Source: a virus
Taxonomy: Duplodnaviria; Caudoviricetes
Reading direction: 5' to 3' (one strand)
DNA: 63,048 bases
Virus record (IMG/VR): IMGVR_UViG_3300032322_002946
Span: 1 to 63,048 of that record
Part shown: positions 1-63,048 of the stretch, in pieces
Numbering within the stretch: the stretch's first letter is position 1
Layout: every line of letters starts with the position of its first letter
Notes under the pieces: generated by a model
The model's input: only the letters and a program-made list of their open reading frames with translations
The model's database searches: none
What the model was told of the DNA's origin: nothing
Made by a program: the position numbers and the translations under genes

Positions 1-589
1 TGAAGTTGGAGCACTAGATGGATTTGGTGCCTCTAACACTTGGTTTTTCGAAATGGAGAGAAATTGGTCTGGTCTCCTTATAGAACCTAATCCAATTGAA
101 TACAACAAGAGAAATCAACATCCGAGACCAAATTCTATTTTTGAAAATTGCGCAATTTCAGATGAAGAGATGGATATAAACTTCTTGTCTATAGAAGGTC
201 CGTGTAATGTTCTAAGTGGTATTCTGGAATTTTATAATGAACAACACTTACAAAGAATTAATAGAGAATTGGATATGTATAAATCATACCCAGAAGGTCA
301 TGAATTATATTCTCGTAAAGAAACAATAAAAATGCAAGCTGTCAGACTACAGACTCTATTTGATAAATATAATATGAAAGAAATTGATTTGATTTCTATC
401 GATGTTGAAGGTGCAGAAACACAAGTTCTAAACTCAATTGACTTTGATAAAACCGATGTAAAAGTTTTTCTTATTGAAAATAATTATGGTTTAGAAAAAG
501 AAACTCAGTTTCTTATTTCAAAGGGCTATAAGTTGCTAGGTAACATTCAATGGGACTCAGTTTTCGTAAAAAATGACTTTTTAATCTAA
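1..589 (+). CDS. FkbM-family SAM-dependent methyltransferase (5' truncated by window edge)
   Basis: Frame open from nt 2 (EVGALDG..SNT..FEMERNWSGLLIEPNP); SIDVEGAE motif. Confidence 0.85.
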   Translation, partial: EVGALDGFGASNTWFFEMERNWSGLLIEPNPIEYNKRNQHPRPNSIFENCAISDEEMDINFLSIEGPCNVLSGILEFYNEQHLQRINRELDMYKSYPEGHELYSRKETIKMQAVRLQTLFDKYNMKEIDLISIDVEGAETQVLNSIDFDKTDVKVFLIENNYGLEKETQFLISKGYKLLGNIQWDSVFVKNDFLI

Positions 590-1266
590 TGAAAAATATC
601 GTGTCTTATTCACTTTGGGGTGATCATCCTATGTATTGGATAGGAGCATTAAGAAACATCGAGGGTGTAAAAAAATACTTTCCTAATTGGATTTGTAGAT
701 TTTACATAGACAAAAATTGCAAACCAGAATTAATTGAAACTATCAAAGGTGAAAATGTCGAAGTTGTTTTAGTTGAATCAAAAGATTCTTTTCACGGTAT
801 GTTTTGGAGATTTTGGGCAGTAGAAGAATCTGATGTTGATATTTTTTTATCTAGAGATTGTGATTCAAGATTTTCTGACAGAGAAGTTTCTGCAATAAAT
901 GAGTGGTTAGAATCTGATAAAGACTTTCACATAATGAGAGATCACCCATATCACACAGTTCCTATTCTAGGTGGTATGTGGGGTTGTAGAAATGGAATTC
1001 TTCGAGGTGTTGGATTCTCAACAGCAATTGAAAAGTGGTCTAGATTTGACCGAAAAGGAATTGATCAAGATTTCTTAGGACAAGTCATATATCCATTTGT
1101 AAAGGACAAGGCTATGGAACATTCTGAATTTAATTTAAGATTCGGAGGAGAAAATAGACCTTTTCCAACTATAAGAAACAACTATGAATTCGTCGGAGAT
1201 GTATTTGACGAAAATGATGTTAGACATCCTGATTATTGGGTTTTAATAAAAAATATGAATAAATAA
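589..1266 (+). CDS. Putative glycosyltransferase-like protein
   Basis: SYSLWG start, SRDCDSR DxD-like motif, MRDHPYH, DQDFL; glycan cluster context. Confidence 0.6.
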   Translation: MKNIVSYSLWGDHPMYWIGALRNIEGVKKYFPNWICRFYIDKNCKPELIETIKGENVEVVLVESKDSFHGMFWRFWAVEESDVDIFLSRDCDSRFSDREVSAINEWLESDKDFHIMRDHPYHTVPILGGMWGCRNGILRGVGFSTAIEKWSRFDRKGIDQDFLGQVIYPFVKDKAMEHSEFNLRFGGENRPFPTIRNNYEFVGDVFDENDVRHPDYWVLIKNMNK

Positions 1267-1268
1267 TT

Positions 1269-1943
1269 ATGTGGAATGTAGAAGACAAAAATGGATTTGA
1301 ATATGAAAAAAATAATAATAGAGGTCAAATAAATTTAAATCAAAATTTTGGAAAATTAATTTTTGAACTCGCGAAAGATTTTAATAATAAAATTTTTGTA
1401 GATATTGGAACTTGGAATGGACTCGGCTCTACTAAATGTTTTATCGAAGCAATGAAATTAAATCAAAATTCCATTTTATATACTATAGAGAATAATACAG
1501 AAAAAATTGACTCAGCAAAAAACTCTTTAAGTAACGACATTGAATCTAATAAATTAGATGTGAGGTTTCTTAATGGAACATTTATATCTAATGATGAAAT
1601 AGACCGTTGGATTATTGATAATAAAATTGTATTAACAGAACAACAACAATATTGGCTTACAATAGATAAAACAAATTCAGAAAATCTTTTGAATATCAAT
1701 TTTGAAACAATTGACATTCTTTTAATAGATGGTAGTGATTATTCTGGTTATTTGGAACTTCAATTATTCAAAGATATTTCAAAATTTATTCTTTTAGATG
1801 ATGTTAATGGTCTAAAAAATAAGATGAGTAGAGAATATTTGATTAATTCTAGTGATTTCAAATTAGAACATGAGGATTTGAACGATAGAGATGGTTATAG
1901 TATTTTTTCTAATAAAAAATTAATTGACAAAAAAAATGATTAA
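1269..1943 (+). CDS. Class I SAM-dependent methyltransferase
   Basis: VDIGTWNGLGST, LLIDG, LLDD motifs. Confidence 0.7.
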   Translation: MWNVEDKNGFEYEKNNNRGQINLNQNFGKLIFELAKDFNNKIFVDIGTWNGLGSTKCFIEAMKLNQNSILYTIENNTEKIDSAKNSLSNDIESNKLDVRFLNGTFISNDEIDRWIIDNKIVLTEQQQYWLTIDKTNSENLLNINFETIDILLIDGSDYSGYLELQLFKDISKFILLDDVNGLKNKMSREYLINSSDFKLEHEDLNDRDGYSIFSNKKLIDKKND

Positions 1944-2766
1944 TCTACAAGAAGGCAATCTTAGAATAAAAAGTTTATTATCGGAAAATAAACCATTTGT
2001 AGCTTGTAAAATGGGAGCAGTAGAACAGCAAATTATGATATACAAATATCATAATAAACCCTGGGATAACAACCTTAGATGGCACGCTTCTAATCATGCT
2101 GGAGTTACACCTCCAACTGATGAAATACTAAATTTTTTCACAGATGTTTATACAGAGGCACTGAATAATACGGATTTACTATCTATTTGGTTTCCAGAAA
2201 ATATTAATTCAATGGAATATTTGATCTCTGAACATTATTGTAAAAATGCAGAATTTATGGGAGGTCTTCAATCTTTAGAACCATTCTACTTTGATGAACC
2301 CTGGAGTGAGGAACTTAAAGACAAAAAAGTCTTAGTAGTACATCCATTTGAAGAATCTATAAGAACACAGTATCTTATAAAAGACAAAATTTTTGAAAAT
2401 CAAAAGGTATTGCCAAATTTTGATTTAATTACATTTAAGACCTACCAGACTCATGGTGGTGGCAATACAGACTTACCTTGGGATTATTGCCTAAATGATA
2501 TGAATGAAAGAATTAGTAAGATAGAATTCGATGTAGCATTGGTTGCATGTGGGGCTTACGGTCTTCCTGTGTGTAGTCATATTAAAAATATGGGTAAGCC
2601 AGCTATTCACGTTGGTGGTGGATTACAAATTATGTTTGGTATCAAAGGTAATAGATGGGATAATATGGCCTCGGTGAATAAATACTACAATCAATATTGG
2701 AAAAGACCTTTTGACTCAGAAAAAACTAGAAATCACTCAGTTGTTGAAGGTTCGACGTATTGGTAA
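1936..2766 (+). CDS. GT-D-fold-like glycosyltransferase
   Basis: KKVLVVHPF, DVALVACGAYG, AIHVGGGLQIMFGIKG; ATG at 1936 preferred to TTG at 1924. Confidence 0.6.
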   Translation: MINLQEGNLRIKSLLSENKPFVACKMGAVEQQIMIYKYHNKPWDNNLRWHASNHAGVTPPTDEILNFFTDVYTEALNNTDLLSIWFPENINSMEYLISEHYCKNAEFMGGLQSLEPFYFDEPWSEELKDKKVLVVHPFEESIRTQYLIKDKIFENQKVLPNFDLITFKTYQTHGGGNTDLPWDYCLNDMNERISKIEFDVALVACGAYGLPVCSHIKNMGKPAIHVGGGLQIMFGIKGNRWDNMASVNKYYNQYWKRPFDSEKTRNHSVVEGSTYW

Positions 2767-2786
2767 AAAATAAAAAAAATAAAATT

Positions 2787-3455
2787 ATGACAGTTTGGGA
2801 AAAATATAATATTGCTCAAAATGATTGGGATAGTCTTGTGTCTATCAAGTTTTCTGAGAACGTAGTTGTCGGTGGAACTTATTGTGATGTTGGTGCATGT
2901 AATGGAGTTATAACCAGATTCTTTAAAAATTTGACTGGTGAAAATGGTATGGTTTATGCTTTTGAATTAAATCCATTTAATTATAATGCAATTCAAAGCC
3001 TACACTCAGAAAAGTGTATTATTGAAAATTTAGCAATCTCTGATGAGATTTCAAAAGTAACAATTTATGGTGATGACCAAAGACAAGGAAATCACATTTC
3101 TAATATTGTTGGCCACGACACTGCTTTTAGAAAAATGAATGTAATCGGTGAAGCAAATTCTACTACTTTAGATGAATATTTCAAAGATAAAAAAGTAGAT
3201 TGTCTTAAAATAGATGTAGAGGGTGCCGAACTGAGAGTAATTAAGGGTGGTATAAACACGATACTTAATGCTAAATATGTTATCATTGAGTGTCATTTTG
3301 ATTCACAATGGCCTGAAATTTACGAATTCATTACTTCTCACAATATGGATTTCAGATACTTGGTTAATGACGAGCCTGTAAGATTAGAGGATATGATGCC
3401 ATCACCTGGAATTGGTAAAAATGGTAATCCATATCAAATGTACTTAAAAAATTAA
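2787..3455 (+). CDS. FkbM-family methyltransferase
   Basis: DVGACNG, YAFE, LKIDVEGAE. Confidence 0.85.
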   Translation: MTVWEKYNIAQNDWDSLVSIKFSENVVVGGTYCDVGACNGVITRFFKNLTGENGMVYAFELNPFNYNAIQSLHSEKCIIENLAISDEISKVTIYGDDQRQGNHISNIVGHDTAFRKMNVIGEANSTTLDEYFKDKKVDCLKIDVEGAELRVIKGGINTILNAKYVIIECHFDSQWPEIYEFITSHNMDFRYLVNDEPVRLEDMMPSPGIGKNGNPYQMYLKN

Positions 3456-3463
3456 ATAAAATA

Positions 3464-3817
3464 ATGAACTTTTTTAATATAGACCTTCATATATCAATCA
3501 TAGCTGACATGAAGAAGATTTTTTCTGATTTAGAAAATATAGAGAACCGTTTGAAGGTAGAAAAAAATTTCTAAGGCAATTAAATCATCTAAATTTTTCT
3601 TTGTTTTAAATGATGAAATCGATACGTGAAGATTACCTAAATTATGAAACAAATTTCATTTACAAAATATAAATTAAAGAATAAAATGTGGAATACAGAA
3701 GATAAAAATGGTTTCGAATTTGAAACTTTAAATAATAGAGGTCAAATAAACATAGAACTAGAGGACTTATCTTCGAGAAATGGATATAGTATTTTCAAAA
3801 AAATTAAAAAGAATTAA
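3464..3817 (+). pseudogene. Deletion-collapsed remnants of paralogs of three neighbouring glycan genes
   Basis: 3464-3574 MNFFNIDLHISIIADMKKIFSDL resembles N-term of 3818 ORF; 3530-3680 carries pieces of the 5659 ORF; 3686-3817 fuses N- and C-termini of the 1269 ORF. Confidence 0.7.
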
Positions 3818-4894
3818 ATGAAACTATTTAATTTAGACTGTCACATTTCTGTGATTGCTGATTTGAAACAGATACTTGAAAATCTTGGTCACGAGGTCGA
3901 AAGTTGGTCAGTATCCGGTCATAATTGGGTGTTTGATAGAGAACCGACAAAAGTAGATATTGTAAATTCAAACACTTGGATGAATTTAGATGAATCAATG
4001 TGTGACCAATTCTATGAAAGATATAAACACGAACTATCTTCTTATGATGCTTTTATTTGTACTTACCCTCCCGCTTTTTCAATGCTTTATAAGCGATTCC
4101 AAAAGTCGATAATTTTACAAATACCTATAAGATACGAAGTTCCCTTTCATAATAATGTCGAAAAGTGGAATGGTTTTAACCAATATCTTAGAGATGGTAT
4201 TGATTCTGGTTTCATATTTCCAGTCGCTAACTCAGAATATGACAAAAAATATTTTGAATTTTTTGTTAAGAGGGAGTGTCAATTAATTCCTAATATTTGT
4301 GAATATACTAACACTACTTATAAACCAGAGTTTGAAAAGTTTTTATATTACAGTAGATTACCAGTAAGCTTCAACGGAGATTTTATTATTGATAAATCCT
4401 CATTGGGTAGATATAAGTTCTCAGACATAACTAAATTCAAAGGGATAATTATGATACCATATAATTGTTCAACTATGTCAATTTTTGAGTATTATACATC
4501 AAATATACCTTTATTTGTGCCGTCTAAATCATTTATGATAGAACTTTACTCAAATTTTAGTAATTATGTTTTATCAGAACTTAGTTGGAATAAAACATTT
4601 AATCTACCACCTTCTTCTGTTATTGATTGTGATAGAGAAAACGATCCAAATTCTTATAATAATATTGATATTATGAGAAGATGGATAGAGTTTTCAGACT
4701 TCTATAACGAAGACTGGATGCCGTTTATAACATATTTTGATTCACTAGAGGAACTACAATATAAACTAATAAATACTGATTTGAAAGATATTAGTAGTAA
4801 AATGGAAACTTTCAACATAGAAAGAAAAAGTAAGATTTATAGTCTTTGGCGAGAAAAAATTAAAGTAATTGATGAAAAATCTCGTAATAGGTAA
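3818..4894 (+). CDS. Putative glycosyltransferase (GT-B-like)
   Basis: IPYNCSTMSIFEYYTSNIPLFVP resembles GT-B nucleotide-sugar-binding segment; context. Confidence 0.5.
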   Translation: MKLFNLDCHISVIADLKQILENLGHEVESWSVSGHNWVFDREPTKVDIVNSNTWMNLDESMCDQFYERYKHELSSYDAFICTYPPAFSMLYKRFQKSIILQIPIRYEVPFHNNVEKWNGFNQYLRDGIDSGFIFPVANSEYDKKYFEFFVKRECQLIPNICEYTNTTYKPEFEKFLYYSRLPVSFNGDFIIDKSSLGRYKFSDITKFKGIIMIPYNCSTMSIFEYYTSNIPLFVPSKSFMIELYSNFSNYVLSELSWNKTFNLPPSSVIDCDRENDPNSYNNIDIMRRWIEFSDFYNEDWMPFITYFDSLEELQYKLINTDLKDISSKMETFNIERKSKIYSLWREKIKVIDEKSRNR

Positions 4895-5672
4895 CACATC
4901 ACAATTATCACATTATTTTCCTGATGACTACATCAAAATATCATCGAGAGACATAGATTTTGACTCAATTACTTCACAAAATTGGAACAGAATCTTTCTT
5001 TGTTTTGGTGAATCTAGAAAATTTATTAATGATATAAAAATTCACGATGATATAAACTTCTACTATACTCTTGAGGTTATTGATAAGTTGAAAGATGTTT
5101 CTAAAAACATAATAGTCTATTCTACTTGTGAATTATGGAATCACTACGATGGTAAAATTGATTTGTCTATGAAATTTGATTTTTATAGTACATCATACAT
5201 ACTCTCTAAATTTAAATTATCTAAATATTTAATGAATAATAAAAAAGATTATCATAATGTCTTTGTGTTATTTCCGTTCAATTTTAATTCTGTCTATAGA
5301 GATAATAATTTTCTCTTTGGTAAAATTTTCAACTCTATATTAAACAAAAAAGTAATTGAAATAGGTGATACATATTTCTACAGAGAAATTTTGCATCCTA
5401 AGTTCATAGTCAATGAGTCAATTAACGCAACCGAACATAAAATTGTTGGCACCGGAAGATTAGTATTTGTTAATGATTTTATCCGCGATTTATATTCAAA
5501 CTTCAATCTAAAATATGAAGATTATGTTATTGAATCATTTGGTAAATTCAATGAGTATGAGAAAAAGAAAGAGTATTATCTTAACTCAAATATTTGCCTC
5601 TACAAATATGATGACTTATTACTTGATACTATAAGCGATTTAAATAAAATTTTAAATAATGACCAAAGATGA
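4872..5672 (+). CDS. NAD-dependent epimerase/dehydratase-like protein
   Basis: LVIGNTSQL Rossmann-like start, YST, YxxxK (YILSK). Confidence 0.55.
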   Translation: MKNLVIGNTSQLSHYFPDDYIKISSRDIDFDSITSQNWNRIFLCFGESRKFINDIKIHDDINFYYTLEVIDKLKDVSKNIIVYSTCELWNHYDGKIDLSMKFDFYSTSYILSKFKLSKYLMNNKKDYHNVFVLFPFNFNSVYRDNNFLFGKIFNSILNKKVIEIGDTYFYREILHPKFIVNESINATEHKIVGTGRLVFVNDFIRDLYSNFNLKYEDYVIESFGKFNEYEKKKEYYLNSNICLYKYDDLLLDTISDLNKILNNDQR

Positions 5673-6429
5673 ATTAATAACCTCTGATGACATCTTAAAA
5701 TTTTGTAATAATAATAACATATGTTATATTAAAACAGATTTTTTCTACACTGGTCAATTTATTTGGCGAGGTAAGATACATCCTGATAAAATAGATGACA
5801 TTATTGTTGTAGGCCACTCTGATTATCCTGTCACCGATGATATATCAAAACATTTCAAAAAGATATTTTGTGTTAATAGAAATAGTAATTCTGAAAATAC
5901 ATTTGGTATTCCATTAGGATTAACAAATGATTGTAATGACTCACCTATTCATAGAATTTATGGTAACAAGAAGGTGGTCATTGAAGTAATGAATGAAAAA
6001 ATATCTAAAACTAATCTAGCTTATATTAACTTTAATATATCTAATTACCCAATCGAAAGACAGCCTGTATGGGACAAATTCTCAACAAAAGACTGGGTCA
6101 TTTTAGGAAGTATAGAAAACACAATTGAAGGACGTAAAAAATTTCTAAGGGAAATTAAATCATCTAAATTTGTTTTTTGCCCCAGAGGTAATGGTATCGA
6201 TACACATAGACTTTGGGAGACTCTGTATATGGGTAGTTTTCCGATAGTTAGATATGAAGATGCTCATCATCTATTTACAGATTTGCCAATTTTATTTATA
6301 AATGATTGGGATGAGATCAGTGAAGATTACCTAAATTCAAAATATGATGAATACATAAATAAAGACTGGAATTTTGATAAATTAAAATTAAATTTTTGGA
6401 CAAATTTCATTTCACAAAATATAAATTAA
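5659..6429 (+). CDS. Exostosin-like (GT47) glycosyltransferase
   Basis: SKFVFCPRGNGIDTHRLWETLYMGSFPIV. Confidence 0.75.
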   Translation: MTKDELITSDDILKFCNNNNICYIKTDFFYTGQFIWRGKIHPDKIDDIIVVGHSDYPVTDDISKHFKKIFCVNRNSNSENTFGIPLGLTNDCNDSPIHRIYGNKKVVIEVMNEKISKTNLAYINFNISNYPIERQPVWDKFSTKDWVILGSIENTIEGRKKFLREIKSSKFVFCPRGNGIDTHRLWETLYMGSFPIVRYEDAHHLFTDLPILFINDWDEISEDYLNSKYDEYINKDWNFDKLKLNFWTNFISQNIN

Positions 6430-6442
6430 AATAAATTTTTTT

Positions 6443-7204
6443 ATGCAGAATAATGTTGATAATATTGCGGTAGGTGTAGTCACTTCATCTAATCTTAAAG
6501 AAAGATACTCGGCTTGTCAGCAGACTTGGTTGAAAGATTTTAATAATACTTTCTTATTTGGTGGAAACGGAAATGATAGTTCTTTGATTAATTTTGTTGA
6601 GGCTGGTGAAGATTATAATAGTCATTTTTTGAAGCAACAACTTGGATTAAAATATATGTATGAACATAATGATTCATATGACTGGTATTGTATGACAAGT
6701 TGTGATGCTATTCTCTTTAAAGAAAATACTCTTTCAGAGATTTACAAATATGACCATAATACTGATTTTTTATTAGCCCAACCTTGTGGATTCTGGTCAG
6801 ATAATCCAATTCGTGAAGTATCTGAATCTGAATCTACTTTCAGAGCTATATCTGGAGGTGGGGGATTCTTTATAAGTAACTCTCTTATGAAAAAAACTTA
6901 TGAAAAAATTGACCAGTTTAATCTACACTGGCGATCTGTATCTGGTAGCAATTATCCATATTCAGATGTAGCTATATCTTATATGTTGAAGAAATATTTC
7001 AATATAGATTATACGTTTATACCTCAATTATTAAGTCAATCTCCGAAACACTATGAGGGTGCTATTCAGGGTGATATAAATGCACAATGGTATGTAGATT
7101 ACCCTATTTCACTTTCAGAGTGTCTTAAAAAACCAATGAGTTTTCACTATATTAAACCAAATGAGATGCAAAGTGTATATGAAAAATACAAAAGTGTGTT
7201 ATGA
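6443..7204 (+). CDS. Fringe/GT31-like glycosyltransferase
   Basis: QTW, YDWY..SCDA, SGGGGFFIS, SDVAI, SFHY. Confidence 0.65.
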   Translation: MQNNVDNIAVGVVTSSNLKERYSACQQTWLKDFNNTFLFGGNGNDSSLINFVEAGEDYNSHFLKQQLGLKYMYEHNDSYDWYCMTSCDAILFKENTLSEIYKYDHNTDFLLAQPCGFWSDNPIREVSESESTFRAISGGGGFFISNSLMKKTYEKIDQFNLHWRSVSGSNYPYSDVAISYMLKKYFNIDYTFIPQLLSQSPKHYEGAIQGDINAQWYVDYPISLSECLKKPMSFHYIKPNEMQSVYEKYKSVL

Positions 7205-7884
7205 AAATAGTGATAACAGGTAAAAATGGAATGTTGAGTAATGAATTAGCAAAATTAGAACCATCAATTCTAAGACTCGGAAAAAATGATTTTGATATAA
7301 CATCTACTGATATAATTTATAAGTTGTCTGAATTGAATCCTGATATTATAATTCATGCTGGTGCAATTACTGATAATTTGGAAGTAACAAAAAATCCATT
7401 AGACTCAATTAAGACAAACATTATTGGAACTGCTAATATATCAGAATATTGTATTATAAACAAAAAAAGATTAGTGTATATTTCTACCGACTACATTTAT
7501 CCTGGTACAACTGGTGATTATAAAGAAACTGATCCTATTCTACCTAATAATCACTATGCTTGGACAAAATTAGGAGGAGAATGTTCAGTAAGATTTGTTG
7601 ATAATCATTTAATAATAAGGACTAGTTTTGGGTCAAATAAATTTCCTTATGAAAAAGCATGGACTAATCAAATAGTTAGCAAAGACTATGTTGATATTAT
7701 TGCAAAAAAAATACTTAGGGCTTCGATATCAGAGATTACCGGTATTTTAAATATTGGAACAGAACCAAAGACAATGTTTGAATATGCCAGTCGGAAAAAT
7801 AATATTAAACCTGGATATTTAGAAGAAAATAAAAACTTTAGCTTAAATTTAGAAAAATATGAAAAATTACTCAATAATAGATAG
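7201..7884 (+). CDS. rmlD: dTDP-4-dehydrorhamnose reductase-like (RmlD family)
   Basis: ITGKNGML, IIHAGA, YISTDYIY, YAWTKLGGE. Confidence 0.8.
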   Translation: MKIVITGKNGMLSNELAKLEPSILRLGKNDFDITSTDIIYKLSELNPDIIIHAGAITDNLEVTKNPLDSIKTNIIGTANISEYCIINKKRLVYISTDYIYPGTTGDYKETDPILPNNHYAWTKLGGECSVRFVDNHLIIRTSFGSNKFPYEKAWTNQIVSKDYVDIIAKKILRASISEITGILNIGTEPKTMFEYASRKNNIKPGYLEENKNFSLNLEKYEKLLNNR

Positions 7885-9085
7885 ATGTCCAATAACCTCT
7901 AGTCCAGAAAAAATAAAATATTTTGATTTAGGTAACATACCTTTAGTAAATAATCTATGTGAGACAAGAGATAAATCACTTAGTGTGGAAAAGTATCCAC
8001 TTGATATAAACTATTTTCCTTTGTCTGGTGAATCATCACTTAGTATAGCAATTAACGGAGACTTACTTTTTTCACACTATTTATTTAAATCGGAAGTCAA
8101 TGTTCCTTATTATGAACATTGTAAAGAAATGTTCAGATATTCTCAGAATTATATAAAAAATAAAAAAGATATCAAAATAATCGATATTGGTGGCAATGAT
8201 GGAACTCTACTTGATGCTTTTAGAAGTTTAGGCGGTGAAAATTTATCATTGTTGAACATAGATCCGTCTAAAAATCTATGTGAGATTTGTCTGAATAAAA
8301 ATATTCCTGTTTTGAATGAGTTTTTTTCAAAGGAAATATCTCTAAAAATCAAAGATAAAGTAGATATTATAACATCAACTAATGTATTCCAACACTTATT
8401 AGATATAAACTCTTTTGCAGAAGGAGTTGAATATTTATTAAAAGATGATGGTATTTGGATACTAGAGTTTCCTTATTGGTTGCATGATATGAATACAAAT
8501 CAATTTGATCAAATATATCATGAGCATGTTTATTATCATAGTGTTAAACCAATGAAGATGATGATGGAAAAACATAATATGAAAATTATAAATGTTACTA
8601 AGCAAAATATCCATGGTGGTACATTAAGACTTATAATTGCTAAAGATAGTTCAAAGTTTAAGCCAGATTTCACGATAGATGCTTATTTAGAATATGAGAA
8701 GAAGTTTGACATTAGCTATCATATGAATTGGGGATATAGTGTAAAAAAACATATTCAAAAGTCGTCAGATCTTATCAAATCGTTGGTCAGAGAAAATAAA
8801 AAAATATTTGGATTCGGAGCCGCTGCTAAGGGATGTATTTATCTAAATACAATGAACATAGATTATAATCAGATTGAATATATAATTGATGATACAGATA
8901 TAAAGCAAAACAAATTTATACCAGGAACCGGTATAGAAGTGGTGAGTAGAGATATTCTTAAAGAAAATAAACCAGACTATATTTTAATCTTAGCTCATAA
9001 TTTCAAAGAACATATAATTGATTCATTAAAAGGTATTTATGATGGTAAGTTTATAGTATTGGTTCCGGAAATAGAAATACTATAA
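7859..9085 (+). CDS. NDP-hexose C-methyltransferase
   Basis: DLGNIPL, DIGGNDGTLL, FDQIYHEH, HGGTLR, FGAAAKG, ILAHNF. Confidence 0.85.
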   Translation: MKNYSIIDRCPITSSPEKIKYFDLGNIPLVNNLCETRDKSLSVEKYPLDINYFPLSGESSLSIAINGDLLFSHYLFKSEVNVPYYEHCKEMFRYSQNYIKNKKDIKIIDIGGNDGTLLDAFRSLGGENLSLLNIDPSKNLCEICLNKNIPVLNEFFSKEISLKIKDKVDIITSTNVFQHLLDINSFAEGVEYLLKDDGIWILEFPYWLHDMNTNQFDQIYHEHVYYHSVKPMKMMMEKHNMKIINVTKQNIHGGTLRLIIAKDSSKFKPDFTIDAYLEYEKKFDISYHMNWGYSVKKHIQKSSDLIKSLVRENKKIFGFGAAAKGCIYLNTMNIDYNQIEYIIDDTDIKQNKFIPGTGIEVVSRDILKENKPDYILILAHNFKEHIIDSLKGIYDGKFIVLVPEIEIL

Positions 9086-9102
9086 AAAAAGATATATAAA
9101 AA

Positions 9103-9771
9103 ATGAATAATAAATTTGAATTAAACCAACTAATACAACACGTTGAAGAATCAGTAGAAAATGCTAAAAATAATATCTCTAAATTAACATCGGAAATTTT
9201 GAGTATGTCTGGAATGTCTGGCAGTAAAACTAGGCATCTTTATAATAATATTTGTAATTTACCGGGTGCTAATTATTTTGAAATTGGAACCTGGAAAGGT
9301 TCTAGTTTTGTTTCCGCCCTTTATGATAATGATATCAATTCGATCGCAGTGGATAACTGGTCAGAATTTCATGGACCAAAAGATGAATTTCTATCTAATG
9401 TGAAGAAGTTTTGTCCTAATTCAAAATTTAACTTTATAGAAAAAGATAGTTTTTCAATTGAAGATGATGAAATTACTTCAATTTATGATAGTATTGACAT
9501 ATATCTTTATGATGGAAATCACACTTATGAGTCTCAAAAAAAAGCTATTACTTACTTTAACCATTTATTTTCAAAATATATTATAATAATTGTTGACGAC
9601 TTTAGAAGTGATACTCCAAATTGGGCAAATGTTAAAAAAGGCACTTTAGATGGTATAGAAGAATCCGGATTGATAGTTCATAAAAACATAGAGATAATAA
9701 CTTATCAAGAATCTAATGGACCTAATGAGTTCTGGAATGGATTTGGTCTTTTTGTTTGTGAAAAAATATAG
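9103..9771 (+). CDS. Methyltransferase (Methyltransf_24-like)
   Basis: EIGTWKGSS, YDGNHTY, IVDD. Confidence 0.75.
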   Translation: MNNKFELNQLIQHVEESVENAKNNISKLTSEILSMSGMSGSKTRHLYNNICNLPGANYFEIGTWKGSSFVSALYDNDINSIAVDNWSEFHGPKDEFLSNVKKFCPNSKFNFIEKDSFSIEDDEITSIYDSIDIYLYDGNHTYESQKKAITYFNHLFSKYIIIIVDDFRSDTPNWANVKKGTLDGIEESGLIVHKNIEIITYQESNGPNEFWNGFGLFVCEKI

Positions 9772-9785
9772 ATAGTTTCTTATAA

Positions 9786-10385
9786 TTATATTCTTTGAAT
9801 AATTGTAGGTAATTGACTAAGTTCAAGAACTTTACTTTGAGTAAGTAAGAATTCTATGTCATAAAAATTAAAGTGGAAAGTTAATGTGAAGTCTTTTGCA
9901 TTAACTTTTTGTTGTGAGTAGTTAAAATTATTATCTGAAAGACCTTTAAGAATTATTTCATAAAATCTAATTGCATAAATACCATCTCTGTGAATATCAA
10001 CACAAGTAATCGTAAATGGATTAACAAAGGCATTCTCTGTGTCTAAATAGTGCTTAGAAATAACATCAAACATCAACCAATAGTTTAAATCAGAATCAAC
10101 ACTCCTAAAAGTGACAGTCAAGTCACGGGTAGTTGTAATATCTTGTACGTTTCTAGCCGGTTTGAAATTTCTTTCTTTACCTCTCATAGTGATTTGTTTT
10201 GGCATATCAAATGAAATACCGGGAAAATTCACCGATTTTATAGTAGAATTAAGATAATCAATAACATTTTCATATTGAATCCAATTCTTTTCTAAAACAG
10301 GGGTATAAGTTTCTAGTATTTCTAATGGTAGAAAATCACTAGGTAGATTAAATATAAACTGACTACTCTGACTACTTAATCTCAT
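9786..10385 (-). CDS. Tail tube / tail-completion-like structural protein
   Basis: KSVNFPGISF, DLTVTF..D..LNY, FTLTFHF pattern typical of T4 gp19/gp3-like folds. Confidence 0.55.
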   Translation of the reverse strand: MRLSSQSSQFIFNLPSDFLPLEILETYTPVLEKNWIQYENVIDYLNSTIKSVNFPGISFDMPKQITMRGKERNFKPARNVQDITTTRDLTVTFRSVDSDLNYWLMFDVISKHYLDTENAFVNPFTITCVDIHRDGIYAIRFYEIILKGLSDNNFNYSQQKVNAKDFTLTFHFNFYDIEFLLTQSKVLELSQLPTIIQRI

Positions 10386-10392
10386 ATTTTAT

Positions 10393-12636
10393 TTATTTTT
10401 TTGGAATCAATAACGTTGTGTTTACACTAATATTAGAAGGTAATTTAACTACTTGACCCGGTTTTAATGCAACAGATGCGCTACCTAAATTGTTATATTG
10501 GACAAACTCTGTTACATTAACACCAACTTCTTTAGCAATTACTTTAGGACTAGCTAATGAATTTACTACATAATCTTTATATTGTGTTTCAGTTTTAGAT
10601 TGTGTATCATTTGTGGCTGGTATAGAACCAACACCAGATTTTTTAGTTGGTTCTACATCCCTACTGACATCATTTAGGTTAGTTACAGAACTTTTAATTG
10701 TGTTATCTAATTTGATTTCTTGTTTAGCTGGTTCTTGATTGGCTCTTCTTGTTATCGCTGCTGCTTGTGAATTAAGTTCGGCTACATTTTGTTTGTTATC
10801 AAATATTTTGAATAACCCAGTGTATATTACTGACGTATTACCCCTTGATGAACCAGTGATATAGAATACATTTATTCCACTATCGAAAATCTTTTTGATG
10901 TCTGTAAATTTATTTTGATTCAGTTTAAATACCAATTCACCTCTTTTTAAATCAATACTTTGCGATTCTGTGTATAATGGAAATGATAATTCTGTTTTAT
11001 CGTTTCTGATAATAAATTTAATTTCTCCAAAACCACTTAAATCAAAGTATTCTGGTTGTGTTGATAACCCAGTTGCAATAGAGAATCTAAATATGTTATC
11101 AAATGGATAAATGAGAACTTGTATTCTGCCATTACCATAAAAAGTTTTACTATCAAAAAGAGCATTCTCAGATTTAGCTATAACATTTAATCTATCTACT
11201 AATACAGGGAATGGAACTTCAACTGTTTGTATTGATACGTTATTAACCGGTGTTCCAACATTAGATGTAGCAACAGGATTACTGATATTTGCTGGTGCGT
11301 TTGATATAAGACCTCCAGTATTCACCGGTGAGGTCATAGAGTTCGCTAAATTTTGTGAAACTTGTTGTATGTTTGTAGATGTTCCTAATATAGTCGCAGC
11401 ACTTGCTGGTGAAATCTGATTAGCTGGTCTAGGTGGAAGAGGTTTTAGTTTTAACATACCCATAGAATTAGATAAACCAACTAGTGCTGGATCAACAGAG
11501 TTTTTAATATTATAAATCTTAGGTTTATTAGCCTTGTCTAAATTAATTTTAATAAGTTTCAGTGAATATTTTGATACTTCATCTTGTAACATACCATACG
11601 ATGCTCTTCTAATAATATATGAGTCATCAACCTGGTCAATTAATCTCATCTCAACATCAATAATTGCTGTAGTTGTTGAAAATTTTATGATTGGTCTAAA
11701 ATCTATAGGTTCAGAAAAATCTTGAGTTACAATAGTTGTAATAGTTTTTCCCCTAATATTCTGTTCAAACATAGTTATGTCATATTGAACATAGTATCTA
11801 CTACCCTCAAAATAAGCATCTTCAATAAATTGTCTAAATCCAGCAGCTGTTCCATCATAAGTTCCGTAAATTTCAAAAAAGTCACCATTTTCTGAATTTT
11901 TAACCATAAGACCTAAGTTCTGAAATTCAGGAGACTGAGGTATTGAAGTTGTAACTTTCGGAGCAACTAAATAAGTTGATATACCATTTATGGTTTGAAC
12001 CGAAGTTAAAAAATGAAAATCTATGAATATTGGTGAATTCAGATTCAGACCATTACCATCTGTTAGATTTGAATTAAGACTATCTTGTTTAGGTAAATTA
12101 TTAGTTCTTTGTGAAGCAATTGCATTTACTGATGGAATATTGATAGTGATATTTTTACCCCAGAGTTTCTCTTGAAATAGAAGCGGTGGTGCATTGAATC
12201 CCATTAGATATTGCTGACTAATATCAGTCATATCAAAATAGAAATTACTTATATCATAGGTTTTTTGATTTAGTATGTCAAATGCATAAACCTTTACATG
12301 AAATCCTAAGTATTCACCAAATGTCCAGTTAATTGGAAGGTGAATTTTTAATGTATCGTGTTTAGTTGGTGTTGTGGCTGAATAGTTCTTAAGTTGTAAG
12401 AAAGAATAATAATCTGGATTTACTTTTCCGTATCTGTTTGACACTTGATCTATCCTAAATAATTGATTTCCTTGTGTATTTCCAGTTACACTAGTTGAAG
12501 TAGCAACATATGAGTTATTCTTATCTTTATTATTGACTAAAATATCATAACTTTCAGTCAAAAAATTAGAATCATCATAAATATATTCAAGAAGAACGTT
12601 TTTATCTAACTTAACAAATTTTGAAGTTTTAGCCAT
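10393..12636 (-). CDS. Large virion structural protein with C-terminal LysM domain
   Basis: C-term YVV..IAKEVGVNVTEFVQYNNL..LKPGQVVKLP; TTAATATATA motif upstream; adjacent to tube-like gene. Confidence 0.6.
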   Translation of the reverse strand: MAKTSKFVKLDKNVLLEYIYDDSNFLTESYDILVNNKDKNNSYVATSTSVTGNTQGNQLFRIDQVSNRYGKVNPDYYSFLQLKNYSATTPTKHDTLKIHLPINWTFGEYLGFHVKVYAFDILNQKTYDISNFYFDMTDISQQYLMGFNAPPLLFQEKLWGKNITINIPSVNAIASQRTNNLPKQDSLNSNLTDGNGLNLNSPIFIDFHFLTSVQTINGISTYLVAPKVTTSIPQSPEFQNLGLMVKNSENGDFFEIYGTYDGTAAGFRQFIEDAYFEGSRYYVQYDITMFEQNIRGKTITTIVTQDFSEPIDFRPIIKFSTTTAIIDVEMRLIDQVDDSYIIRRASYGMLQDEVSKYSLKLIKINLDKANKPKIYNIKNSVDPALVGLSNSMGMLKLKPLPPRPANQISPASAATILGTSTNIQQVSQNLANSMTSPVNTGGLISNAPANISNPVATSNVGTPVNNVSIQTVEVPFPVLVDRLNVIAKSENALFDSKTFYGNGRIQVLIYPFDNIFRFSIATGLSTQPEYFDLSGFGEIKFIIRNDKTELSFPLYTESQSIDLKRGELVFKLNQNKFTDIKKIFDSGINVFYITGSSRGNTSVIYTGLFKIFDNKQNVAELNSQAAAITRRANQEPAKQEIKLDNTIKSSVTNLNDVSRDVEPTKKSGVGSIPATNDTQSKTETQYKDYVVNSLASPKVIAKEVGVNVTEFVQYNNLGSASVALKPGQVVKLPSNISVNTTLLIPKK

Positions 12637-12685
12637 TTAAATATAGTAGAATTTTGAATATATATTAAATAAAGAAACCTTTCTA

Positions 12686-13081
12686 TTAAGAAAGGCCTTC
12701 ACTTATTAATTTGTTAGTAACAAATTCTACTATTTTTTCATCAGGTATATCTGAGTGTTTCTGTTTAATATTTCTCCATAATTCTTGTTCTTCTATAGAC
12801 AATTTTTCTAATCTTTTATTAAGAGGTTCTATGATAGTTTCTAATCTTTTACCTTCTTCTTCTATATTATCGAGAATTTTTTGAATTTCTTGTAATAATA
12901 AACCAGATTCAAACTCTTTTCTTGTAGCTTTTTCTTGCACACCTTCTAATTGTTTTATGATGTCGTCTAAATTCTTAGTTACTTCTACAGCTTTTTTTCT
13001 ATACGTATCAAGTGAATTACTTGTTTTTAGATACTCTCTTCTAATTCTTATTGCTGATTTAACAAAAATATCATCAATCAT
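12686..13081 (-). CDS. Coiled-coil hypothetical protein
   Basis: 131 aa ORF, heptad-rich. Confidence 0.6.
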   Translation of the reverse strand: MIDDIFVKSAIRIRREYLKTSNSLDTYRKKAVEVTKNLDDIIKQLEGVQEKATRKEFESGLLLQEIQKILDNIEEEGKRLETIIEPLNKRLEKLSIEEQELWRNIKQKHSDIPDEKIVEFVTNKLISEGLS

Positions 13082-14021
13082 TTTTAGTAGATTCTTTTTT
13101 AGCTCTAGGTTTTCTAGTAGTTGTCTTTTTTGGCAAATCTTTTGTCAAAACTGGTTCTTCTTCAATTGATAATGGTTCGTGTTTTTCGGTGACTGAGTCA
13201 GTAATTTGTGAATTAACAGAATCTTTAATATCTGCACCATATACTAAGTTTTTAATTTTTGATTTTATAGATTCTCTGATAGACGAAGGGTCTTCTAAGA
13301 TTTTATTAGTAAATTCATCTGCTAAAAAATCAATCATAGATATTTCATAGGAGTCTTCCATCATTTCGATAAAATCTAATCTAGGAATTCTCTCTGAAAT
13401 GTTTATACTAAAATTTAATTCAACATTTCTTTTAGTCTTTCTAAACATTGTAATGATTGGATCTTCAAACTGATTAGTGACTTGTGACACTACTTGTTTT
13501 GTTGGTTCTTGTACTTGCACAGGTGATTCTCTTTCAACTTCGATTCTAGTGATAGGTTCTTCTTGTTTGAAAGGTTTAACAACTGGCATATCTTCAGTGT
13601 CTTCACCGAGGATTTTAGCGAAAGCTGATTGTTGATTAACTATTTGTGAAGTGTTGTCCATTTCAACACCGTACTTTCTAGCCAATTCTGCCATTTCATC
13701 TTCTTCAGTTGTCATTATAATAGCACTTTCATTTGTAACCTGTGGCATGTTACCTCCAAACTTTGTTATAATCTCTTCGGGTCCATCTTGAATCATGTGT
13801 GTAGGTATATTTTTAATTTTTTCAGCTAAGAAATTATACGCACCTTGTGTGTTAAAAAAAGCAGAAGGATCTATTTCTTCTGTGTATTGTAACGGATCTG
13901 ATAACTGTCTTACATCAACTTTTTGTTTGTTTTCTAAAATGGCAATGTTTTCAAATGTATCAATCACCTTAACAATCTCTCCAGTTCTGTTATTTCTAAA
14001 TTTTCTATTAGCAAATTCCAT
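13074..14021 (-). CDS. Acidic hypothetical protein
   Basis: 315 aa ORF overlapping downstream gene. Confidence 0.65.
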   Translation of the reverse strand: MEFANRKFRNNRTGEIVKVIDTFENIAILENKQKVDVRQLSDPLQYTEEIDPSAFFNTQGAYNFLAEKIKNIPTHMIQDGPEEIITKFGGNMPQVTNESAIIMTTEEDEMAELARKYGVEMDNTSQIVNQQSAFAKILGEDTEDMPVVKPFKQEEPITRIEVERESPVQVQEPTKQVVSQVTNQFEDPIITMFRKTKRNVELNFSINISERIPRLDFIEMMEDSYEISMIDFLADEFTNKILEDPSSIRESIKSKIKNLVYGADIKDSVNSQITDSVTEKHEPLSIEEEPVLTKDLPKKTTTRKPRAKKESTKND

Positions 14022-14096
14022 GGAATTATATTTTTTTTTCTCTTATTATTATATATGGTAAAAATGTTTTGTTTCATTAAATTTTTAAAACATCAT

Positions 14097-14125
14097 AAAA
14101 AAACCCACTCAATTTGAGTGGGTTA
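14097..14125 (-). terminator. Intrinsic terminator after SSB gene
   Basis: AACCCACTCAA-T-TTGAGTGGGTT hairpin with U tract on minus strand. Confidence 0.8.
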
Positions 14126-14148
14126 ATTCATTTAATTAAGATATAATC

Positions 14149-15114
14149 TTAAAGGTCAGCGAAGAAGTCATCTTCATCTTCAGCTACTGATGTAGTTTGA
14201 GCTGGTGATGAAAAATTATCATCAAAACTGAAATCATCAGAAGATGGTGCTGATTCTGCTTTTGTTGAAGAGAATGAAGAAGAAGCTTTACCAGTTAAGA
14301 AATTAGAAATTTCTGTAATCTTAGCGTGTTGCTCTTGTGTTAGAGCTTTAGCTGCGAACTCTTCTAAGTCATGTTCTCTGTCAAGTAAGATATCTTTGAT
14401 TTTACCTTGAACACCTGCTTCAATTTTTCCTTCAACAAGTGGAGCATTTTTGAAAACACCTTTGTCTTTGAAGTAAATAGGAAGTGAAGTTGTGTCTGGT
14501 TTGAACATACTCATTTTGTAGTCTGGGTAGTTCTCATCACCTGTTTGGATTTCTTTAACTACCATAACGAAATCTTTTCCAGCTGCTAAGTCAAAAACAT
14601 TACAAGGTACTCCAGAGATTTCACCATTTTTCTCTGCCATGATTTTGTCTTTGATAGTCTTACCATATTGCATAATCATGATTTTACCAACTAATTCTGG
14701 TTGTTGCTCATCTTCAACTACTAAAACATAAGAATAGTATTTTTTAGAATACTTCAACATTTTAGATTTTTCCATTAAGATTGCATTTTTTGAATTCTGC
14801 ATTGTGTAGTAAAGGTCTGTAAGAGGACATTTCTCACCAAAGTTTTTTGGACTATCAAACCAACCAGAAAGTTCTTTCTGATTTTTGATGTCAACATAGT
14901 GAGTAATTTTCTCAATTGCTGATTGACCAACTTTACCTTCTTTGGTCAAATTAGGAAGAAATCTTACTACTGATCTCCATCCTCTTTTTTTGTCTTTCAC
15001 TTTAGAAAGATCTACACGATAGATACCATCGTTGTTTTTTGTTTGTGAACTTTCATTTAAGAAGTCCATTTTGCTGTCTAAACTGCCATTAAATAAGTCA
15101 TCTAATTCTGCCAT
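14149..15114 (-). CDS. Single-stranded DNA-binding protein, T4 gp32-like
   Basis: VRFLP, CPL, YYSYVLVVED..PELVGKI..YGK, FDL..GKDF, acidic tail DDFFADL. Confidence 0.85.
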   Translation of the reverse strand: MAELDDLFNGSLDSKMDFLNESSQTKNNDGIYRVDLSKVKDKKRGWRSVVRFLPNLTKEGKVGQSAIEKITHYVDIKNQKELSGWFDSPKNFGEKCPLTDLYYTMQNSKNAILMEKSKMLKYSKKYYSYVLVVEDEQQPELVGKIMIMQYGKTIKDKIMAEKNGEISGVPCNVFDLAAGKDFVMVVKEIQTGDENYPDYKMSMFKPDTTSLPIYFKDKGVFKNAPLVEGKIEAGVQGKIKDILLDREHDLEEFAAKALTQEQHAKITEISNFLTGKASSSFSSTKAESAPSSDDFSFDDNFSSPAQTTSVAEDEDDFFADL

Positions 15115-15261
15115 ATATTGCCTTTTATTTTTATTATTCAGGTTTTACCTGATACTATTATATTAAGAATGATGAAAAAAGTTTAATAAAATTTGGTAGT
15201 TTGGTGATTTTTTACTAAAAATTCTAATCATTTTTAATTACTTATATCATATCTTAAAATA

Positions 15262-15537
15262 TTAAAATGTTTGATAAGTCTCTTCAATTTTTTTAGCCAA
15301 TGAATAATCTAAATCAGTAATTCTACCAACATCATGTGTAATTAATTTGAGTTTCAATGTATTATATTTCCATTCGATGTCTGGATGATGATTCATAATT
15401 TGACAAATCGGTGTAATTCTTGTAATAAACTGACCAACTTCAATAAAATCATTAAATTGATATGTTCTTTCTAAAAATTGACCTGCATCAGACCATTCAC
15501 TTTCAATAGATTCGTTAAATTTTTTAATTCTTTTCAT
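15262..15537 (-). CDS. Pterin-4a-carbinolamine dehydratase-like protein with N-terminal leader motif
   Basis: NHHPDIEW, LITHD..ITDLDY.LA..IE; starts MKRIKKFNES. Confidence 0.8.
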   Translation of the reverse strand: MKRIKKFNESIESEWSDAGQFLERTYQFNDFIEVGQFITRITPICQIMNHHPDIEWKYNTLKLKLITHDVGRITDLDYSLAKKIEETYQTF

Positions 15538-15569
15538 TAAAATTTTTTATTTTTTTATTTTTTATCTGT

Positions 15570-16463
15570 CTAGAAGTTCAATAAAATTTTTAATGTATAA
15601 TCATATATTTGTGTATCCTCACTAAATTGTCTGTCAAATCTAGCTTTGTCCCAAATTACTTCCTCATAGTCTAAATAAGGAAGAATTGATTCTAACACTT
15701 CATCTAAATTACTTTCTAAATCAGATAGTTTCATAGTGCCAGTTTGGATAGAATCAGTGTAACCACCAATATCAATTGTTATACAAGGCTTATACATTTG
15801 TAAAATTTTATCAACAGAATAATCTCTTTTTTCATCTATGTCATATTCAGATACCCTTACTTTTCTGCCTTTGTAATCATCTGTGTCAAATTCTGCTCCA
15901 GCAAAAACACCCATTTCTTTATAATCATCAATGTTGAAGTTTTGACATTGCCATTTTTTGTCAGTTACATAATAGCTTTCGTCACTCTGTCTAAGAAAAT
16001 AATCAGGATATCCACCAATTCTTAGAGTTGGATAGACTATTTCCTTCATAATGTGAATAATAATTCTTGTTTTGTCACGCTCATCTATGTCTCTAACTGA
16101 AATTAATCCATTGAACTTATGTTTGTTGGCTTTATTGATTTTTTTATAATCACCATAAGCAACACTATACATCACCCATTTATTCTTTTCTTTTGGGACT
16201 TTATCATAGACATCCAACATTCTATCTTCGATGTATTCAATATCTACTTTTTTTAAGGCGGTTATTATTCTGTTTGTTAGTTCTAATATTTTTTCAAAGT
16301 AACCCTCTCCAATGAAATGGTCTGACCATTTTTTTAGTGAAACTAAATTAACATTAAGTATTTGTGTCCTACTCCATTCCCAGTTTTTTAGGTCTTCAAT
16401 CCAATCACCGATACCATAATTCTGAGATGATTCAAATATTTGATATTTTTTTAAGTATTTCAT
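15570..16463 (-). CDS. Hypothetical protein with leader motif (putative head-internal protein)
   Basis: Starts MKYLKKYQIFES. Confidence 0.65.
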   Translation of the reverse strand: MKYLKKYQIFESSQNYGIGDWIEDLKNWEWSRTQILNVNLVSLKKWSDHFIGEGYFEKILELTNRIITALKKVDIEYIEDRMLDVYDKVPKEKNKWVMYSVAYGDYKKINKANKHKFNGLISVRDIDERDKTRIIIHIMKEIVYPTLRIGGYPDYFLRQSDESYYVTDKKWQCQNFNIDDYKEMGVFAGAEFDTDDYKGRKVRVSEYDIDEKRDYSVDKILQMYKPCITIDIGGYTDSIQTGTMKLSDLESNLDEVLESILPYLDYEEVIWDKARFDRQFSEDTQIYDYTLKILLNF

Positions 16464-17434
16464 TCTATCTCTAATTCATTTAATATACTATCTAAAAGAT
16501 TAGTCTTTATTAGTATAACTTCATCTTCACACCAAGACTCTAACGAACTCTTTGTATAGTCTTCATCATCCGGGTCTAACTGAGAATATAAATCCATAGT
16601 TGAGGTAACATCACCCAACTTAAAGTTATTAAAAGAAGGATCTAAAAGTTGATTTAAGTTTTCTAAAAGATTCATATTTGGATTCCACATAATTCTTCCT
16701 CTTACCTTGAAGTATTTTTGAATCATTCTATCATCCATTTCAACACTTTCTAAAAATGATTTTAGTTTTTCCCAATTAGTATCAACACCTTCTGGTTCAA
16801 ATTTTTGAATCCATTTTCCTGGAATAGTCATTTCTTTAGAAAAAGTTTTACCATAAGAATCAGTACCTCTGCTCGTAAATTGAAATGGTGTTGGATCAAA
16901 TACATTTTGCACGGTTTTTAAGTCTCTCATTAGACTTGTCATATAGTAAGAAATACTTGGTCTTGAAGATTTACTTCTAAAAGCTGATCTATTAGGAAGT
17001 TTTCCAAAACATTCCCAAAAGTCACTTCTATCTCCAGTTGCTACTTTTGTAGTATCATAAGGTATTACAACATAATCAACTGCTTTTCCACCTTTAATAA
17101 AACCTGCACCATGTGAAAGTGCTCTTCCTGCCGAAGCAAAAACTAAAGATTTGTTTCTACGGGGCCAAACTTTCCACGAATCTAAGTTAGATATAAGTAA
17201 ATTATGAAAGTTAGTTACAGAGTAAGGAGCAATTCTATCAGAAGTTGATAACTTAGGATTAACTAAAACAAAGTCCCCACGGTCTTCATCTTTTCTAAAA
17301 ATTAAACAATCTTCAGTATAGTCCTTTCCCCAACTAAGAAATTTCTTACATTTTGTCGTAAGTATCTCAATTACTTCATCTTTTGTCAAAGTAGTAGTAT
17401 TTAGACTTTCATTTATGCTCTTTAAATGTTTCAT
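16460..17434 (-). CDS. Hypothetical protein with leader motif; paralog of 37728-38495
   Basis: MKHLKSINES; shares IFR, SNL.SWK..PR, VIP.D, WE.FG blocks with 37728 ORF. Confidence 0.65.
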   Translation of the reverse strand: MKHLKSINESLNTTTLTKDEVIEILTTKCKKFLSWGKDYTEDCLIFRKDEDRGDFVLVNPKLSTSDRIAPYSVTNFHNLLISNLDSWKVWPRRNKSLVFASAGRALSHGAGFIKGGKAVDYVVIPYDTTKVATGDRSDFWECFGKLPNRSAFRSKSSRPSISYYMTSLMRDLKTVQNVFDPTPFQFTSRGTDSYGKTFSKEMTIPGKWIQKFEPEGVDTNWEKLKSFLESVEMDDRMIQKYFKVRGRIMWNPNMNLLENLNQLLDPSFNNFKLGDVTSTMDLYSQLDPDDEDYTKSSLESWCEDEVILIKTNLLDSILNELEIE

Positions 17435-17976
17435 TACTTAGTATATTCAAAATTTAATTTTTCACCATTTGATAATGAATAAGTTATCTTATCAACATTC
17501 TTAACTTCATACTTATAATCCGGTTTAATATATTTCTTACCTGTGCCACTTTTAACATAAGCAACTGTTATATGTGGTTTGTAATCAGGATATTCATTTG
17601 AGTTAGGAAACTTAGATAATTCATCGTGTAAATATTGTAAAGCACCATCCGGTATTACATTAAACTTAACAACGTCATAGTCTTTATTTTCAAAAATATC
17701 AATACCATCAACTTTTATATTTATATCAGCATCAAAATTCTCAAATACGGATTTAACTTGTTCCTCTGTTACACCTTCATGTAAACCATATAATATAGTA
17801 ACGTGTGGATTTTTTTGAATTCCGTGAGTATTATCTCCAGGTTCTTCATAAACATCATCAGGATTGATATAACTTGTAATTTCATTCCAATTACTAACAG
17901 GAACTTCAACCATAACACATCCGTATTCGTATCCGGATGATTCTTTTATAAATTGTATATAGTTTTTGATTATCAT
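17434..17976 (-). CDS. 2H phosphoesterase, T4 gp57B/Acb1-like
   Basis: Two HxT motifs PHVTILYG and YKPHITVAY; leader MIIKNYIQFIKES. Confidence 0.75.
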   Translation of the reverse strand: MIIKNYIQFIKESSGYEYGCVMVEVPVSNWNEITSYINPDDVYEEPGDNTHGIQKNPHVTILYGLHEGVTEEQVKSVFENFDADINIKVDGIDIFENKDYDVVKFNVIPDGALQYLHDELSKFPNSNEYPDYKPHITVAYVKSGTGKKYIKPDYKYEVKNVDKITYSLSNGEKLNFEYTK

Positions 17977-18941
17977 ATTCTACCTTGTAATATTATTCTC
18001 ATCTCTCCGCCTCTGTTATTAAATGAAAAATTAAAATCTAAACCTGATTCACTTTGTAGTCTTTTAACAGATGTTAAAAAATCTTCAGCTCTATCATATA
18101 TTGGACCATCTGTTATATCACCAAATTCTTTGTTTGTTAAATCTTTAGTGTCCCAAATAATTTCTCCATCTGATGTTATTCTTCCGGTCCAGTCAATATA
18201 TTCTTTTCTTAATTCAGCAGGAACATATTCATCATTTTCTTTTAACATTATACAATTAAAATGAGGTGGATACTCTAGTGAAAATCTTTTTATAGATTGG
18301 TATGGGGCAAAAGAATTAGGATTTTCAGAACCAGATGACCAATACCACCCCTCATCTTCAAATTCTATGAAACATTCTTTTATGGTATCCATAAACTGAT
18401 TCCATATTTGATTCATCATATCAACGTTTTCAAAAGACTTTTCTATTTTGTATTTAGGATTCTTTGCCCATATTTCCCAGTTTCCTTCTTCAGTCGCATT
18501 AAAATAGACCTCCTCGGCTGATATTATTTCTTCTTTATCTTCATCATCAATTTCATGAAAATAAGCAACATCAAAAGGATTATAAGTGATTCTAACCATA
18601 TTCTCTGTATTGTTATTTGTTGGAATAACAATTCCTGAAACACCAGCGATTAAAGATCTTTTATCTGTTTTTTTAATAGTTTCAGCGCCCGCTTCAGATG
18701 TTTGAAAGAAAATTGGATCAGAAATTCTGACTTCATTTGTATATCTACCAGCATATCCTTCTTTTCTTCCATTTATGCTAGAGTCATAGATGCCAATTAG
18801 TCCGTTCCAACCATTTCTTTTGTGAGTTCTATTAGTATGAAACCATAGATGTTGACCAACTAAATCATTAGCATCAACATAACCTTCGCAATCTTTAAGT
18901 GAATCATAATAGACTTCCTCATACTTTTTGAGATATTTCAT
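17973..18941 (-). CDS. Two-module hypothetical protein with leader motif
   Basis: MKYLKKYEE; internal KIEKSFEN precedes second module IKECFIEFEDEGW. Confidence 0.6.
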   Translation of the reverse strand: MKYLKKYEEVYYDSLKDCEGYVDANDLVGQHLWFHTNRTHKRNGWNGLIGIYDSSINGRKEGYAGRYTNEVRISDPIFFQTSEAGAETIKKTDKRSLIAGVSGIVIPTNNNTENMVRITYNPFDVAYFHEIDDEDKEEIISAEEVYFNATEEGNWEIWAKNPKYKIEKSFENVDMMNQIWNQFMDTIKECFIEFEDEGWYWSSGSENPNSFAPYQSIKRFSLEYPPHFNCIMLKENDEYVPAELRKEYIDWTGRITSDGEIIWDTKDLTNKEFGDITDGPIYDRAEDFLTSVKRLQSESGLDFNFSFNNRGGEMRIILQGRI

Positions 18942-18946
18942 AAGAT

Positions 18947-18956
18947 TATATATTAA
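18947..18956 (-). promoter_or_regulatory. Putative late promoter TTAATATATA (representative copy)
   Basis: Exact copies on minus strand at 12659, 18947, 20276, 23309, 25680, 32790, 38781, 42084, 44608, 44820, 46941, 52569, 61596, nearly all just upstream of a start codon. Confidence 0.7.
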
Positions 18957-19004
18957 ATATTGTCTATTAAAAATGATTTCTTATCTTTGTAAAAATTATT
19001 ACAA

Positions 19005-19196
19005 ATGGCAACAGAAAAAGAACTTATCAAATTAGAAAAAGAAATTCGTAGCAAAATGATTCAGATTAAAAATAAGAAGATAACTCCTGCTGAATCTGGA
19101 ATTGGCAAATTAATAAACTTGACAAAAAAACTGGATGAACCTCTGTTTGATAAATTAATGTTTGACTATAAAAAAATACTTTCTGAATTAAGATAG
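19005..19196 (+). CDS. Small hypothetical protein
   Basis: 63 aa ORF preceded by TATCTTTG at 18982. Confidence 0.6.
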   Translation: MATEKELIKLEKEIRSKMIQIKNKKITPAESGIGKLINLTKKLDEPLFDKLMFDYKKILSELR

Positions 19197-19676
19197 AGTT
19201 TCAAATCTATCAACAAGTTCAGAGTGTATCAATTGTGGTATTCTTTTCCACTCTTTATACCAAAAATCACAAACATAAACATCTTCACCATTTTGATCTT
19301 TTATAATTTCAACAACATTATATTCAGCAGAATCAAATGGACCGATTGCTTTAGTTAAAACTTTACCAATTATTGGCATCTTTGTTACGTCATTGCCACT
19401 ATATGACAGTGATTCAATATATCTAACATCAAATTCTTCTTCACCTGGTTCTTCATATTCAGAATCAAAATCAAAACCCATATTTACCAAACAAGACATA
19501 ACAGCGTCTGTATAAGCTAAATCTGATCCTCTTTCTTTCATGAATGATTCAAAAAACTCAGGAGTAATTAATTGTCCTGATTTTCTCATTTTTAATAACT
19601 GGGGATATAAATCACTAGCTATGTCCTCAGCTAAATCATGATAAATTTTTTCATTAAATTTTTTTAAGTGTTTCAT
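19188..19676 (-). CDS. Hypothetical protein with leader motif
   Basis: MKHLKKFNE. Confidence 0.6.
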   Translation of the reverse strand: MKHLKKFNEKIYHDLAEDIASDLYPQLLKMRKSGQLITPEFFESFMKERGSDLAYTDAVMSCLVNMGFDFDSEYEEPGEEEFDVRYIESLSYSGNDVTKMPIIGKVLTKAIGPFDSAEYNVVEIIKDQNGEDVYVCDFWYKEWKRIPQLIHSELVDRFETLS

Positions 19677-19679
19677 AAA

Positions 19680-19976
19680 TTAAAAAAAGAATTTTAAGTC
19701 TCCTGAAGTCGGAGGCCAAGTTGTAAAACCTTCCAATTCGTCATAGGCACCTCTGTTCCAAAGAAGGTCAAAAGTAACATCATCACTTTTTCTATAAACT
19801 CTAACTGCGTAAGTGCCATCAACTCTTGGGTCTGGTACTACTTCTATTTTATTTTCAGGATTTTTATAATCAACATAATCTTCTAATTCGAGTAGAGCTT
19901 CATTTGGTAATATATCAAAACCATAAATTCTACTTTCATTTATTGAATAGGAGTCAAATTTTTTTAAGTGTTTCAT
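19680..19976 (-). CDS. Hypothetical protein with leader motif
   Basis: Likely start 19976 MKHLKKFDSYSINES. Confidence 0.6.
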   Translation of the reverse strand: MKHLKKFDSYSINESRIYGFDILPNEALLELEDYVDYKNPENKIEVVPDPRVDGTYAVRVYRKSDDVTFDLLWNRGAYDELEGFTTWPPTSGDLKFFF

Positions 19977-19977
19977 T

Positions 19978-20268
19978 TTATTTCTTTTTTTTACCTTCAC
20001 CAGCAAATGGACTTAATAAATGTTTTAAGTTCCAAGATGGTATGAATTTTTTATTATGTTTTTCATAATCCTCATATGATTCTATACCAGTATCGACTGG
20101 ATTCTGAATATACTGGATATTTGCTCCTTGTTTATTCATATCTGATATTCTATCACCTATATCAATTCCTTTAGTCATTTTTCTAAGTCTTTCCCATTGT
20201 TGAACCGTTCTTTCTCTTGGTAAAGATTCATTAATAGACTCATCATTAAACTTTTTTAAATATTTCAT
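19978..20268 (-). CDS. Hypothetical protein with leader motif
   Basis: MKYLKKFNDESINES; TTAATATATA 7 nt upstream. Confidence 0.6.
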   Translation of the reverse strand: MKYLKKFNDESINESLPRERTVQQWERLRKMTKGIDIGDRISDMNKQGANIQYIQNPVDTGIESYEDYEKHNKKFIPSWNLKHLLSPFAGEGKKKK

Positions 20269-20301
20269 ACTAAAGTATATATTAATTTGAAATTGTTTAT
20301 T

Positions 20302-20309
20302 TATATTTG
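20302..20309 (+). promoter_or_regulatory. Bacteroidota-type -7 promoter TAnnTTTG (representative copy)
   Basis: Copies at 18982, 20302, 21960, 25714, 29921, 33081, 44844, 61628, 61801 (+) and 53434 (-), each upstream of an ORF. Confidence 0.7.
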
Positions 20310-20314
20310 TAATT

Positions 20315-20887
20315 ATGAAAATTTATTTAGTCAAAAGAAAACAAACAAATATCAGATGGTTCGATAATGAAATTGAATTGACTCAATTTTTGACCACTGA
20401 AAAAAATAAAGGAGAAAGAATTTCAGATTATACGGTAACTTCATTAGACGCAACATTGGAGTCATCTTGTTCTGGTGAGGAAATTTTATCACAGGTCAGT
20501 AATCAAATAGAATTAGATACAAAATTAAATTCTGTTTTAGGCGATGAATACTCTCAAAAAGTTTGTGAGTTTATTGAACTTTTTAATAAATTGGCGAAGG
20601 ACATACCATCTAAAACAAAAATACAAACAATTTTAGACTCCACTCCAGCCAATAAAACAGAATTTTCAAAGGTAATTAAAAGACACTCTGATTATTTTCT
20701 CTACAATGTATCATCCTCTGTTGAATGGTATCAATCATTATTATCTGTTTATGGTTTCAAAAAGTTAGGTGTAACTTGTACTATGGAGTATTATGACCCA
20801 GTGACTAGAGGTAGCAGATGGACTGGTTGTCGAACTCCTGAGATTATGACAAAAAACTTTAACAAAGCAAAATTAAATATTCAATAA
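20315..20887 (+). CDS. Hypothetical protein
   Basis: 190 aa ORF, TATATTTG at 20302. Confidence 0.6.
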   Translation: MKIYLVKRKQTNIRWFDNEIELTQFLTTEKNKGERISDYTVTSLDATLESSCSGEEILSQVSNQIELDTKLNSVLGDEYSQKVCEFIELFNKLAKDIPSKTKIQTILDSTPANKTEFSKVIKRHSDYFLYNVSSSVEWYQSLLSVYGFKKLGVTCTMEYYDPVTRGSRWTGCRTPEIMTKNFNKAKLNIQ

Positions 20888-20917
20888 AAAAACCCACTCT
20901 TTGAAGTGGGTTTTTTT
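20886..20917. terminator. Bidirectional intrinsic terminator
   Basis: AAAAAACCCACT..AGTGGGTTTTTTT between convergent genes. Confidence 0.8.
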
Positions 20918-20932
20918 ATTTTTTAGTATTAT

Positions 20933-21889
20933 TTAGAAATCATCATCTAAATTATCAAAATCGATAGCTTTGTCTGATACTTTTTGATATTCAGAAACTC
21001 TTTTCTCAAAGAAATTTGTTTTTCCCTGTAGTGAAATCATATCCATAAAGTCAAATGGATTTTCAACACCATAGACTTTTTGACAACCCAACTGATTTAG
21101 CCAAAAGTCAGCAACATACTCAATGTATTGTTGCATTAACTTTGAGTTCATGCCAATTAAAGATACTGGTAATGAATCTGTCACAAACTCCTTTTCAATC
21201 TCAACAGCTTCACAGATAATTTCTTTGATTCTTTCTTCACTAACTTTATTTTGGATATACCTATTATGTAATAAGGTAGCAAATTGACAGTGTAATCCCT
21301 CATCTCTTGAAATCAACTCATTTGAAAATGATAATCCAGGCATCAATCCTCTTTTCTTAAGCCAGAAAATAGAACAAAATGAACCAGAGAAAAATATACC
21401 TTCAACTGCTGCAAAAGCAATCAGTCTTTCAGCAAAAATACTAGAATCTATCCATTTAAGTGCCCACTCTGCTTTTCTTTTTACAGATGGTACTGTTTGA
21501 ATTGCGTTGAAAAGATGGTCTCTTTCTTTTGAATCTTTAATGTAAGTATCAATAAGAAGAGAATAAGTTTCTGAGTGTATGTTCTCAATAGCAATCTGAA
21601 ATCCATAAAAACATTTAGCCTCTGGATATTGAACTTCTTTTAGAAAGTTTTCGGCTAAGTTTTCATTTACGATTCCATCTGAAGCAGCAAAGAAAGCCAA
21701 CACGTTTTTAATATAGTGTTTCTCATCTGCATTTAACTTCTCATTCCAATCTGTTAAATCTTGTGCCAAATCGATTTCTTCGGCAGTCCAAAAAGAGTGT
21801 TCGGCTGTTTTGTACATTTCCCATATATCGTTATATTTTAGCGGGAAAAGAACAAATCTGTTTGGATTTTCTGTTAGTATATGTTCCAT
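20933..21889 (-). CDS. nrdB: Ribonucleotide reductase class Ia beta subunit
   Basis: [46 protein letters not shown]. Confidence 0.95.
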
Positions 21890-21983
21890 GTTATAATTTA
21901 TTTTGTTTTGTTTATAATTGTATCTTTTAAAATTGTTTTGTTTTTAGATTATTAATTTATATATTTGTAAAAAATCTAACTAT

Positions 21984-22253
21984 ATGGAAAAAAATATGAA
22001 AAAAATGAGAGAATTGGCCATTTTCCAAAACAAAATTTCTCTCAACAATGAATCAACAATGATTCTACACATCGATGATATGCCACCATTTGCATCCTGG
22101 TTTTTGACAACTTTTCATTATGTTGATAAAGTAATCTATCGTGGTCAAAGTAGTGATGCACCAACTGATATTCCAAATTTAAAAGATAGTTTACAGAAAT
22201 TAGGAAATCCAAAAAACATTCTTATAACCTATTCCGAGCAAGACACATATTAA
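21984..22253 (+). CDS. Hypothetical protein
   Basis: ORF behind TATATTTG at 21960. Confidence 0.5.
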   Translation: MEKNMKKMRELAIFQNKISLNNESTMILHIDDMPPFASWFLTTFHYVDKVIYRGQSSDAPTDIPNLKDSLQKLGNPKNILITYSEQDTY

Positions 22254-22255
22254 TT

Positions 22256-22675
22256 ATGAAGTTACTCTATGATAATAATCTCTACGATTGTAGCTGGAAG
22301 TCAAAAATGAAAACAGACTACTGGTATAATATGGCTATTGTCAAAGTGAAAGCCAGAATGCCTATCCAAAAATATAAAAAAATAATATTAGATATCAGAA
22401 TCAAAAACGAAGAGATTCAAAGTGGACTGAAACGGGGAACTGAAAATGAATTTGACTTTAATATTCTTATTAATGATGGTGAGTTTATTGATTGGTTAAG
22501 TCGTGATTCAGAGAGTGTAGAACTTTGGGAATTTAATTCTTTTTTAGAAAGAATATCTTACACATCTCAGTTCAATGATGGAACAGTAGTGGTAAATTTT
22601 GACTTACTTATAAAAGAACAAAGTTTATGTGATAAGTCACAACTAAGAGAAGTGTTATTAAATCAATTAGTTTAA
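22256..22675 (+). CDS. Hypothetical protein with C-terminal tag motif
   Basis: Ends LREVLLNQLV. Confidence 0.55.
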   Translation: MKLLYDNNLYDCSWKSKMKTDYWYNMAIVKVKARMPIQKYKKIILDIRIKNEEIQSGLKRGTENEFDFNILINDGEFIDWLSRDSESVELWEFNSFLERISYTSQFNDGTVVVNFDLLIKEQSLCDKSQLREVLLNQLV

Positions 22676-22678
22676 AAC

Positions 22679-22758
22679 GAAAAAAGGGAGTAGCGAATTC
22701 CCTTTTTTCTATAGCCACCCGATTGGGGCGAAACTATAACGGGTCCTAAGCCGTTTTT
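22679..22758 (-). ncRNA. Three-hairpin structured RNA with loops complementary to 23S rRNA H69-H71 (possibly Flavo-1-like)
   Basis: Minus strand AACGG-CUUAGGAC-CCGUU / central stem / AAAAAAGGGA-AUUCGCUAC-UCCCUUUUUU; plus strand reads AACTATAACG(G)GTCCTAAG and GTAGCGAATTCC, matching 23S positions 1912-1929 and 1930-1942 (E. coli numbering). Confidence 0.7.
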
Positions 22759-23304
22759 TTAAAATTTATTTCCCTTTGATAGGTTATCCTTAGCCCACAA
22801 TGGTTGTAAGTTTGATAGAGCATTTATTGTACTAACTTTTGTGTTATCATCAAATTTTGATATTGGTTTCTTGTGGTCAATGTGCCATTTACCGTAATTG
22901 TCCCAACACATTCCATCTTTAAACTGAATCTCTATTCTCTGTTTAAGTTTAATCACATCATATCCTAAAAGTTTGAAGGTACTTGTATGTTTTTTTTGAC
23001 CCATAAGACACCTTCTAACCATGTCTCTTAAAACCATTCCGAGTTTAATTTTAAAGTTTTCTGTTCTTTTTCTCTTTCTTACCTCTTTATACCTTAACTC
23101 ATAATTCCTATTATTCGTTTTATATGACTCGGTATTTCTATATTTCTTCTTTCTCTCTAAAACTTTTTCTTTATTTTTCTCATAAAAGTCTTTTTGAATA
23201 TCAGAGCAACATTTCTTACAATATATCGCATAACCTGTTTTAGAATTAGAATTTTTATAGAATTTTGAACTATCCTTATCTGAAAGACATTTTTTACAAA
23301 TCAT
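22759..23304 (-). CDS. HNH homing endonuclease-like protein
   Basis: N-term CxxC..CKKC, WHIDHKKP..NLQPLWAKDNLSKGNK. Confidence 0.85.
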   Translation of the reverse strand: MICKKCLSDKDSSKFYKNSNSKTGYAIYCKKCCSDIQKDFYEKNKEKVLERKKKYRNTESYKTNNRNYELRYKEVRKRKRTENFKIKLGMVLRDMVRRCLMGQKKHTSTFKLLGYDVIKLKQRIEIQFKDGMCWDNYGKWHIDHKKPISKFDDNTKVSTINALSNLQPLWAKDNLSKGNKF

Positions 23305-23382
23305 AGCTTATATATTAAAACTTTTATCTATCACTACAATAAAATAAATGTAAATTAATGTCAAACTTAAATTAAAAAACAA

Positions 23383-23691
23383 ATGATTAAACACGAAATT
23401 AGAGTAGAATTAAACAAATCTGACGAATTAAGAACGATTATTGAAAAATCCTACTTTGAGGAAGGCCAAATGGGTAAAATTCTCGGAAAAAAACACTATT
23501 TAACTATTGATGAATCCGATGATGTCAATTTTACAATTTTCAAAGGACTTAATAATGCAACGGTAAAAGTCTCTAACTCTGAAGTAATAGATGGGAACAT
23601 GAGATTTATCGTTGATGAAACAGAAGGAAACATAAAATTATTTCCCATATCTGTCTATTGTATAAAAGAAGAAAAGTATATTTTCTATTAA
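23383..23691 (+). CDS. Hypothetical protein
   Basis: 102 aa ORF co-oriented with IMPDH/GMPR gene. Confidence 0.6.
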   Translation: MIKHEIRVELNKSDELRTIIEKSYFEEGQMGKILGKKHYLTIDESDDVNFTIFKGLNNATVKVSNSEVIDGNMRFIVDETEGNIKLFPISVYCIKEEKYIFY

Positions 23692-23706
23692 AAATTAAAA
23701 CAAATT

Positions 23707-24783
23707 ATGGTTTCAGATTTTAATGACTTATTGATTACCCCTGCCAAAACGTCTTCTATACGTTCCCGTAGTGAGATTAATCCACACTATACTAAAGATG
23801 GTAATGATATGTTACCAATTATTGTGTCTCCTATGGACACCGTAATTTCTACAACAAATTGGAAAATGTTTATCAACAATAAATTACCGATTTGTTTTCC
23901 AAGAGGTATCAAACCAGAAGACTTCCCAGTTTCTGAACTAGTTTATCTAAATTGGTATAGTGATTCTATATTTTTTTCTTACTCTTTAGAAGAAACATCT
24001 GATCTTATTAAGATGTTGAAAAGTAAAAGAGAAGAGGATAAATACTTTGACTTCAAATACAATATACTAATTGATATTGCTAATGGACACATGCAACACT
24101 TAGTAGATTTGGTTAAAGAGTTAAGAGAATTTACAGGTGTTAAAATTATGGTTGGTAACATCGCTAACCCTAAAAGTTACAAAGTCTTATCAAAAGCAGG
24201 TGCTGACTACATCAGAGTTGGTATTGGATTTGGCGGTGGTTGTTTGACCGCTATGAATACTGGCGTTGGATATTCAATGGCTCAATTAGTCTTAGAATGT
24301 GCAGAAGAAAAAGAAAAATTAGATGCTTATGATTATCCAACTGCTAAAATTGTAGCTGATGGTGGATTTAGAGAATACTCTGATATTATTAAAGCCTTAG
24401 CTTTGGGAGCAGATTATGTAATGTTAGGGTCAATGTTGAATAAGTGTTTAGAATCCGCAGGTGATTGTTATGTATTAGGTTTGAAAATTCCACAACCATT
24501 AGCTGAGTTTCTTTACAAGAAAGGATTTCGAATAGAAAAGAAATTTAGAGGAATGTCAACTAAAGAAGTTCAAAGAAAATGGGGTAAATCAAACTTAAAA
24601 ACTTCAGAAGGTGTAGTCAGACTAAGAACAGTAAAATACACCCTGAGTGGTTGGACAGAAAATTTTGTAGATTATCTGAAGTCTGCTATGAGTTATACAG
24701 ATAGTAAAAACTTAGAACAATTTATTGGACAGGTCAAATGGACCCAAATTTCACAAAACTCTTTTCAAAGATTTAACAAATAA
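23707..24783 (+). CDS. IMP dehydrogenase / GMP reductase family protein
   Basis: SPMDTV, IDIANGH, VGIGFGGGCLT, ADGG, ALALGADYVMLG, FRGMS. Confidence 0.85.
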   Translation: MVSDFNDLLITPAKTSSIRSRSEINPHYTKDGNDMLPIIVSPMDTVISTTNWKMFINNKLPICFPRGIKPEDFPVSELVYLNWYSDSIFFSYSLEETSDLIKMLKSKREEDKYFDFKYNILIDIANGHMQHLVDLVKELREFTGVKIMVGNIANPKSYKVLSKAGADYIRVGIGFGGGCLTAMNTGVGYSMAQLVLECAEEKEKLDAYDYPTAKIVADGGFREYSDIIKALALGADYVMLGSMLNKCLESAGDCYVLGLKIPQPLAEFLYKKGFRIEKKFRGMSTKEVQRKWGKSNLKTSEGVVRLRTVKYTLSGWTENFVDYLKSAMSYTDSKNLEQFIGQVKWTQISQNSFQRFNK

Positions 24784-24808
24784 TACTAGTTCAAAAAGAA
24801 CTAAAAAT

Positions 24809-24840
24809 TAAAAACCAATCATTTATTGATTGGTTTTTTT
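24809..24840. terminator. Bidirectional intrinsic terminator
   Basis: AAAACCAATCA..TGATTGGTTTTTT between convergent genes. Confidence 0.8.
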
Positions 24841-24858
24841 ATTTGTAATCAAAAAGTT

Positions 24859-25659
24859 TTATCTTTTAACCATGAAAAACCAGTTAGAGTTAGATTGTCC
24901 TTTGATTTCTTCTTCAACTTCTTTTACTTCTTCTTTTCCTTGATTTACTAAATCAGCTGCTTGTATCTTCACACCACCAGGGAGCGTAAAGTCGTACCTT
25001 CCAACTAAATTACCTAATTGTATTTTAGAGTAACCAACTACATATTTAAAGAAAAGGTCATCTCTGAATAAATTTTCAGCTGGTATATTTGCATAAGCTT
25101 CCATAACTACATCATACTTAACATTAGTTAAGATGTGAAGTCTATGATTTAACTGATTAAATTGGTATCTTAGGGTATATTTATTTAATTGATTCAACAT
25201 ATCAGACATAGAATCCAATATTGTTTTATATACACCTAATTCACCAATCGTTGTAACATAAGAAGACAGATAAGGTTGATTCGTAACACCTAAATTTACA
25301 GAAAGATTTGGTGTGTTAATACCTAATTGAAATAAACTTTGGCTTCTTACTTCATATAGATAAGTAACAGACTGAATCTCACAAGGAACATTCACGAAAT
25401 TATATTTTGTAAATTCTTCAGAAAAGAAAGCTTCTTTCTTAATCAGAAAATACATTTTCTGTACTGCAAATTGATACTGACGATAAAACCAAGGAAGAGC
25501 TCTTGTCTCAATTATTTGTCTTACACTCGCATCCGGTAAAGTCTTAGGTAATGCACACTGAATGGTCAGTTCATTTTGCACAAAATCAATAAACTCTTCA
25601 ATTGTATATCCTCCTTGATAAGGAACATATTCATCACCATAACCATTAGTAGTTGCCAT
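24859..25659 (-). CDS. Neck protein, T4 gp13-like
   Basis: C-term LG..VGRY...LPGGVKIQ...L...GKEE; TTAATATATA upstream. Confidence 0.65.
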   Translation of the reverse strand: MATTNGYGDEYVPYQGGYTIEEFIDFVQNELTIQCALPKTLPDASVRQIIETRALPWFYRQYQFAVQKMYFLIKKEAFFSEEFTKYNFVNVPCEIQSVTYLYEVRSQSLFQLGINTPNLSVNLGVTNQPYLSSYVTTIGELGVYKTILDSMSDMLNQLNKYTLRYQFNQLNHRLHILTNVKYDVVMEAYANIPAENLFRDDLFFKYVVGYSKIQLGNLVGRYDFTLPGGVKIQAADLVNQGKEEVKEVEEEIKGQSNSNWFFMVKR

Positions 25660-25725
25660 AAAATAATTTTACTTTAGGTTATATATTAATTTGGTCATTT
25701 CACTTATTTGAAGTATATTTGTAAT

Positions 25726-25908
25726 ATGAAAGGTAGTCTTATAAATATCGGTAAGTTTTCTTTGAAAGACCATATAAAGGCCAATAAAAAAGCCTCTCGT
25801 GAAATTAGTCTGCAAAATTCTACCGGTTGGGTATCAAGTCATAAGGTTCATAAAACCGAAAAGAATTACACCAGAAAGGTGAAACATAAGTCTGACTATT
25901 TTATTTAG
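25726..25908 (+). CDS. Small basic protein
   Basis: ATG 4 nt after TATATTTG; HKVHKTEKNYTRKVKHK. Confidence 0.6.
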   Translation: MKGSLINIGKFSLKDHIKANKKASREISLQNSTGWVSSHKVHKTEKNYTRKVKHKSDYFI

Positions 25909-26585
25909 TCTTTTACTATCCTATTATATTCTTTAAGGTCCAAAGTCAATCCCCATTTTTTCATAATTCTTTTCAGTTCTAAATTTGGACTGGTCTTAAA
26001 TCTTCCATTATAATAGTTTTGACCAACAGGTATAGTGTGTGTAACTGATACCTCGTCTATAATAGCTGAGTTTTGGGGATATTGTAATATTTTTTGCCAT
26101 AATAAATCCAGGCCCCAACCAGACTTAGATTTATCAAAGCTGTCAAATACAAGTAGTAGAGATTGTTTATCCATCATAGGACACATTACCTCGACAAAGT
26201 TCGTATATCTCAAAAAACAATTTTCATGTTTTTTGGTAATGTTAAATGATTGAGGCCCTATGATGGATGGTTGTGATATGCTAAGATTATAATCGCTGTG
26301 TATTCTAAAAAGTTTATTTATCGAATCTGTGTCGGTGTCTATATCATCATCTGGAAACCAGAAATAATCATACGACAGAATAAAATTTATATTTTCTACA
26401 ATAAATTTTTTTATGATGTGCCATTTCTCACCATTATATCTATAATGATGTGGTGTAAATTGATCTAAGTCAAAATCAATATCTTCGTAACAAAGAAGTG
26501 CAATATCAAAATTAGTCTTTCCAGAAATCCAGTTTTTAAATAAAGAACTATTTCCAGTCGGAGTGATTATTAAATTTCTGCTCAC
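25905..26585 (-). CDS. DUF707-like glycosyltransferase
   Basis: [28 protein letters not shown]. Confidence 0.7.
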
Positions 26586-27649
26586 AATGAAAAGTTCTTT
26601 GATGTCTTAAGATTTTCTAAGACATCTCTTTCGTTAGGTGAAATATTTTTAGGTATCCTTACCGAGATATTAATTATTAAGTCACCCATTCCTAAATTAA
26701 CGTCTGGAATTCCTTTTCTATGAATCCTTACTCTTTTACCATGTTCTGTTCCAGGCTCTATAGTTATTGGCACTTCACCATGTGGTGTTCTTACTTTGAT
26801 GTTAGCTCCTAAAATGGCATCAATGACTGAAATTTCTTTTTCAACTAAAATATTATTTCCGTCTCTTTGAAAATAACTTTCTTTTATCTCTTCTACTACA
26901 ATAATCAAATCTCCTGGAATACCATCTCTTATGTGATTACCAAAACCAAGCATAGTTAATTGCATTCCATTTCCTACACCTTTTGGAATTTCAACATCTA
27001 CTACTTGTTCTGTTGTTTGTGTTCCCCTTCCAGAACAATAGTTACAGGTATTTACTATTCTTTTACCATTACCTGAACAATCAGGACAAGTCATTTCTTG
27101 TCTTATTTGTCCGAATGGTGTGTTTTGTAATACAACTCTACGACCAGATCCTCTACACGACAAACACTCTCTGACATCCGTTCCGCCTTTTCCATCACAA
27201 GGATTACATTTATCCTGTCTTTTATATTTAATTTTCTTAACAACACCATTTAAGATTTCATCTATAGTCAGTGTTACTCTTAATCTCAAATCAGAACCTT
27301 TTTGTCTTTGTGGTTGTGTTCTTCTGTTTCCAAAATTTCCAAAAATATCACCAAACTGACTAAAAATATCATCCATGTTGAATCCGTGACCGTAATTTTG
27401 ACCAAATGGATTTCCTCCACCTCCGAACGGAGAATCAGCTGATCCAAATCTATCATAGTTTGACTTTTTTTCTGGATTTGACAAAATGTCATATGCTTCA
27501 GCTGCTTCTTTGAATTTTGCTTCAGCATCTGGATTATTTGGATTCTTATCAGGATGCCACTTCATTGCTGCCTTCCTATAAGCTTTTTTAATTTCGTCAT
27601 CAGAAGAACCCTTTTCTACTCCTAATATTTTATAATAATCTTTACTCAT
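26582..27649 (-). CDS. dnaJ: Chaperone DnaJ
   Basis: J-domain HPD, G/F region, four CxxCxGxG repeats. Confidence 0.97.
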
Positions 27650-27668
27650 ACATTATTTTAATCAATTT

Positions 27669-27983
27669 TTATGCCAATAGTTGTTTTATCTTTGAGTCTC
27701 TATATATCTGCTTAGGTGTTTCTGTCAGTTTTATAAAAATCCACTTATTATAGTTAATGATAAATTCATCACCTTGTATTCTAGTAGTCATAATTGGCAT
27801 TTCATCAACTATTTCAGAAAATAGTTTATTAGCATCTTCTAATTTCCAGTCTGTGAGTTCTGATAATCTTTTACAGAAATAATCCATAAATGGAGTAGCT
27901 GTGTCGATTACCTTTGCTATACATTCGTCACACTTAAAACTATCAGGTGCCCAGTCAGATATTTCAATATACCAATCAATCAT
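27669..27983 (-). CDS. Hypothetical protein with C-terminal tag motif
   Basis: Ends YRDSKIKQLLA. Confidence 0.6.
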   Translation of the reverse strand: MIDWYIEISDWAPDSFKCDECIAKVIDTATPFMDYFCKRLSELTDWKLEDANKLFSEIVDEMPIMTTRIQGDEFIINYNKWIFIKLTETPKQIYRDSKIKQLLA

Positions 27984-28569
27984 TAATCATTCTTTTTATT
28001 TTCATATCTCTAATTTCTGATTTTATGTCAGTTGAGTCTAAAACTTTTCTAACTAACTTAGCAACATAATTATCAACAATCAAAGTTATTGTTTCGATGC
28101 TTCTATCGATGTATTCAAAATCTTCTAAGGTATTTTTTGACTTTCTCAGGTAAAGAACTAAATAATCTAAAAACTCATCAATATCAAAATACAACCTAAA
28201 TAATTCTAATCTACCATCCTCTTTATAACCTTTAACTTGCGCTACGGTTGGATCAACAACAAATATCTTTGGAGGATCAACAAATACCTTACCGAATAAA
28301 CGTTTAACAGCTGGTAGTATTAAATCTAAAGTTTCATCTTCACCTTCATAAAAAGAACCTTTAAGTTCATCTAAATCAAAAATCGTCCACTTCTCATCTA
28401 TTACATAGATAAGTGTCATTTCAAAATATTCAAACCATTTATCTGTTATACCACCCGATAAGGAATCAATTAGGGCTAGTTTATAATCTTGATTTTTATG
28501 TATATCTAAAAATCCAGGTTTAGTCATTTTTTTGTAAAACGATTTTAGGATATCTGAATAGTTTTCCAT
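27976..28569 (-). CDS. Hypothetical protein with C-terminal tag motif
   Basis: Ends IRDMKIKRMIND. Confidence 0.6.
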   Translation of the reverse strand: MENYSDILKSFYKKMTKPGFLDIHKNQDYKLALIDSLSGGITDKWFEYFEMTLIYVIDEKWTIFDLDELKGSFYEGEDETLDLILPAVKRLFGKVFVDPPKIFVVDPTVAQVKGYKEDGRLELFRLYFDIDEFLDYLVLYLRKSKNTLEDFEYIDRSIETITLIVDNYVAKLVRKVLDSTDIKSEIRDMKIKRMIND

Positions 28570-29026
28570 TCAACATATATCCTTTACTAACTACATCAAC
28601 AATTTTAGTTTCATTACCTGGTAAAACTGAAATTACTTCATGTACATCTTCATCATATTCTTCAGTTTGTACTTCTTCAATTCCTTGTGACTTAAGATAA
28701 TTAGTTAGTTTTTGATATATTACACTAACTCCTTCTAATACCTCTGGATTTTTTATAGCCTTCATTGCATGATTAAAGTCATTGTCCATGTCTAAAAGAG
28801 AAGTAAGAGTTTTTACTTTAGTGTTTGTAATCAGTTCTTCTTTTTCTTTAGCAGTTCTTCTTTTGAAATTTTCAAACTCTGCTGCCAATCTAAGATACTT
28901 CTCATTAGATTCTTTTAGTTGATCTTCTAAAACAGAAACATTTAGTCTTGAGTTATCATCTAAGTTAATTTCACCACTTTCACTTGTCAGGTCAAGACCT
29001 ACATTTTGAGCATTTTCATTTTCCAT
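28520..29026 (-). CDS. grpE: Nucleotide exchange factor GrpE
   Basis: YLRLAAEFENFKRR, HEVI, KGYMLNGKLFRYPKIV. Confidence 0.93.
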   Translation of the reverse strand: MENENAQNVGLDLTSESGEINLDDNSRLNVSVLEDQLKESNEKYLRLAAEFENFKRRTAKEKEELITNTKVKTLTSLLDMDNDFNHAMKAIKNPEVLEGVSVIYQKLTNYLKSQGIEEVQTEEYDEDVHEVISVLPGNETKIVDVVSKGYMLNGKLFRYPKIVLQKND

Positions 29027-29028
29027 AA

Positions 29029-29514
29029 TTAATAATTAAATTTAAGTAATTTTCTTATGATGTTTGAGTTATAAAATTCATAGGTAACATTCTTATCTAC
29101 GATCTTATGAATTTCTAGTTTTTCTACTTCTGATTTTATACCATTGATATAATCAACTAATTCTTTAAGAGCATTAGCATAACTTGTATTTGGTTCCCAG
29201 TAATCAGGAAATTTATCCAAAAACTTATCAACAGCAATATCGAATGTTTTCTTTCTAATTAATAAAAAGTCTTTTTCTTTGATAGATTTATTAGTCAATA
29301 GTTCAACAGTATAAGTATTGAATTTGAAAATAAGATTATCCGTTTCAATTACTTTCAACAAACCAATAATTAGTGCGTCTCTTTCTGATAGTGTAAATTC
29401 TTTGTTTTCTTTTAATATTTTCTCTGCTTCTTTATCTGAGCCAACCGTATAATATACATAATTGTCCCAAACACATCTTCTGATTAAATCTTCCGGTGTT
29501 AATGTAATTTGCAT
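29029..29514 (-). CDS. Hypothetical protein
   Basis: 161 aa ORF heading the grpE-dnaJ run. Confidence 0.6.
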   Translation of the reverse strand: MQITLTPEDLIRRCVWDNYVYYTVGSDKEAEKILKENKEFTLSERDALIIGLLKVIETDNLIFKFNTYTVELLTNKSIKEKDFLLIRKKTFDIAVDKFLDKFPDYWEPNTSYANALKELVDYINGIKSEVEKLEIHKIVDKNVTYEFYNSNIIRKLLKFNY

Positions 29515-29678
29515 TTGATTTTTTTTCTTTTTTATATGTCATAAACTATTCAAAGTTTAGATTGGTCAAAAATCAATCACTTTGTTATTTTGTTTTCAAA
29601 AATGAAGTTTTTCTGAAATATTTTCAATATATATGATACTTTTATTTTTAGTAAAAGCTATAAAAATATCTTAATAAA

Positions 29679-29909
29679 TTGAAAAACATTGTAAATTCAG
29701 AAGTAGATACACCTGATGGAAAAGCCACGTTAAAAGAAATCTATGTAACAGAATTAGGTTACATAATGGCAAAACTTTATTATCCTAAAAAAAGAGTTTT
29801 TATGAATCACCGAATAGGTTTATTACAAGAACTATTAGAGTCAGAAAATTTTACTCTTACAACTGAATGGTCAAAAAAAATAAATTTAGAAGAAAAGTTG
29901 GTTTTATAA
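29679..29909 (+). CDS. Hypothetical protein
   Basis: 76 aa ORF, TTG start. Confidence 0.5.
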   Translation: MKNIVNSEVDTPDGKATLKEIYVTELGYIMAKLYYPKKRVFMNHRIGLLQELLESENFTLTTEWSKKINLEEKLVL

Positions 29910-29947
29910 CCAACTTTTTTTATTTTTGTATTAACAAAGTTATAGAT

Positions 29948-30136
29948 ATGGAACTGACTGATAAAATCGAATTAAACAAAAAAATTAGAGCTTACAAAGG
30001 AACTAACAATTTTGTACTTTCATTGCAAAAACAACTCAAAACAAATAAATATTTAAATAAAGTAGAGTGGAAAGGAAAACAAGTGAAGATTCTGAGTGAT
30101 AAACAATATGAAGCAGCACTAACATCATTGGATTAA
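29948..30136 (+). CDS. Small hypothetical protein
   Basis: MELTDKIEL.. after TATTTTTG at 29921; followed by hairpin at 30135-30155. Confidence 0.55.
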   Translation: MELTDKIELNKKIRAYKGTNNFVLSLQKQLKTNKYLNKVEWKGKQVKILSDKQYEAALTSLD

Positions 30137-30160
30137 GAGACTAATAGTCTCTTTTATTTT

Positions 30161-30583
30161 TCATATTTTTTTTAATTTTATAGATATCCACATAATTGGA
30201 TAATCGACTTTTACTTCATCAGGCTGAAATGGTGCACCATATACACTTTTAATAAGAAATCCCTCATCAGTAATATTAACATCTTCAGATTTATATTTAT
30301 GAAATCGGTGATTTATAGAAACAATATCCACTAGATATCCTTCATTTGGTGCAAATTCTTTTAGTCTTAAAATACAATCAATAATATAATTATCGATTTC
30401 GATTGGTTTCAAGTAGCCTTGAAAATTCTTTATACTTATTAAATATTGATCGAATTTTTCTAAATGCTCTATATCAACTTGATATCCTAAATCTTCGAGT
30501 TCAAGAAACATATCTTTAACATCTGATTCTAAATCGGAGTTAGATATATTTTCAAATAAAATGTATGGTTTCAAGTATCTCAT
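30161..30583 (-). CDS. Hypothetical protein with leader motif
   Basis: MRYLKPYILFEN; VKDMFLELEDLGY module. Confidence 0.6.
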   Translation of the reverse strand: MRYLKPYILFENISNSDLESDVKDMFLELEDLGYQVDIEHLEKFDQYLISIKNFQGYLKPIEIDNYIIDCILRLKEFAPNEGYLVDIVSINHRFHKYKSEDVNITDEGFLIKSVYGAPFQPDEVKVDYPIMWISIKLKKI

Positions 30584-30588
30584 AAGTA

Positions 30589-31626
30589 TTAAACTTTTAA
30601 TTCAATTCTAAAATTAGTGAATGATATTAAATCACCGACATCTTCAAAGTCTTCTTGATTAGTGCATCCAAAGAACATTTCAATACCAGACCCGAAAAAT
30701 CTCAATGGTGATTCATCTTTTTCCCATCTGTATAAATTTGGATTTTTATCAATTGGTTCGTAATTTGTCTGTGTGTAATACCACTCAGTAAGTCTTGTAA
30801 TAGTTTCTTTAATCTCAAACCAAAAGAAAAGATTACCTGGATATTTTCCTCCTGGAGAGGTGGGTAATCCTGGCATTTCTCTATCAGGAGAACCATATGG
30901 CCTTGTGATATAAACTTCTAAATAAATATCAGTCTTATCATCTTTTACAAATTTATCTATACTTGATTTATCTTTTCTCATTCTTGATAAATTAACTTGC
31001 AAACCAACATCTTTTAAATCGAGCATTAAATCATCAACCATATACTCAAACTCATCTAAGTTAGATTCTTTTAATAATCTAAACTTAAGAAGTGGTTTAT
31101 CATTAATAGTAATATCACCTTTACTATTTTTACCAATTTTTTTAACTACCATTTTCTTGTTCTTAAAACGACCACCTAAAACGGTATCACCTACTTTAAT
31201 AGGAACTTTTATATCTTCATTTCTTACACCAATAGGTTTAACTTGAGGCTTGTAGTAAATATAAATATTTAAGTCATACATTTCTTCACCTGCAAACTCA
31301 ATTAAAAAATCTTCAAGTGGTAGATAAGTATCATCTGTTGGAAATCCAAAATCAATATGCCAGTTACTGCCAAATAAATAGTCTTTTAATCTTAAAATAA
31401 TATCTTTTATATCATCAATTGTAAAAAATCTTTGTTGATTATCTTTTAGACTTATCATTATACAATCACATCCACTAATACCATCTTGATAATAATGTAT
31501 ATTAGTTCTTATACTATAGTCTATTTCAACCTCATTGAATTCTAAACAAATATCACTAATAACATCAATTATGCTTTCGTGTGGATTTGAATGCTCAAAT
31601 AATTTATATGTTTTTAAGTGTTTCAA
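30589..31626 (-). CDS. Three-module protein with leader motif
   Basis: MKHLKTYKLFE; internal boundaries at VRNE and LLKES. Confidence 0.6.
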   Translation of the reverse strand: MKHLKTYKLFEHSNPHESIIDVISDICLEFNEVEIDYSIRTNIHYYQDGISGCDCIMISLKDNQQRFFTIDDIKDIILRLKDYLFGSNWHIDFGFPTDDTYLPLEDFLIEFAGEEMYDLNIYIYYKPQVKPIGVRNEDIKVPIKVGDTVLGGRFKNKKMVVKKIGKNSKGDITINDKPLLKFRLLKESNLDEFEYMVDDLMLDLKDVGLQVNLSRMRKDKSSIDKFVKDDKTDIYLEVYITRPYGSPDREMPGLPTSPGGKYPGNLFFWFEIKETITRLTEWYYTQTNYEPIDKNPNLYRWEKDESPLRFFGSGIEMFFGCTNQEDFEDVGDLISFTNFRIELKV

Positions 31627-32195
31627 ATTCCAATTTGTTTTTTTAATAAGTCAAAAAAGTCGGTAGGTTGAAGTCTCATAATATCAGAAGACATCATTCT
31701 ATAAACCATCTCACCAGCTCTTTCATTTCCTCTCAATCTCATCTCTTCAAAATTCATCTCTGTTTCAAATCCACATTGTCTCATAGAATTTATCGCAAAA
31801 TCATTAGCGTCTCTTTCTAACTGGTTGTATGCCAACATGAACGCATCTTTATCACCATCTAAAACTGTTTGATAATAACCTTGCATAAAATCACCCTGTC
31901 TGTGTTGGTCACAATGTCTAGATTCATGAAGTGCTAAAAACAATTTAATATGTGGTGGCATAGGTAGATTAGAGTTGATACAGATAGTGTCACCACCTAA
32001 GAAAACTCCAGCAATTGGTTGTTGTGTTCTGAAACTAAAGAAATGAATTTTAATTTCACTTCTATTTTGATTCCACCAATTAATGATAGAGTTGCATTTA
32101 AAGTCTGGCATTCTAATTTCTTGTAAGAATTGCTCAATAGTAATTTGACTATCTTGTAGTGATTCAAATAATTTGTATGGTTTTAGATGTTTCAT
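31623..32195 (-). CDS. Zincin-like metallopeptidase with leader motif
   Basis: LHESRH (HExxH) plus downstream ERDA; MKHLKPYKLFES. Confidence 0.6.
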   Translation of the reverse strand: MKHLKPYKLFESLQDSQITIEQFLQEIRMPDFKCNSIINWWNQNRSEIKIHFFSFRTQQPIAGVFLGGDTICINSNLPMPPHIKLFLALHESRHCDQHRQGDFMQGYYQTVLDGDKDAFMLAYNQLERDANDFAINSMRQCGFETEMNFEEMRLRGNERAGEMVYRMMSSDIMRLQPTDFFDLLKKQIGI

Positions 32196-32785
32196 TGAAA
32201 TTCATTAAATCTTTTTATTCTAAATAATGACTCTATATTATCTAACTTTGATTCTATATCAGCCAAAAGCAGTGATTGTATTCTGTTAAATCTTCTATGT
32301 GATTTAAGCACTTCTATTATATTTGATGTTTCTAGAAAGTATTTAGTTCTAAATCTTTCAGTTGCAGTAAAAGCATCTGAAATATTCTGTAGTCTGTCTG
32401 CTAACTTTATAATAAGTGCGTCATCTGACATATGTATCATTTTATCTATTAAATAATTTGTTTTACTTCCTTCATATTCATCATCAATTTCATCGCCATC
32501 TGATGTTAGTTCCCAAACTAGATTACCAACTCTGTTGCCAAAAATCTCTTTTAATTCAACAAGTCCAACATCTGGATCCTCATAACAATCTTCTAAAGTA
32601 TCATGAAGTAAGGCAGCGCATAGTAAGTCTTCATCGGTTGTATATTGTTTTACTATTGCATTAACTTTCACAACGTGAGCTCCAAAGTAAGGTTTATTGA
32701 TAAATTTTCTTATCTGACCTTTGTGAGCTTGTTTTGCAAAATTCCAAGCCATTTTTTCTTTTTCAGTAATTGGTCTATTAGCCAT
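32192..32785 (-). CDS. HD-domain (p)ppGpp hydrolase-like (SAH/Mesh1-type)
   Basis: AHKGQIRK..PY..H, ALLHDTLED, IKLADRLQN. Confidence 0.85.
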   Translation of the reverse strand: MANRPITEKEKMAWNFAKQAHKGQIRKFINKPYFGAHVVKVNAIVKQYTTDEDLLCAALLHDTLEDCYEDPDVGLVELKEIFGNRVGNLVWELTSDGDEIDDEYEGSKTNYLIDKMIHMSDDALIIKLADRLQNISDAFTATERFRTKYFLETSNIIEVLKSHRRFNRIQSLLLADIESKLDNIESLFRIKRFNEFQ

Positions 32786-32845
32786 AGATTATATATTAAA
32801 CTTCAACAATTAAAATGGATATAATAAAAAAATAAAATTTATATT

Positions 32846-33037
32846 ATGTCAAGTTATAATGTGGAAGAAGTAATGTCAGAAGCGGTAAGTTATCGTTATG
32901 AAAACAAAGAATATTTGTTAGAAACAATTATGAAACAACTGGGTATGACTGAGGAAGATTTAGAAAACGATCCTTCTTGGGTAAGAGCTAAAGTTAGAGA
33001 AGCTAATATTGATAAAGTATTAGATACTCAAAACTAA
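32846..33037 (+). CDS. Small protein with C-terminal tag motif
   Basis: Ends VREANIDKVLD. Confidence 0.55.
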   Translation: MSSYNVEEVMSEAVSYRYENKEYLLETIMKQLGMTEEDLENDPSWVRAKVREANIDKVLDTQN

Positions 33038-33042
33038 AAAAT

Positions 33043-33068
33043 TAACCTCACTTCGGTGAGGTTTTTTT
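33043..33068 (+). terminator. Intrinsic terminator with UUCG loop
   Basis: AACCTCAC-TTCG-GTGAGGTTTTTTT. Confidence 0.85.
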
Positions 33069-33093
33069 ATGCCTTTTTATTATCTTTGTAATT

Positions 33094-33513
33094 ATGATTA
33101 CAAGAGAAAAGATTATTAAAGTACAAGATAAAATAAAAGAGGCAATTCGACAAATCGAAAAAGAAGAAAATGTAAAGATTGGATTTGGCTCTATTTCTTT
33201 TACACCTCAGAAATACCAAACTTCTATGAGTGTAACAACTTTAGATAAGTCAGAAAAGGTTGAATCAATCTTAGAAAAAACTTGCCGTTCTATTGGTTTT
33301 ACACAAAATATTATCGGAATGACATTTGAACTTAGAGGTGAAAAATACGAAATTACAGACATAAAAACTAAAAACAGAAAGTATCCTGTTATTGCAATTC
33401 GACAATCTACAAAAACGAGTTTTAAGTTTGATGTGAATTCAATTAAGAAGGCTATTGGTGGTGATAAAATTATAAACAGAAATAAAAATTTAGATAAACT
33501 AATTGGTGAGTAA
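33094..33513 (+). CDS. Hypothetical protein with C-terminal tag motif
   Basis: TATCTTTG at 33081; ends NRNKNLDKLIG. Confidence 0.6.
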   Translation: MITREKIIKVQDKIKEAIRQIEKEENVKIGFGSISFTPQKYQTSMSVTTLDKSEKVESILEKTCRSIGFTQNIIGMTFELRGEKYEITDIKTKNRKYPVIAIRQSTKTSFKFDVNSIKKAIGGDKIINRNKNLDKLIGE

Positions 33514-33905
33514 TGGATGTATATTTAGACGATAAAAAAATTCATTTAGACTGGGGGTTTCCTGAAAAGATTTCTCAATTAAAAAAAAGAGTGAGCATAA
33601 CTTTAGATATCTGTTTCTATATCTATGATCAAGAGATTAATAAAGAATTAGAATATTTAAAAACCATAGTCGAAGTACCAAATACTATTTATGTTTCAAA
33701 ATCTGACTATTATTGGTGGGTATTTGAAGATTGTAAATTAATTGATAAAAAAATAGAGAGAGATAAAAACTTCTATGATTATAAGGGAAGAGATATAGAT
33801 AAATGGAACTGCAAATTGACATTTTCATACAAAGATGTATATGGCTCTAACAAAAAGAATTTAATCGATAGAGAAATCAAACTAAAACAACTATTTGGAA
33901 ATTAA
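33513..33905 (+). CDS. Hypothetical protein with C-terminal tag motif
   Basis: Ends DREIKLKQLFG. Confidence 0.6.
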   Translation: MDVYLDDKKIHLDWGFPEKISQLKKRVSITLDICFYIYDQEINKELEYLKTIVEVPNTIYVSKSDYYWWVFEDCKLIDKKIERDKNFYDYKGRDIDKWNCKLTFSYKDVYGSNKKNLIDREIKLKQLFGN

Positions 33906-33920
33906 GTTATATAATTTTAT

Positions 33921-34340
33921 ATGAAAAAAATTGGCTTTACTTGTTCTTGTTTTGATTTATTTCATGCCGGTCATATCATGATGTTGAAAGAAGCAAAATC
34001 AATTTGTGATTATCTAATTGTCGGATTACAAACTGACCCTACTAATGATAGACCAGAAAAAAACAAACCGGTACAAAGTGTATTTGAGAGATTTGTTCAA
34101 TTAGATGCTTGTAAGTGGGTTGATGAAGTAGTTGTTTATGCTACTGAAAAGGATTTACTCGACATCTTACACTCTTATCCAATTAATGTTAGAGTTGTTG
34201 GTAACGAATATAAAGAAAAAGATTTCACTGGTAAGGACTTAGAACATATCGAAATTTATTACAATTCAAGAAAACATTCTTTCTCAACAACAGAACTCAG
34301 AAAAAGAGTAATCGATAGATATAACAAAGATAATCAATAG
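33921..34340 (+). CDS. Cytidylyltransferase (TagD/RfaE-like)
   Basis: FDLFHAGH, LIVGLQTD, ER, STT. Confidence 0.85.
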   Translation: MKKIGFTCSCFDLFHAGHIMMLKEAKSICDYLIVGLQTDPTNDRPEKNKPVQSVFERFVQLDACKWVDEVVVYATEKDLLDILHSYPINVRVVGNEYKEKDFTGKDLEHIEIYYNSRKHSFSTTELRKRVIDRYNKDNQ

Positions 34341-34380
34341 TTTCATTTTATATATAAGTAAATTTTCTTAAATTTGCTTC

Positions 34381-35703
34381 GTGAAAATATTTAACTACAT
34401 AGAATTCATCAAAGAAAATACTTCATCTGTGAATAAAATACCTACTTATAGTGAAGCCGTCGAAATGTGCTCTGGAGATGAAGCACCATTCTACGAATCA
34501 AAATACGAAGTAGAGGGATATCCTGTGTCTGTTTTTAACTATCGACTTGCTCAGTATAAAGATTTTGATACGCCTGTCCCATCAAAACCAGAACTAAAAG
34601 GTTTTGAAATGAGAGGTCTAACTTTTGTATTTAATAAAGATGGAACTCTTTACAATAGGTATGTACTTCTTGAAAAGTTCTTTAACTTAAATCAAGTTCC
34701 TACTTCAATGTACTCTGTTGTTAAAGACTATAAAATCAGATATGTTAATAACAAAGAAGATGGTTCAATCGCAACATTTATAAAACTACCTAATAATAAA
34801 ATAGTTGGTAAATCAAAAATGGGATTTGATAATGAACAAGCAACTGGTATTAACAAAATCTATAAGACTAATAAGGATGTTAAATCTTTTGTTGATTGGT
34901 GTTTAAATAACGATATCGTTCCTATATTTGAATATGTCGCTCCACATAATAGAATTGTTTTAAGATACTCAAAAGAAGAACTAATACTTCTTCGTTTAAG
35001 AGATAATAAGACTGGAAAGCACATTGATATTAAAGAACATTTAGACAAAATTGGTTCAATCAAAATTGCCCCATTTGAGGATGATGATACATTAGATGAT
35101 TTGATTGAAAAATCTAAATCAGAAGTGGATAAAGAAGGATGGATTGTTCAATTTGATAATGATCATATGCTTAAAATAAAGACAGATTGGTATTTTCAAA
35201 GACACGGTCTTTTGACTAATGATATTTACGGAGAGCATATTATAATTGGATATATCTTAGATGATTTAATTGATGATATCTTAGGTCAAATACCAGAAGA
35301 TGAAGTAGAGGCTCATTTAAGAATCAATAAAATAATCTCAATTGTCAAAAGAACATTAAGAGAAAAGGTAGATGAAATCAATTCGGCGTACAAAGAATAT
35401 CTACAATCTGGTTTATCTAAAAAGGAGTATGCAATAAAGAATAGAACAAATCCTACTTTTCCATTTGTAATGAATTTGGAAAAAGCAGAAAACTTAAAAA
35501 AGATGTCAAGAGAAGAAATACTTGATATCTATGATGATATTGAATCTTATGAAAGATCTCTTAAAAGATGTGAACCATTTGATATGGCTAAAGAGTGGCT
35601 AAGAGATAAAACTAAAAGACTAGAAATAGCTAGAGAATGGTTGAAGAGTAAAGACTCAACACTTTTCTTTCAAGAGCCAGAAGAGTCAGAAGACGATAAC
35701 TAA
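34381..35703 (+). CDS. RNA ligase, T4 Rnl1-like, with leader motif
   Basis: EMRGL, EKFFNLN, KEDGS, FEY, EGWIV, KIKTDWY; starts MKIFNYIEFIKEN (GTG). Confidence 0.85.
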   Translation: MKIFNYIEFIKENTSSVNKIPTYSEAVEMCSGDEAPFYESKYEVEGYPVSVFNYRLAQYKDFDTPVPSKPELKGFEMRGLTFVFNKDGTLYNRYVLLEKFFNLNQVPTSMYSVVKDYKIRYVNNKEDGSIATFIKLPNNKIVGKSKMGFDNEQATGINKIYKTNKDVKSFVDWCLNNDIVPIFEYVAPHNRIVLRYSKEELILLRLRDNKTGKHIDIKEHLDKIGSIKIAPFEDDDTLDDLIEKSKSEVDKEGWIVQFDNDHMLKIKTDWYFQRHGLLTNDIYGEHIIIGYILDDLIDDILGQIPEDEVEAHLRINKIISIVKRTLREKVDEINSAYKEYLQSGLSKKEYAIKNRTNPTFPFVMNLEKAENLKKMSREEILDIYDDIESYERSLKRCEPFDMAKEWLRDKTKRLEIAREWLKSKDSTLFFQEPEESEDDN

Positions 35704-35741
35704 GAGAGGTTTTTGACCTCTCTTTTTTTATATATACTTTA

Positions 35742-36143
35742 ATGAGACATCTAAAATCATATAAATTATTCGAGTCTAGCTGGTATGATATGAAAGAATA
35801 TATGAATGTTCTTGGAGACCTATCTTTAAGTTTATGGGATAAAGATTTCAATGTTCAGATTGCAGATGAAATTATAAGTAGAGTAAATCAATGTATAGTT
35901 GTAAATATAGTTAAAAGAGGATCTAATGCTAAATTTACTTATCCAGAAATAAAAGAAGAACTATTAGATATGGTTCATTATATGGATTTACAAGGTTGGG
36001 AAATATTAAATATGGAATATACACATATTGCTTCTGGACCTCTTTATTGTAAATTAGATGGTGATAAATTAGTATCAGTTATGTCAGAAGAAGAAATAGA
36101 CTACCAATTTCACCAACTTATTGTAAAATTTAAACAAAGATGA
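35742..36143 (+). CDS. Hypothetical protein with leader motif
   Basis: MRHLKSYKLFES. Confidence 0.6.
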   Translation: MRHLKSYKLFESSWYDMKEYMNVLGDLSLSLWDKDFNVQIADEIISRVNQCIVVNIVKRGSNAKFTYPEIKEELLDMVHYMDLQGWEILNMEYTHIASGPLYCKLDGDKLVSVMSEEEIDYQFHQLIVKFKQR

Positions 36144-36949
36144 AATATTTAAAAACATATAAATTATTTGAGGCTTATGTAGATAATCCAATCTTCATAA
36201 GATTTAGTCATGTTGATTTACTAAATGGTGAGTCAGAAATTGAATTTACACCAGGTGAAAGAAGAATGATTGGTCCCAAATTATTTAATGACATTTTAGT
36301 TAATATTGGATTTCCAGATAAAAGTAAATGTGTTCATTTTATGGACGAAGTATCTTATGATAACAATCCAAATTTAACTTCACTTTACGGAAAAAATCTT
36401 TATAATATAAAAGTCGATGATAACTCATTATTGGGTTGGTCTTTTGTAATGCCAATAAATGACTGGTTTTTTAGAGCTTATCAATTTTATAATAATGTGG
36501 AAAAAAATGATAAAGTAAAGTCATTATTAAGTCCAGAATTTTTTGAAATAGAACCTGAAAATGAAGTTTTTGAAACTAGTCCAGAAGCAGGTAAAGAAAC
36601 AGTAAATATTTTAATCAAAGACAATATGATTGGTTTTGGTAAATTATCTGACTTAATGAATTCACCTTACTGGGGGAAACTACCCCTATTTGCATGGACA
36701 AATGATAGTGTTAAAGTTTCTCTGAAGCCAAAAGAAGCAAAACAACCAAAAGAGGCAAAGGCTTATAAAAAACAAGCACTTTTAACACCAGATGATTTTG
36801 ATAGTTTAGGTGTTAGTAGAAGTAAAATAGGTCTTTTCTATAATTCTCCAGAAGGTAGAAAAATGTTGAGAATACAAGAGCATTTGCCTTATGACATTAA
36901 AAGAGAAGAGGCTTTGAGATTATTAAAAGTATGGTCTGAAAATTTATGA
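36140..36949 (+). CDS. Hypothetical protein with leader motif
   Basis: MKYLKTYKLFEA. Confidence 0.6.
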   Translation: MKYLKTYKLFEAYVDNPIFIRFSHVDLLNGESEIEFTPGERRMIGPKLFNDILVNIGFPDKSKCVHFMDEVSYDNNPNLTSLYGKNLYNIKVDDNSLLGWSFVMPINDWFFRAYQFYNNVEKNDKVKSLLSPEFFEIEPENEVFETSPEAGKETVNILIKDNMIGFGKLSDLMNSPYWGKLPLFAWTNDSVKVSLKPKEAKQPKEAKAYKKQALLTPDDFDSLGVSRSKIGLFYNSPEGRKMLRIQEHLPYDIKREEALRLLKVWSENL

Positions 36950-37728
36950 GATATTTAAAGACATATAAATTATTTGAATCCAAAAATTTAGATTGTTTAG
37001 CAAATCAATTCTTAGATGAATATTCCTATCAATATGATTTGAGATTAGGTAAGTCTTTTGATAAAGAAAAGGCTAATTGTTCTTGGTTTACAAAAGAATT
37101 TTATAACTGGGCTAAATCAAAATCAATAGATGTCGAAATAGTTTATTTTGATTCAGATGTAGAAGCTCATATTGCTCCTATGATTGATGGTCAAATTATT
37201 GATTTCTCAGTCAAACAATTTACTAAGAATCGTGATGATGATTATTTAATTCTTACACCTAAAGACTATGTTAAATGGGGATATCCAAAATATGAAATTC
37301 TTTCTGAGTTTCCAGATTGGGCCACGGTAAAAGAGGCAGATGAAAGGGTAAAGTTTATCAATTGGTCTGATTTCAAAAAGACCGAGATGTATGATTGTTT
37401 AACAAAAGCACATTTTTATTATGATAGTGAAGAAGACAAAGAAGAATGGGGAGTATCAGACATAAACCAATATGGTATTGAAGGTGGCTCATACTTTTGC
37501 ACAACTGATAATTGTATAACACATTACAGAGACAATCCAGGTTATGATGGAGAGTATGACTTTGAATTAGATGATATGACAATTATAGCTTTATCTAACG
37601 ATGAATATATAATGCAAGATGAAAAAGTCAAAGAAATGATATTACAAAAAGCGGATGGGTTTTATTGTCCGGAGTATGATACTTATGGATTGGTTGTTTG
37701 GAATAGAAATAAGATTAAAATGATATAA
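36946..37728 (+). CDS. Hypothetical protein with leader motif, possible transglutaminase/papain-like N-domain
   Basis: MRYLKTYKLFES; NC..H..IID arrangement (ANCSW, AHIAP, IIDFS). Confidence 0.5.
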   Translation: MRYLKTYKLFESKNLDCLANQFLDEYSYQYDLRLGKSFDKEKANCSWFTKEFYNWAKSKSIDVEIVYFDSDVEAHIAPMIDGQIIDFSVKQFTKNRDDDYLILTPKDYVKWGYPKYEILSEFPDWATVKEADERVKFINWSDFKKTEMYDCLTKAHFYYDSEEDKEEWGVSDINQYGIEGGSYFCTTDNCITHYRDNPGYDGEYDFELDDMTIIALSNDEYIMQDEKVKEMILQKADGFYCPEYDTYGLVVWNRNKIKMI

Positions 37729-38495
37729 TGAAATATTTAAAATCATATAAGATATTTGAAACTTACAATAGATTTGGTTCAAGAACTATTACTGAATCTG
37801 AATTTGATAAAATCAGAAAAGAGAATTGTAAAAACTGGACTAAGTGTGAGACTGAATTATTTAGAGGTATGTCAGATTTAGGAGACTATGTTTTTGTAGA
37901 TCCTAAACTGGGTGATTTCAGAAGTTCAATAGAAGATACAAATATACATTTAGAATTGATGTCCAATCTTCCGAGTTGGAAAGATTATCCTAGATATGAT
38001 AGATGTGTTATTGGTGGTTCTCCAGGAGCTGTTGGTTCTTATGGTGATGCTATTTATGAAGTGATACCATTTGATGATGTTAAAATTGGTGTTTGTCCTT
38101 ATCCAACTATTTGGGAGTCATTTGGAAATGATTTAATTAGTGACTGGGGTGGTGATATCTATTTAGTTGAGTATTTTTTAGGCTCTATTGGTTTAGATTC
38201 AGGTTGGATTCAAATTGGTGGTGAAACTCTTGAAAATAAATTAAAATCAATACAGGAATTTGATTTAGAAAAAGAAGAGGTAGATAATTTTATTATTGAA
38301 TGTGCTTTATTTCTTAAAAAGAAAAAAGAAGAAATAACTGGTAAAGATTGCTTTAATTTTATTAATGATTATCTTTTCAATCCTGTAATGAGGGGATTTA
38401 AGTTATTAAATTATGATGAGAATTTTAAGATAGAAAATCGAAGACAATTTTGGACAGAGGGACCAGTTTTACTTATCAAAGGTAAGTTATCTTAA
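37728..38495 (+). CDS. Hypothetical protein with leader motif; paralog of 16460-17434
   Basis: MKYLKSYKIFET; LFRG, SNLPSWKDYPR, YEVIPFD. Confidence 0.65.
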   Translation: MKYLKSYKIFETYNRFGSRTITESEFDKIRKENCKNWTKCETELFRGMSDLGDYVFVDPKLGDFRSSIEDTNIHLELMSNLPSWKDYPRYDRCVIGGSPGAVGSYGDAIYEVIPFDDVKIGVCPYPTIWESFGNDLISDWGGDIYLVEYFLGSIGLDSGWIQIGGETLENKLKSIQEFDLEKEEVDNFIIECALFLKKKKEEITGKDCFNFINDYLFNPVMRGFKLLNYDENFKIENRRQFWTEGPVLLIKGKLS

Positions 38496-38776
38496 AAGCT
38501 TCTAAAATCCTTTACACCACCGATATTTTGTAGAATTGGTGCTGCGTTTTTGATACCAGATACTGGTGTAATTGTTTTAACTTTATCAGGATTAACAACT
38601 GAGTTCATTTCATCTGGATACTCTGTAAAGTAATCAATTAAAAATTGCATGTTTTCTTCTTCTGATTTTTCATCATCCCATAGTTCTGAAAGATGTTGTT
38701 TATTCAACTCAACATAATCTTTTACCTTATTATTTAATATAGGATTCCAGTTAGACCACTCTTTTATAAATTTCAT
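38492..38776 (-). CDS. Small hypothetical protein
   Basis: MKFIKEW; TTAATATATA 4 nt upstream. Confidence 0.6.
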   Translation of the reverse strand: MKFIKEWSNWNPILNNKVKDYVELNKQHLSELWDDEKSEEENMQFLIDYFTEYPDEMNSVVNPDKVKTITPVSGIKNAAPILQNIGGVKDFRSF

Positions 38777-38836
38777 TAGTTATATATTAAACTTTTTCAG
38801 AGTCTATTTATATAAAATCAATGAAGTCAGGAATAC

Positions 38837-38877
38837 TGACAATTTGTCACTTAAAAAACTTTGGCAAACAAATTGAT
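38837..38877 (+). promoter_or_regulatory. TGACAA-T-TTGTCA palindrome plus sigma54-like -24/-12 element upstream of dnaK
   Basis: Palindrome 38837-38849; TTGGCAAACAAATTGAT 38861-38877 vs YTGGCACGNNNNTTGCW. Confidence 0.55.
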
Positions 38878-38905
38878 ATAACACATACTAAAAAATTAAA
38901 AATTT

Positions 38906-40789
38906 ATGAGTACAAAAAACACAATTATTGGAATTGACCTCGGAACCACAAATTCATGCGTCGCTGTGGTTGAAGGAGGAGAACCAGTTGTAATCTCTAA
39001 CTCTGAGGGTAAAAGAACGACACCATCAGTTGTAGGATTTACAGACAAAGACAGAAAAATTGGAGATCCAGCTAAGCGTCAGGCTGTAACTAATCCAAAA
39101 AAGACAATCTATTCTATTAAGAGATTTATTGGTAAAGATTTTTCTGTTTGTAAAGATGAGGTAAAGAGAGTACCTTATGCAGTTGAAAAAAGTGGAAATA
39201 ATGTACCTGGAGTTAGAATTGACGACAGACTATATTCACCACAAGAAATCTCAGCAATGATTCTGCAAAAAATGAAGAAAACAGCTGAAGATTATTTAGG
39301 TTATGAAGTAAACAGAGCGGTTATTACCGTTCCGGCTTATTTCGGTGATGCTGAAAGAACAGCGACTATTGAGGCTGGTGAGATTGCTGGACTTAAAGTT
39401 GAAAGAATCATCAACGAACCTACTGCAGCAGCTTTAGCTTATGGTCTCGATAAAAAGAACACTGACGCTAAAATCCTAGTATTCGATTGTGGTGGTGGGA
39501 CACATGATGTATCAGTATTAGAAATTGGTGATGGTGTATTTGAAGTTAAATCAACTGATGGTGATACTCACTTAGGTGGTGATGATTTTGACAACGCTAT
39601 TATCAATTGGATGGTAGAAGAGTTTAAGTCTGAAAACAATATGGACTTATCAAAAGATCCAATGGCCCTACAACGTCTCAAAGAGGCAGCTGAAAAAGCT
39701 AAGATTGAATTATCTTCTACTTCACAAAGTGAAATTAATCTTCCTTATATAACGGCTCAGGATGGATTACCACTTCACTTCGTGAAACAACTTACTAGAG
39801 CTAAATTTGACCAATTGACTGCTAGTTTAGTTGAAAGAACAATCGCATGTGCCAAAAGTGCTCTCAAGTCAGCTGGTTTGAAGCCATCTGATATCGATGA
39901 AGTAATTCTCGTTGGTGGTTCGACCAGAATTCCATCAGTACAAGAGGCTTTAGAAAAGTTTATCGGTAAGAAACCAAACAAATCAGTAAATCCAGATGAA
40001 GTTGTTGCTTTAGGTGCTTCTATTCAAGGAGCTGTTTTGACTGGTGGAATCACTGATGTTCTTCTTTTAGATGTTACACCACTTTCATTAGGTATCGAAA
40101 CTATGGGAAGTGTAATGACTAAACTAATTGAAGCTAATACAACTATTCCTACTCGTAAGTCAGAAACATTCTCAACAGCCGCTGATAATCAACCATCTGT
40201 AGAAATTCATGTTCTACAAGGTGAAAGACCAATGGCTAAAGATAACCGTTCGTTAGGTCGCTTCCATTTAGATGGAATCATGCCAGCACCGAGAGGTATT
40301 CCTCAAATTGAAGTAACTTTTGATATCGATGCGAATGGGGTTCTGTCTGTATCTGCAAAAGATAAGGCATCTGGTAAAGAAAATCAAATTCGAATAGAAG
40401 GTGGTTCTCAATTGACCAAAGAGGAAATCGAAAGAATGAAAGCTGAGGCTGAGGCAAATGCAGAGGCTGATGCTAAAGAAAGAGAAATGGTTGATAAGTT
40501 AAACATGGCTGATAGTTTGATTTTCCAAACTGAAAAACAGATTAAAGAATTTTCAGATAAACTAACAGAAGACGACAAATCAACCTTAAACTCTAACTTA
40601 GATGAACTGAAATCAGCTCATTCTGAGAAAGACTTAGAGAAAATTGATTTGACATCTCAAAAGTTAAATGAGAGTTGGCAGACAATTTCAACCAGACTTT
40701 ATCAACAACAATCAGAAACTGGTGAATCTAACCAGTCTGAGAGTCAAAATGATGAAGTTCAAGACGCAGACTTCGAAGAAGTAAAATAA
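38906..40789 (+). CDS. dnaK: Chaperone DnaK (Hsp70)
   Basis: [45 protein letters not shown]. Confidence 0.98.
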
Positions 40790-40804
40790 AACTTTTTTGA
40801 AATT

Positions 40805-40835
40805 AAAAAACCCAGTCATTTGACTGGGTTTTTTT
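40805..40835. terminator. Bidirectional intrinsic terminator
   Basis: AAAAAACCCAGTCA-TT-TGACTGGGTTTTTTT. Confidence 0.85.
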
Positions 40836-40836
40836 A

Positions 40837-42078
40837 TTAATCATTATCATATGTGTCGTAATCTCCTCCTGTTTCCTTTAGATATTTCCCAGTGCCTTTC
40901 GCGTAATTATAAAGCCACGCATCATAATCGTTTAGATAACACATTGTATCTAAGTATGGATAAAATTCAAAATCACCTTCATCTATTTCAACCCTTAAAG
41001 AAGGATCACTGACTACATTAGAACCATTTGTTAATGGTGTCTCTGTGTCCATAGTTTGGTCTCTTTTCCACCACCAGTTATTTTTTTCAGCAAATTGTTT
41101 AAATAACTCTACATCAGAATCGTGTGTAGTATAGATTCTATCCATAAATTGAATTTTGTTGCCATTTAAGAAAGCATCCCAAAGTAAAGCTCTACCCTTT
41201 ATTTTATCAGATGTGTATTTACCATCTGTTAATTTTCCTTCATCATCGTAAAGAATCACAAGTGATACTTGTGGATTTTCTGTATAGATATTGAAAGTTT
41301 CACTTTCCATTTTAGCCATACAAGAGTTATTTAATGTTCCACCACCTCGTTTATAGTTTGTACTATCATACCATTTAGCAATATCTCCACCTTTAACAAC
41401 ATCAAATTGTTTTAAGGCGTCAGCTGCGAAATCATAAGTGGCTTTCCATTTATTTGTAAAATCTTCGATGTCTTTATCTGTAAAAGTTATTTTAGCAGAT
41501 TGTAAAATAGCTCTTACTAATCTTCCGATTTTCATTGGATTTCTAGAAGATGTCCATACTTCTTTTGGTTCTACTTCATAAGGCTCAATTGCTGCCGTAT
41601 TTATTACAGCAAGCCTTGGACTATCTGTTCCATATTCTTCAAAAAGAGCATATTTATTTGTTGATACTGGACTTTGTGCTTCTTTTAATACTACACCAAT
41701 CGTATCAACCTCAGGTGCCCAATTTTGTCTTCCATTTTTATCATAACCTAAAAGTGCAAATATTCTATCATTCTTATCACTATGTGTTAAATATCTTCCA
41801 TTATTGATGACTCTGTGAGTTTCAACTTTTTTACTTCTAAATTCTTGAGCCTTAGCGTCCATAATAAAGCTAACTGAATCTTTTTGGTCAGTTATATCAA
41901 TGTAATTATATCTTGTATCGATATCATTTCCTGATATTTTCAATAATTCTAAGGCCAATCTATCTTCTCTCATTTTAGACAAGATATTATTAAACTTATT
42001 CGAAAATACAATTTTAGACTCATTTAATAATTGTATTAAAATATTCTCGTTCAAAAAATCATTATACCTACGTATCAT
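40837..42078 (-). CDS. Conserved-looking phage protein with leader motif
   Basis: Likely start MIRRYNDFLNE 5 nt after TTAATATATA; LNNSCM, GRALLW, FMDRIY, PYLDT blocks. Confidence 0.65.
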   Translation of the reverse strand: MIRRYNDFLNENILIQLLNESKIVFSNKFNNILSKMREDRLALELLKISGNDIDTRYNYIDITDQKDSVSFIMDAKAQEFRSKKVETHRVINNGRYLTHSDKNDRIFALLGYDKNGRQNWAPEVDTIGVVLKEAQSPVSTNKYALFEEYGTDSPRLAVINTAAIEPYEVEPKEVWTSSRNPMKIGRLVRAILQSAKITFTDKDIEDFTNKWKATYDFAADALKQFDVVKGGDIAKWYDSTNYKRGGGTLNNSCMAKMESETFNIYTENPQVSLVILYDDEGKLTDGKYTSDKIKGRALLWDAFLNGNKIQFMDRIYTTHDSDVELFKQFAEKNNWWWKRDQTMDTETPLTNGSNVVSDPSLRVEIDEGDFEFYPYLDTMCYLNDYDAWLYNYAKGTGKYLKETGGDYDTYDND

Positions 42079-42145
42079 AAATGTATATATTAAATAAATT
42101 TTAGACTTTATGTTTTTAATCATAAAAAAGTAAAAATATATATCT

Positions 42146-42400
42146 ATGATGAAAATTATTTACAAAAATTTAGTTAGGAAAAAAGTCATACAAATGATTA
42201 AGAAAATCGGTGGAGATGTTTCTGAAATTGTTTTAGACATAGAACTTTCTGAAATGACAATAAACACTATTGAGTGGTTAGATTCAGAAAAATGTCTGCT
42301 TGTTCACGTATTTGTAGATGATTTAGATCACTTTTATGAATTTGATGACTTATCAGAAAAAGATAAGTTAATAATACTTACAACTTTAAGTTTCTATTAG
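42146..42400 (+). CDS. Hypothetical protein
   Basis: 84 aa ORF. Confidence 0.5.
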   Translation: MMKIIYKNLVRKKVIQMIKKIGGDVSEIVLDIELSEMTINTIEWLDSEKCLLVHVFVDDLDHFYEFDDLSEKDKLIILTTLSFY

Positions 42401-43431
42401 AGACTATTTAACATCTCAATAAGTTCTTTCTGTGGGAATAAGTCAAATTTATCTCTTCTGACTTGTGTATGAGTTCTTAAACCACCTAATGAAAACCATT
42501 TACTATTGTATTCAAACCATTCTTCATTGTAGATGCCTTTTTCAATTTCAATTTGCCATCTTTTATTTAAGTAAGTTATTAATCTAGCTGTTGAGTCTAA
42601 TTGTTTTTCTGTATATTTTTCCCAGTATTTATAACCTCTGAATGGCTTTGATAATTCACAAACATCTGATTCATTGACTTCTTTATTTACATAATTAATA
42701 AACTTACCTTCTTTAGTCAATCTAAGAGGACCATAGTTACAAATTTCAATACCAACAGATTTAGAATTTAAGTCTAAACTCATGTTGTGATTTATTCCTA
42801 AATGATAAGCCCAATATCTATCATCAAATGCTCTAAGAATTTTTCCATCCCAAAGTCCGTCACTTTTTGATGAGGAACTTCTACCAATTACAAAAGATGT
42901 TCCTACTCTTAGGGGTTTAATTTTACCATTTTTATCTAGTATTGCCTCTCCCTTTTCATCTTTTTGAAAGTCTTTATCCCAACCAGATATAGTCCAATCT
43001 GGTCTCGAACCACCAGCAGTGTGGTGTAACCAAATAGTATTTTTCTGAGTTGGTTTTTTATAGTATTCATCGTCTGGTAAAAGACAATCGTAAATTGTCA
43101 AACCATCATCTCCAATATAAGAAATTTCATGAGGTATATCTACTTTAACTACTGGTTTATAAGTATTTTGATTTTTTTCCTCAATTTTTTTATTTTCAAT
43201 CTCAACTGGTGTTGGATTAGGATTATAAGCTAATATTTGTGACCAGGTCTGAGGACCAACGACACCATCAGCTCTTACTCCAACTTTTCTTTGAAAATTT
43301 GTTACAGAAACTAATGTATTTTGACCAAAGAATCCATCTACTCTTTCTTTATAAAATCCAAACTCTTTTAGTTTGTTTTGAAGAAGTCTAACATCCTCAC
43401 CTGACATTCTAAGCATCATAATTCTTTGCAT
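42397..43431 (-). CDS. Endolysin: peptidoglycan-binding domain + N-acetylmuramoyl-L-alanine amidase
   Basis: GEDVRLLQ..L..VDG.FG..T..V..FQ..ADGVVGPQTW; WLHHTAG, SVGIEI, TH...KFD. Confidence 0.85.
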   Translation of the reverse strand: MQRIMMLRMSGEDVRLLQNKLKEFGFYKERVDGFFGQNTLVSVTNFQRKVGVRADGVVGPQTWSQILAYNPNPTPVEIENKKIEEKNQNTYKPVVKVDIPHEISYIGDDGLTIYDCLLPDDEYYKKPTQKNTIWLHHTAGGSRPDWTISGWDKDFQKDEKGEAILDKNGKIKPLRVGTSFVIGRSSSSKSDGLWDGKILRAFDDRYWAYHLGINHNMSLDLNSKSVGIEICNYGPLRLTKEGKFINYVNKEVNESDVCELSKPFRGYKYWEKYTEKQLDSTARLITYLNKRWQIEIEKGIYNEEWFEYNSKWFSLGGLRTHTQVRRDKFDLFPQKELIEMLNSL

Positions 43432-43433
43432 GA

Positions 43434-43949
43434 TTATTCGAAATTATTTTTATATCTTTCTTTATTCCTCTTTTCCAGATAAGCCCTTAAATCTGCGTAA
43501 CTCACCGCACCTGGATTCTTTAATATATTTTCTGGATTACCATCTGGCTTAGGTTCTATCTTTTTGAGTTCGTCGTTTTTGACTTTTTCGTCATATTTAT
43601 CTTCCGCGTCTTTGAGTAAGAATCCTATGTAAGAGTCTATATTTTTCTTTCTAACAAATTCTGGATCATATTGGTAGATGAATTCTTCAAAATTTTGGCC
43701 TATAAATGCTGCAAAAGTATTATCTTTTATATAGTGATCTACATAAAATCTAATGTCACCAACATTTCCTTGCGCATATATTGTTGTTTTATAAATTGAA
43801 TTATAATGAATTGCAAATTTATCTGCATCATTCACAACTCTTCTTCCAGATTTATCTAGTGTTGAAACAAGTCCGAGATTTTGTCTAAAATATTTAGACC
43901 TTTTGAATTCTTGTGCAATCTGATACGAACAAACAATATTTAATCCCAT
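43434..43949 (-). CDS. Hypothetical protein
   Basis: 171 aa ORF upstream of endolysin; TTAATAAATA upstream. Confidence 0.6.
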   Translation of the reverse strand: MGLNIVCSYQIAQEFKRSKYFRQNLGLVSTLDKSGRRVVNDADKFAIHYNSIYKTTIYAQGNVGDIRFYVDHYIKDNTFAAFIGQNFEEFIYQYDPEFVRKKNIDSYIGFLLKDAEDKYDEKVKNDELKKIEPKPDGNPENILKNPGAVSYADLRAYLEKRNKERYKNNFE

Positions 43950-44036
43950 AACATATTTATTAATATTTAGACTTTCCCTAAAACAAAAAATCCCTATACA
44001 TTGTACAGGGATTGTATTACAACTTACAAAATAAAT

Positions 44037-44603
44037 TTATTCAGTTTCTATTTCTAATTTTTCTTCTTCATCACCAAATTCATCATCTAATTCAATTTTA
44101 AGATCGATTATAAACTCTTCATCAATTTTCTTAATTTCTACATTTTTAGATATTTGACCTATTAGTTCGATGTCTTTTGTTAATAGACTATACTTTTTGA
44201 ATTTAATATAACACATTTTTACATCATCCATTGTAAAGTCTTTATTAGGGTCTTTTGGTAGTGCTTCTTTTAAGTCAATCATAATAATTAAATGATACAT
44301 AAACTCATCGTCTCTAAAGACTATGGTTAATGAATCATATAATTTGGAATATTTTGAAATTTCTGAACTCTCTAATCTAATTCCTAAATCTTTGAATGTC
44401 AGTTTTTCTTTATTTTTCTTAGAATCTTCTTGAGCTTTTTTAATAGACTTCTCTTCAGCTTCTTCCTCTTCTGTTTCGTTGGATTCTTCAAATAATCCAT
44501 CAATCTTTCTTTTTAATTTAGATAGAACAGAAGAAATATACGTTTCCGGTGTATCATTTAATAGTTCTTCGTTAATAAACTCTGTGAATTTTACAATTTT
44601 CAT
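44037..44603 (-). CDS. Acidic hypothetical protein with leader motif
   Basis: MKIVKFTEFINEE; TTAATATATA 4 nt upstream. Confidence 0.6.
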   Translation of the reverse strand: MKIVKFTEFINEELLNDTPETYISSVLSKLKRKIDGLFEESNETEEEEAEEKSIKKAQEDSKKNKEKLTFKDLGIRLESSEISKYSKLYDSLTIVFRDDEFMYHLIIMIDLKEALPKDPNKDFTMDDVKMCYIKFKKYSLLTKDIELIGQISKNVEIKKIDEEFIIDLKIELDDEFGDEEEKLEIETE

Positions 44604-44629
44604 AATGTATATATTAAATTCGATTTCTA

Positions 44630-44813
44630 TTATAAGTAAATTCTTTCAGAATTAATTGTTAAACCTAAGAATTCTTTTGCCTCTTCGTCAAACTCTTTTG
44701 GATCCTCTGTTGTAAGATATTTTATTGTTCCATTTTTAGAACAATTGATGTCAGATATTTTTAGATATTCAATATTTGCCAGTAAAATCACTAAAATTGT
44801 TAAGATAATTCAT
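44630..44813 (-). pseudogene. Frameshifted remnant, C-terminus resembling glutamate racemase
   Basis: ATG at 44813 behind TTAATATATA stops after 14 codons; other frame reads GTIKYLTTEDPKEFDEEAKEFLGLTI. Confidence 0.4.
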
Positions 44814-44856
44814 TAAAATTATATATTAATAAAAAATTTTTATTATATTTGTCAAT

Positions 44857-45783
44857 ATGAAGAATTTAGGATACTGCTGCATTTCACTCGGTTGTAATGA
44901 AGGTAAAAAGAAAAAAGAACAAATCTTAGTCAATCGAAGTATGGTGCGTAAGACTTTTGACACCAAAGGTCTTCAATATGTTTCAGAACTTATAATATTA
45001 AATATTAAAGACACATTGAAGGTATTAGATTGGAACATACAAAATGATATCTATGTTTATCGTATGTCTTCTGATTCATTTCCGTGGATGTCAGAATATA
45101 TGTTTGATGACTTACCAAACTTTGATATCATAAAGGATTTATTACAACAAGTCGGAAATAAAGTTAAACAAAATGGTATGAGAGTTTCGTATCATCCTGG
45201 ACCATTCAACGTATTAGCATCTGAAAGACAAGAAGTGATTTATCGTGCTATTGCTGAGTTAGATCAACACGCCTATCTTATGGACTTAATGGAATTGGAT
45301 CAATCTACATTCTACCCTATCAATATTCACATTGGTACTACAAAACCAACAACTTATGAAGCTGCTAAGAAATTCTGTCAAAGTTTTCAACTCTTATCAG
45401 AATCCTGTAAAAAAAGATTGACCGTAGAGAACGATGATTCACCAAATCAATTCTCAGTGAAGATGTTGTATGATTGGGTTCATACTGAAATCGGAATTCC
45501 AATCGTGTTTGACCAACATCACTTTAATTATGGACCACAAGACCAGACGATGGAAGAGGCTTTAAAACTTGCTTATTCTACCTGGAAAGGTGTAAGACCA
45601 CTTACACATATGAGTTCTCCAAAAACATTAGAAGATTTTACTGGAAAACAAACTGCTCATGCTGACTACATCTATGAAGAAATCAAAACTTATGGTTTAG
45701 ACTTTGATACAGAGATTGAGGCTAAAGCTAAAGACTTAGCGGTTTTTCGATACAGAGAACAATTTAAGATTATAAAAAGTTAA
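44857..45783 (+). CDS. uvsE: UV damage endonuclease
   Basis: LGYCCI, YRMSSD.FP, SYHPGPF, NIHIG, LTVENDD, FDQHH, HADY, EAKAKD. Confidence 0.92.
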   Translation: MKNLGYCCISLGCNEGKKKKEQILVNRSMVRKTFDTKGLQYVSELIILNIKDTLKVLDWNIQNDIYVYRMSSDSFPWMSEYMFDDLPNFDIIKDLLQQVGNKVKQNGMRVSYHPGPFNVLASERQEVIYRAIAELDQHAYLMDLMELDQSTFYPINIHIGTTKPTTYEAAKKFCQSFQLLSESCKKRLTVENDDSPNQFSVKMLYDWVHTEIGIPIVFDQHHFNYGPQDQTMEEALKLAYSTWKGVRPLTHMSSPKTLEDFTGKQTAHADYIYEEIKTYGLDFDTEIEAKAKDLAVFRYREQFKIIKS

Positions 45784-45792
45784 TATCAAAAA

Positions 45793-46263
45793 TTATTTTT
45801 TATTGACAGATGGATCTTCCATTTTTTGAATTAGATCATCTACTAATCTAGAAACTGCTTCAGGCTTTTCATCTTTCTTAAACTTAACCTTAATTTTAGC
45901 ATTTCCTAAATTTGAATCCTTTTTATTTTGAGAATCAAAATGAATTGATCCTATACTATGATATCTATCTTTTCCTAACAAAGATTTTTTAACTTCTGAA
46001 TCATTATCTTCATGGTCTAGTAACAATCTAGCTTCAAAATCAACTTCGAGTTCGTCTAATCCAACTGATGAATGATCAGCGAGAACATAAAGAGGAATGA
46101 CTATATCCTTATCACCGACTTTGAAAGTTTTAGTGATAGGTGTTCCATCTGCTTTAAAATAATTTTTAAGATTATCAATATGTTGTCTTTCAGAAATTCT
46201 TCTGGCAACAAGAGCTGCTTCATTCAAAGCACTTATTAAATCATCAATGTTTAGTTTAGACAT
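45793..46263 (-). CDS. DUF2589-like protein (copy B)
   Basis: IDDLI.AL.EAA..A, YF..DG.P, IPLYVLA.HSS..LDEL.V.F, PEAVSRL.D. Confidence 0.65.
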   Translation of the reverse strand: MSKLNIDDLISALNEAALVARRISERQHIDNLKNYFKADGTPITKTFKVGDKDIVIPLYVLADHSSVGLDELEVDFEARLLLDHEDNDSEVKKSLLGKDRYHSIGSIHFDSQNKKDSNLGNAKIKVKFKKDEKPEAVSRLVDDLIQKMEDPSVNKK

Positions 46264-46290
46264 AAAAAAAGGGACTTATTGTCCCTTTTT
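46264..46290 (-). terminator. Hairpin/U-tract abutting start codon of second DUF2589 gene
   Basis: Minus strand AAAAAGGGAC-AATAA-GTCCCTTTTTTT-ATG. Confidence 0.65.
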
Positions 46291-46313
46291 ATATTAAAAA
46301 AAACTAAATTTGT

Positions 46314-46922
46314 TTATTCGTTTTTATTATCTCCAGTTGGTACAACTGATGGTTCCATCATCATTTGTAACATATCAGATAATTTTAACATACCTTCAGT
46401 TGGTGGTAATTGTTCAGCATGTACTTTCACATTATATTTAGCTGAGTTATCTGTACTTCTAGTATTTTCTTTGTGAGTCGCGATTTTACCACTCATTGAA
46501 ACTTTATATTTCATTCCCCAGAAACCACCAGAAACTTCAGCACTTGCTTCAGCAGACGTATCTGTTGAATCTTTAGAGATATCAGTTTGTTTAACTTCCA
46601 TAGAGAACTCGATATCAGCACTTGTGATTGAAAGAGCTGGTAGTGGAACCAATGGTAAAAGAGGAACCTTAGAGTTAATTTCTTGTAGTTCTTGTTTTCC
46701 TGTTTCAGGATTGATTACAAATCTGTTTAAAGTTACATCTAAACTATTTGCTACTTTAGGTGAATTTTCATCACCACCTTTAGGTGTTGTGAAGGCTACT
46801 TGAGAGATATATTTCCAAGTAACATCATTCAATTGTGCTTGACCTTTTGCCATACCAACAAGTGGTTGAACAATTAAATCTTCAATAGGAAGTCCAGCGA
46901 ATTGTTGTGCGATATCTGCCAT
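46314..46922 (-). CDS. DUF2589-like protein (copy A)
   Basis: QFAGLPIEDLI..PL...A..Q, VPLLPLVPLPAL.I....IEF.MEV, RSTDNSAKY.V.V.A..PEG. Confidence 0.8.
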   Translation of the reverse strand: MADIAQQFAGLPIEDLIVQPLVGMAKGQAQLNDVTWKYISQVAFTTPKGGDENSPKVANSLDVTLNRFVINPETGKQELQEINSKVPLLPLVPLPALSITSADIEFSMEVKQTDISKDSTDTSAEASAEVSGGFWGMKYKVSMSGKIATHKENTRSTDNSAKYNVKVHAEQLPPTEGMLKLSDMLQMMMEPSVVPTGDNKNE

Positions 46923-46957
46923 ATTTTATATTTTTATTTTTATATATTAAAGAAAAA

Positions 46958-47158
46958 TTACCTAAATTTTGCAATTTTTGACATTTTTTTCTTAATTTCT
47001 TCCATTTTCCTTAATGTTTCTAAGGTTTCTCTCTTCATTTCATCTGTCATTTTAAAATTAAAAATTAAACCACAACCCGGACAAATAGATTCCGGTTGGT
47101 TTAATATGAATTGTAAATCCATACCTAATTTTGTTTTACACACTGGACAACCAAACAT
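46958..47158 (-). CDS. Small zinc-ribbon protein
   Basis: CPVC..CPGC. Confidence 0.6.
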   Translation of the reverse strand: MFGCPVCKTKLGMDLQFILNQPESICPGCGLIFNFKMTDEMKRETLETLRKMEEIKKKMSKIAKFR

Positions 47159-47165
47159 AAGTTAG

Positions 47166-47609
47166 TTATATATTGTTTTCTAATTCCTCTGGGTGTAATA
47201 GACCTCTGCCATATTTCTGAAATCTTTCAACATATCTCGTTTTAACTCTATCCGAAATAGGAATAGGTGCTCCTTCTTCATCTAATTTAACGAAGACCAT
47301 CTTAGTTGAACAAACCAAACTTTGTTTCCCAGTATGAACATTGTGTTTTCTAGCCTCAAGGTTTATAGTAACAGAAGTTTTACCAAACTTATCTACTGAG
47401 GCATATATCTTTATAAGATTTCCAACTTTTACTGGATTCTCAAAAACGACTTCTTCAATTTTCTTTGTGACCATTTTAGCTGAGTCACAGATTTGACAGG
47501 CGTAAGCGGCAGCTGCCTCATCTAAAAAAGACATCATATTTCCTCCAAACAAATTACCATGAACACCTAAGTCCAAAGCCATACAAATTTTTGTTGTTAC
47601 TAATTCCAT
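47166..47609 (-). CDS. Acyl-CoA thioesterase (YciA-like hotdog fold)
   Basis: DLGVHGNLFGG..M..LDEAA, F..PV.VG, G.TS. Confidence 0.85.
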   Translation of the reverse strand: MELVTTKICMALDLGVHGNLFGGNMMSFLDEAAAAYACQICDSAKMVTKKIEEVVFENPVKVGNLIKIYASVDKFGKTSVTINLEARKHNVHTGKQSLVCSTKMVFVKLDEEGAPIPISDRVKTRYVERFQKYGRGLLHPEELENNI

Positions 47610-47615
47610 GTTATT

Positions 47616-48302
47616 TTATTTTATTTTATAGTATTTAAATGGTAGTTTTTCTTTCATCCAAGACACTTCAATTTTTATCACATCATCCGGTATAAGACTA
47701 TTTTCTGATATTGAAATTAAATGTGTTCCTGGTTTAAGTATATTTAATATGTTTTCAATGTCTTCGTTCTCAAATAATAAATCATTCATAAAAACAAAAT
47801 TCACATTTGAAAAGTCAAAATCTAAGGCATCTAAATTAAAAAAATTGACGTTGTTAAAATTGAGTAGTGTTTTTTCTTTTATCCAATTAGAATAAAGATG
47901 TCTAATCTTTTGTATTTCTAATCCTATAAAACTATTAAACTGACTTATGATAGCCATATGTAAAACAATTTTACCATTTCCAGATCCCACATCACAAAAG
48001 TTTATTAACTCTTCATTATCAATTTTACCCTTTATAAACTCATATAATGTTTCAACTCCTCTTTGAGTAATCTCACCATAACCGAGTTTGGTATATTGTT
48101 CATCTAAGTCAATTTCTACTTCGACTCCAGAGTTTAAGTAAGATTCGAGTGGGGTGTTGTTTTCTAATTTATCTTTATCTTCTTCTGACAAAGTATGCCA
48201 TATGCCGATCTCTAAAGCTATTGACTTTGCTGTAAAAAGGTTATTTTCATAAACTCTTTTTAAACTTTCAAACTTTTCAATATTTTTAAGAAAGTCAATC
48301 AT
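47616..48302 (-). CDS. DOT1-like class I SAM methyltransferase
   Basis: YGEI, FCDVGSGNGKIV, GLEI...RH, FMNDLLF. Confidence 0.65.
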   Translation of the reverse strand: MIDFLKNIEKFESLKRVYENNLFTAKSIALEIGIWHTLSEEDKDKLENNTPLESYLNSGVEVEIDLDEQYTKLGYGEITQRGVETLYEFIKGKIDNEELINFCDVGSGNGKIVLHMAIISQFNSFIGLEIQKIRHLYSNWIKEKTLLNFNNVNFFNLDALDFDFSNVNFVFMNDLLFENEDIENILNILKPGTHLISISENSLIPDDVIKIEVSWMKEKLPFKYYKIK

Positions 48303-48708
48303 ATTTAATTATTTCTAAACCGGCTTCTTTTAGAAAGTCTAATCCAGATGTATCTTTATAATCTTCTAAATAAACCAATTTTTTTATTCCAGATTGTAAG
48401 ATTAATTTAGAACAATCTTTACAAGGTGAATGAGTTTGATAAAGAGTGGCTCCTTCACAAGAGTGACCATGTTTTGCACATTTTAAGATAGCGTTTGCTT
48501 CTCCGTGAATTACATACCAATGAGTTTCACCGATTGAGTTTTCACAACAATTGTCAAAAGAAGTTGGTGTTCCATTATAACCATCAGAAATAATCATGCC
48601 ATTTTTAACGATTAGAGCACCAACTTGTTTTCTATTACAATGAGATAACTTTGACCACTCTTTGGCCAAACTCAGATAAGCTCTGTCATATCTCTCTTGT
48701 TTATTCAT
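48295..48708 (-). CDS. dCMP deaminase
   Basis: VGALIVK, GYNG, HGEANAI, SPCKDC. Confidence 0.92.
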   Translation of the reverse strand: MNKQERYDRAYLSLAKEWSKLSHCNRKQVGALIVKNGMIISDGYNGTPTSFDNCCENSIGETHWYVIHGEANAILKCAKHGHSCEGATLYQTHSPCKDCSKLILQSGIKKLVYLEDYKDTSGLDFLKEAGLEIIKYD

Positions 48709-48709
48709 A

Positions 48710-49264
48710 TTACTTTTTATCAATTTGCATAACATCTAATTCAATAGGTGTTTTTCTACCAAAAATTGATACAGCGACTTTTACTCTTTGTCCTTCAATT
48801 TTTTCAATAGTACCAACCATTGATTGAAAAGGACCATCTAAGATTTTAACCTCTTCTCCTGCAATGAAAGGATTTTCTATTTCTTTCTCAGCTTCTTCAA
48901 CATAACCAATCATTCGATTTACTTCATTTTGAGAAAGTGCTTGAATTTCACCTGATTTATTTGTTAAAAATCCAGTAGCTCCATTACATTCTTTTAAGAA
49001 ATATTTCAACTCTCCAACTGCATTTGATTGGATGAAAATATAACCAGGATAAAGAACTTTCTCTCTTTTAACTTTTTTACCAGCTTTTATATAAAAAGTC
49101 TTTTCCATCGGGACTATAACTTGTTGAATTTTTCCTAGCAATTCTCCTTTTTCTCCGGATTTGATGATTTTTTCAGATACGCTTCTCTCACGATTAGCTT
49201 GAGTTCTAACAATATACCATTTAGATGTTGATTTCTGATTTGATTCTAAAACTGTGTGTTCCAT
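48710..49264 (-). CDS. nusG: Transcription elongation factor NusG
   Basis: WYIV, LYPGYIF, KOW GEEVKILDGPF..G, VSIFGRKTPIEL. Confidence 0.92.
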   Translation of the reverse strand: MEHTVLESNQKSTSKWYIVRTQANRERSVSEKIIKSGEKGELLGKIQQVIVPMEKTFYIKAGKKVKREKVLYPGYIFIQSNAVGELKYFLKECNGATGFLTNKSGEIQALSQNEVNRMIGYVEEAEKEIENPFIAGEEVKILDGPFQSMVGTIEKIEGQRVKVAVSIFGRKTPIELDVMQIDKK

Positions 49265-49274
49265 ATTTAATTTA

Positions 49275-49664
49275 TTATTGTTTTTCTAATTGTTTGTAGT
49301 ATTTGAGTTCTTCTTTAATGAACTCTGGAAAATTTGAGATTAGGTAGTCTAAGTCTTCTGGTTTCACCTTTAACTTTTCAATTAAAAGTTTATACTCTTT
49401 TTCAGGTAGGTCTGTTTCTTTTTTAGGGGATTTAGACCAAAACCATTGAGGATAACCTTTATCTTTCATAAAATAAAACCAGATATCTAAGGCTACAGAT
49501 TTATTTATTGTTTTTAGGTTAAGAAGTTGTGATTTTTCGTGATATTTTTTACTAAAGTAACGATTGAAGATAAAGAAAAACTTCTCTTTATCTTCATCGG
49601 TTATCTTATTCCAATCATTTCTGTTTTTGAACATTGCGTTAGCTACATCTATCAACTCTGCCAT
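49275..49664 (-). CDS. Hypothetical protein
   Basis: 129 aa ORF coupled to exonuclease gene. Confidence 0.6.
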   Translation of the reverse strand: MAELIDVANAMFKNRNDWNKITDEDKEKFFFIFNRYFSKKYHEKSQLLNLKTINKSVALDIWFYFMKDKGYPQWFWSKSPKKETDLPEKEYKLLIEKLKVKPEDLDYLISNFPEFIKEELKYYKQLEKQ

Positions 49665-50641
49665 TACTTACCATTTTTTTCGAAAACTTCTGACATTTTA
49701 TTAACTACCGGATTTGGTAAGTTACTTAATCTTAAGTCAATCAATTTAACATTAGATTGGATATTTTCAACAATTTTCTCAATCTGTGTCTTACTTAGTT
49801 TCTTTTTCTCACAAATCAAATCAGCGATATTTTCATAAAGATCAGGATCTTCTAAATTTATCTCGCCAAATTCTACAATATACTCATCATATATAGTTTT
49901 AGCACCTTTAGCTCCTATTCCTCTTTTTTTACCATTTTTGTTTTGTGACCAAACAGAACTGATGTTATCACTTTGGTCCCCAGATATAATCTTTATCACT
50001 AAAGATTCCATAGAGTCTATTTCTAAGATTTCATATTTTGTCAAAAATCTCTGTAATAGTTGAATGAAGTCAGAGTTATCATTAAGATTAAAAATATCAT
50101 CGTTTGGTAAATCATTGACTTTGCTAATAAAAATTTGATAATTTTTAGGCATAAATAGTTTCTCTTTATTATACATTTCATTAGTCATGATATTGATGAA
50201 AAGAGGTTCCATAGAATATGAAACAATTTGTTTTATATCGTGATCGTTAGAAACGATGATTGTGCTTCTTCCTTCTGAGTTTGACCTACTACACAAAAAG
50301 GAAATCCAGTCATCACCTTCAACGTGAGGTGCTTCTAAAACTTTTATAGGTTGTGGTAAAGACTTCTTAAATTCATCGTAAGCTGAATAAACAAATGCCC
50401 AATCGATGTCTGAATCTTTTTTTCTTTGACTTTTGTATTCTTTAATAAGTTTCTTTCTCCACGACTTTTCTTTTGAATCTGAAACTAGATAAATGTTAGC
50501 AAATGGATACCATTTTCTATAATTATTGACTGTATTTTCCAATGATTTGTGTAAAGCACCAAACAGAAGGTTATTCTTATGTAAAGTGAAAACCAATCTA
50601 CTAAGAATATAATTTCCGTCTATGATTAAATCACATGTCAT
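49664..50641 (-). CDS. 5'-3' exonuclease / T4 RNase H-like (FEN family)
   Basis: IIDGN, WRK..YK..R, EGDDWI, SNDHD, GDQSDNI, GIG.K. Confidence 0.85.
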   Translation of the reverse strand: MTCDLIIDGNYILSRLVFTLHKNNLLFGALHKSLENTVNNYRKWYPFANIYLVSDSKEKSWRKKLIKEYKSQRKKDSDIDWAFVYSAYDEFKKSLPQPIKVLEAPHVEGDDWISFLCSRSNSEGRSTIIVSNDHDIKQIVSYSMEPLFINIMTNEMYNKEKLFMPKNYQIFISKVNDLPNDDIFNLNDNSDFIQLLQRFLTKYEILEIDSMESLVIKIISGDQSDNISSVWSQNKNGKKRGIGAKGAKTIYDEYIVEFGEINLEDPDLYENIADLICEKKKLSKTQIEKIVENIQSNVKLIDLRLSNLPNPVVNKMSEVFEKNGK

Positions 50642-50697
50642 TTTAAAATTTTATTTTTTTATTATATCAAAAAATAAAACTTAAGTTTGTGAATGTC

Positions 50698-50982
50698 TTA
50701 TTTTATAATTTCATCAATCTTATTTTCCCTGTCTATAGCTAATAAATTTTTTTTTATTACTTCTTCGACTTCGATAGGAAACGTAATATTCTGTTTTACA
50801 AGTTGTTCATAGAATGGTTTTCCTAATACGTTTAAGATTGAGATTGTGATGGCTAATTCTGTATCTGGGTTTGACTCTATCTCTACCCATTCACCTAGTA
50901 CAAAATATTTAGACTTATCGGAATATTGATAGTTATAAGATACGTTTAGACTAGAATTAGAGTGATAGTTAGGTAATTTCAT
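50698..50982 (-). CDS. Hypothetical protein with C-terminal tag motif
   Basis: Ends DRENKIDEIIK. Confidence 0.55.
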   Translation of the reverse strand: MKLPNYHSNSSLNVSYNYQYSDKSKYFVLGEWVEIESNPDTELAITISILNVLGKPFYEQLVKQNITFPIEVEEVIKKNLLAIDRENKIDEIIK

Positions 50983-51011
50983 ATCACTTATATTTTGTCT
51001 AAATGTTTTGT

Positions 51012-52562
51012 TTAAATAACTCTAAAATATCTAGGAGTTGAGAACATATCGGTTTCAATTGAAAGTGCGAACCTCATAATTTTAGTAATTAGTCTATCAC
51101 ATTCTTCAGAATCAATGGTGTGTAATTGTAAAAGAGCTAAAACAACTTGCATAGATTGAATTCTTGATATCAACTTGTTTTTACTATCACTAATATCTTT
51201 TGCTCTATTAAATGGTACAACAACAGTTATTTCACTTCTAATCGAAGCACTTGATTGTTGCATTATTTCTACTTTAAGTAACTTCACTGTTTTCCTTAAA
51301 TCTTCTAAGTCATATGATTCTAATTCTTTATAAGATTGTAGTTCTGTTAATCCTTCATATTGATTAATCAGTCTCTTTAAGGAAGTGAATGAAATTTTAC
51401 CATGTCTTGATTTTGAACCTTCGACCTCAGCATCTATATTATTTCTTTTACTGGTATCAGATGAATCAATAGTTATTTTTCTATCTTTGACATCGACATC
51501 CTTATTCTTTCGATGTTTCCAGAATGACCTGGTAAAAATCTGAGACCCTATACCTCTCATATCCTCTCCTACCACAAAGTATTTTAAGTAAAAGTCTGGT
51601 AAGGATTTATCAATTTCTTTGTTAATGATTATTTTATAATCTTTTTTGTAACCAATTTTTTTAAGAGAAATACTTACTAATTTCTTATCATCAAATACAC
51701 TATCTAAATATTTTACTAATTCATCAATAGTTTTACAATTGTTAATTTCACTTAGTATGGCATTTTGATGTTGTACTGATATTAAATAAGCATCAGATGG
51801 TAGAAATTTATGAAAGTCAATATCACTAAACCCACCTAACTTCGATAGTTCTTTATATTTGTTTTTAATTCTAACAAAAGGTGAGTCCATCTCCTTATAT
51901 GATGTGTGGTAAATTCTATATTGTTTACTTCTATCTAAATAATTATAAAGACTAGAATACATTCTATTGGGTATTCTATAAAATGTAGATAACCAGTCTG
52001 GAGAATCAGCAAATAGGTCAAACAACTCTTCATTAATTTCTTGTTTATTATTTACAAAAATTAAATTTTTAGCGTCATCTAAATATTTTTTAAAGTTTCT
52101 TCTTACGTTTTCTATATTTAGTGCTTCAGATGGATTTAATTGTTTTATGGCTAAGAATAAACACTGAAGTGTCTCAAACTCATTTAATAATCTACCAGGA
52201 CCAGAAGAACCAAAATCAGTAGTTTTTTTGAATTGATTTAGTCTAAATTCAGTTCCATCTTTTTCTTTGAAAACGTTTTTATATCTTGTCCCTTGTGTAA
52301 AATAATCTTTGGCTTTATCAACGTCATACTTACCATCGGTTGTTATTTTATCATCTACAACTTCCCCTGGTTCAGACCAACCAGTTTCATCTTTCATTTT
52401 ATCAACTACAACAGGTCTATTATTGTTAAGAGTGATTTCACTCTTTGATTTAAGTTTATTGACTAAAATATCACCTCTTTTCTGACCTGCTCTATCTTTA
52501 GATAGTTCTGCAAGATTCAATTCAGCCTCTTCTAAAAAAACTCTATATCTGTGTAATTTCAT
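51012..52562 (-). CDS. Putative PD-(D/E)XK-like nuclease with leader motif
   Basis: ETLQC, FLPSDAYL, VSISLKK; MKLHRYRVFLEEAE; TTAATATATA upstream. Confidence 0.5.
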   Translation of the reverse strand: MKLHRYRVFLEEAELNLAELSKDRAGQKRGDILVNKLKSKSEITLNNNRPVVVDKMKDETGWSEPGEVVDDKITTDGKYDVDKAKDYFTQGTRYKNVFKEKDGTEFRLNQFKKTTDFGSSGPGRLLNEFETLQCLFLAIKQLNPSEALNIENVRRNFKKYLDDAKNLIFVNNKQEINEELFDLFADSPDWLSTFYRIPNRMYSSLYNYLDRSKQYRIYHTSYKEMDSPFVRIKNKYKELSKLGGFSDIDFHKFLPSDAYLISVQHQNAILSEINNCKTIDELVKYLDSVFDDKKLVSISLKKIGYKKDYKIIINKEIDKSLPDFYLKYFVVGEDMRGIGSQIFTRSFWKHRKNKDVDVKDRKITIDSSDTSKRNNIDAEVEGSKSRHGKISFTSLKRLINQYEGLTELQSYKELESYDLEDLRKTVKLLKVEIMQQSSASIRSEITVVVPFNRAKDISDSKNKLISRIQSMQVVLALLQLHTIDSEECDRLITKIMRFALSIETDMFSTPRYFRVI

Positions 52563-52587
52563 ACAGAGTATATATTAAATCCGTTTG

Positions 52588-53118
52588 TTATATAATTTGA
52601 TTCAATTTGATTTGACGATAAAGTGTCTCAAATTCATTTCTGATTATAGAATCATAATCATAGTAATCTTTTTTTGAATAGTAGTCCCAATGTTTTCTTA
52701 GAACTCTTTTCTTTTGTTTGTCTAAGATAGGTTTTAATTTATGAAAACAATTCCTATCTCCAATCCAATCTGTCATATTTTTGATTAAATCAAAATCTAT
52801 TTTTTGAAAACCCAAAAAGAAGTTCTTATTGGCATACGAAAACAAATAATGTGAGATAACTAAATCTTCATAGTCTTCTTCAAATACACCAGATGGATTC
52901 GATAACTCTGGAATAGTAAAATAGAATTTAAGTTGCTTACTAATTAGGAAACTTACTAATTTAATGACAGGTTTTGGTAATCTATTATCTAAGAATACAT
53001 AAACAATATCATTATCAATAAAACAAATCGGTATTTTTTGATACTTTTTCCAATAAAGAAAATTATCATCAAATATCCAATTATCAGAATTGTTTGGTAT
53101 TAACTCAGATAATATCAT
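52588..53118 (-). CDS. Hypothetical protein with C-terminal tag motif
   Basis: Ends YRQIKLNQII. Confidence 0.55.
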   Translation of the reverse strand: MILSELIPNNSDNWIFDDNFLYWKKYQKIPICFIDNDIVYVFLDNRLPKPVIKLVSFLISKQLKFYFTIPELSNPSGVFEEDYEDLVISHYLFSYANKNFFLGFQKIDFDLIKNMTDWIGDRNCFHKLKPILDKQKKRVLRKHWDYYSKKDYYDYDSIIRNEFETLYRQIKLNQII

Positions 53119-53428
53119 ATTCTTTTAATATTTTTATAAAAGTTTTCTTACTATGTTCTCTTGTTCTTTTTTTAGTCCCGTTTCTATAATATTCTTTACT
53201 CTTATTGGGTGAATATTTAACTTTATTCTTTGTATCGCAATTTGTAGTGGATAAAGTCTTTGCTTTAAACTCAGTACTAGTCTTAATAAAGTCTTTAAGA
53301 AGTGGATTGGTAAGTCTCCTATCATTTGCATCATAGAATCCCCAGTAATATCTTTTTACACTGAGTTTTATTCTACGAATGGTGTGAACATCTTTTATAT
53401 GTCTGCGCCAGGCACGATTTCTTGACAT
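53105..53428 (-). CDS. Basic hypothetical protein
   Basis: MSRNRAWRRH; TATATTTG 5 nt upstream on minus strand. Confidence 0.55.
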   Translation of the reverse strand: MSRNRAWRRHIKDVHTIRRIKLSVKRYYWGFYDANDRRLTNPLLKDFIKTSTEFKAKTLSTTNCDTKNKVKYSPNKSKEYYRNGTKKRTREHSKKTFIKILKEYDII

Positions 53429-53445
53429 AAGGACAAATATAAAAA

Positions 53446-53634
53446 CTATTTTAGAATTTCTTCAATTTTTTTCTCTCTATCTAATTGGAATGTATCAATT
53501 TGAAACATTGGACATTCATCAATTCTCGAAGGTCCTAAGTATTTACCCCATACTGATTTTCCTTCATATTTATAAGCATTACTATCAGGAGTATTTGTAT
53601 GTGGATGAAAATTTAAATCAGTTACAATTTTCAT
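53446..53634 (-). CDS. Small protein with C-terminal tag motif
   Basis: Ends DREKKIEEILK. Confidence 0.55.
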   Translation of the reverse strand: MKIVTDLNFHPHTNTPDSNAYKYEGKSVWGKYLGPSRIDECPMFQIDTFQLDREKKIEEILK

Positions 53635-53698
53635 TTTGAAAAATCTAATTCAATTAACTGGTCTTTATGGTGGTGATGACTTGATTTTATTACAAATT

Positions 53699-53914
53699 TC
53701 ATTTTAGTAATTCTTCTAATTTTTCATTTCTAATTTCATCTAAAAATATGAGTTCCGAAATATCAACTGATGTTGTAGAACCATCATCAGTTATGATAAA
53801 ATAAATATTCTTATCAAATTGATCTTGTCCTTTTATTTGATAAAATTTACCCGGAGTCAGATAAGGTGGATAGACGGGATATGTCTGTGGGTCTAAGATG
53901 ATTTTTGCTTTCAT
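53699..53914 (-). CDS. Small SH3-like protein with C-terminal tag motif
   Basis: LTPGKFYQI..ITDDG; ends IRNEKLEELLK. Confidence 0.55.
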   Translation of the reverse strand: MKAKIILDPQTYPVYPPYLTPGKFYQIKGQDQFDKNIYFIITDDGSTTSVDISELIFLDEIRNEKLEELLK

Positions 53915-53935
53915 AAAATTATTATTTGTGTATAG

Positions 53936-55780
53936 TTATTTTAACAATTCTGTTTTTCTTAAATCTGAATTTTTTCCAAACCAAATATCTAAGGAGTTAG
54001 ATGATACATCATCTTTAGTAATCAAAGTAAGTTTAGGACTATTAATAATATCTTGATATTCATCATCAACAAGAGCCGCTAAACCTTTTTTATATTTAAT
54101 CTCCCATTGCTTTAAGTCTGTCTTAGATTCCCATTGGTTGTATTCGTCTTGTGAATAAAAAAGTACCTTCTTCTTTGTTTTAGTTCTTGGAATAGCAACT
54201 ACAATTGGTGTCTCTACTTTGTATATCATCCTTCTATCAAACACATCTGGCCAATATTTGTAAAAGAAATTTATTAAAAGACCAGCAATTGAATTTCCAT
54301 CAACGTCAGCATCAACATAGAAAAGTATTCTACCATATCTTAAATCTTTTACATCTATTTTTTGTCCTAGTTTTAGACCAATAGAAGCCATAAGATTTAC
54401 AACCTCAGTGTTCTGAACTAATTTTTGATTAGTCATCTCAGAGACATTTACAAATTTACCTTTCAAGGCGAAAGCACCCATTGTTTGTGGATCTCTGTAT
54501 TTTCTAAAAGCTGAAATTGCAGAGTCTCCCTCAAAAAGACCAATCGAATATTTCCATCTCTCCTTACCTTTAGCATCAATTAACTTTTCAACTTTAATCT
54601 TATCAAGTTTTTTATTAAGTTCTCTTTGTAGTTTAGAGTCTTCAGCTGTTTTCTTTTGTTGGATCCAGTCTAAAATTGAATTGACGATCTCAGACTTAAG
54701 TATTTGACCAATAAGTTTTTGTGATACCTCAAATGTTGAACCAAAATCTTTAATCTCTGTTATCAGTTTTTCTTTAGTTTGTGATGAGAAACTAGGATTT
54801 ATAACCGTTGCATCTAAAAATAAAAACATGTGATTCTTCAACTCTGATGGTTTCACGTCAACTTTGTGTTTCTTCATAAAGAACTCTCTCATTGAAGAAA
54901 TGATTTGACCCATAACATAATCGACGTGTGTCCCACCATCATATGTGTCTGTGGTATTAGCAAAACTGACTTGTTGAAATCCGTTTTCAGAAAGAGCAAC
55001 TCCTATTGACCAGGTTTTATTCTTATTTGATTCATAGAAATAATCTTTAGTATAGAATTTTATGTAATCTTCGAATGAGTTGAAATTTATTTTAGTCCCA
55101 TTGAATGTGAATTTTATTTCTGGATTTGTTCCGGCAAGATCATAAACTCGTTTTTCAATCATTTTGAAGTGATCGTCATCTATTTTATCTATACCAAATT
55201 GTGATAAATCCGGTTTATACTTTATCTCTGTATGATTTAATTTTGATTTTTTAACAACTGGATTACTTCTATCTCTCATATTATTTGAGAAAGTCTGTAT
55301 GAAGTGATTTTTACCATCACAAGTTGAAATGGTGAATTCTGTTGAAAAAACATTGGTTAATTTAGCACCTAATCCATTTAACCCAGCAACTGTTCTTTCA
55401 TCACTATCATCATAGTTACTACCGGACATTAAATTACCAAAGATAACTTCTGGAACATATTGATCGTGCTCTTTATGAATCACCACTGGAATCCCTCCGT
55501 TATCCTTTACTGAGATTATATTATTATCAACATCCACTGAAATATCAATCTTATTTAGATTTTTATTTCTTTTATGTTCATCAACTGAATTTGTAACTAC
55601 TTCATCAAATATTTTAACAAATGATGGTATGAATGTGATTTCTCTTTGAACAACTTGTTCATTTTCTACTACATTTTTGATAGATGTGTTCGGTTTATTA
55701 GACCCTACATATGTTTGTGGTCTTAAAAGTATATGTGTTATTTGGTCTAAAACTTTATATTTATCTTCAATTTTTTTCAC
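53936..55780 (-). CDS. Type IIA topoisomerase ATPase/TOPRIM subunit (T4 gp39+gp60-like)
   Basis: HILLRP.TYVGS, EVVTNSVD, DNGGIP, GLNGLGAK, EGDSA, DADVDG, YKKGL. Confidence 0.93.
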   Translation of the reverse strand: MKKIEDKYKVLDQITHILLRPQTYVGSNKPNTSIKNVVENEQVVQREITFIPSFVKIFDEVVTNSVDEHKRNKNLNKIDISVDVDNNIISVKDNGGIPVVIHKEHDQYVPEVIFGNLMSGSNYDDSDERTVAGLNGLGAKLTNVFSTEFTISTCDGKNHFIQTFSNNMRDRSNPVVKKSKLNHTEIKYKPDLSQFGIDKIDDDHFKMIEKRVYDLAGTNPEIKFTFNGTKINFNSFEDYIKFYTKDYFYESNKNKTWSIGVALSENGFQQVSFANTTDTYDGGTHVDYVMGQIISSMREFFMKKHKVDVKPSELKNHMFLFLDATVINPSFSSQTKEKLITEIKDFGSTFEVSQKLIGQILKSEIVNSILDWIQQKKTAEDSKLQRELNKKLDKIKVEKLIDAKGKERWKYSIGLFEGDSAISAFRKYRDPQTMGAFALKGKFVNVSEMTNQKLVQNTEVVNLMASIGLKLGQKIDVKDLRYGRILFYVDADVDGNSIAGLLINFFYKYWPDVFDRRMIYKVETPIVVAIPRTKTKKKVLFYSQDEYNQWESKTDLKQWEIKYKKGLAALVDDEYQDIINSPKLTLITKDDVSSNSLDIWFGKNSDLRKTELLK

Positions 55781-55910
55781 TATTTGAAATTTCTTTTTTA
55801 ATTAATTCTATTAATTCACACTGTTTTGTTTTAATATCCTCATCACTATATACAAAAAAATACTTATACCCATTACTTTCTGCTAAATCTTTTTTAAGAT
55901 TATCTAGTAA
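55767..55910 (-). pseudogene. C-terminal remnant resembling a DUF559/VSR-type homing endonuclease
   Basis: DNLKKDLAESNGYKYFFVYSDED frame lacking an intact 5' part, overlapping the topoisomerase start. Confidence 0.35.
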
Positions 55911-56114
55911 TTATCATGATAAATGGTAGTCATATCTTTTTTTATAAAAAGACGACCTGCCCTTGAGTTACTACATAGTCTGGAGCAAATCCTAGTTTTT
56001 CTTTTAGTTTTTTAAATAGTTTCATAAGTATAATTCTTTTTTGTATTTATTAAAAAGCTTGTCCTTGAGTCACTACAAGAAGGATTTTAAAATTAAAAAA
56101 TAAATATATATTAT

Positions 56115-56969
56115 ATGAAATATGTTAAAACTTTTGAGAGCTTTAATTTAAATGAAACATTAGATATGTTTACTTTACCAGTAGATCCTACACCTGGCTC
56201 AGAAGATGTTTTATCTGATATAAGTCAATGGGTTTCTGAGACTGGTGAGTTTATTTGGAATAAAATTAATGAATTTATAGATTGGTGTAAGAAGATACTA
56301 AATAAAGAAAACTTAAAAGAATACTTTTCTAAATTATTTGAAGCAATTGGTGAGTTATCTAAGATTCAATTAAACAGAGCATCAAATTTATTCTTTAGTA
56401 AAGACTATCACGATGTTGAATGGAATGATATTAATTTAAATAATGTTAAAAATCTTTATTCAAAAATAAGTAATAGTGTAAAGGAGTTTACAACTGATAA
56501 GAGTTGGAGTTTCAAAGATGATGAAAACAAGTTACAATCTAAAGAAGGTTTAGATGATAAAAGTCTTCAATTGAAAAAAGTGATTAATCAAATAATTGGG
56601 TTTTTAGGTAAGTCAGCAATATCAGTAATAATATCTAAAATAGTTTCAGCTTCTTTAATTGCGTTAGGTGTTACTACTGCTCCAATAGTTTCTACAATTA
56701 CATCAATATTAATTCTTATATTATTTATTTGGGCTTCTAAGAAAAAGGTTAGTCTTGAAGTTAAGGTAATGAAAGATGTTAGAGATGTTCCTGGTTATCA
56801 ACCAAAAGGATTAATTGGTAGAATAACTGGATGGAGTGAATTTGCTGAAAAGAAAGTAAAAGAGTATCAAGACTTTACTCAGGGTGATTCACCATTTCAA
56901 AAGTTATATAGACAAAAGTTAAAAGAACAAAGTGAGAAAATTAAATCAGAACAACTTTCATTTTCTTAA
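56115..56969 (+). CDS. Membrane protein with leader motif
   Basis: MKYVKTFESFNLNE; hydrophobic hairpin near residues 165-207. Confidence 0.6.
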   Translation: MKYVKTFESFNLNETLDMFTLPVDPTPGSEDVLSDISQWVSETGEFIWNKINEFIDWCKKILNKENLKEYFSKLFEAIGELSKIQLNRASNLFFSKDYHDVEWNDINLNNVKNLYSKISNSVKEFTTDKSWSFKDDENKLQSKEGLDDKSLQLKKVINQIIGFLGKSAISVIISKIVSASLIALGVTTAPIVSTITSILILILFIWASKKKVSLEVKVMKDVRDVPGYQPKGLIGRITGWSEFAEKKVKEYQDFTQGDSPFQKLYRQKLKEQSEKIKSEQLSFS

Positions 56970-57026
56970 AAAATAAGTTAAAAAATAATATATAATTAAA
57001 ATACAAAAAATATAATACGAATAAAC

Positions 57027-58070
57027 ATGAAGAAGATTGTTAAAAACTTTACTGGATTCTCTAAACTTTATGAAAACGAGAATCAAGATGAACTAATCAA
57101 GAAAGGTCGTGAAGCTTTAGAACAAGCTGAAGATGACGCTAAAAAAATCACATCTGAAGATACAGGAATTGTAGATAAATTAAAAGATGCTGCTAAAAAT
57201 AATAATAATAATACACTTTCTAAAGAAGTTAAAGAATCAGTTTCAAACCCTTCTTTATCAACAGTTAAAGGATTAACTAATTTAGTATTGAAGTTAAAAG
57301 ACCATGTGATTCCAAAATTACCAGTTTTAAAAGGTAGTTATCCTGAAGGATGGAAACTTAGTTCAGGAGATAATTTTTTACCTGATTCTACTTATAAAGC
57401 TTATGATATGAGGGTACATGATAGTTGGGGAACTGGTGAGACTTATCTTAGTTACAAAGATGAAAAAGGTAATAGAATTGGTTTTTATGTTAGACCAACA
57501 ACTGAAGAAATAAATCATGCTAGAGGAATATTTGTAGAAGCTTGTGAAAGAACAAAGTGGATTTCTTTTTTAAGAACAACTGGTGTTGTTTCTGGTGTCG
57601 TTCTTGCTGCTGCGGGTGTTGCTGTTATCTTATATGGTATCTATTCTAAATATCAAGCTTTTGATGAGTGGAAACAATCTTTCTATGATAAAGGTCAAGA
57701 TTATCCTAAAACAATTACCAGTGACCCCTTTGATTTTGGTAGATCAGATGGTGGTAAAATAAATAGCTATGGGTACGAGGGTGGTCATACTTATTACAAC
57801 CGTCCTGATTTTAGTGAAAACCCTATGACAGGATATGGTGTACTTGGTGGAGAACTTAGTAAAGATGTACTTGCTGGAGCTGGTGGTATCTTAGGTGGTG
57901 TTTTATTAAGTTTAGGCTCTTCTAAGATTGATAGTGATAAAGAAATTATGAATCAAATAGCATCAATTGCTGGTTTATTAAAAGCATCACTTGAGCCACT
58001 TGGAATGAATGTTTCTGACTTAAAAACTGCTGGTGATATTACTGCTGTTTTAACTACTAATCAAAATTAA
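57027..58070 (+). CDS. Membrane protein with leader motif and Gly-rich helices
   Basis: MKKIVKNFTGFSKLYEN; GVVSGVVLAAAGVAVILYG and VLAGAGGILGGVLLSLG. Confidence 0.6.
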   Translation: MKKIVKNFTGFSKLYENENQDELIKKGREALEQAEDDAKKITSEDTGIVDKLKDAAKNNNNNTLSKEVKESVSNPSLSTVKGLTNLVLKLKDHVIPKLPVLKGSYPEGWKLSSGDNFLPDSTYKAYDMRVHDSWGTGETYLSYKDEKGNRIGFYVRPTTEEINHARGIFVEACERTKWISFLRTTGVVSGVVLAAAGVAVILYGIYSKYQAFDEWKQSFYDKGQDYPKTITSDPFDFGRSDGGKINSYGYEGGHTYYNRPDFSENPMTGYGVLGGELSKDVLAGAGGILGGVLLSLGSSKIDSDKEIMNQIASIAGLLKASLEPLGMNVSDLKTAGDITAVLTTNQN

Positions 58071-58090
58071 TAATCTAAAAATATAAAATT

Positions 58091-58122
58091 AAAAAGGACA
58101 GAGTTTTACTTTGTCCTTTTTT
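58091..58122. terminator. Intrinsic terminator
   Basis: AAAAAGGACA..TGTCCTTTTTT. Confidence 0.7.
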
Positions 58123-58183
58123 TGTTTATTAACATTTTTTATAATTTACTAATAATTTAATTTATTAATTTTGTTAAAATTAT

Positions 58184-58535
58184 TAGATATGACACTTATA
58201 ACAATTCAACCTAAAGAGAGAGTAACCAATAATTGCTACTATTGGAAAAAACGGAGCTAATGCCATAGGAATTATTCTGTGTATGGCTTTAATAACTCCA
58301 ATTTTAATATCTGTTCTTCTTTTAGAGTCTCTCGTCGTGAAAAATCGCATTCAACAAAAGTAAAATTACGACCATTTTCTTCTAAATACTTTGCTAAATT
58401 ACCTCTGTGTGCGTGATATAAGTGTTTTTTTATTTCTTCTTCGTCTTCGACACCTAATCTTCTTAATTCAGCTATAATATTATCATCAAATTTTTCCAAA
58501 ATTAGAAAACTATCATATTTTTTCAACTTCTTCAT
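58184..58535 (-). pseudogene. Frameshifted leader-motif membrane protein gene
   Basis: MKKLKKYDSFLILE ORF ends at 58272; alternate frame continues IGVIKAIHRIIPMALAPFFPIVAIIG. Confidence 0.45.
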
Positions 58536-58628
58536 AATTTAATATAAACTTAACAAAGGCATCTATAAAAAACCTATCACAAATTTAGAAATCAGTACTT
58601 GTGATAAACAACAATTTATAAATAAGAT

Positions 58629-59363
58629 ATGAAGGTTAAAACATTATTTATATCCGATATACATTTAGGAACTAGTAAATGCCAAGCAGATAAATTACTA
58701 AACATTTTCAAATCGTATGAGTTTGAAAGACTTGTGATTGTTGGTGATTTTATTGATTTGACTTCGTTGAAGAGAAAGTTTTATTGGAAACCGGAACATT
58801 CTACAGTAATACAAAAGGTTCTGAGATTTTCAAGAAAAAATGTAGAAGTAGTTTATGTCTTAGGTAACCACGACTATTATTTAAGGGGATTGATTGAAGA
58901 AGAAAATATAAACTTAGGAAACATCTTAATCTGTGATGAATATTTTCATACAACAATATCAGGTGAAAAAATTTACATATGTCACGGAGATCAATTTGAT
59001 GGATTTATTAGATTACATCCATTTATTTATCTTTTAGGTGACTGGGCATATGAAATGAGTTTCAAGATAAACAAATGGTATAATAAATTAAGAAGAATTT
59101 TTGGACTAGAATATTGGTCACTTTCCCAATACCTAAAGTCAAAAGTTAAAAATGCCATTTCATTTATAAATGACTTTAAAATTCTATCAATTAAAAAAGT
59201 AGAAGAAATGAATTGTGATTCAATTATGATTGGTCACATTCACACTCCAGCGATAGAAAAGATTGGTAAATTTACTTATTACAACACTGGAGACTTTTGT
59301 GAAACTTGTTCTTTTCTATATGAGGACTTTAAGGGCAGCATTAACTTAGTAATTGTTGAATAA
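58629..59363 (+). CDS. Calcineurin-like metallophosphoesterase, LpxH-like
   Basis: ISDIHLG, VGDFID, GNHD, HGD.FD, GHIH, NTGD. Confidence 0.85.
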   Translation: MKVKTLFISDIHLGTSKCQADKLLNIFKSYEFERLVIVGDFIDLTSLKRKFYWKPEHSTVIQKVLRFSRKNVEVVYVLGNHDYYLRGLIEEENINLGNILICDEYFHTTISGEKIYICHGDQFDGFIRLHPFIYLLGDWAYEMSFKINKWYNKLRRIFGLEYWSLSQYLKSKVKNAISFINDFKILSIKKVEEMNCDSIMIGHIHTPAIEKIGKFTYYNTGDFCETCSFLYEDFKGSINLVIVE

Positions 59364-59396
59364 AAACAAAGTTTGTCTTTTCTCATATATATGTCT

Positions 59397-60740
59397 ATGA
59401 TGAAAGAAACTTCAATTACAAACTTCCTATCAAAAGAGTATAAAGAATTCGCTATGTATTCAATTGAAGGTAGAGCTATACCTTCTGTTATTGATGGATT
59501 CAAACCTACTCAAAGAAAAATAATTCACATATCTGGTCAAATTTGGAAATCAGGAAACGAAAAAACAAAAAAGGTATTCCAGTTAGCCGGTGTTGTTGCT
59601 GACCAGGCTTACTATCACCACGGAAACGCATCACTTGAAAATGCCATCATCACAATGGCTCAGAAATTTAAGAATAACGCGCCTCTTTTAGAAGAGGAGG
59701 GTCAGTTTGGTTCAATCAGAAGTCCTCAGGCTGGCGCACCTAGATATATTGGAACTAAACTAAACGAGAACTTTAAGTTACTTTATAAAGACTCAGAACT
59801 TTTAGAATTCAAAGAAGAAGAAGGTGAGCAAATAGAGCCTAGATTTTTTCTACCTATAATTCCAACCGTGTTAATTAATGGATCATCCGGTATAGCTGTT
59901 GGATTTGCTTCAAATATTCTAAATAGAGATGTTAAAAGTATTATTGAGTGTTGTCAGAAGATTTTGACTGGTAAAAAAATATCTGAAGTAAAACCATCTC
60001 TTTATGGATTTACAGGTGAGTATATTCAAGATTTAGAAAATAATAAAAAGTGGTTTATCCGTGGTAGATTTACCAGAACAAACACAAGTACGATAAAAAT
60101 ATCTGAATTACCACCATCATTAACATACGAAAAATATGAAGAAATTCTTGATAAGTTAGTAGATGATAAACTTATAGTTTCATATGATGACAATTGTAAA
60201 GACAATATTGATTATACAATTAAATTTACAAGAGCAGATTTAGAAAAGTTAGATGATGATAAATTACTAAAATTATTAAAACTCGAAGAGACATCAACTG
60301 AAATATATTCTACTCTCGATGAGTTTGGAAAATTGAAGATATTTGAATCTACATCTGAAATTATAGAATACTTTGTCAATTTCAGATTGACATATTATCA
60401 CAAAAGAAAACAATTTTTACTTGATAAGTTAAACAGAGAATTAAAAATCTTATCTAACAAAGGTAGATTTATTAAAGCAATTATTGATGGTAAATTAAAA
60501 GTCAATAATGTTGCTAAAGCTCAAATAATTGAAGGAATAGAAGCTATGGGACTAGATAAGATTGATGATTCATATGATTACTTATTAAGAATGCCTATTT
60601 ACTCATTAACTAAAGAAATGTATGATAAATTAAAAGAAGACTTTAAGTTAAAGAAAGAAGAAATTGTGAAGTTAGAAGCAACTGATCCTAAGGATATGTA
60701 CTTAGATGATTTAAACGAACTGAAAAAGAAATTTAAGTAA
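59397..60740 (+). CDS. Type IIA topoisomerase breakage-reunion subunit (T4 gp52/GyrA-like)
   Basis: RAIPS..DGFKPTQRK, YHHG, GQFGS, APRYI, NG..GIAVG. Confidence 0.93.
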   Translation: MMKETSITNFLSKEYKEFAMYSIEGRAIPSVIDGFKPTQRKIIHISGQIWKSGNEKTKKVFQLAGVVADQAYYHHGNASLENAIITMAQKFKNNAPLLEEEGQFGSIRSPQAGAPRYIGTKLNENFKLLYKDSELLEFKEEEGEQIEPRFFLPIIPTVLINGSSGIAVGFASNILNRDVKSIIECCQKILTGKKISEVKPSLYGFTGEYIQDLENNKKWFIRGRFTRTNTSTIKISELPPSLTYEKYEEILDKLVDDKLIVSYDDNCKDNIDYTIKFTRADLEKLDDDKLLKLLKLEETSTEIYSTLDEFGKLKIFESTSEIIEYFVNFRLTYYHKRKQFLLDKLNRELKILSNKGRFIKAIIDGKLKVNNVAKAQIIEGIEAMGLDKIDDSYDYLLRMPIYSLTKEMYDKLKEDFKLKKEEIVKLEATDPKDMYLDDLNELKKKFK

Positions 60741-60763
60741 ACAACTTAATTTCTTTTTCATTA

Positions 60764-61450
60764 TTAATTTATTTTATAAATGTAGTATTTATGAATACCT
60801 ACATAGTCTTCTGTTTCCAATATATTGGTGAATGAGTCCTTAATCATATTCCTGTATAAATTTATCTTTTTCTTATTTTCAGTATCTCCAACTGATAACA
60901 ATTCACCTTTTATTTGATTTTCATAAAAGTCTAATAGTATCCAAGATATCTTTCTAAAAATAGGAAATAAATCATTTAATTTGGTCTCTTCACCAATTAT
61001 ATCTTCCAATATTTTAAACTCGCTGTTTGTTAGATTGCCTTTTTTTAAGAATTCTATAAGGTTATATTCATAATCATTCCATTGATTTCTAGTTGTAAAT
61101 ATAACATTGAATGTTTCTCTATTATTTATAGGAAAATAGACAAGAGATATAATATACGGAATACTATTCGAGAAAAATGATACAATATAATCAGACTTAC
61201 CTTTAATGAGAAAAGATGGTTGTTTTATAAAACTGTAGTCTACTTTTTCTGGTGTAATCTTAATTTCGTTTATAAACTTACCAAATTTTAATATCGCAGG
61301 TAATGATGTTCCGTTTTTGTTATACATACCTGAATGATAAATATCTTCACCAAAATGTTCCTTTAACATTTTATCTGTATATCCACTTCTTTTAAGCTTT
61401 CTATATTCTATGAACTTTTCCTTAGTCCATCTTTCATTATAATCATTCAT
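60764..61450 (-). CDS. Hypothetical protein with internal leader-like motif
   Basis: ILKFGKFINE at about residues 53-62. Confidence 0.55.
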   Translation of the reverse strand: MNDYNERWTKEKFIEYRKLKRSGYTDKMLKEHFGEDIYHSGMYNKNGTSLPAILKFGKFINEIKITPEKVDYSFIKQPSFLIKGKSDYIVSFFSNSIPYIISLVYFPINNRETFNVIFTTRNQWNDYEYNLIEFLKKGNLTNSEFKILEDIIGEETKLNDLFPIFRKISWILLDFYENQIKGELLSVGDTENKKKINLYRNMIKDSFTNILETEDYVGIHKYYIYKIN

Positions 61451-61652
61451 TATCTTTATTCATCTTTATATTTGAAAATACCATTTATGTTTGAAACTTT
61501 ACCAATCACACCAAATTATATCAATTTGATGATTATTTTATTTTCTATAGATAATTTTTAAAAATTTATATAATCAATCCTGAACTTTTATTTTATATAT
61601 ATTAAATAGCCTTTTGTAAACTTTTATTATATTTGTAAGATATAATTTAGTA

Positions 61653-61751
61653 ATGGAGAAAATGAAAAGATATGAGGATTTCAAGAATGAAAGTAATGAA
61701 ACTGATTACCTCACTAAAGAAGAACTTGAAAGAGTAAGATGGACTAAATAA
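61653..61751 (+). CDS. Short ORF or remnant with leader motif
   Basis: MEKMKRYEDFKNESNETDYLTKEELERVRWTK. Confidence 0.35.
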   Translation: MEKMKRYEDFKNESNETDYLTKEELERVRWTK

Positions 61752-61820
61752 TTGTTGACGAAGAACTTTATAATAAATTATCTAATTAATATTTTTTTAC
61801 TATATTTGTAAAATATTCAA

Positions 61821-62921
61821 ATGATAATAATGAGACAAGAACTATTTAATCTTATTGAAGGTAAATCTCCTGGATCAAGACCACTATATCTTGTTATCCG
61901 TGGTTCTCATGCATATGGAACTAATGTCCCAACTTCAGATATTGACTATGCTGGTGTTTTTATTCAATCACTTAGTGACATTTTAGGAAATTCTTACAAA
62001 GAACAAATCAATGATGATAATAATGATATTGTGATCTATGAAATTCGAAGATTTTTAGAACTATTACAAAGTAATAATCCAACCGTATTAGAACTCTTAA
62101 ATACCCCAGAAGATTGTGTTATTTATAAACATCCTATCTTTGATGAAGTTCTAAATAACAGAGATAAATTCATAACTAAAATCTGTGCTAAGTCTTTTGG
62201 TGGTTATGCTAAACAACAAATCTCAAAAGCAAAAGGCCAAGATAAAAAACAAAACTGGGAAAAGGATAGAGTTAGTAGAAAAACCCCAATCGATTTTTGT
62301 TATATTCACAAAGGTGAGTACTCTTACAACTTAAAAGAGTATTTAGAAAAACATAATATACCTCAACAACTTTGTGGTTTGTCAAAATCTCCTCATGGTA
62401 AAGATATCTATGCTCTTTTCTTTAGTGAAGAGTTTGTAAAATTTAAAGGTATTGAGTTTGAAAATTCTAACGATATTCGACTTAGTTCTATTCCAAAAGA
62501 TTTACCTGAGAGTTGTTTTATAGGTCATATCTCTTATAATAAAGATGGTTATTCACAACATTGTAAAGACTATTTATCTTATCAAACTTGGTTACAAGAA
62601 AGAAATGAGTCTCGTTGGGTTGATGTAAAATCTCACGGTCAAAAGATTGATGGTAAAAATATGATGCATTGTGTTAGATTAATGCAGATGGCTCGTGAAA
62701 TTGCCGAAGGTAAAGGAATTAATGTTCGTAGATTAAATGCTGATGAATTAATTTCAATCAGAAAAGGTGAAGTTGATTTACAAACTTTAATTAATAATGT
62801 TGAGTCAGAAATTGTAGAAATCGATAATCTATTCGATGCTTCTAACTTACCAGACAAAGTTGAACCTAACTTAATAAATGAGATTCTAATTTTTATCAGA
62901 AAAAATATTTATAATATATAA
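61821..62921 (+). CDS. Pol-beta-like nucleotidyltransferase (RlaP/Nuc-transf-like)
   Basis: RGSHAYG...SDIDYAGV, NPTVLELL, KNMMHCVRL, L.IRKG. Confidence 0.8.
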   Translation: MIIMRQELFNLIEGKSPGSRPLYLVIRGSHAYGTNVPTSDIDYAGVFIQSLSDILGNSYKEQINDDNNDIVIYEIRRFLELLQSNNPTVLELLNTPEDCVIYKHPIFDEVLNNRDKFITKICAKSFGGYAKQQISKAKGQDKKQNWEKDRVSRKTPIDFCYIHKGEYSYNLKEYLEKHNIPQQLCGLSKSPHGKDIYALFFSEEFVKFKGIEFENSNDIRLSSIPKDLPESCFIGHISYNKDGYSQHCKDYLSYQTWLQERNESRWVDVKSHGQKIDGKNMMHCVRLMQMAREIAEGKGINVRRLNADELISIRKGEVDLQTLINNVESEIVEIDNLFDASNLPDKVEPNLINEILIFIRKNIYNI

Positions 62922-62924
62922 TTT

Positions 62925-63048
62925 ATGAGTTTTGATATAATATTAATAATAGTTTCATCTGTATTTCTAGGAATCTCAATAAATAGATGGTGGTCTTCTT
63001 TAATTGATACCAGAAACAAAAAGAAAAAAATTAATAATAAAAATAAAA
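62925..63048 (+). CDS. Partial small membrane protein (runs off window)
   Basis: MSFDIILIIVSSVFLGISINRWW. Confidence 0.35.
   Translation, partial: MSFDIILIIVSSVFLGISINRWWSSLIDTRNKKKKINNKNK

What the first reader, a model, noticed from the sequence alone, without database searches (positions are those of the whole stretch)
22679..22758. Phage RNA whose two loops are antisense to contiguous 23S rRNA helix 69-71 sequence
Seen: starting immediately after the HNH stop codon, the minus-strand transcript folds into three hairpins: AACGG-[CUUAGGAC]-CCGUU, a central stem, and AAAAAAGGGA-[AUUCGCUAC]-UCCCUUUUUU, which doubles as a terminator. On the plus strand, 22732-22750 reads AACTATAACG(G)GTCCTAAG and 22690-22701 reads GTAGCGAATTCC. 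Established: highly conserved 23S rRNA reads A1912-ACUAUAACGGUCCUAAG-1929 / G1930-UAGCGAAAUUCC (H69-H71, intersubunit bridge B2a). This is also the I-CeuI site, a group I intron hotspot and next to the H70 site cut by some MazF toxins. So the two loops are complementary to the two halves of one continuous rRNA stretch, in permuted order, meeting at 1929/1930. Inference: a bipartite guide or splint RNA that binds the host 50S to block or remodel subunit joining, shield it from ribotoxins, or hold a cut rRNA for re-ligation by the phage RNA ligase. From memory it resembles the functionally unassigned Flavo-1 motif; that is unverified.
Basis: partly seen in the sequence, partly recalled or inferred. 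Interest (0 to 1): 0.92.

Follow-up and report, generated by a model that had tools for sequence, protein, structure and literature searches.

The report
Phage RNA antisense to 23S rRNA
This large uncultured phage carries one copy of a small folded RNA, shared by well over a hundred other uncultured phages and absent from the RNA catalogue searched, whose exposed unchanging bases are the exact complement of helix 69-70 of bacterial 23S ribosomal RNA, so the phage probably grips host large-subunit rRNA with it, although no experiment has tested this.

Summary
Window 22679-22755 (minus strand) folds into three hairpins. Their exposed bases complement E. coli 23S rRNA 1909-1937.

It is one member of a large phage RNA family: 167 distinct elements in 164 fetched loci. 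No Rfam 15 family matches, Flavo-1 included.

The minus strand is the functional one:
- G.U pairs outnumber A.C 15 to 1 in the terminator stem.
- A U-run follows the stem in 24 of 64 loci, against 1 of 64 on the other strand.
- An oriented upstream motif points the same way.

The terminator stem covaries strongly. Three exposed blocks hardly change. These are UUAGGACC, GUU and UCGCUAC, which complement 23S 1921-1928, 1912-1914 and 1930-1936. Most variants of the first block remain wobble-compatible with the rRNA.

The HNH gene is a mobile insertion between the RNA and its promoter-like motif.

Pairing with host 23S is inferred, not shown, and its consequence is unknown.

This scan has already noted the same family on other DNA.

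The parts
22679..22709 (-). Hairpin 1 (P3): an 11-bp stem, GAAAAAAGGGA / UCCCUUUUUUC, with a 9-nt loop. It is terminator-like and probably bidirectional, since it also ends the plus-strand ORF 22256..22675.
   Evidence: Fold. Family covariation: 63 distinct sequences, 91.2% of cells paired against 54.1% in shuffles, 10 of 11 pairs with compensatory changes. A U-run follows the stem on this strand in 24 of 64 loci, against 1 of 64 on the other strand.
22690..22698 (-). Y block: loop AUUCGCUAC. Its core UCGCUAC complements 23S G1930-A1936, and the U before it complements A1937.
   Evidence: When only the X block was fixed in the scan, 25 of the 31 sequences listed had UCGCUAC, 4 had UCGCUAU, 1 had UCGCUC and 1 was doubtful. 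Predicted unpaired probability 0.91.
22710..22738 (-). Central hairpin (P2). Its 5' strand UAUAGUU(U)CG carries the nearly invariant GUU at 22734-22732 and is antisense to the H69 loop and 5' strand (23S 1909-1918).
   Evidence: Fold. GUU is at least 90% conserved in the 136-sequence MAFFT alignment. Positions facing 1912-1914 are pairable in 89-96% of 166 elements. The shape of this hairpin varies between relatives.
22738..22755 (-). Hairpin 3 (the 5' hairpin): AACGG-CUUAGGAC-CCGUU.
   Evidence: The stem is kept with changed letters in relatives: ACCG/CGGU in L001 and AGGG/CCCU in L004.
22742..22749 (-). X block: UUAGGACC, complement of 23S G1921-A1928. The preceding C (22750) faces G1929.
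   Evidence: With only the Y block fixed, 84 of 103 distinct elements have it exact. Of the 17 one-mismatch variants, 14 are G.U-compatible with the rRNA. The preceding base is C or U, both able to pair with G1929, in 155 of 166.
22759..23304 (-). HNH-like endonuclease ORF (181 aa). It is a mobile insertion between the promoter-like motif and the RNA, so here the RNA is the 3' UTR of this gene.
   Evidence: Pfam HNH is weak: E = 0.0047, 17.5 bits, below the 21.4-bit cut-off. The ORF is absent in LR745206.1 and in most relatives. L003 keeps only a truncated remnant. Metagenome contigs join 22712 or 22717 to 23303 with 42-49 other letters between.
23309..23318 (-). TTAATATATA, an oriented promoter-like motif (possibly a late promoter).
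   Evidence: It occurs 13 times in the window, always on the minus strand, against 1.46 expected. Ten copies lie 4-22 nt upstream of minus-strand ORF starts. In 16 family loci the motif, or a close variant, precedes the RNA with no ORF between.
22256..22675 (+). Convergent 139-aa ORF of unknown function that ends 3 nt before hairpin 1. It is not needed for the element.
   Evidence: No Pfam family. It is absent in L008-L011, where nrdB lies there instead.

Best explanation
The element is a small non-coding RNA module of about 80 nt, read from the minus strand. It belongs to a widespread, undescribed family of phage RNAs. In relatives it is either a stand-alone gene (promoter-like motif, RNA, intrinsic terminator) or the last part of an mRNA just after a stop codon. 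In this window an HNH homing-endonuclease gene has landed between the motif and the RNA, so the RNA is now that gene's 3' UTR.

A variable scaffold presents three short unchanging blocks in exposed positions:
- UUAGGACC, preceded by C or U;
- GUU, in or beside the loop of a hairpin that is the antisense image of helix 69;
- UCGCUAC, in the terminator loop.

Together these complement 23S rRNA 1912-1914 and 1920-1936, which is H69 and the unpaired H69-H70 junction.

The most likely mode of action (inferred) is base pairing in trans with host 23S rRNA where this region is free, that is, in free or still-assembling 50S subunits. This would proceed by loop-to-loop and single-strand contacts, as in classical antisense RNAs.

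Shown here: the family, the strand, the covarying stem, the conserved exposed blocks and their complementarity.
Inferred: transcription, binding to rRNA, and any consequence of binding, such as hindering subunit joining or 50S maturation, or tethering 50S to phage transcripts.
For: 1. Family. Close relatives were found through the neighbouring 102-aa protein, so they were not selected on the RNA. All keep the loop letters while the stems change. A uniform detector then counted 167 distinct elements in 164 loci.

2. Strand. In 64 hairpin-1 stems, read on the RNA strand, G.U 15 against A.C-type 1, and a U-run follows the stem in 24 of 64 against 1 of 64. There are 34 wobble cells in the stem. 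In RNA orientation 70 of 85 loci have a same-strand ORF upstream and 59 of 85 one downstream. The oriented TTAATATATA motif agrees.

3. Structure. Hairpin 1 is 91.2% paired against 54.1% in shuffles (0 of 500 shuffles reach it). The covariation score is 0.966 against 0.209, and sliding the partner drops pairing to 43-54%.

4. Complementarity. E. coli 23S and the Rfam consensus give the target letters. The X and Y targets each occur once in 23S, at 1921 and 1930. L300 carries a perfect 21-nt antisense of 23S 1908-1928. BLAST of that element finds records annotated as 23S rRNA of Salmonella, Dickeya and Acinetobacter, and unannotated records filed under Listeria, Staphylococcus, Escherichia, Klebsiella and Paenibacillus phages, at 21 of 21 identity.

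5. Variation fits RNA-RNA pairing. With Y fixed, the X variants are UUAGGGCC x10, UUAGGAUC x3 and UUGGGACC x1, all wobble-compatible. Against these stand CUAGGACC x2 and UUAGGACA x1, both at the ends of the block. The Y variants UCGCUAU x4 and UCGCUGC x2 are wobble-compatible.

6. The blocks are exposed. Mean unpaired probability is 0.73 for X, 0.69 for GUU and 0.91 for Y, against 0.34 for the rest.

7. The target is mostly unpaired in Rfam's consensus structure at 1930-1934 and 1936-1944.

8. A review reports that a PNA aimed at H69 blocked translation and E. coli growth (Kulik et al. 2017, as cited in PMC12828698; one passage read).
Against: - No expression data exist: no RNA run holds the stretch.
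- No binding data of any kind exist.
- In mature 70S ribosomes H69 is a closed stem at the subunit interface (established knowledge), so only part of the ribosome pool could be reached.
- Duplex energies of the single blocks against whole 23S are within the range of shuffled oligos: -15.2 against a shuffle minimum of -18.4, and -12.8 against -15.7. The argument therefore rests on adjacency and conservation, not on energy.
- The commonest Y variant, UCGCUCC, puts C opposite U1931, a mismatch unless U1931 bulges. It occurs in 8 of 82 elements, mostly close relatives of the window.
- The base facing A1938 does not pair in 154 of 166 elements.
- The two-site binding is topologically a pseudoknot and was not modelled.
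- Most sets were gathered with patterns that fix one block, so conservation of each block is judged only from the set that fixed the other.
- Covariation of the anti-H69 hairpin could not be quantified, because RNAalifold on the MAFFT alignment found only hairpin 1.
- A benefit to the phage from binding ribosomes is not obvious.
Confidence: 0.5

Rival explanations
1. It is a 3'-end module: a terminator plus a stabilising structure. Its conserved loops would be bound by a conserved protein, or would serve transcript stability or processing. The likeness to antisense 23S would then be only a relic of its origin, for example a captured rDNA fragment, with no pairing to rRNA.
For: In 109 of 166 elements the module sits within 60 nt after the stop codon of a same-strand ORF of at least 60 codons. 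The upstream genes are unrelated to one another: HNH, fatty-acid desaturase, holin, SNase and unknowns. The last hairpin is terminator-like. There is no evidence of binding to rRNA.
Against: A relic should decay. Instead, the positions that stay fixed while the scaffolds change completely are exactly the ones that complement 23S 1912-1914 and 1920-1936. The block variants seen are mostly the transitions that keep G.U pairing with the rRNA. Ordinary terminators do not keep a 9-nt loop sequence across phage lineages. Class B members have no U-run at all, yet they keep both blocks.
Confidence: 0.25
2. The RNA pairs with 23S rRNA as in the main reading, but its purpose is repair or protection. It would hold or shield the H69-H70 region against a host ribonuclease, working with the phage's RNA-repair enzymes.
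For: The window encodes a T4 Rnl1-type RNA ligase (34381..35703, PF09511, E = 1.8e-18) and an RlaP RNA-repair-pathway protein (61821..62921, PF10127, E = 2.4e-20). The two blocks meet exactly at G1929/G1930.
Against: The ligase lies 11.7 kb away, and no linkage was seen in the roughly 10-kb family loci. The guide strand is itself broken at 1929/1930, so it cannot bridge a nick there as a continuous splint would. The stoichiometry against tens of thousands of ribosomes is demanding.
Confidence: 0.07
3. The functional strand is the plus strand, giving an RNA that mimics 23S H69-H70 in sense orientation. It would act as a decoy for an rRNA-binding enzyme, toxin or ribosomal protein.
For: Both flanking genes of the HNH-less relatives of this window are on the plus strand. 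The plus strand folds nearly as well. Hairpin 3 followed by a T-run scores as terminator-like on the plus strand.
Against: G.U against A.C asymmetry is 15 to 1 in favour of the minus strand, and the U-run asymmetry is 24 of 64 against 1 of 64. Across the family the flanking genes run with the minus-like orientation. The oriented upstream motif agrees. The T-run after hairpin 3 is not conserved. RF02541 finds no rRNA-like fold in the window.
Confidence: 0.03
4. It is a DNA-level site: a homing-endonuclease target or recombination site that resembles the rDNA I-CeuI region, which would explain why an HNH gene sits beside it.
For: The HNH gene abuts the element. HNH-plus and HNH-minus alleles coexist, with breakpoints inside the element at 22712/22717. 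The same HNH family is found upstream of the element in L004 and L030.
Against: Compensatory changes and G.U pairs in the stems point to selection on an RNA fold. Only 3 of 85 loci have this HNH upstream. The rDNA-like sequence is split and permuted, so it is not a contiguous recognition site. A conserved RNA gene being used as a landing site by a homing endonuclease fits the main reading.
Confidence: 0.03

Closest known systems
Loop-presenting antisense RNAs of plasmids (CopA/CopT of R1, RNA I/RNA II of ColE1); from my own knowledge
   Same: The hairpins expose recognition bases in their loops. One hairpin is the antisense image of a target hairpin (anti-H69 against H69; perfect in L300). Contact would plausibly start loop to loop. 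Both loops contain a YUNR-like start (UUCG, CUUA); that motif is recalled, not tested.
   Different: Those RNAs are encoded opposite their target and are fully complementary to it. This one is encoded in trans, its target is a host rRNA, and only short blocks on a variable scaffold are complementary, with one block moved to the terminator loop.
Trans-acting and 3'-UTR-derived base-pairing sRNAs that share the mRNA's terminator (RybB/OmrA type; CpxQ, SroC type); from my own knowledge
   Same: Both have a short conserved unpaired seed near the 5' end and an intrinsic terminator at the 3' end. They occur either as stand-alone genes or as the end of an mRNA.
   Different: Those sRNAs target mRNAs. 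Here the complement is a universally conserved rRNA segment, there is a second conserved block in the terminator loop, and the family spans many phage lineages.
EBS2/EBS1 loops of group II introns pairing with IBS2-IBS1
   Same: Two separate loops pair with adjoining halves of one continuous target, in the same permuted order: the loop for the upstream half comes first.
   Different: There are no ribozyme domains and no reverse transcriptase, the element is only 60-90 nt, and no Rfam group II model matches. It is not a member.
Synthetic PNA oligomers against H69 (Kulik et al. 2017, known to me only through the passage in PMC12828698)
   Same: The target helix is the same. The review reports that such an oligomer blocked translation and E. 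coli growth, so the site can be reached by an antisense agent.
   Different: Those are man-made, short and unstructured. This is a natural folded RNA.
Ribosome-binding 3' translation elements of plant RNA viruses (for example the TCV T-shaped structure, or BTE with an 18S-complementary tract); from my own knowledge
   Same: Both are structured elements at the 3' end of viral transcripts, proposed or shown to contact ribosomal subunits or rRNA.
   Different: Those belong to eukaryotic RNA viruses and have different folds and different rRNA sites. No homology is implied.
Flavo-1 RNA motif (Rfam)
   Same: Both are small structured RNAs of unknown function linked to Bacteroidota.
   Different: No match to any Rfam model at the gathering score or at E <= 10 over 22500-22950. 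It is not a member.

Membership tests
Flavo-1 (and any other Rfam 15 family) | A match to the family's covariance model at its gathering score | tested here: not met
   0 matches in the whole window. Flavo-1 is not among the 12 chance-level matches at E <= 10 over 22500-22950. There were 0 matches in 12 family loci at gathering, and none on the elements at E <= 1 in 6 loci.
Intrinsic (Rho-independent) terminator | A stable stem-loop followed by a U-run on the transcribed strand | tested here: met
   In the window, an 11-bp stem is followed by UUUUUUCGUUUU, partly within the stem. In the family, at least 6 U in the 8 nt after the stem occur in 24 of 64 loci on this strand against 1 of 64 on the other. 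Class B members lack the U-run. The tool's own terminator scan missed hairpin 1 because it caps loops at 8 nt.
Trans-acting base-pairing sRNA | Its own promoter and terminator, giving a discrete short transcript | tested here: inconclusive
   A promoter-like motif lies directly upstream, with no ORF between, in 16 of 166 elements. In the window the HNH ORF lies between the motif and the RNA. No transcript data exist.
Trans-acting base-pairing sRNA | A conserved, unpaired seed complementary to a target | tested here: met
   X is exact in 84 of 103 elements when Y is fixed. Unpaired probability is 0.73 for X and 0.91 for Y against 0.34 elsewhere. The complement occurs once in 23S, at 1921 and 1930.
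Trans-acting base-pairing sRNA | Demonstrated pairing with the target and an effect on it | not testable with these tools
   This needs binding assays, footprinting or genetics.
Loop-presenting (kissing) antisense RNA | A stem-loop complementary to a stem-loop of the target | tested here: met
   Anti-H69 hairpin CCGU-UAUAGUU-ACGG in L300. Positions facing 1908-1920 are pairable in 60-96% of 166 elements (the alignment was optimised, so these figures are somewhat inflated). In the window the same letters lie partly within the stem of the central hairpin.
Loop-presenting (kissing) antisense RNA | Encoded on the strand opposite its target (cis-antisense) | tested here: not met
   The target sequence is host rRNA. 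The window holds no LSU rRNA.
Bacterial LSU rRNA fragment or mimic (RF02541) | A match to the LSU rRNA model in sense orientation | tested here: not met
   0 matches in the window's record, while 13 of the 14 control genomes matched. The strand tests favour the antisense strand.
Group II intron (EBS loops) | Ribozyme domains I-VI, with or without an intron-encoded protein | tested here: not met
   No Rfam intron model matches. The element is 60-89 nt long.

The most novel reading that the evidence does not exclude
Phages of many unrelated lineages carry a dedicated antisense RNA. Its three exposed blocks pair with helix 69 and the H69-H70 junction of host 23S rRNA, seizing free or nascent 50S subunits. 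The aim might be to halt new ribosome assembly, control subunit joining, or tether 50S to phage transcripts. This would be the first natural trans-acting anti-rRNA regulator in bacteria or their viruses. One speculative refinement: pairing at position 1915 would be blocked by the m3-pseudouridine made late in ribosome maturation (recalled knowledge), which would make the RNA selective for immature subunits.
Probability: 0.45. Interest if true: 0.95.

Novelty: new variant of a known kind. Interest (0 to 1): 0.85.

Why it matters
Helix 69 forms the central bridge between the ribosomal subunits and touches tRNAs, release factors and the recycling factor (established knowledge). No bacterial or phage RNA is known to me that acts by pairing with rRNA in trans, and the five literature searches that ran found none.

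If these RNAs do bind 23S rRNA, that would be a new layer of phage control over host translation or ribosome biogenesis. The family is widespread in environmental phages, including very large ones. It would also be a natural, evolution-tuned blueprint for antisense agents against a universally conserved ribosome site.

Even if the rRNA reading is wrong, this is a large, well-supported structured RNA family that is missing from Rfam.

Tried and rejected
- Rfam: nothing at the gathering score in the window or in 12 family loci. At relaxed thresholds there were only chance-level matches.
- tRNA/tmRNA scan: none.
- Related loci via the upstream 139-aa protein: none confirmed.
- BLAST of class B and class D members against GenBank phages: no match. 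A class C member gave only two chance hits at E = 2. No cultured phage carrying the element was identified. LR745206.1, an uncultured 634-kb phage, is the only GenBank record found.
- Bacterial genomes: 54 pattern hits. By eye only 6 have the hairpin (L140, L170, L176, L181, L182, L184), and all 6 are MAG contigs. The rest lie in coding sequence or lack the stem. I therefore dropped the idea of a chromosomal or prophage element.
- Sequencing runs: no RNA holder listed. The DNA contigs that were laid served only to show HNH-less alleles.
- Plus-strand mimic: rejected on the strand tests.
- The boxA-like look of the class B 5' end, read on the plus-like strand: rejected, because that segment covaries with the loop of a neighbouring hairpin. 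I judged this by eye on L018, L048 and L093.
- Pairing of the X and Y blocks with each other: only 3 complementary bases, by inspection.
- RNAalifold on the 136-sequence MAFFT alignment recovered only hairpin 1, so covariation of the other helices is not quantified. No covariance model was built.
- Single-block duplex energies are not better than those of shuffled oligos against whole 23S.
- A second TTAGGACC at 53531-53538 lies inside a small ORF and has no Y block: chance.
- In the X-fixed scan, 76 of 107 distinct segments had no Y-like letters. I treated them as chance hits without checking each one, so divergent Y blocks could have been missed.
- Literature: searches found no description. 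I saw only listings and abstracts, plus one passage of PMC12828698. Paper supplements were not consulted.
Full report
**What is there.** On the minus strand the minimum-energy fold is three adjacent hairpins:
- AACGG-CUUAGGAC-CCGUU;
- a central hairpin;
- an 11-bp stem with loop AUUCGCUAC, followed by U-rich sequence.

This fold scores -28.8 kcal/mol with z = -3.12. The plus strand folds almost as well, so the strand had to be settled by other means.

The window is an IMG/VR virus record that CheckV estimates at 13% complete, which implies a very large phage. It holds no tRNA and no Rfam family at the gathering score. At E <= 10 the region gives only chance-level matches, and Flavo-1 is not among them.

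**The rRNA likeness is real.** E. coli rrlH reads GGCCGTAACTATAACGGTCCTAAGGTAGCGAAATTCC at 1906-1942. The Rfam bacterial LSU consensus has the same letters, almost all upper case. Its consensus structure leaves 1930-1934 and 1936-1944 unpaired, next to the H69 hairpin at 1906-1924.

The window's minus strand is antisense to two adjoining parts of this stretch. The sequence 5'-CUUAGGACC(C)GUUAUAGUU(U)CG is antisense to 1909-1929, with one extra base and one mismatch. The terminator loop AUUCGCUAC is antisense to 1930-1937. GGTCCTAA and GTAGCGA each occur once in E. coli 23S, at 1921 and 1930.

**It is a family.** A blastn search found the same element in LR745206.1, a 634-kb uncultured phage. 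There the hairpin-1 stem letters are changed on both sides and the loop is identical.

Loci fetched through the neighbouring 102-aa protein were not selected on the RNA. They carry the element in all 11 loci, which give 10 different versions (L012 repeats L003; L013 and L014 are identical). The stems differ, and the loops read G(T/G)AGCGAAT and TCCTAA on the plus strand.

A uniform detector required the Y core in the loop of a stem of at least 6 bp, and an X block with at most 1 mismatch upstream. It counted 167 distinct elements in 164 loci, with a median length of 66 nt.

Architectures differ:
- the window's three-hairpin form;
- a minimal form (X, one hairpin, terminator);
- forms with an extra 5' hairpin;
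- a class B form without a U-run, whose 3' tail appears to pair with the loop of a middle hairpin. I judged this by eye from covarying letters in L018, L048 and L093.

None of 12 such loci matches Rfam at gathering. Six loci gave nothing on the elements at E <= 1. In one genome per species of bacteria and archaea, 54 pattern hits contained only 6 convincing copies, all on MAG contigs. The family therefore belongs to phages, not to host chromosomes.

**Strand.** In 64 hairpin-1 stems, read on the window's plus-like strand, I counted 1 G.T against 15 A.C or C.A. On the minus-like strand that is 15 G.U against 1. A U-run (at least 6 of 8) follows the stem in 24 of 64 loci on the minus-like strand, against 1 of 64 on the other.

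In RNA orientation, 70 of 85 loci have a same-strand ORF just upstream and 59 of 85 one downstream.

In the window, TTAATATATA occurs 13 times, always on the minus strand, against 1.46 expected. Ten copies lie 4-22 nt upstream of minus-strand ORF starts. The same motif or a close variant lies a few bases 5' of the RNA, with no ORF between, in 16 of 166 elements. This argues that the motif is a promoter rather than a translation signal.

My own early guess of a plus-strand mimic was wrong.

**Structure and conservation.** On 63 distinct sequences anchored at the loop, the 11 pairs of hairpin 1 are 91.2% paired, against 54.1% in shuffles (0 of 500 reach it). Ten of the 11 pairs show compensatory changes. 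The covariation score is 0.966 against 0.209, and sliding the partner by 1-3 columns drops pairing to 43-54%.

Against this changing scaffold three blocks stand still.
- With only Y fixed, X is exactly UUAGGACC in 84 of 103 elements, 17 have one mismatch, 1 has two, and 1 has no X block.
- With only X fixed, 31 sequences with Y-like letters were listed. Of these, 25 have UCGCUAC, 4 UCGCUAU, 1 UCGCUC and 1 is doubtful. The two bases 5' of the core vary. The other 76 of 107 segments from that scan had no such letters and were taken as chance hits without individual checks.
- In a plain MAFFT alignment of 136 elements, a GUU in the middle hairpin is also at least 90% conserved.

Mapped onto 23S, the bases facing 1920-1937 can pair in at least 92% of 166 elements. 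The base facing G1929 is C or U in 155 of 166. Those facing 1912-1914 can pair in 89-96%, and those facing the rest of H69 in 55-87%. There are two caveats: each block was fixed by a pattern in part of the set, and the alignment was optimised.

One member, L300, is a perfect 21-nt antisense of 1908-1928 and folds as the exact mirror image of H69. BLAST of that element finds records annotated as 23S rRNA of Salmonella, Dickeya and Acinetobacter, and unannotated records filed under Listeria, Staphylococcus, Escherichia, Klebsiella and Paenibacillus phages, at 21 of 21 identity.

The blocks are predicted to be exposed. Unpaired probability is 0.73 for X, 0.69 for GUU and 0.91 for Y, against 0.34 for the other positions.

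**Kind of variation.** Of the 17 one-mismatch X variants, 14 are A-to-G or C-to-U changes that would still pair with the rRNA through G.U: UUAGGGCC x10 on at least three different scaffolds, UUAGGAUC x3 and UUGGGACC x1. The other three sit at the ends of the block. Metagenome contigs related to this window show the same UUGGGACC-type change (loose ends).

This fits RNA-RNA pairing with a fixed partner. The number of independent events is small, however, and transitions are common anyway.

Against the reading, the commonest Y variant, UCGCUCC, places C opposite U1931. It occurs in 8 of 82 elements.

**Local history.** LR745206.1 and most close relatives lack the HNH gene. There the promoter-like motif directly precedes the RNA, and the next gene is the plus-strand 102-aa ORF. 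L003 keeps only a truncated HNH remnant.

Contigs of public metagenomes join window 22712 or 22717 to 23303, with 42-49 other letters in between. HNH-less alleles therefore exist, in which the 5' half of the RNA is a different version. This is what co-conversion by a homing endonuclease would leave.

The HNH assignment itself is weak in Pfam (E = 0.0047, below the cut-off). Neighbouring genes are ribonucleotide reductase small chain (20933..21889) and an IMPDH/GMP-reductase-family protein (23707..24783). Elsewhere the window encodes a T4 Rnl1-type RNA ligase and an RlaP RNA-repair protein, but nothing ties them to the RNA.

**Reading.** The best-supported account is a small phage RNA, or a transcript 3' end, that presents three conserved exposed blocks for pairing with H69 and the H69-H70 junction of host 23S rRNA.

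Its architecture is like that of classical loop-presenting antisense RNAs and of 3'-UTR-derived sRNAs. The order of the blocks resembles the EBS2/EBS1 arrangement of group II introns: the block for 1930-1936 lies 3' of the block for 1920-1929. It is a member of none of these.

A review reports that a PNA aimed at H69 blocks translation and E. coli growth (PMC12828698, passage read), so the site can be reached.

What the pairing would achieve is open. The candidates are anti-association, blocking late 50S assembly, tethering subunits to phage transcripts, or protection. I give about 0.5 to rRNA pairing as such. About 0.25 goes to a protein-bound or purely structural 3'-end module whose rRNA likeness is a relic. 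Small odds go to the repair-splint, sense-mimic and DNA-site readings.

**Limits.**
- No transcript or binding data exist: no RNA run holds the stretch.
- Single-block duplex energies are unremarkable.
- The two-site binding is pseudoknotted and was not modelled.
- Helices other than hairpin 1 were not tested statistically.
- Most sequence sets were gathered with patterns that fix one block.
- The five literature searches that ran found no description.

Earlier notes of this same scan describe the same family on other DNA, with the same reading. They are not independent evidence.

Noticed in passing
window, 13 sites: 12659, 18947, 20276, 23309, 25680, 32790, 38781, 42084, 44608, 44820, 46941, 52569, 61596 (all minus strand): TTAATATATA occurs 13 times against 1.46 expected, always on the minus strand. 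Ten copies lie 4-22 nt upstream of minus-strand ORF starts. With gaps of only 4 nt, the transcripts would be leaderless or nearly so. No such motif precedes the plus-strand genes, so these may belong to a different temporal class.
   Followed up: partly
window 44618-44829 (minus strand): One copy of the motif, at 44820-44829, is followed by about 200 nt without an ORF of 70 aa or more, before the next motif at 44608-44617. This may be a very small ORF or another non-coding transcript.
   Followed up: no
window 42084-42093 within ORF 40837..42123 (minus strand): The motif lies inside the 5' end of the listed ORF, so the real start codon is probably downstream of it.
   Followed up: no
window 22712-23303; runs X4, X6, X9: Metagenome contigs carry HNH-less alleles. 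The HNH gene and the 5' half of the RNA are replaced by 42-49 other letters, so the endonuclease cassette is polymorphic in nature and its breakpoint lies inside the RNA gene.
   Followed up: partly
L015, L018, L040, L047, L068, L081, L089 and other class B loci: This is a larger form of the family without a U-run. Its 3' tail (AAAGUGAGC and variants) appears to pair with the loop of a middle hairpin, forming a pseudoknot. It sits between a stop codon and a sigma-70-like promoter of the next gene. I judged the covariation by eye only.
   Followed up: partly
L212 (6681-6743 and 7464-7528); L131 (1559-1583 and 2068-2092): Some contigs hold two copies about 0.5-0.8 kb apart. The second L131 hairpin has the Y loop but no recognisable X block upstream.
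   Followed up: no
window 34381..35703, 61821..62921, 38906..40789, 53936..55780, 59373..60740: The window encodes a T4 Rnl1-type RNA ligase, an RlaP RNA-repair-pathway protein, a full-length Hsp70/DnaK homologue (E = 3.6e-251), and both subunits of a type II topoisomerase.
   Followed up: no
window 20933..21889 and 23707..24783; L008-L011: In this lineage the RNA gene sits between ribonucleotide reductase small chain and an IMPDH/GMP-reductase-family gene. In L008-L011 it lies directly beside the nrdB start. Earlier notes report the element at the end of nrd transcripts in other phages.
   Followed up: no
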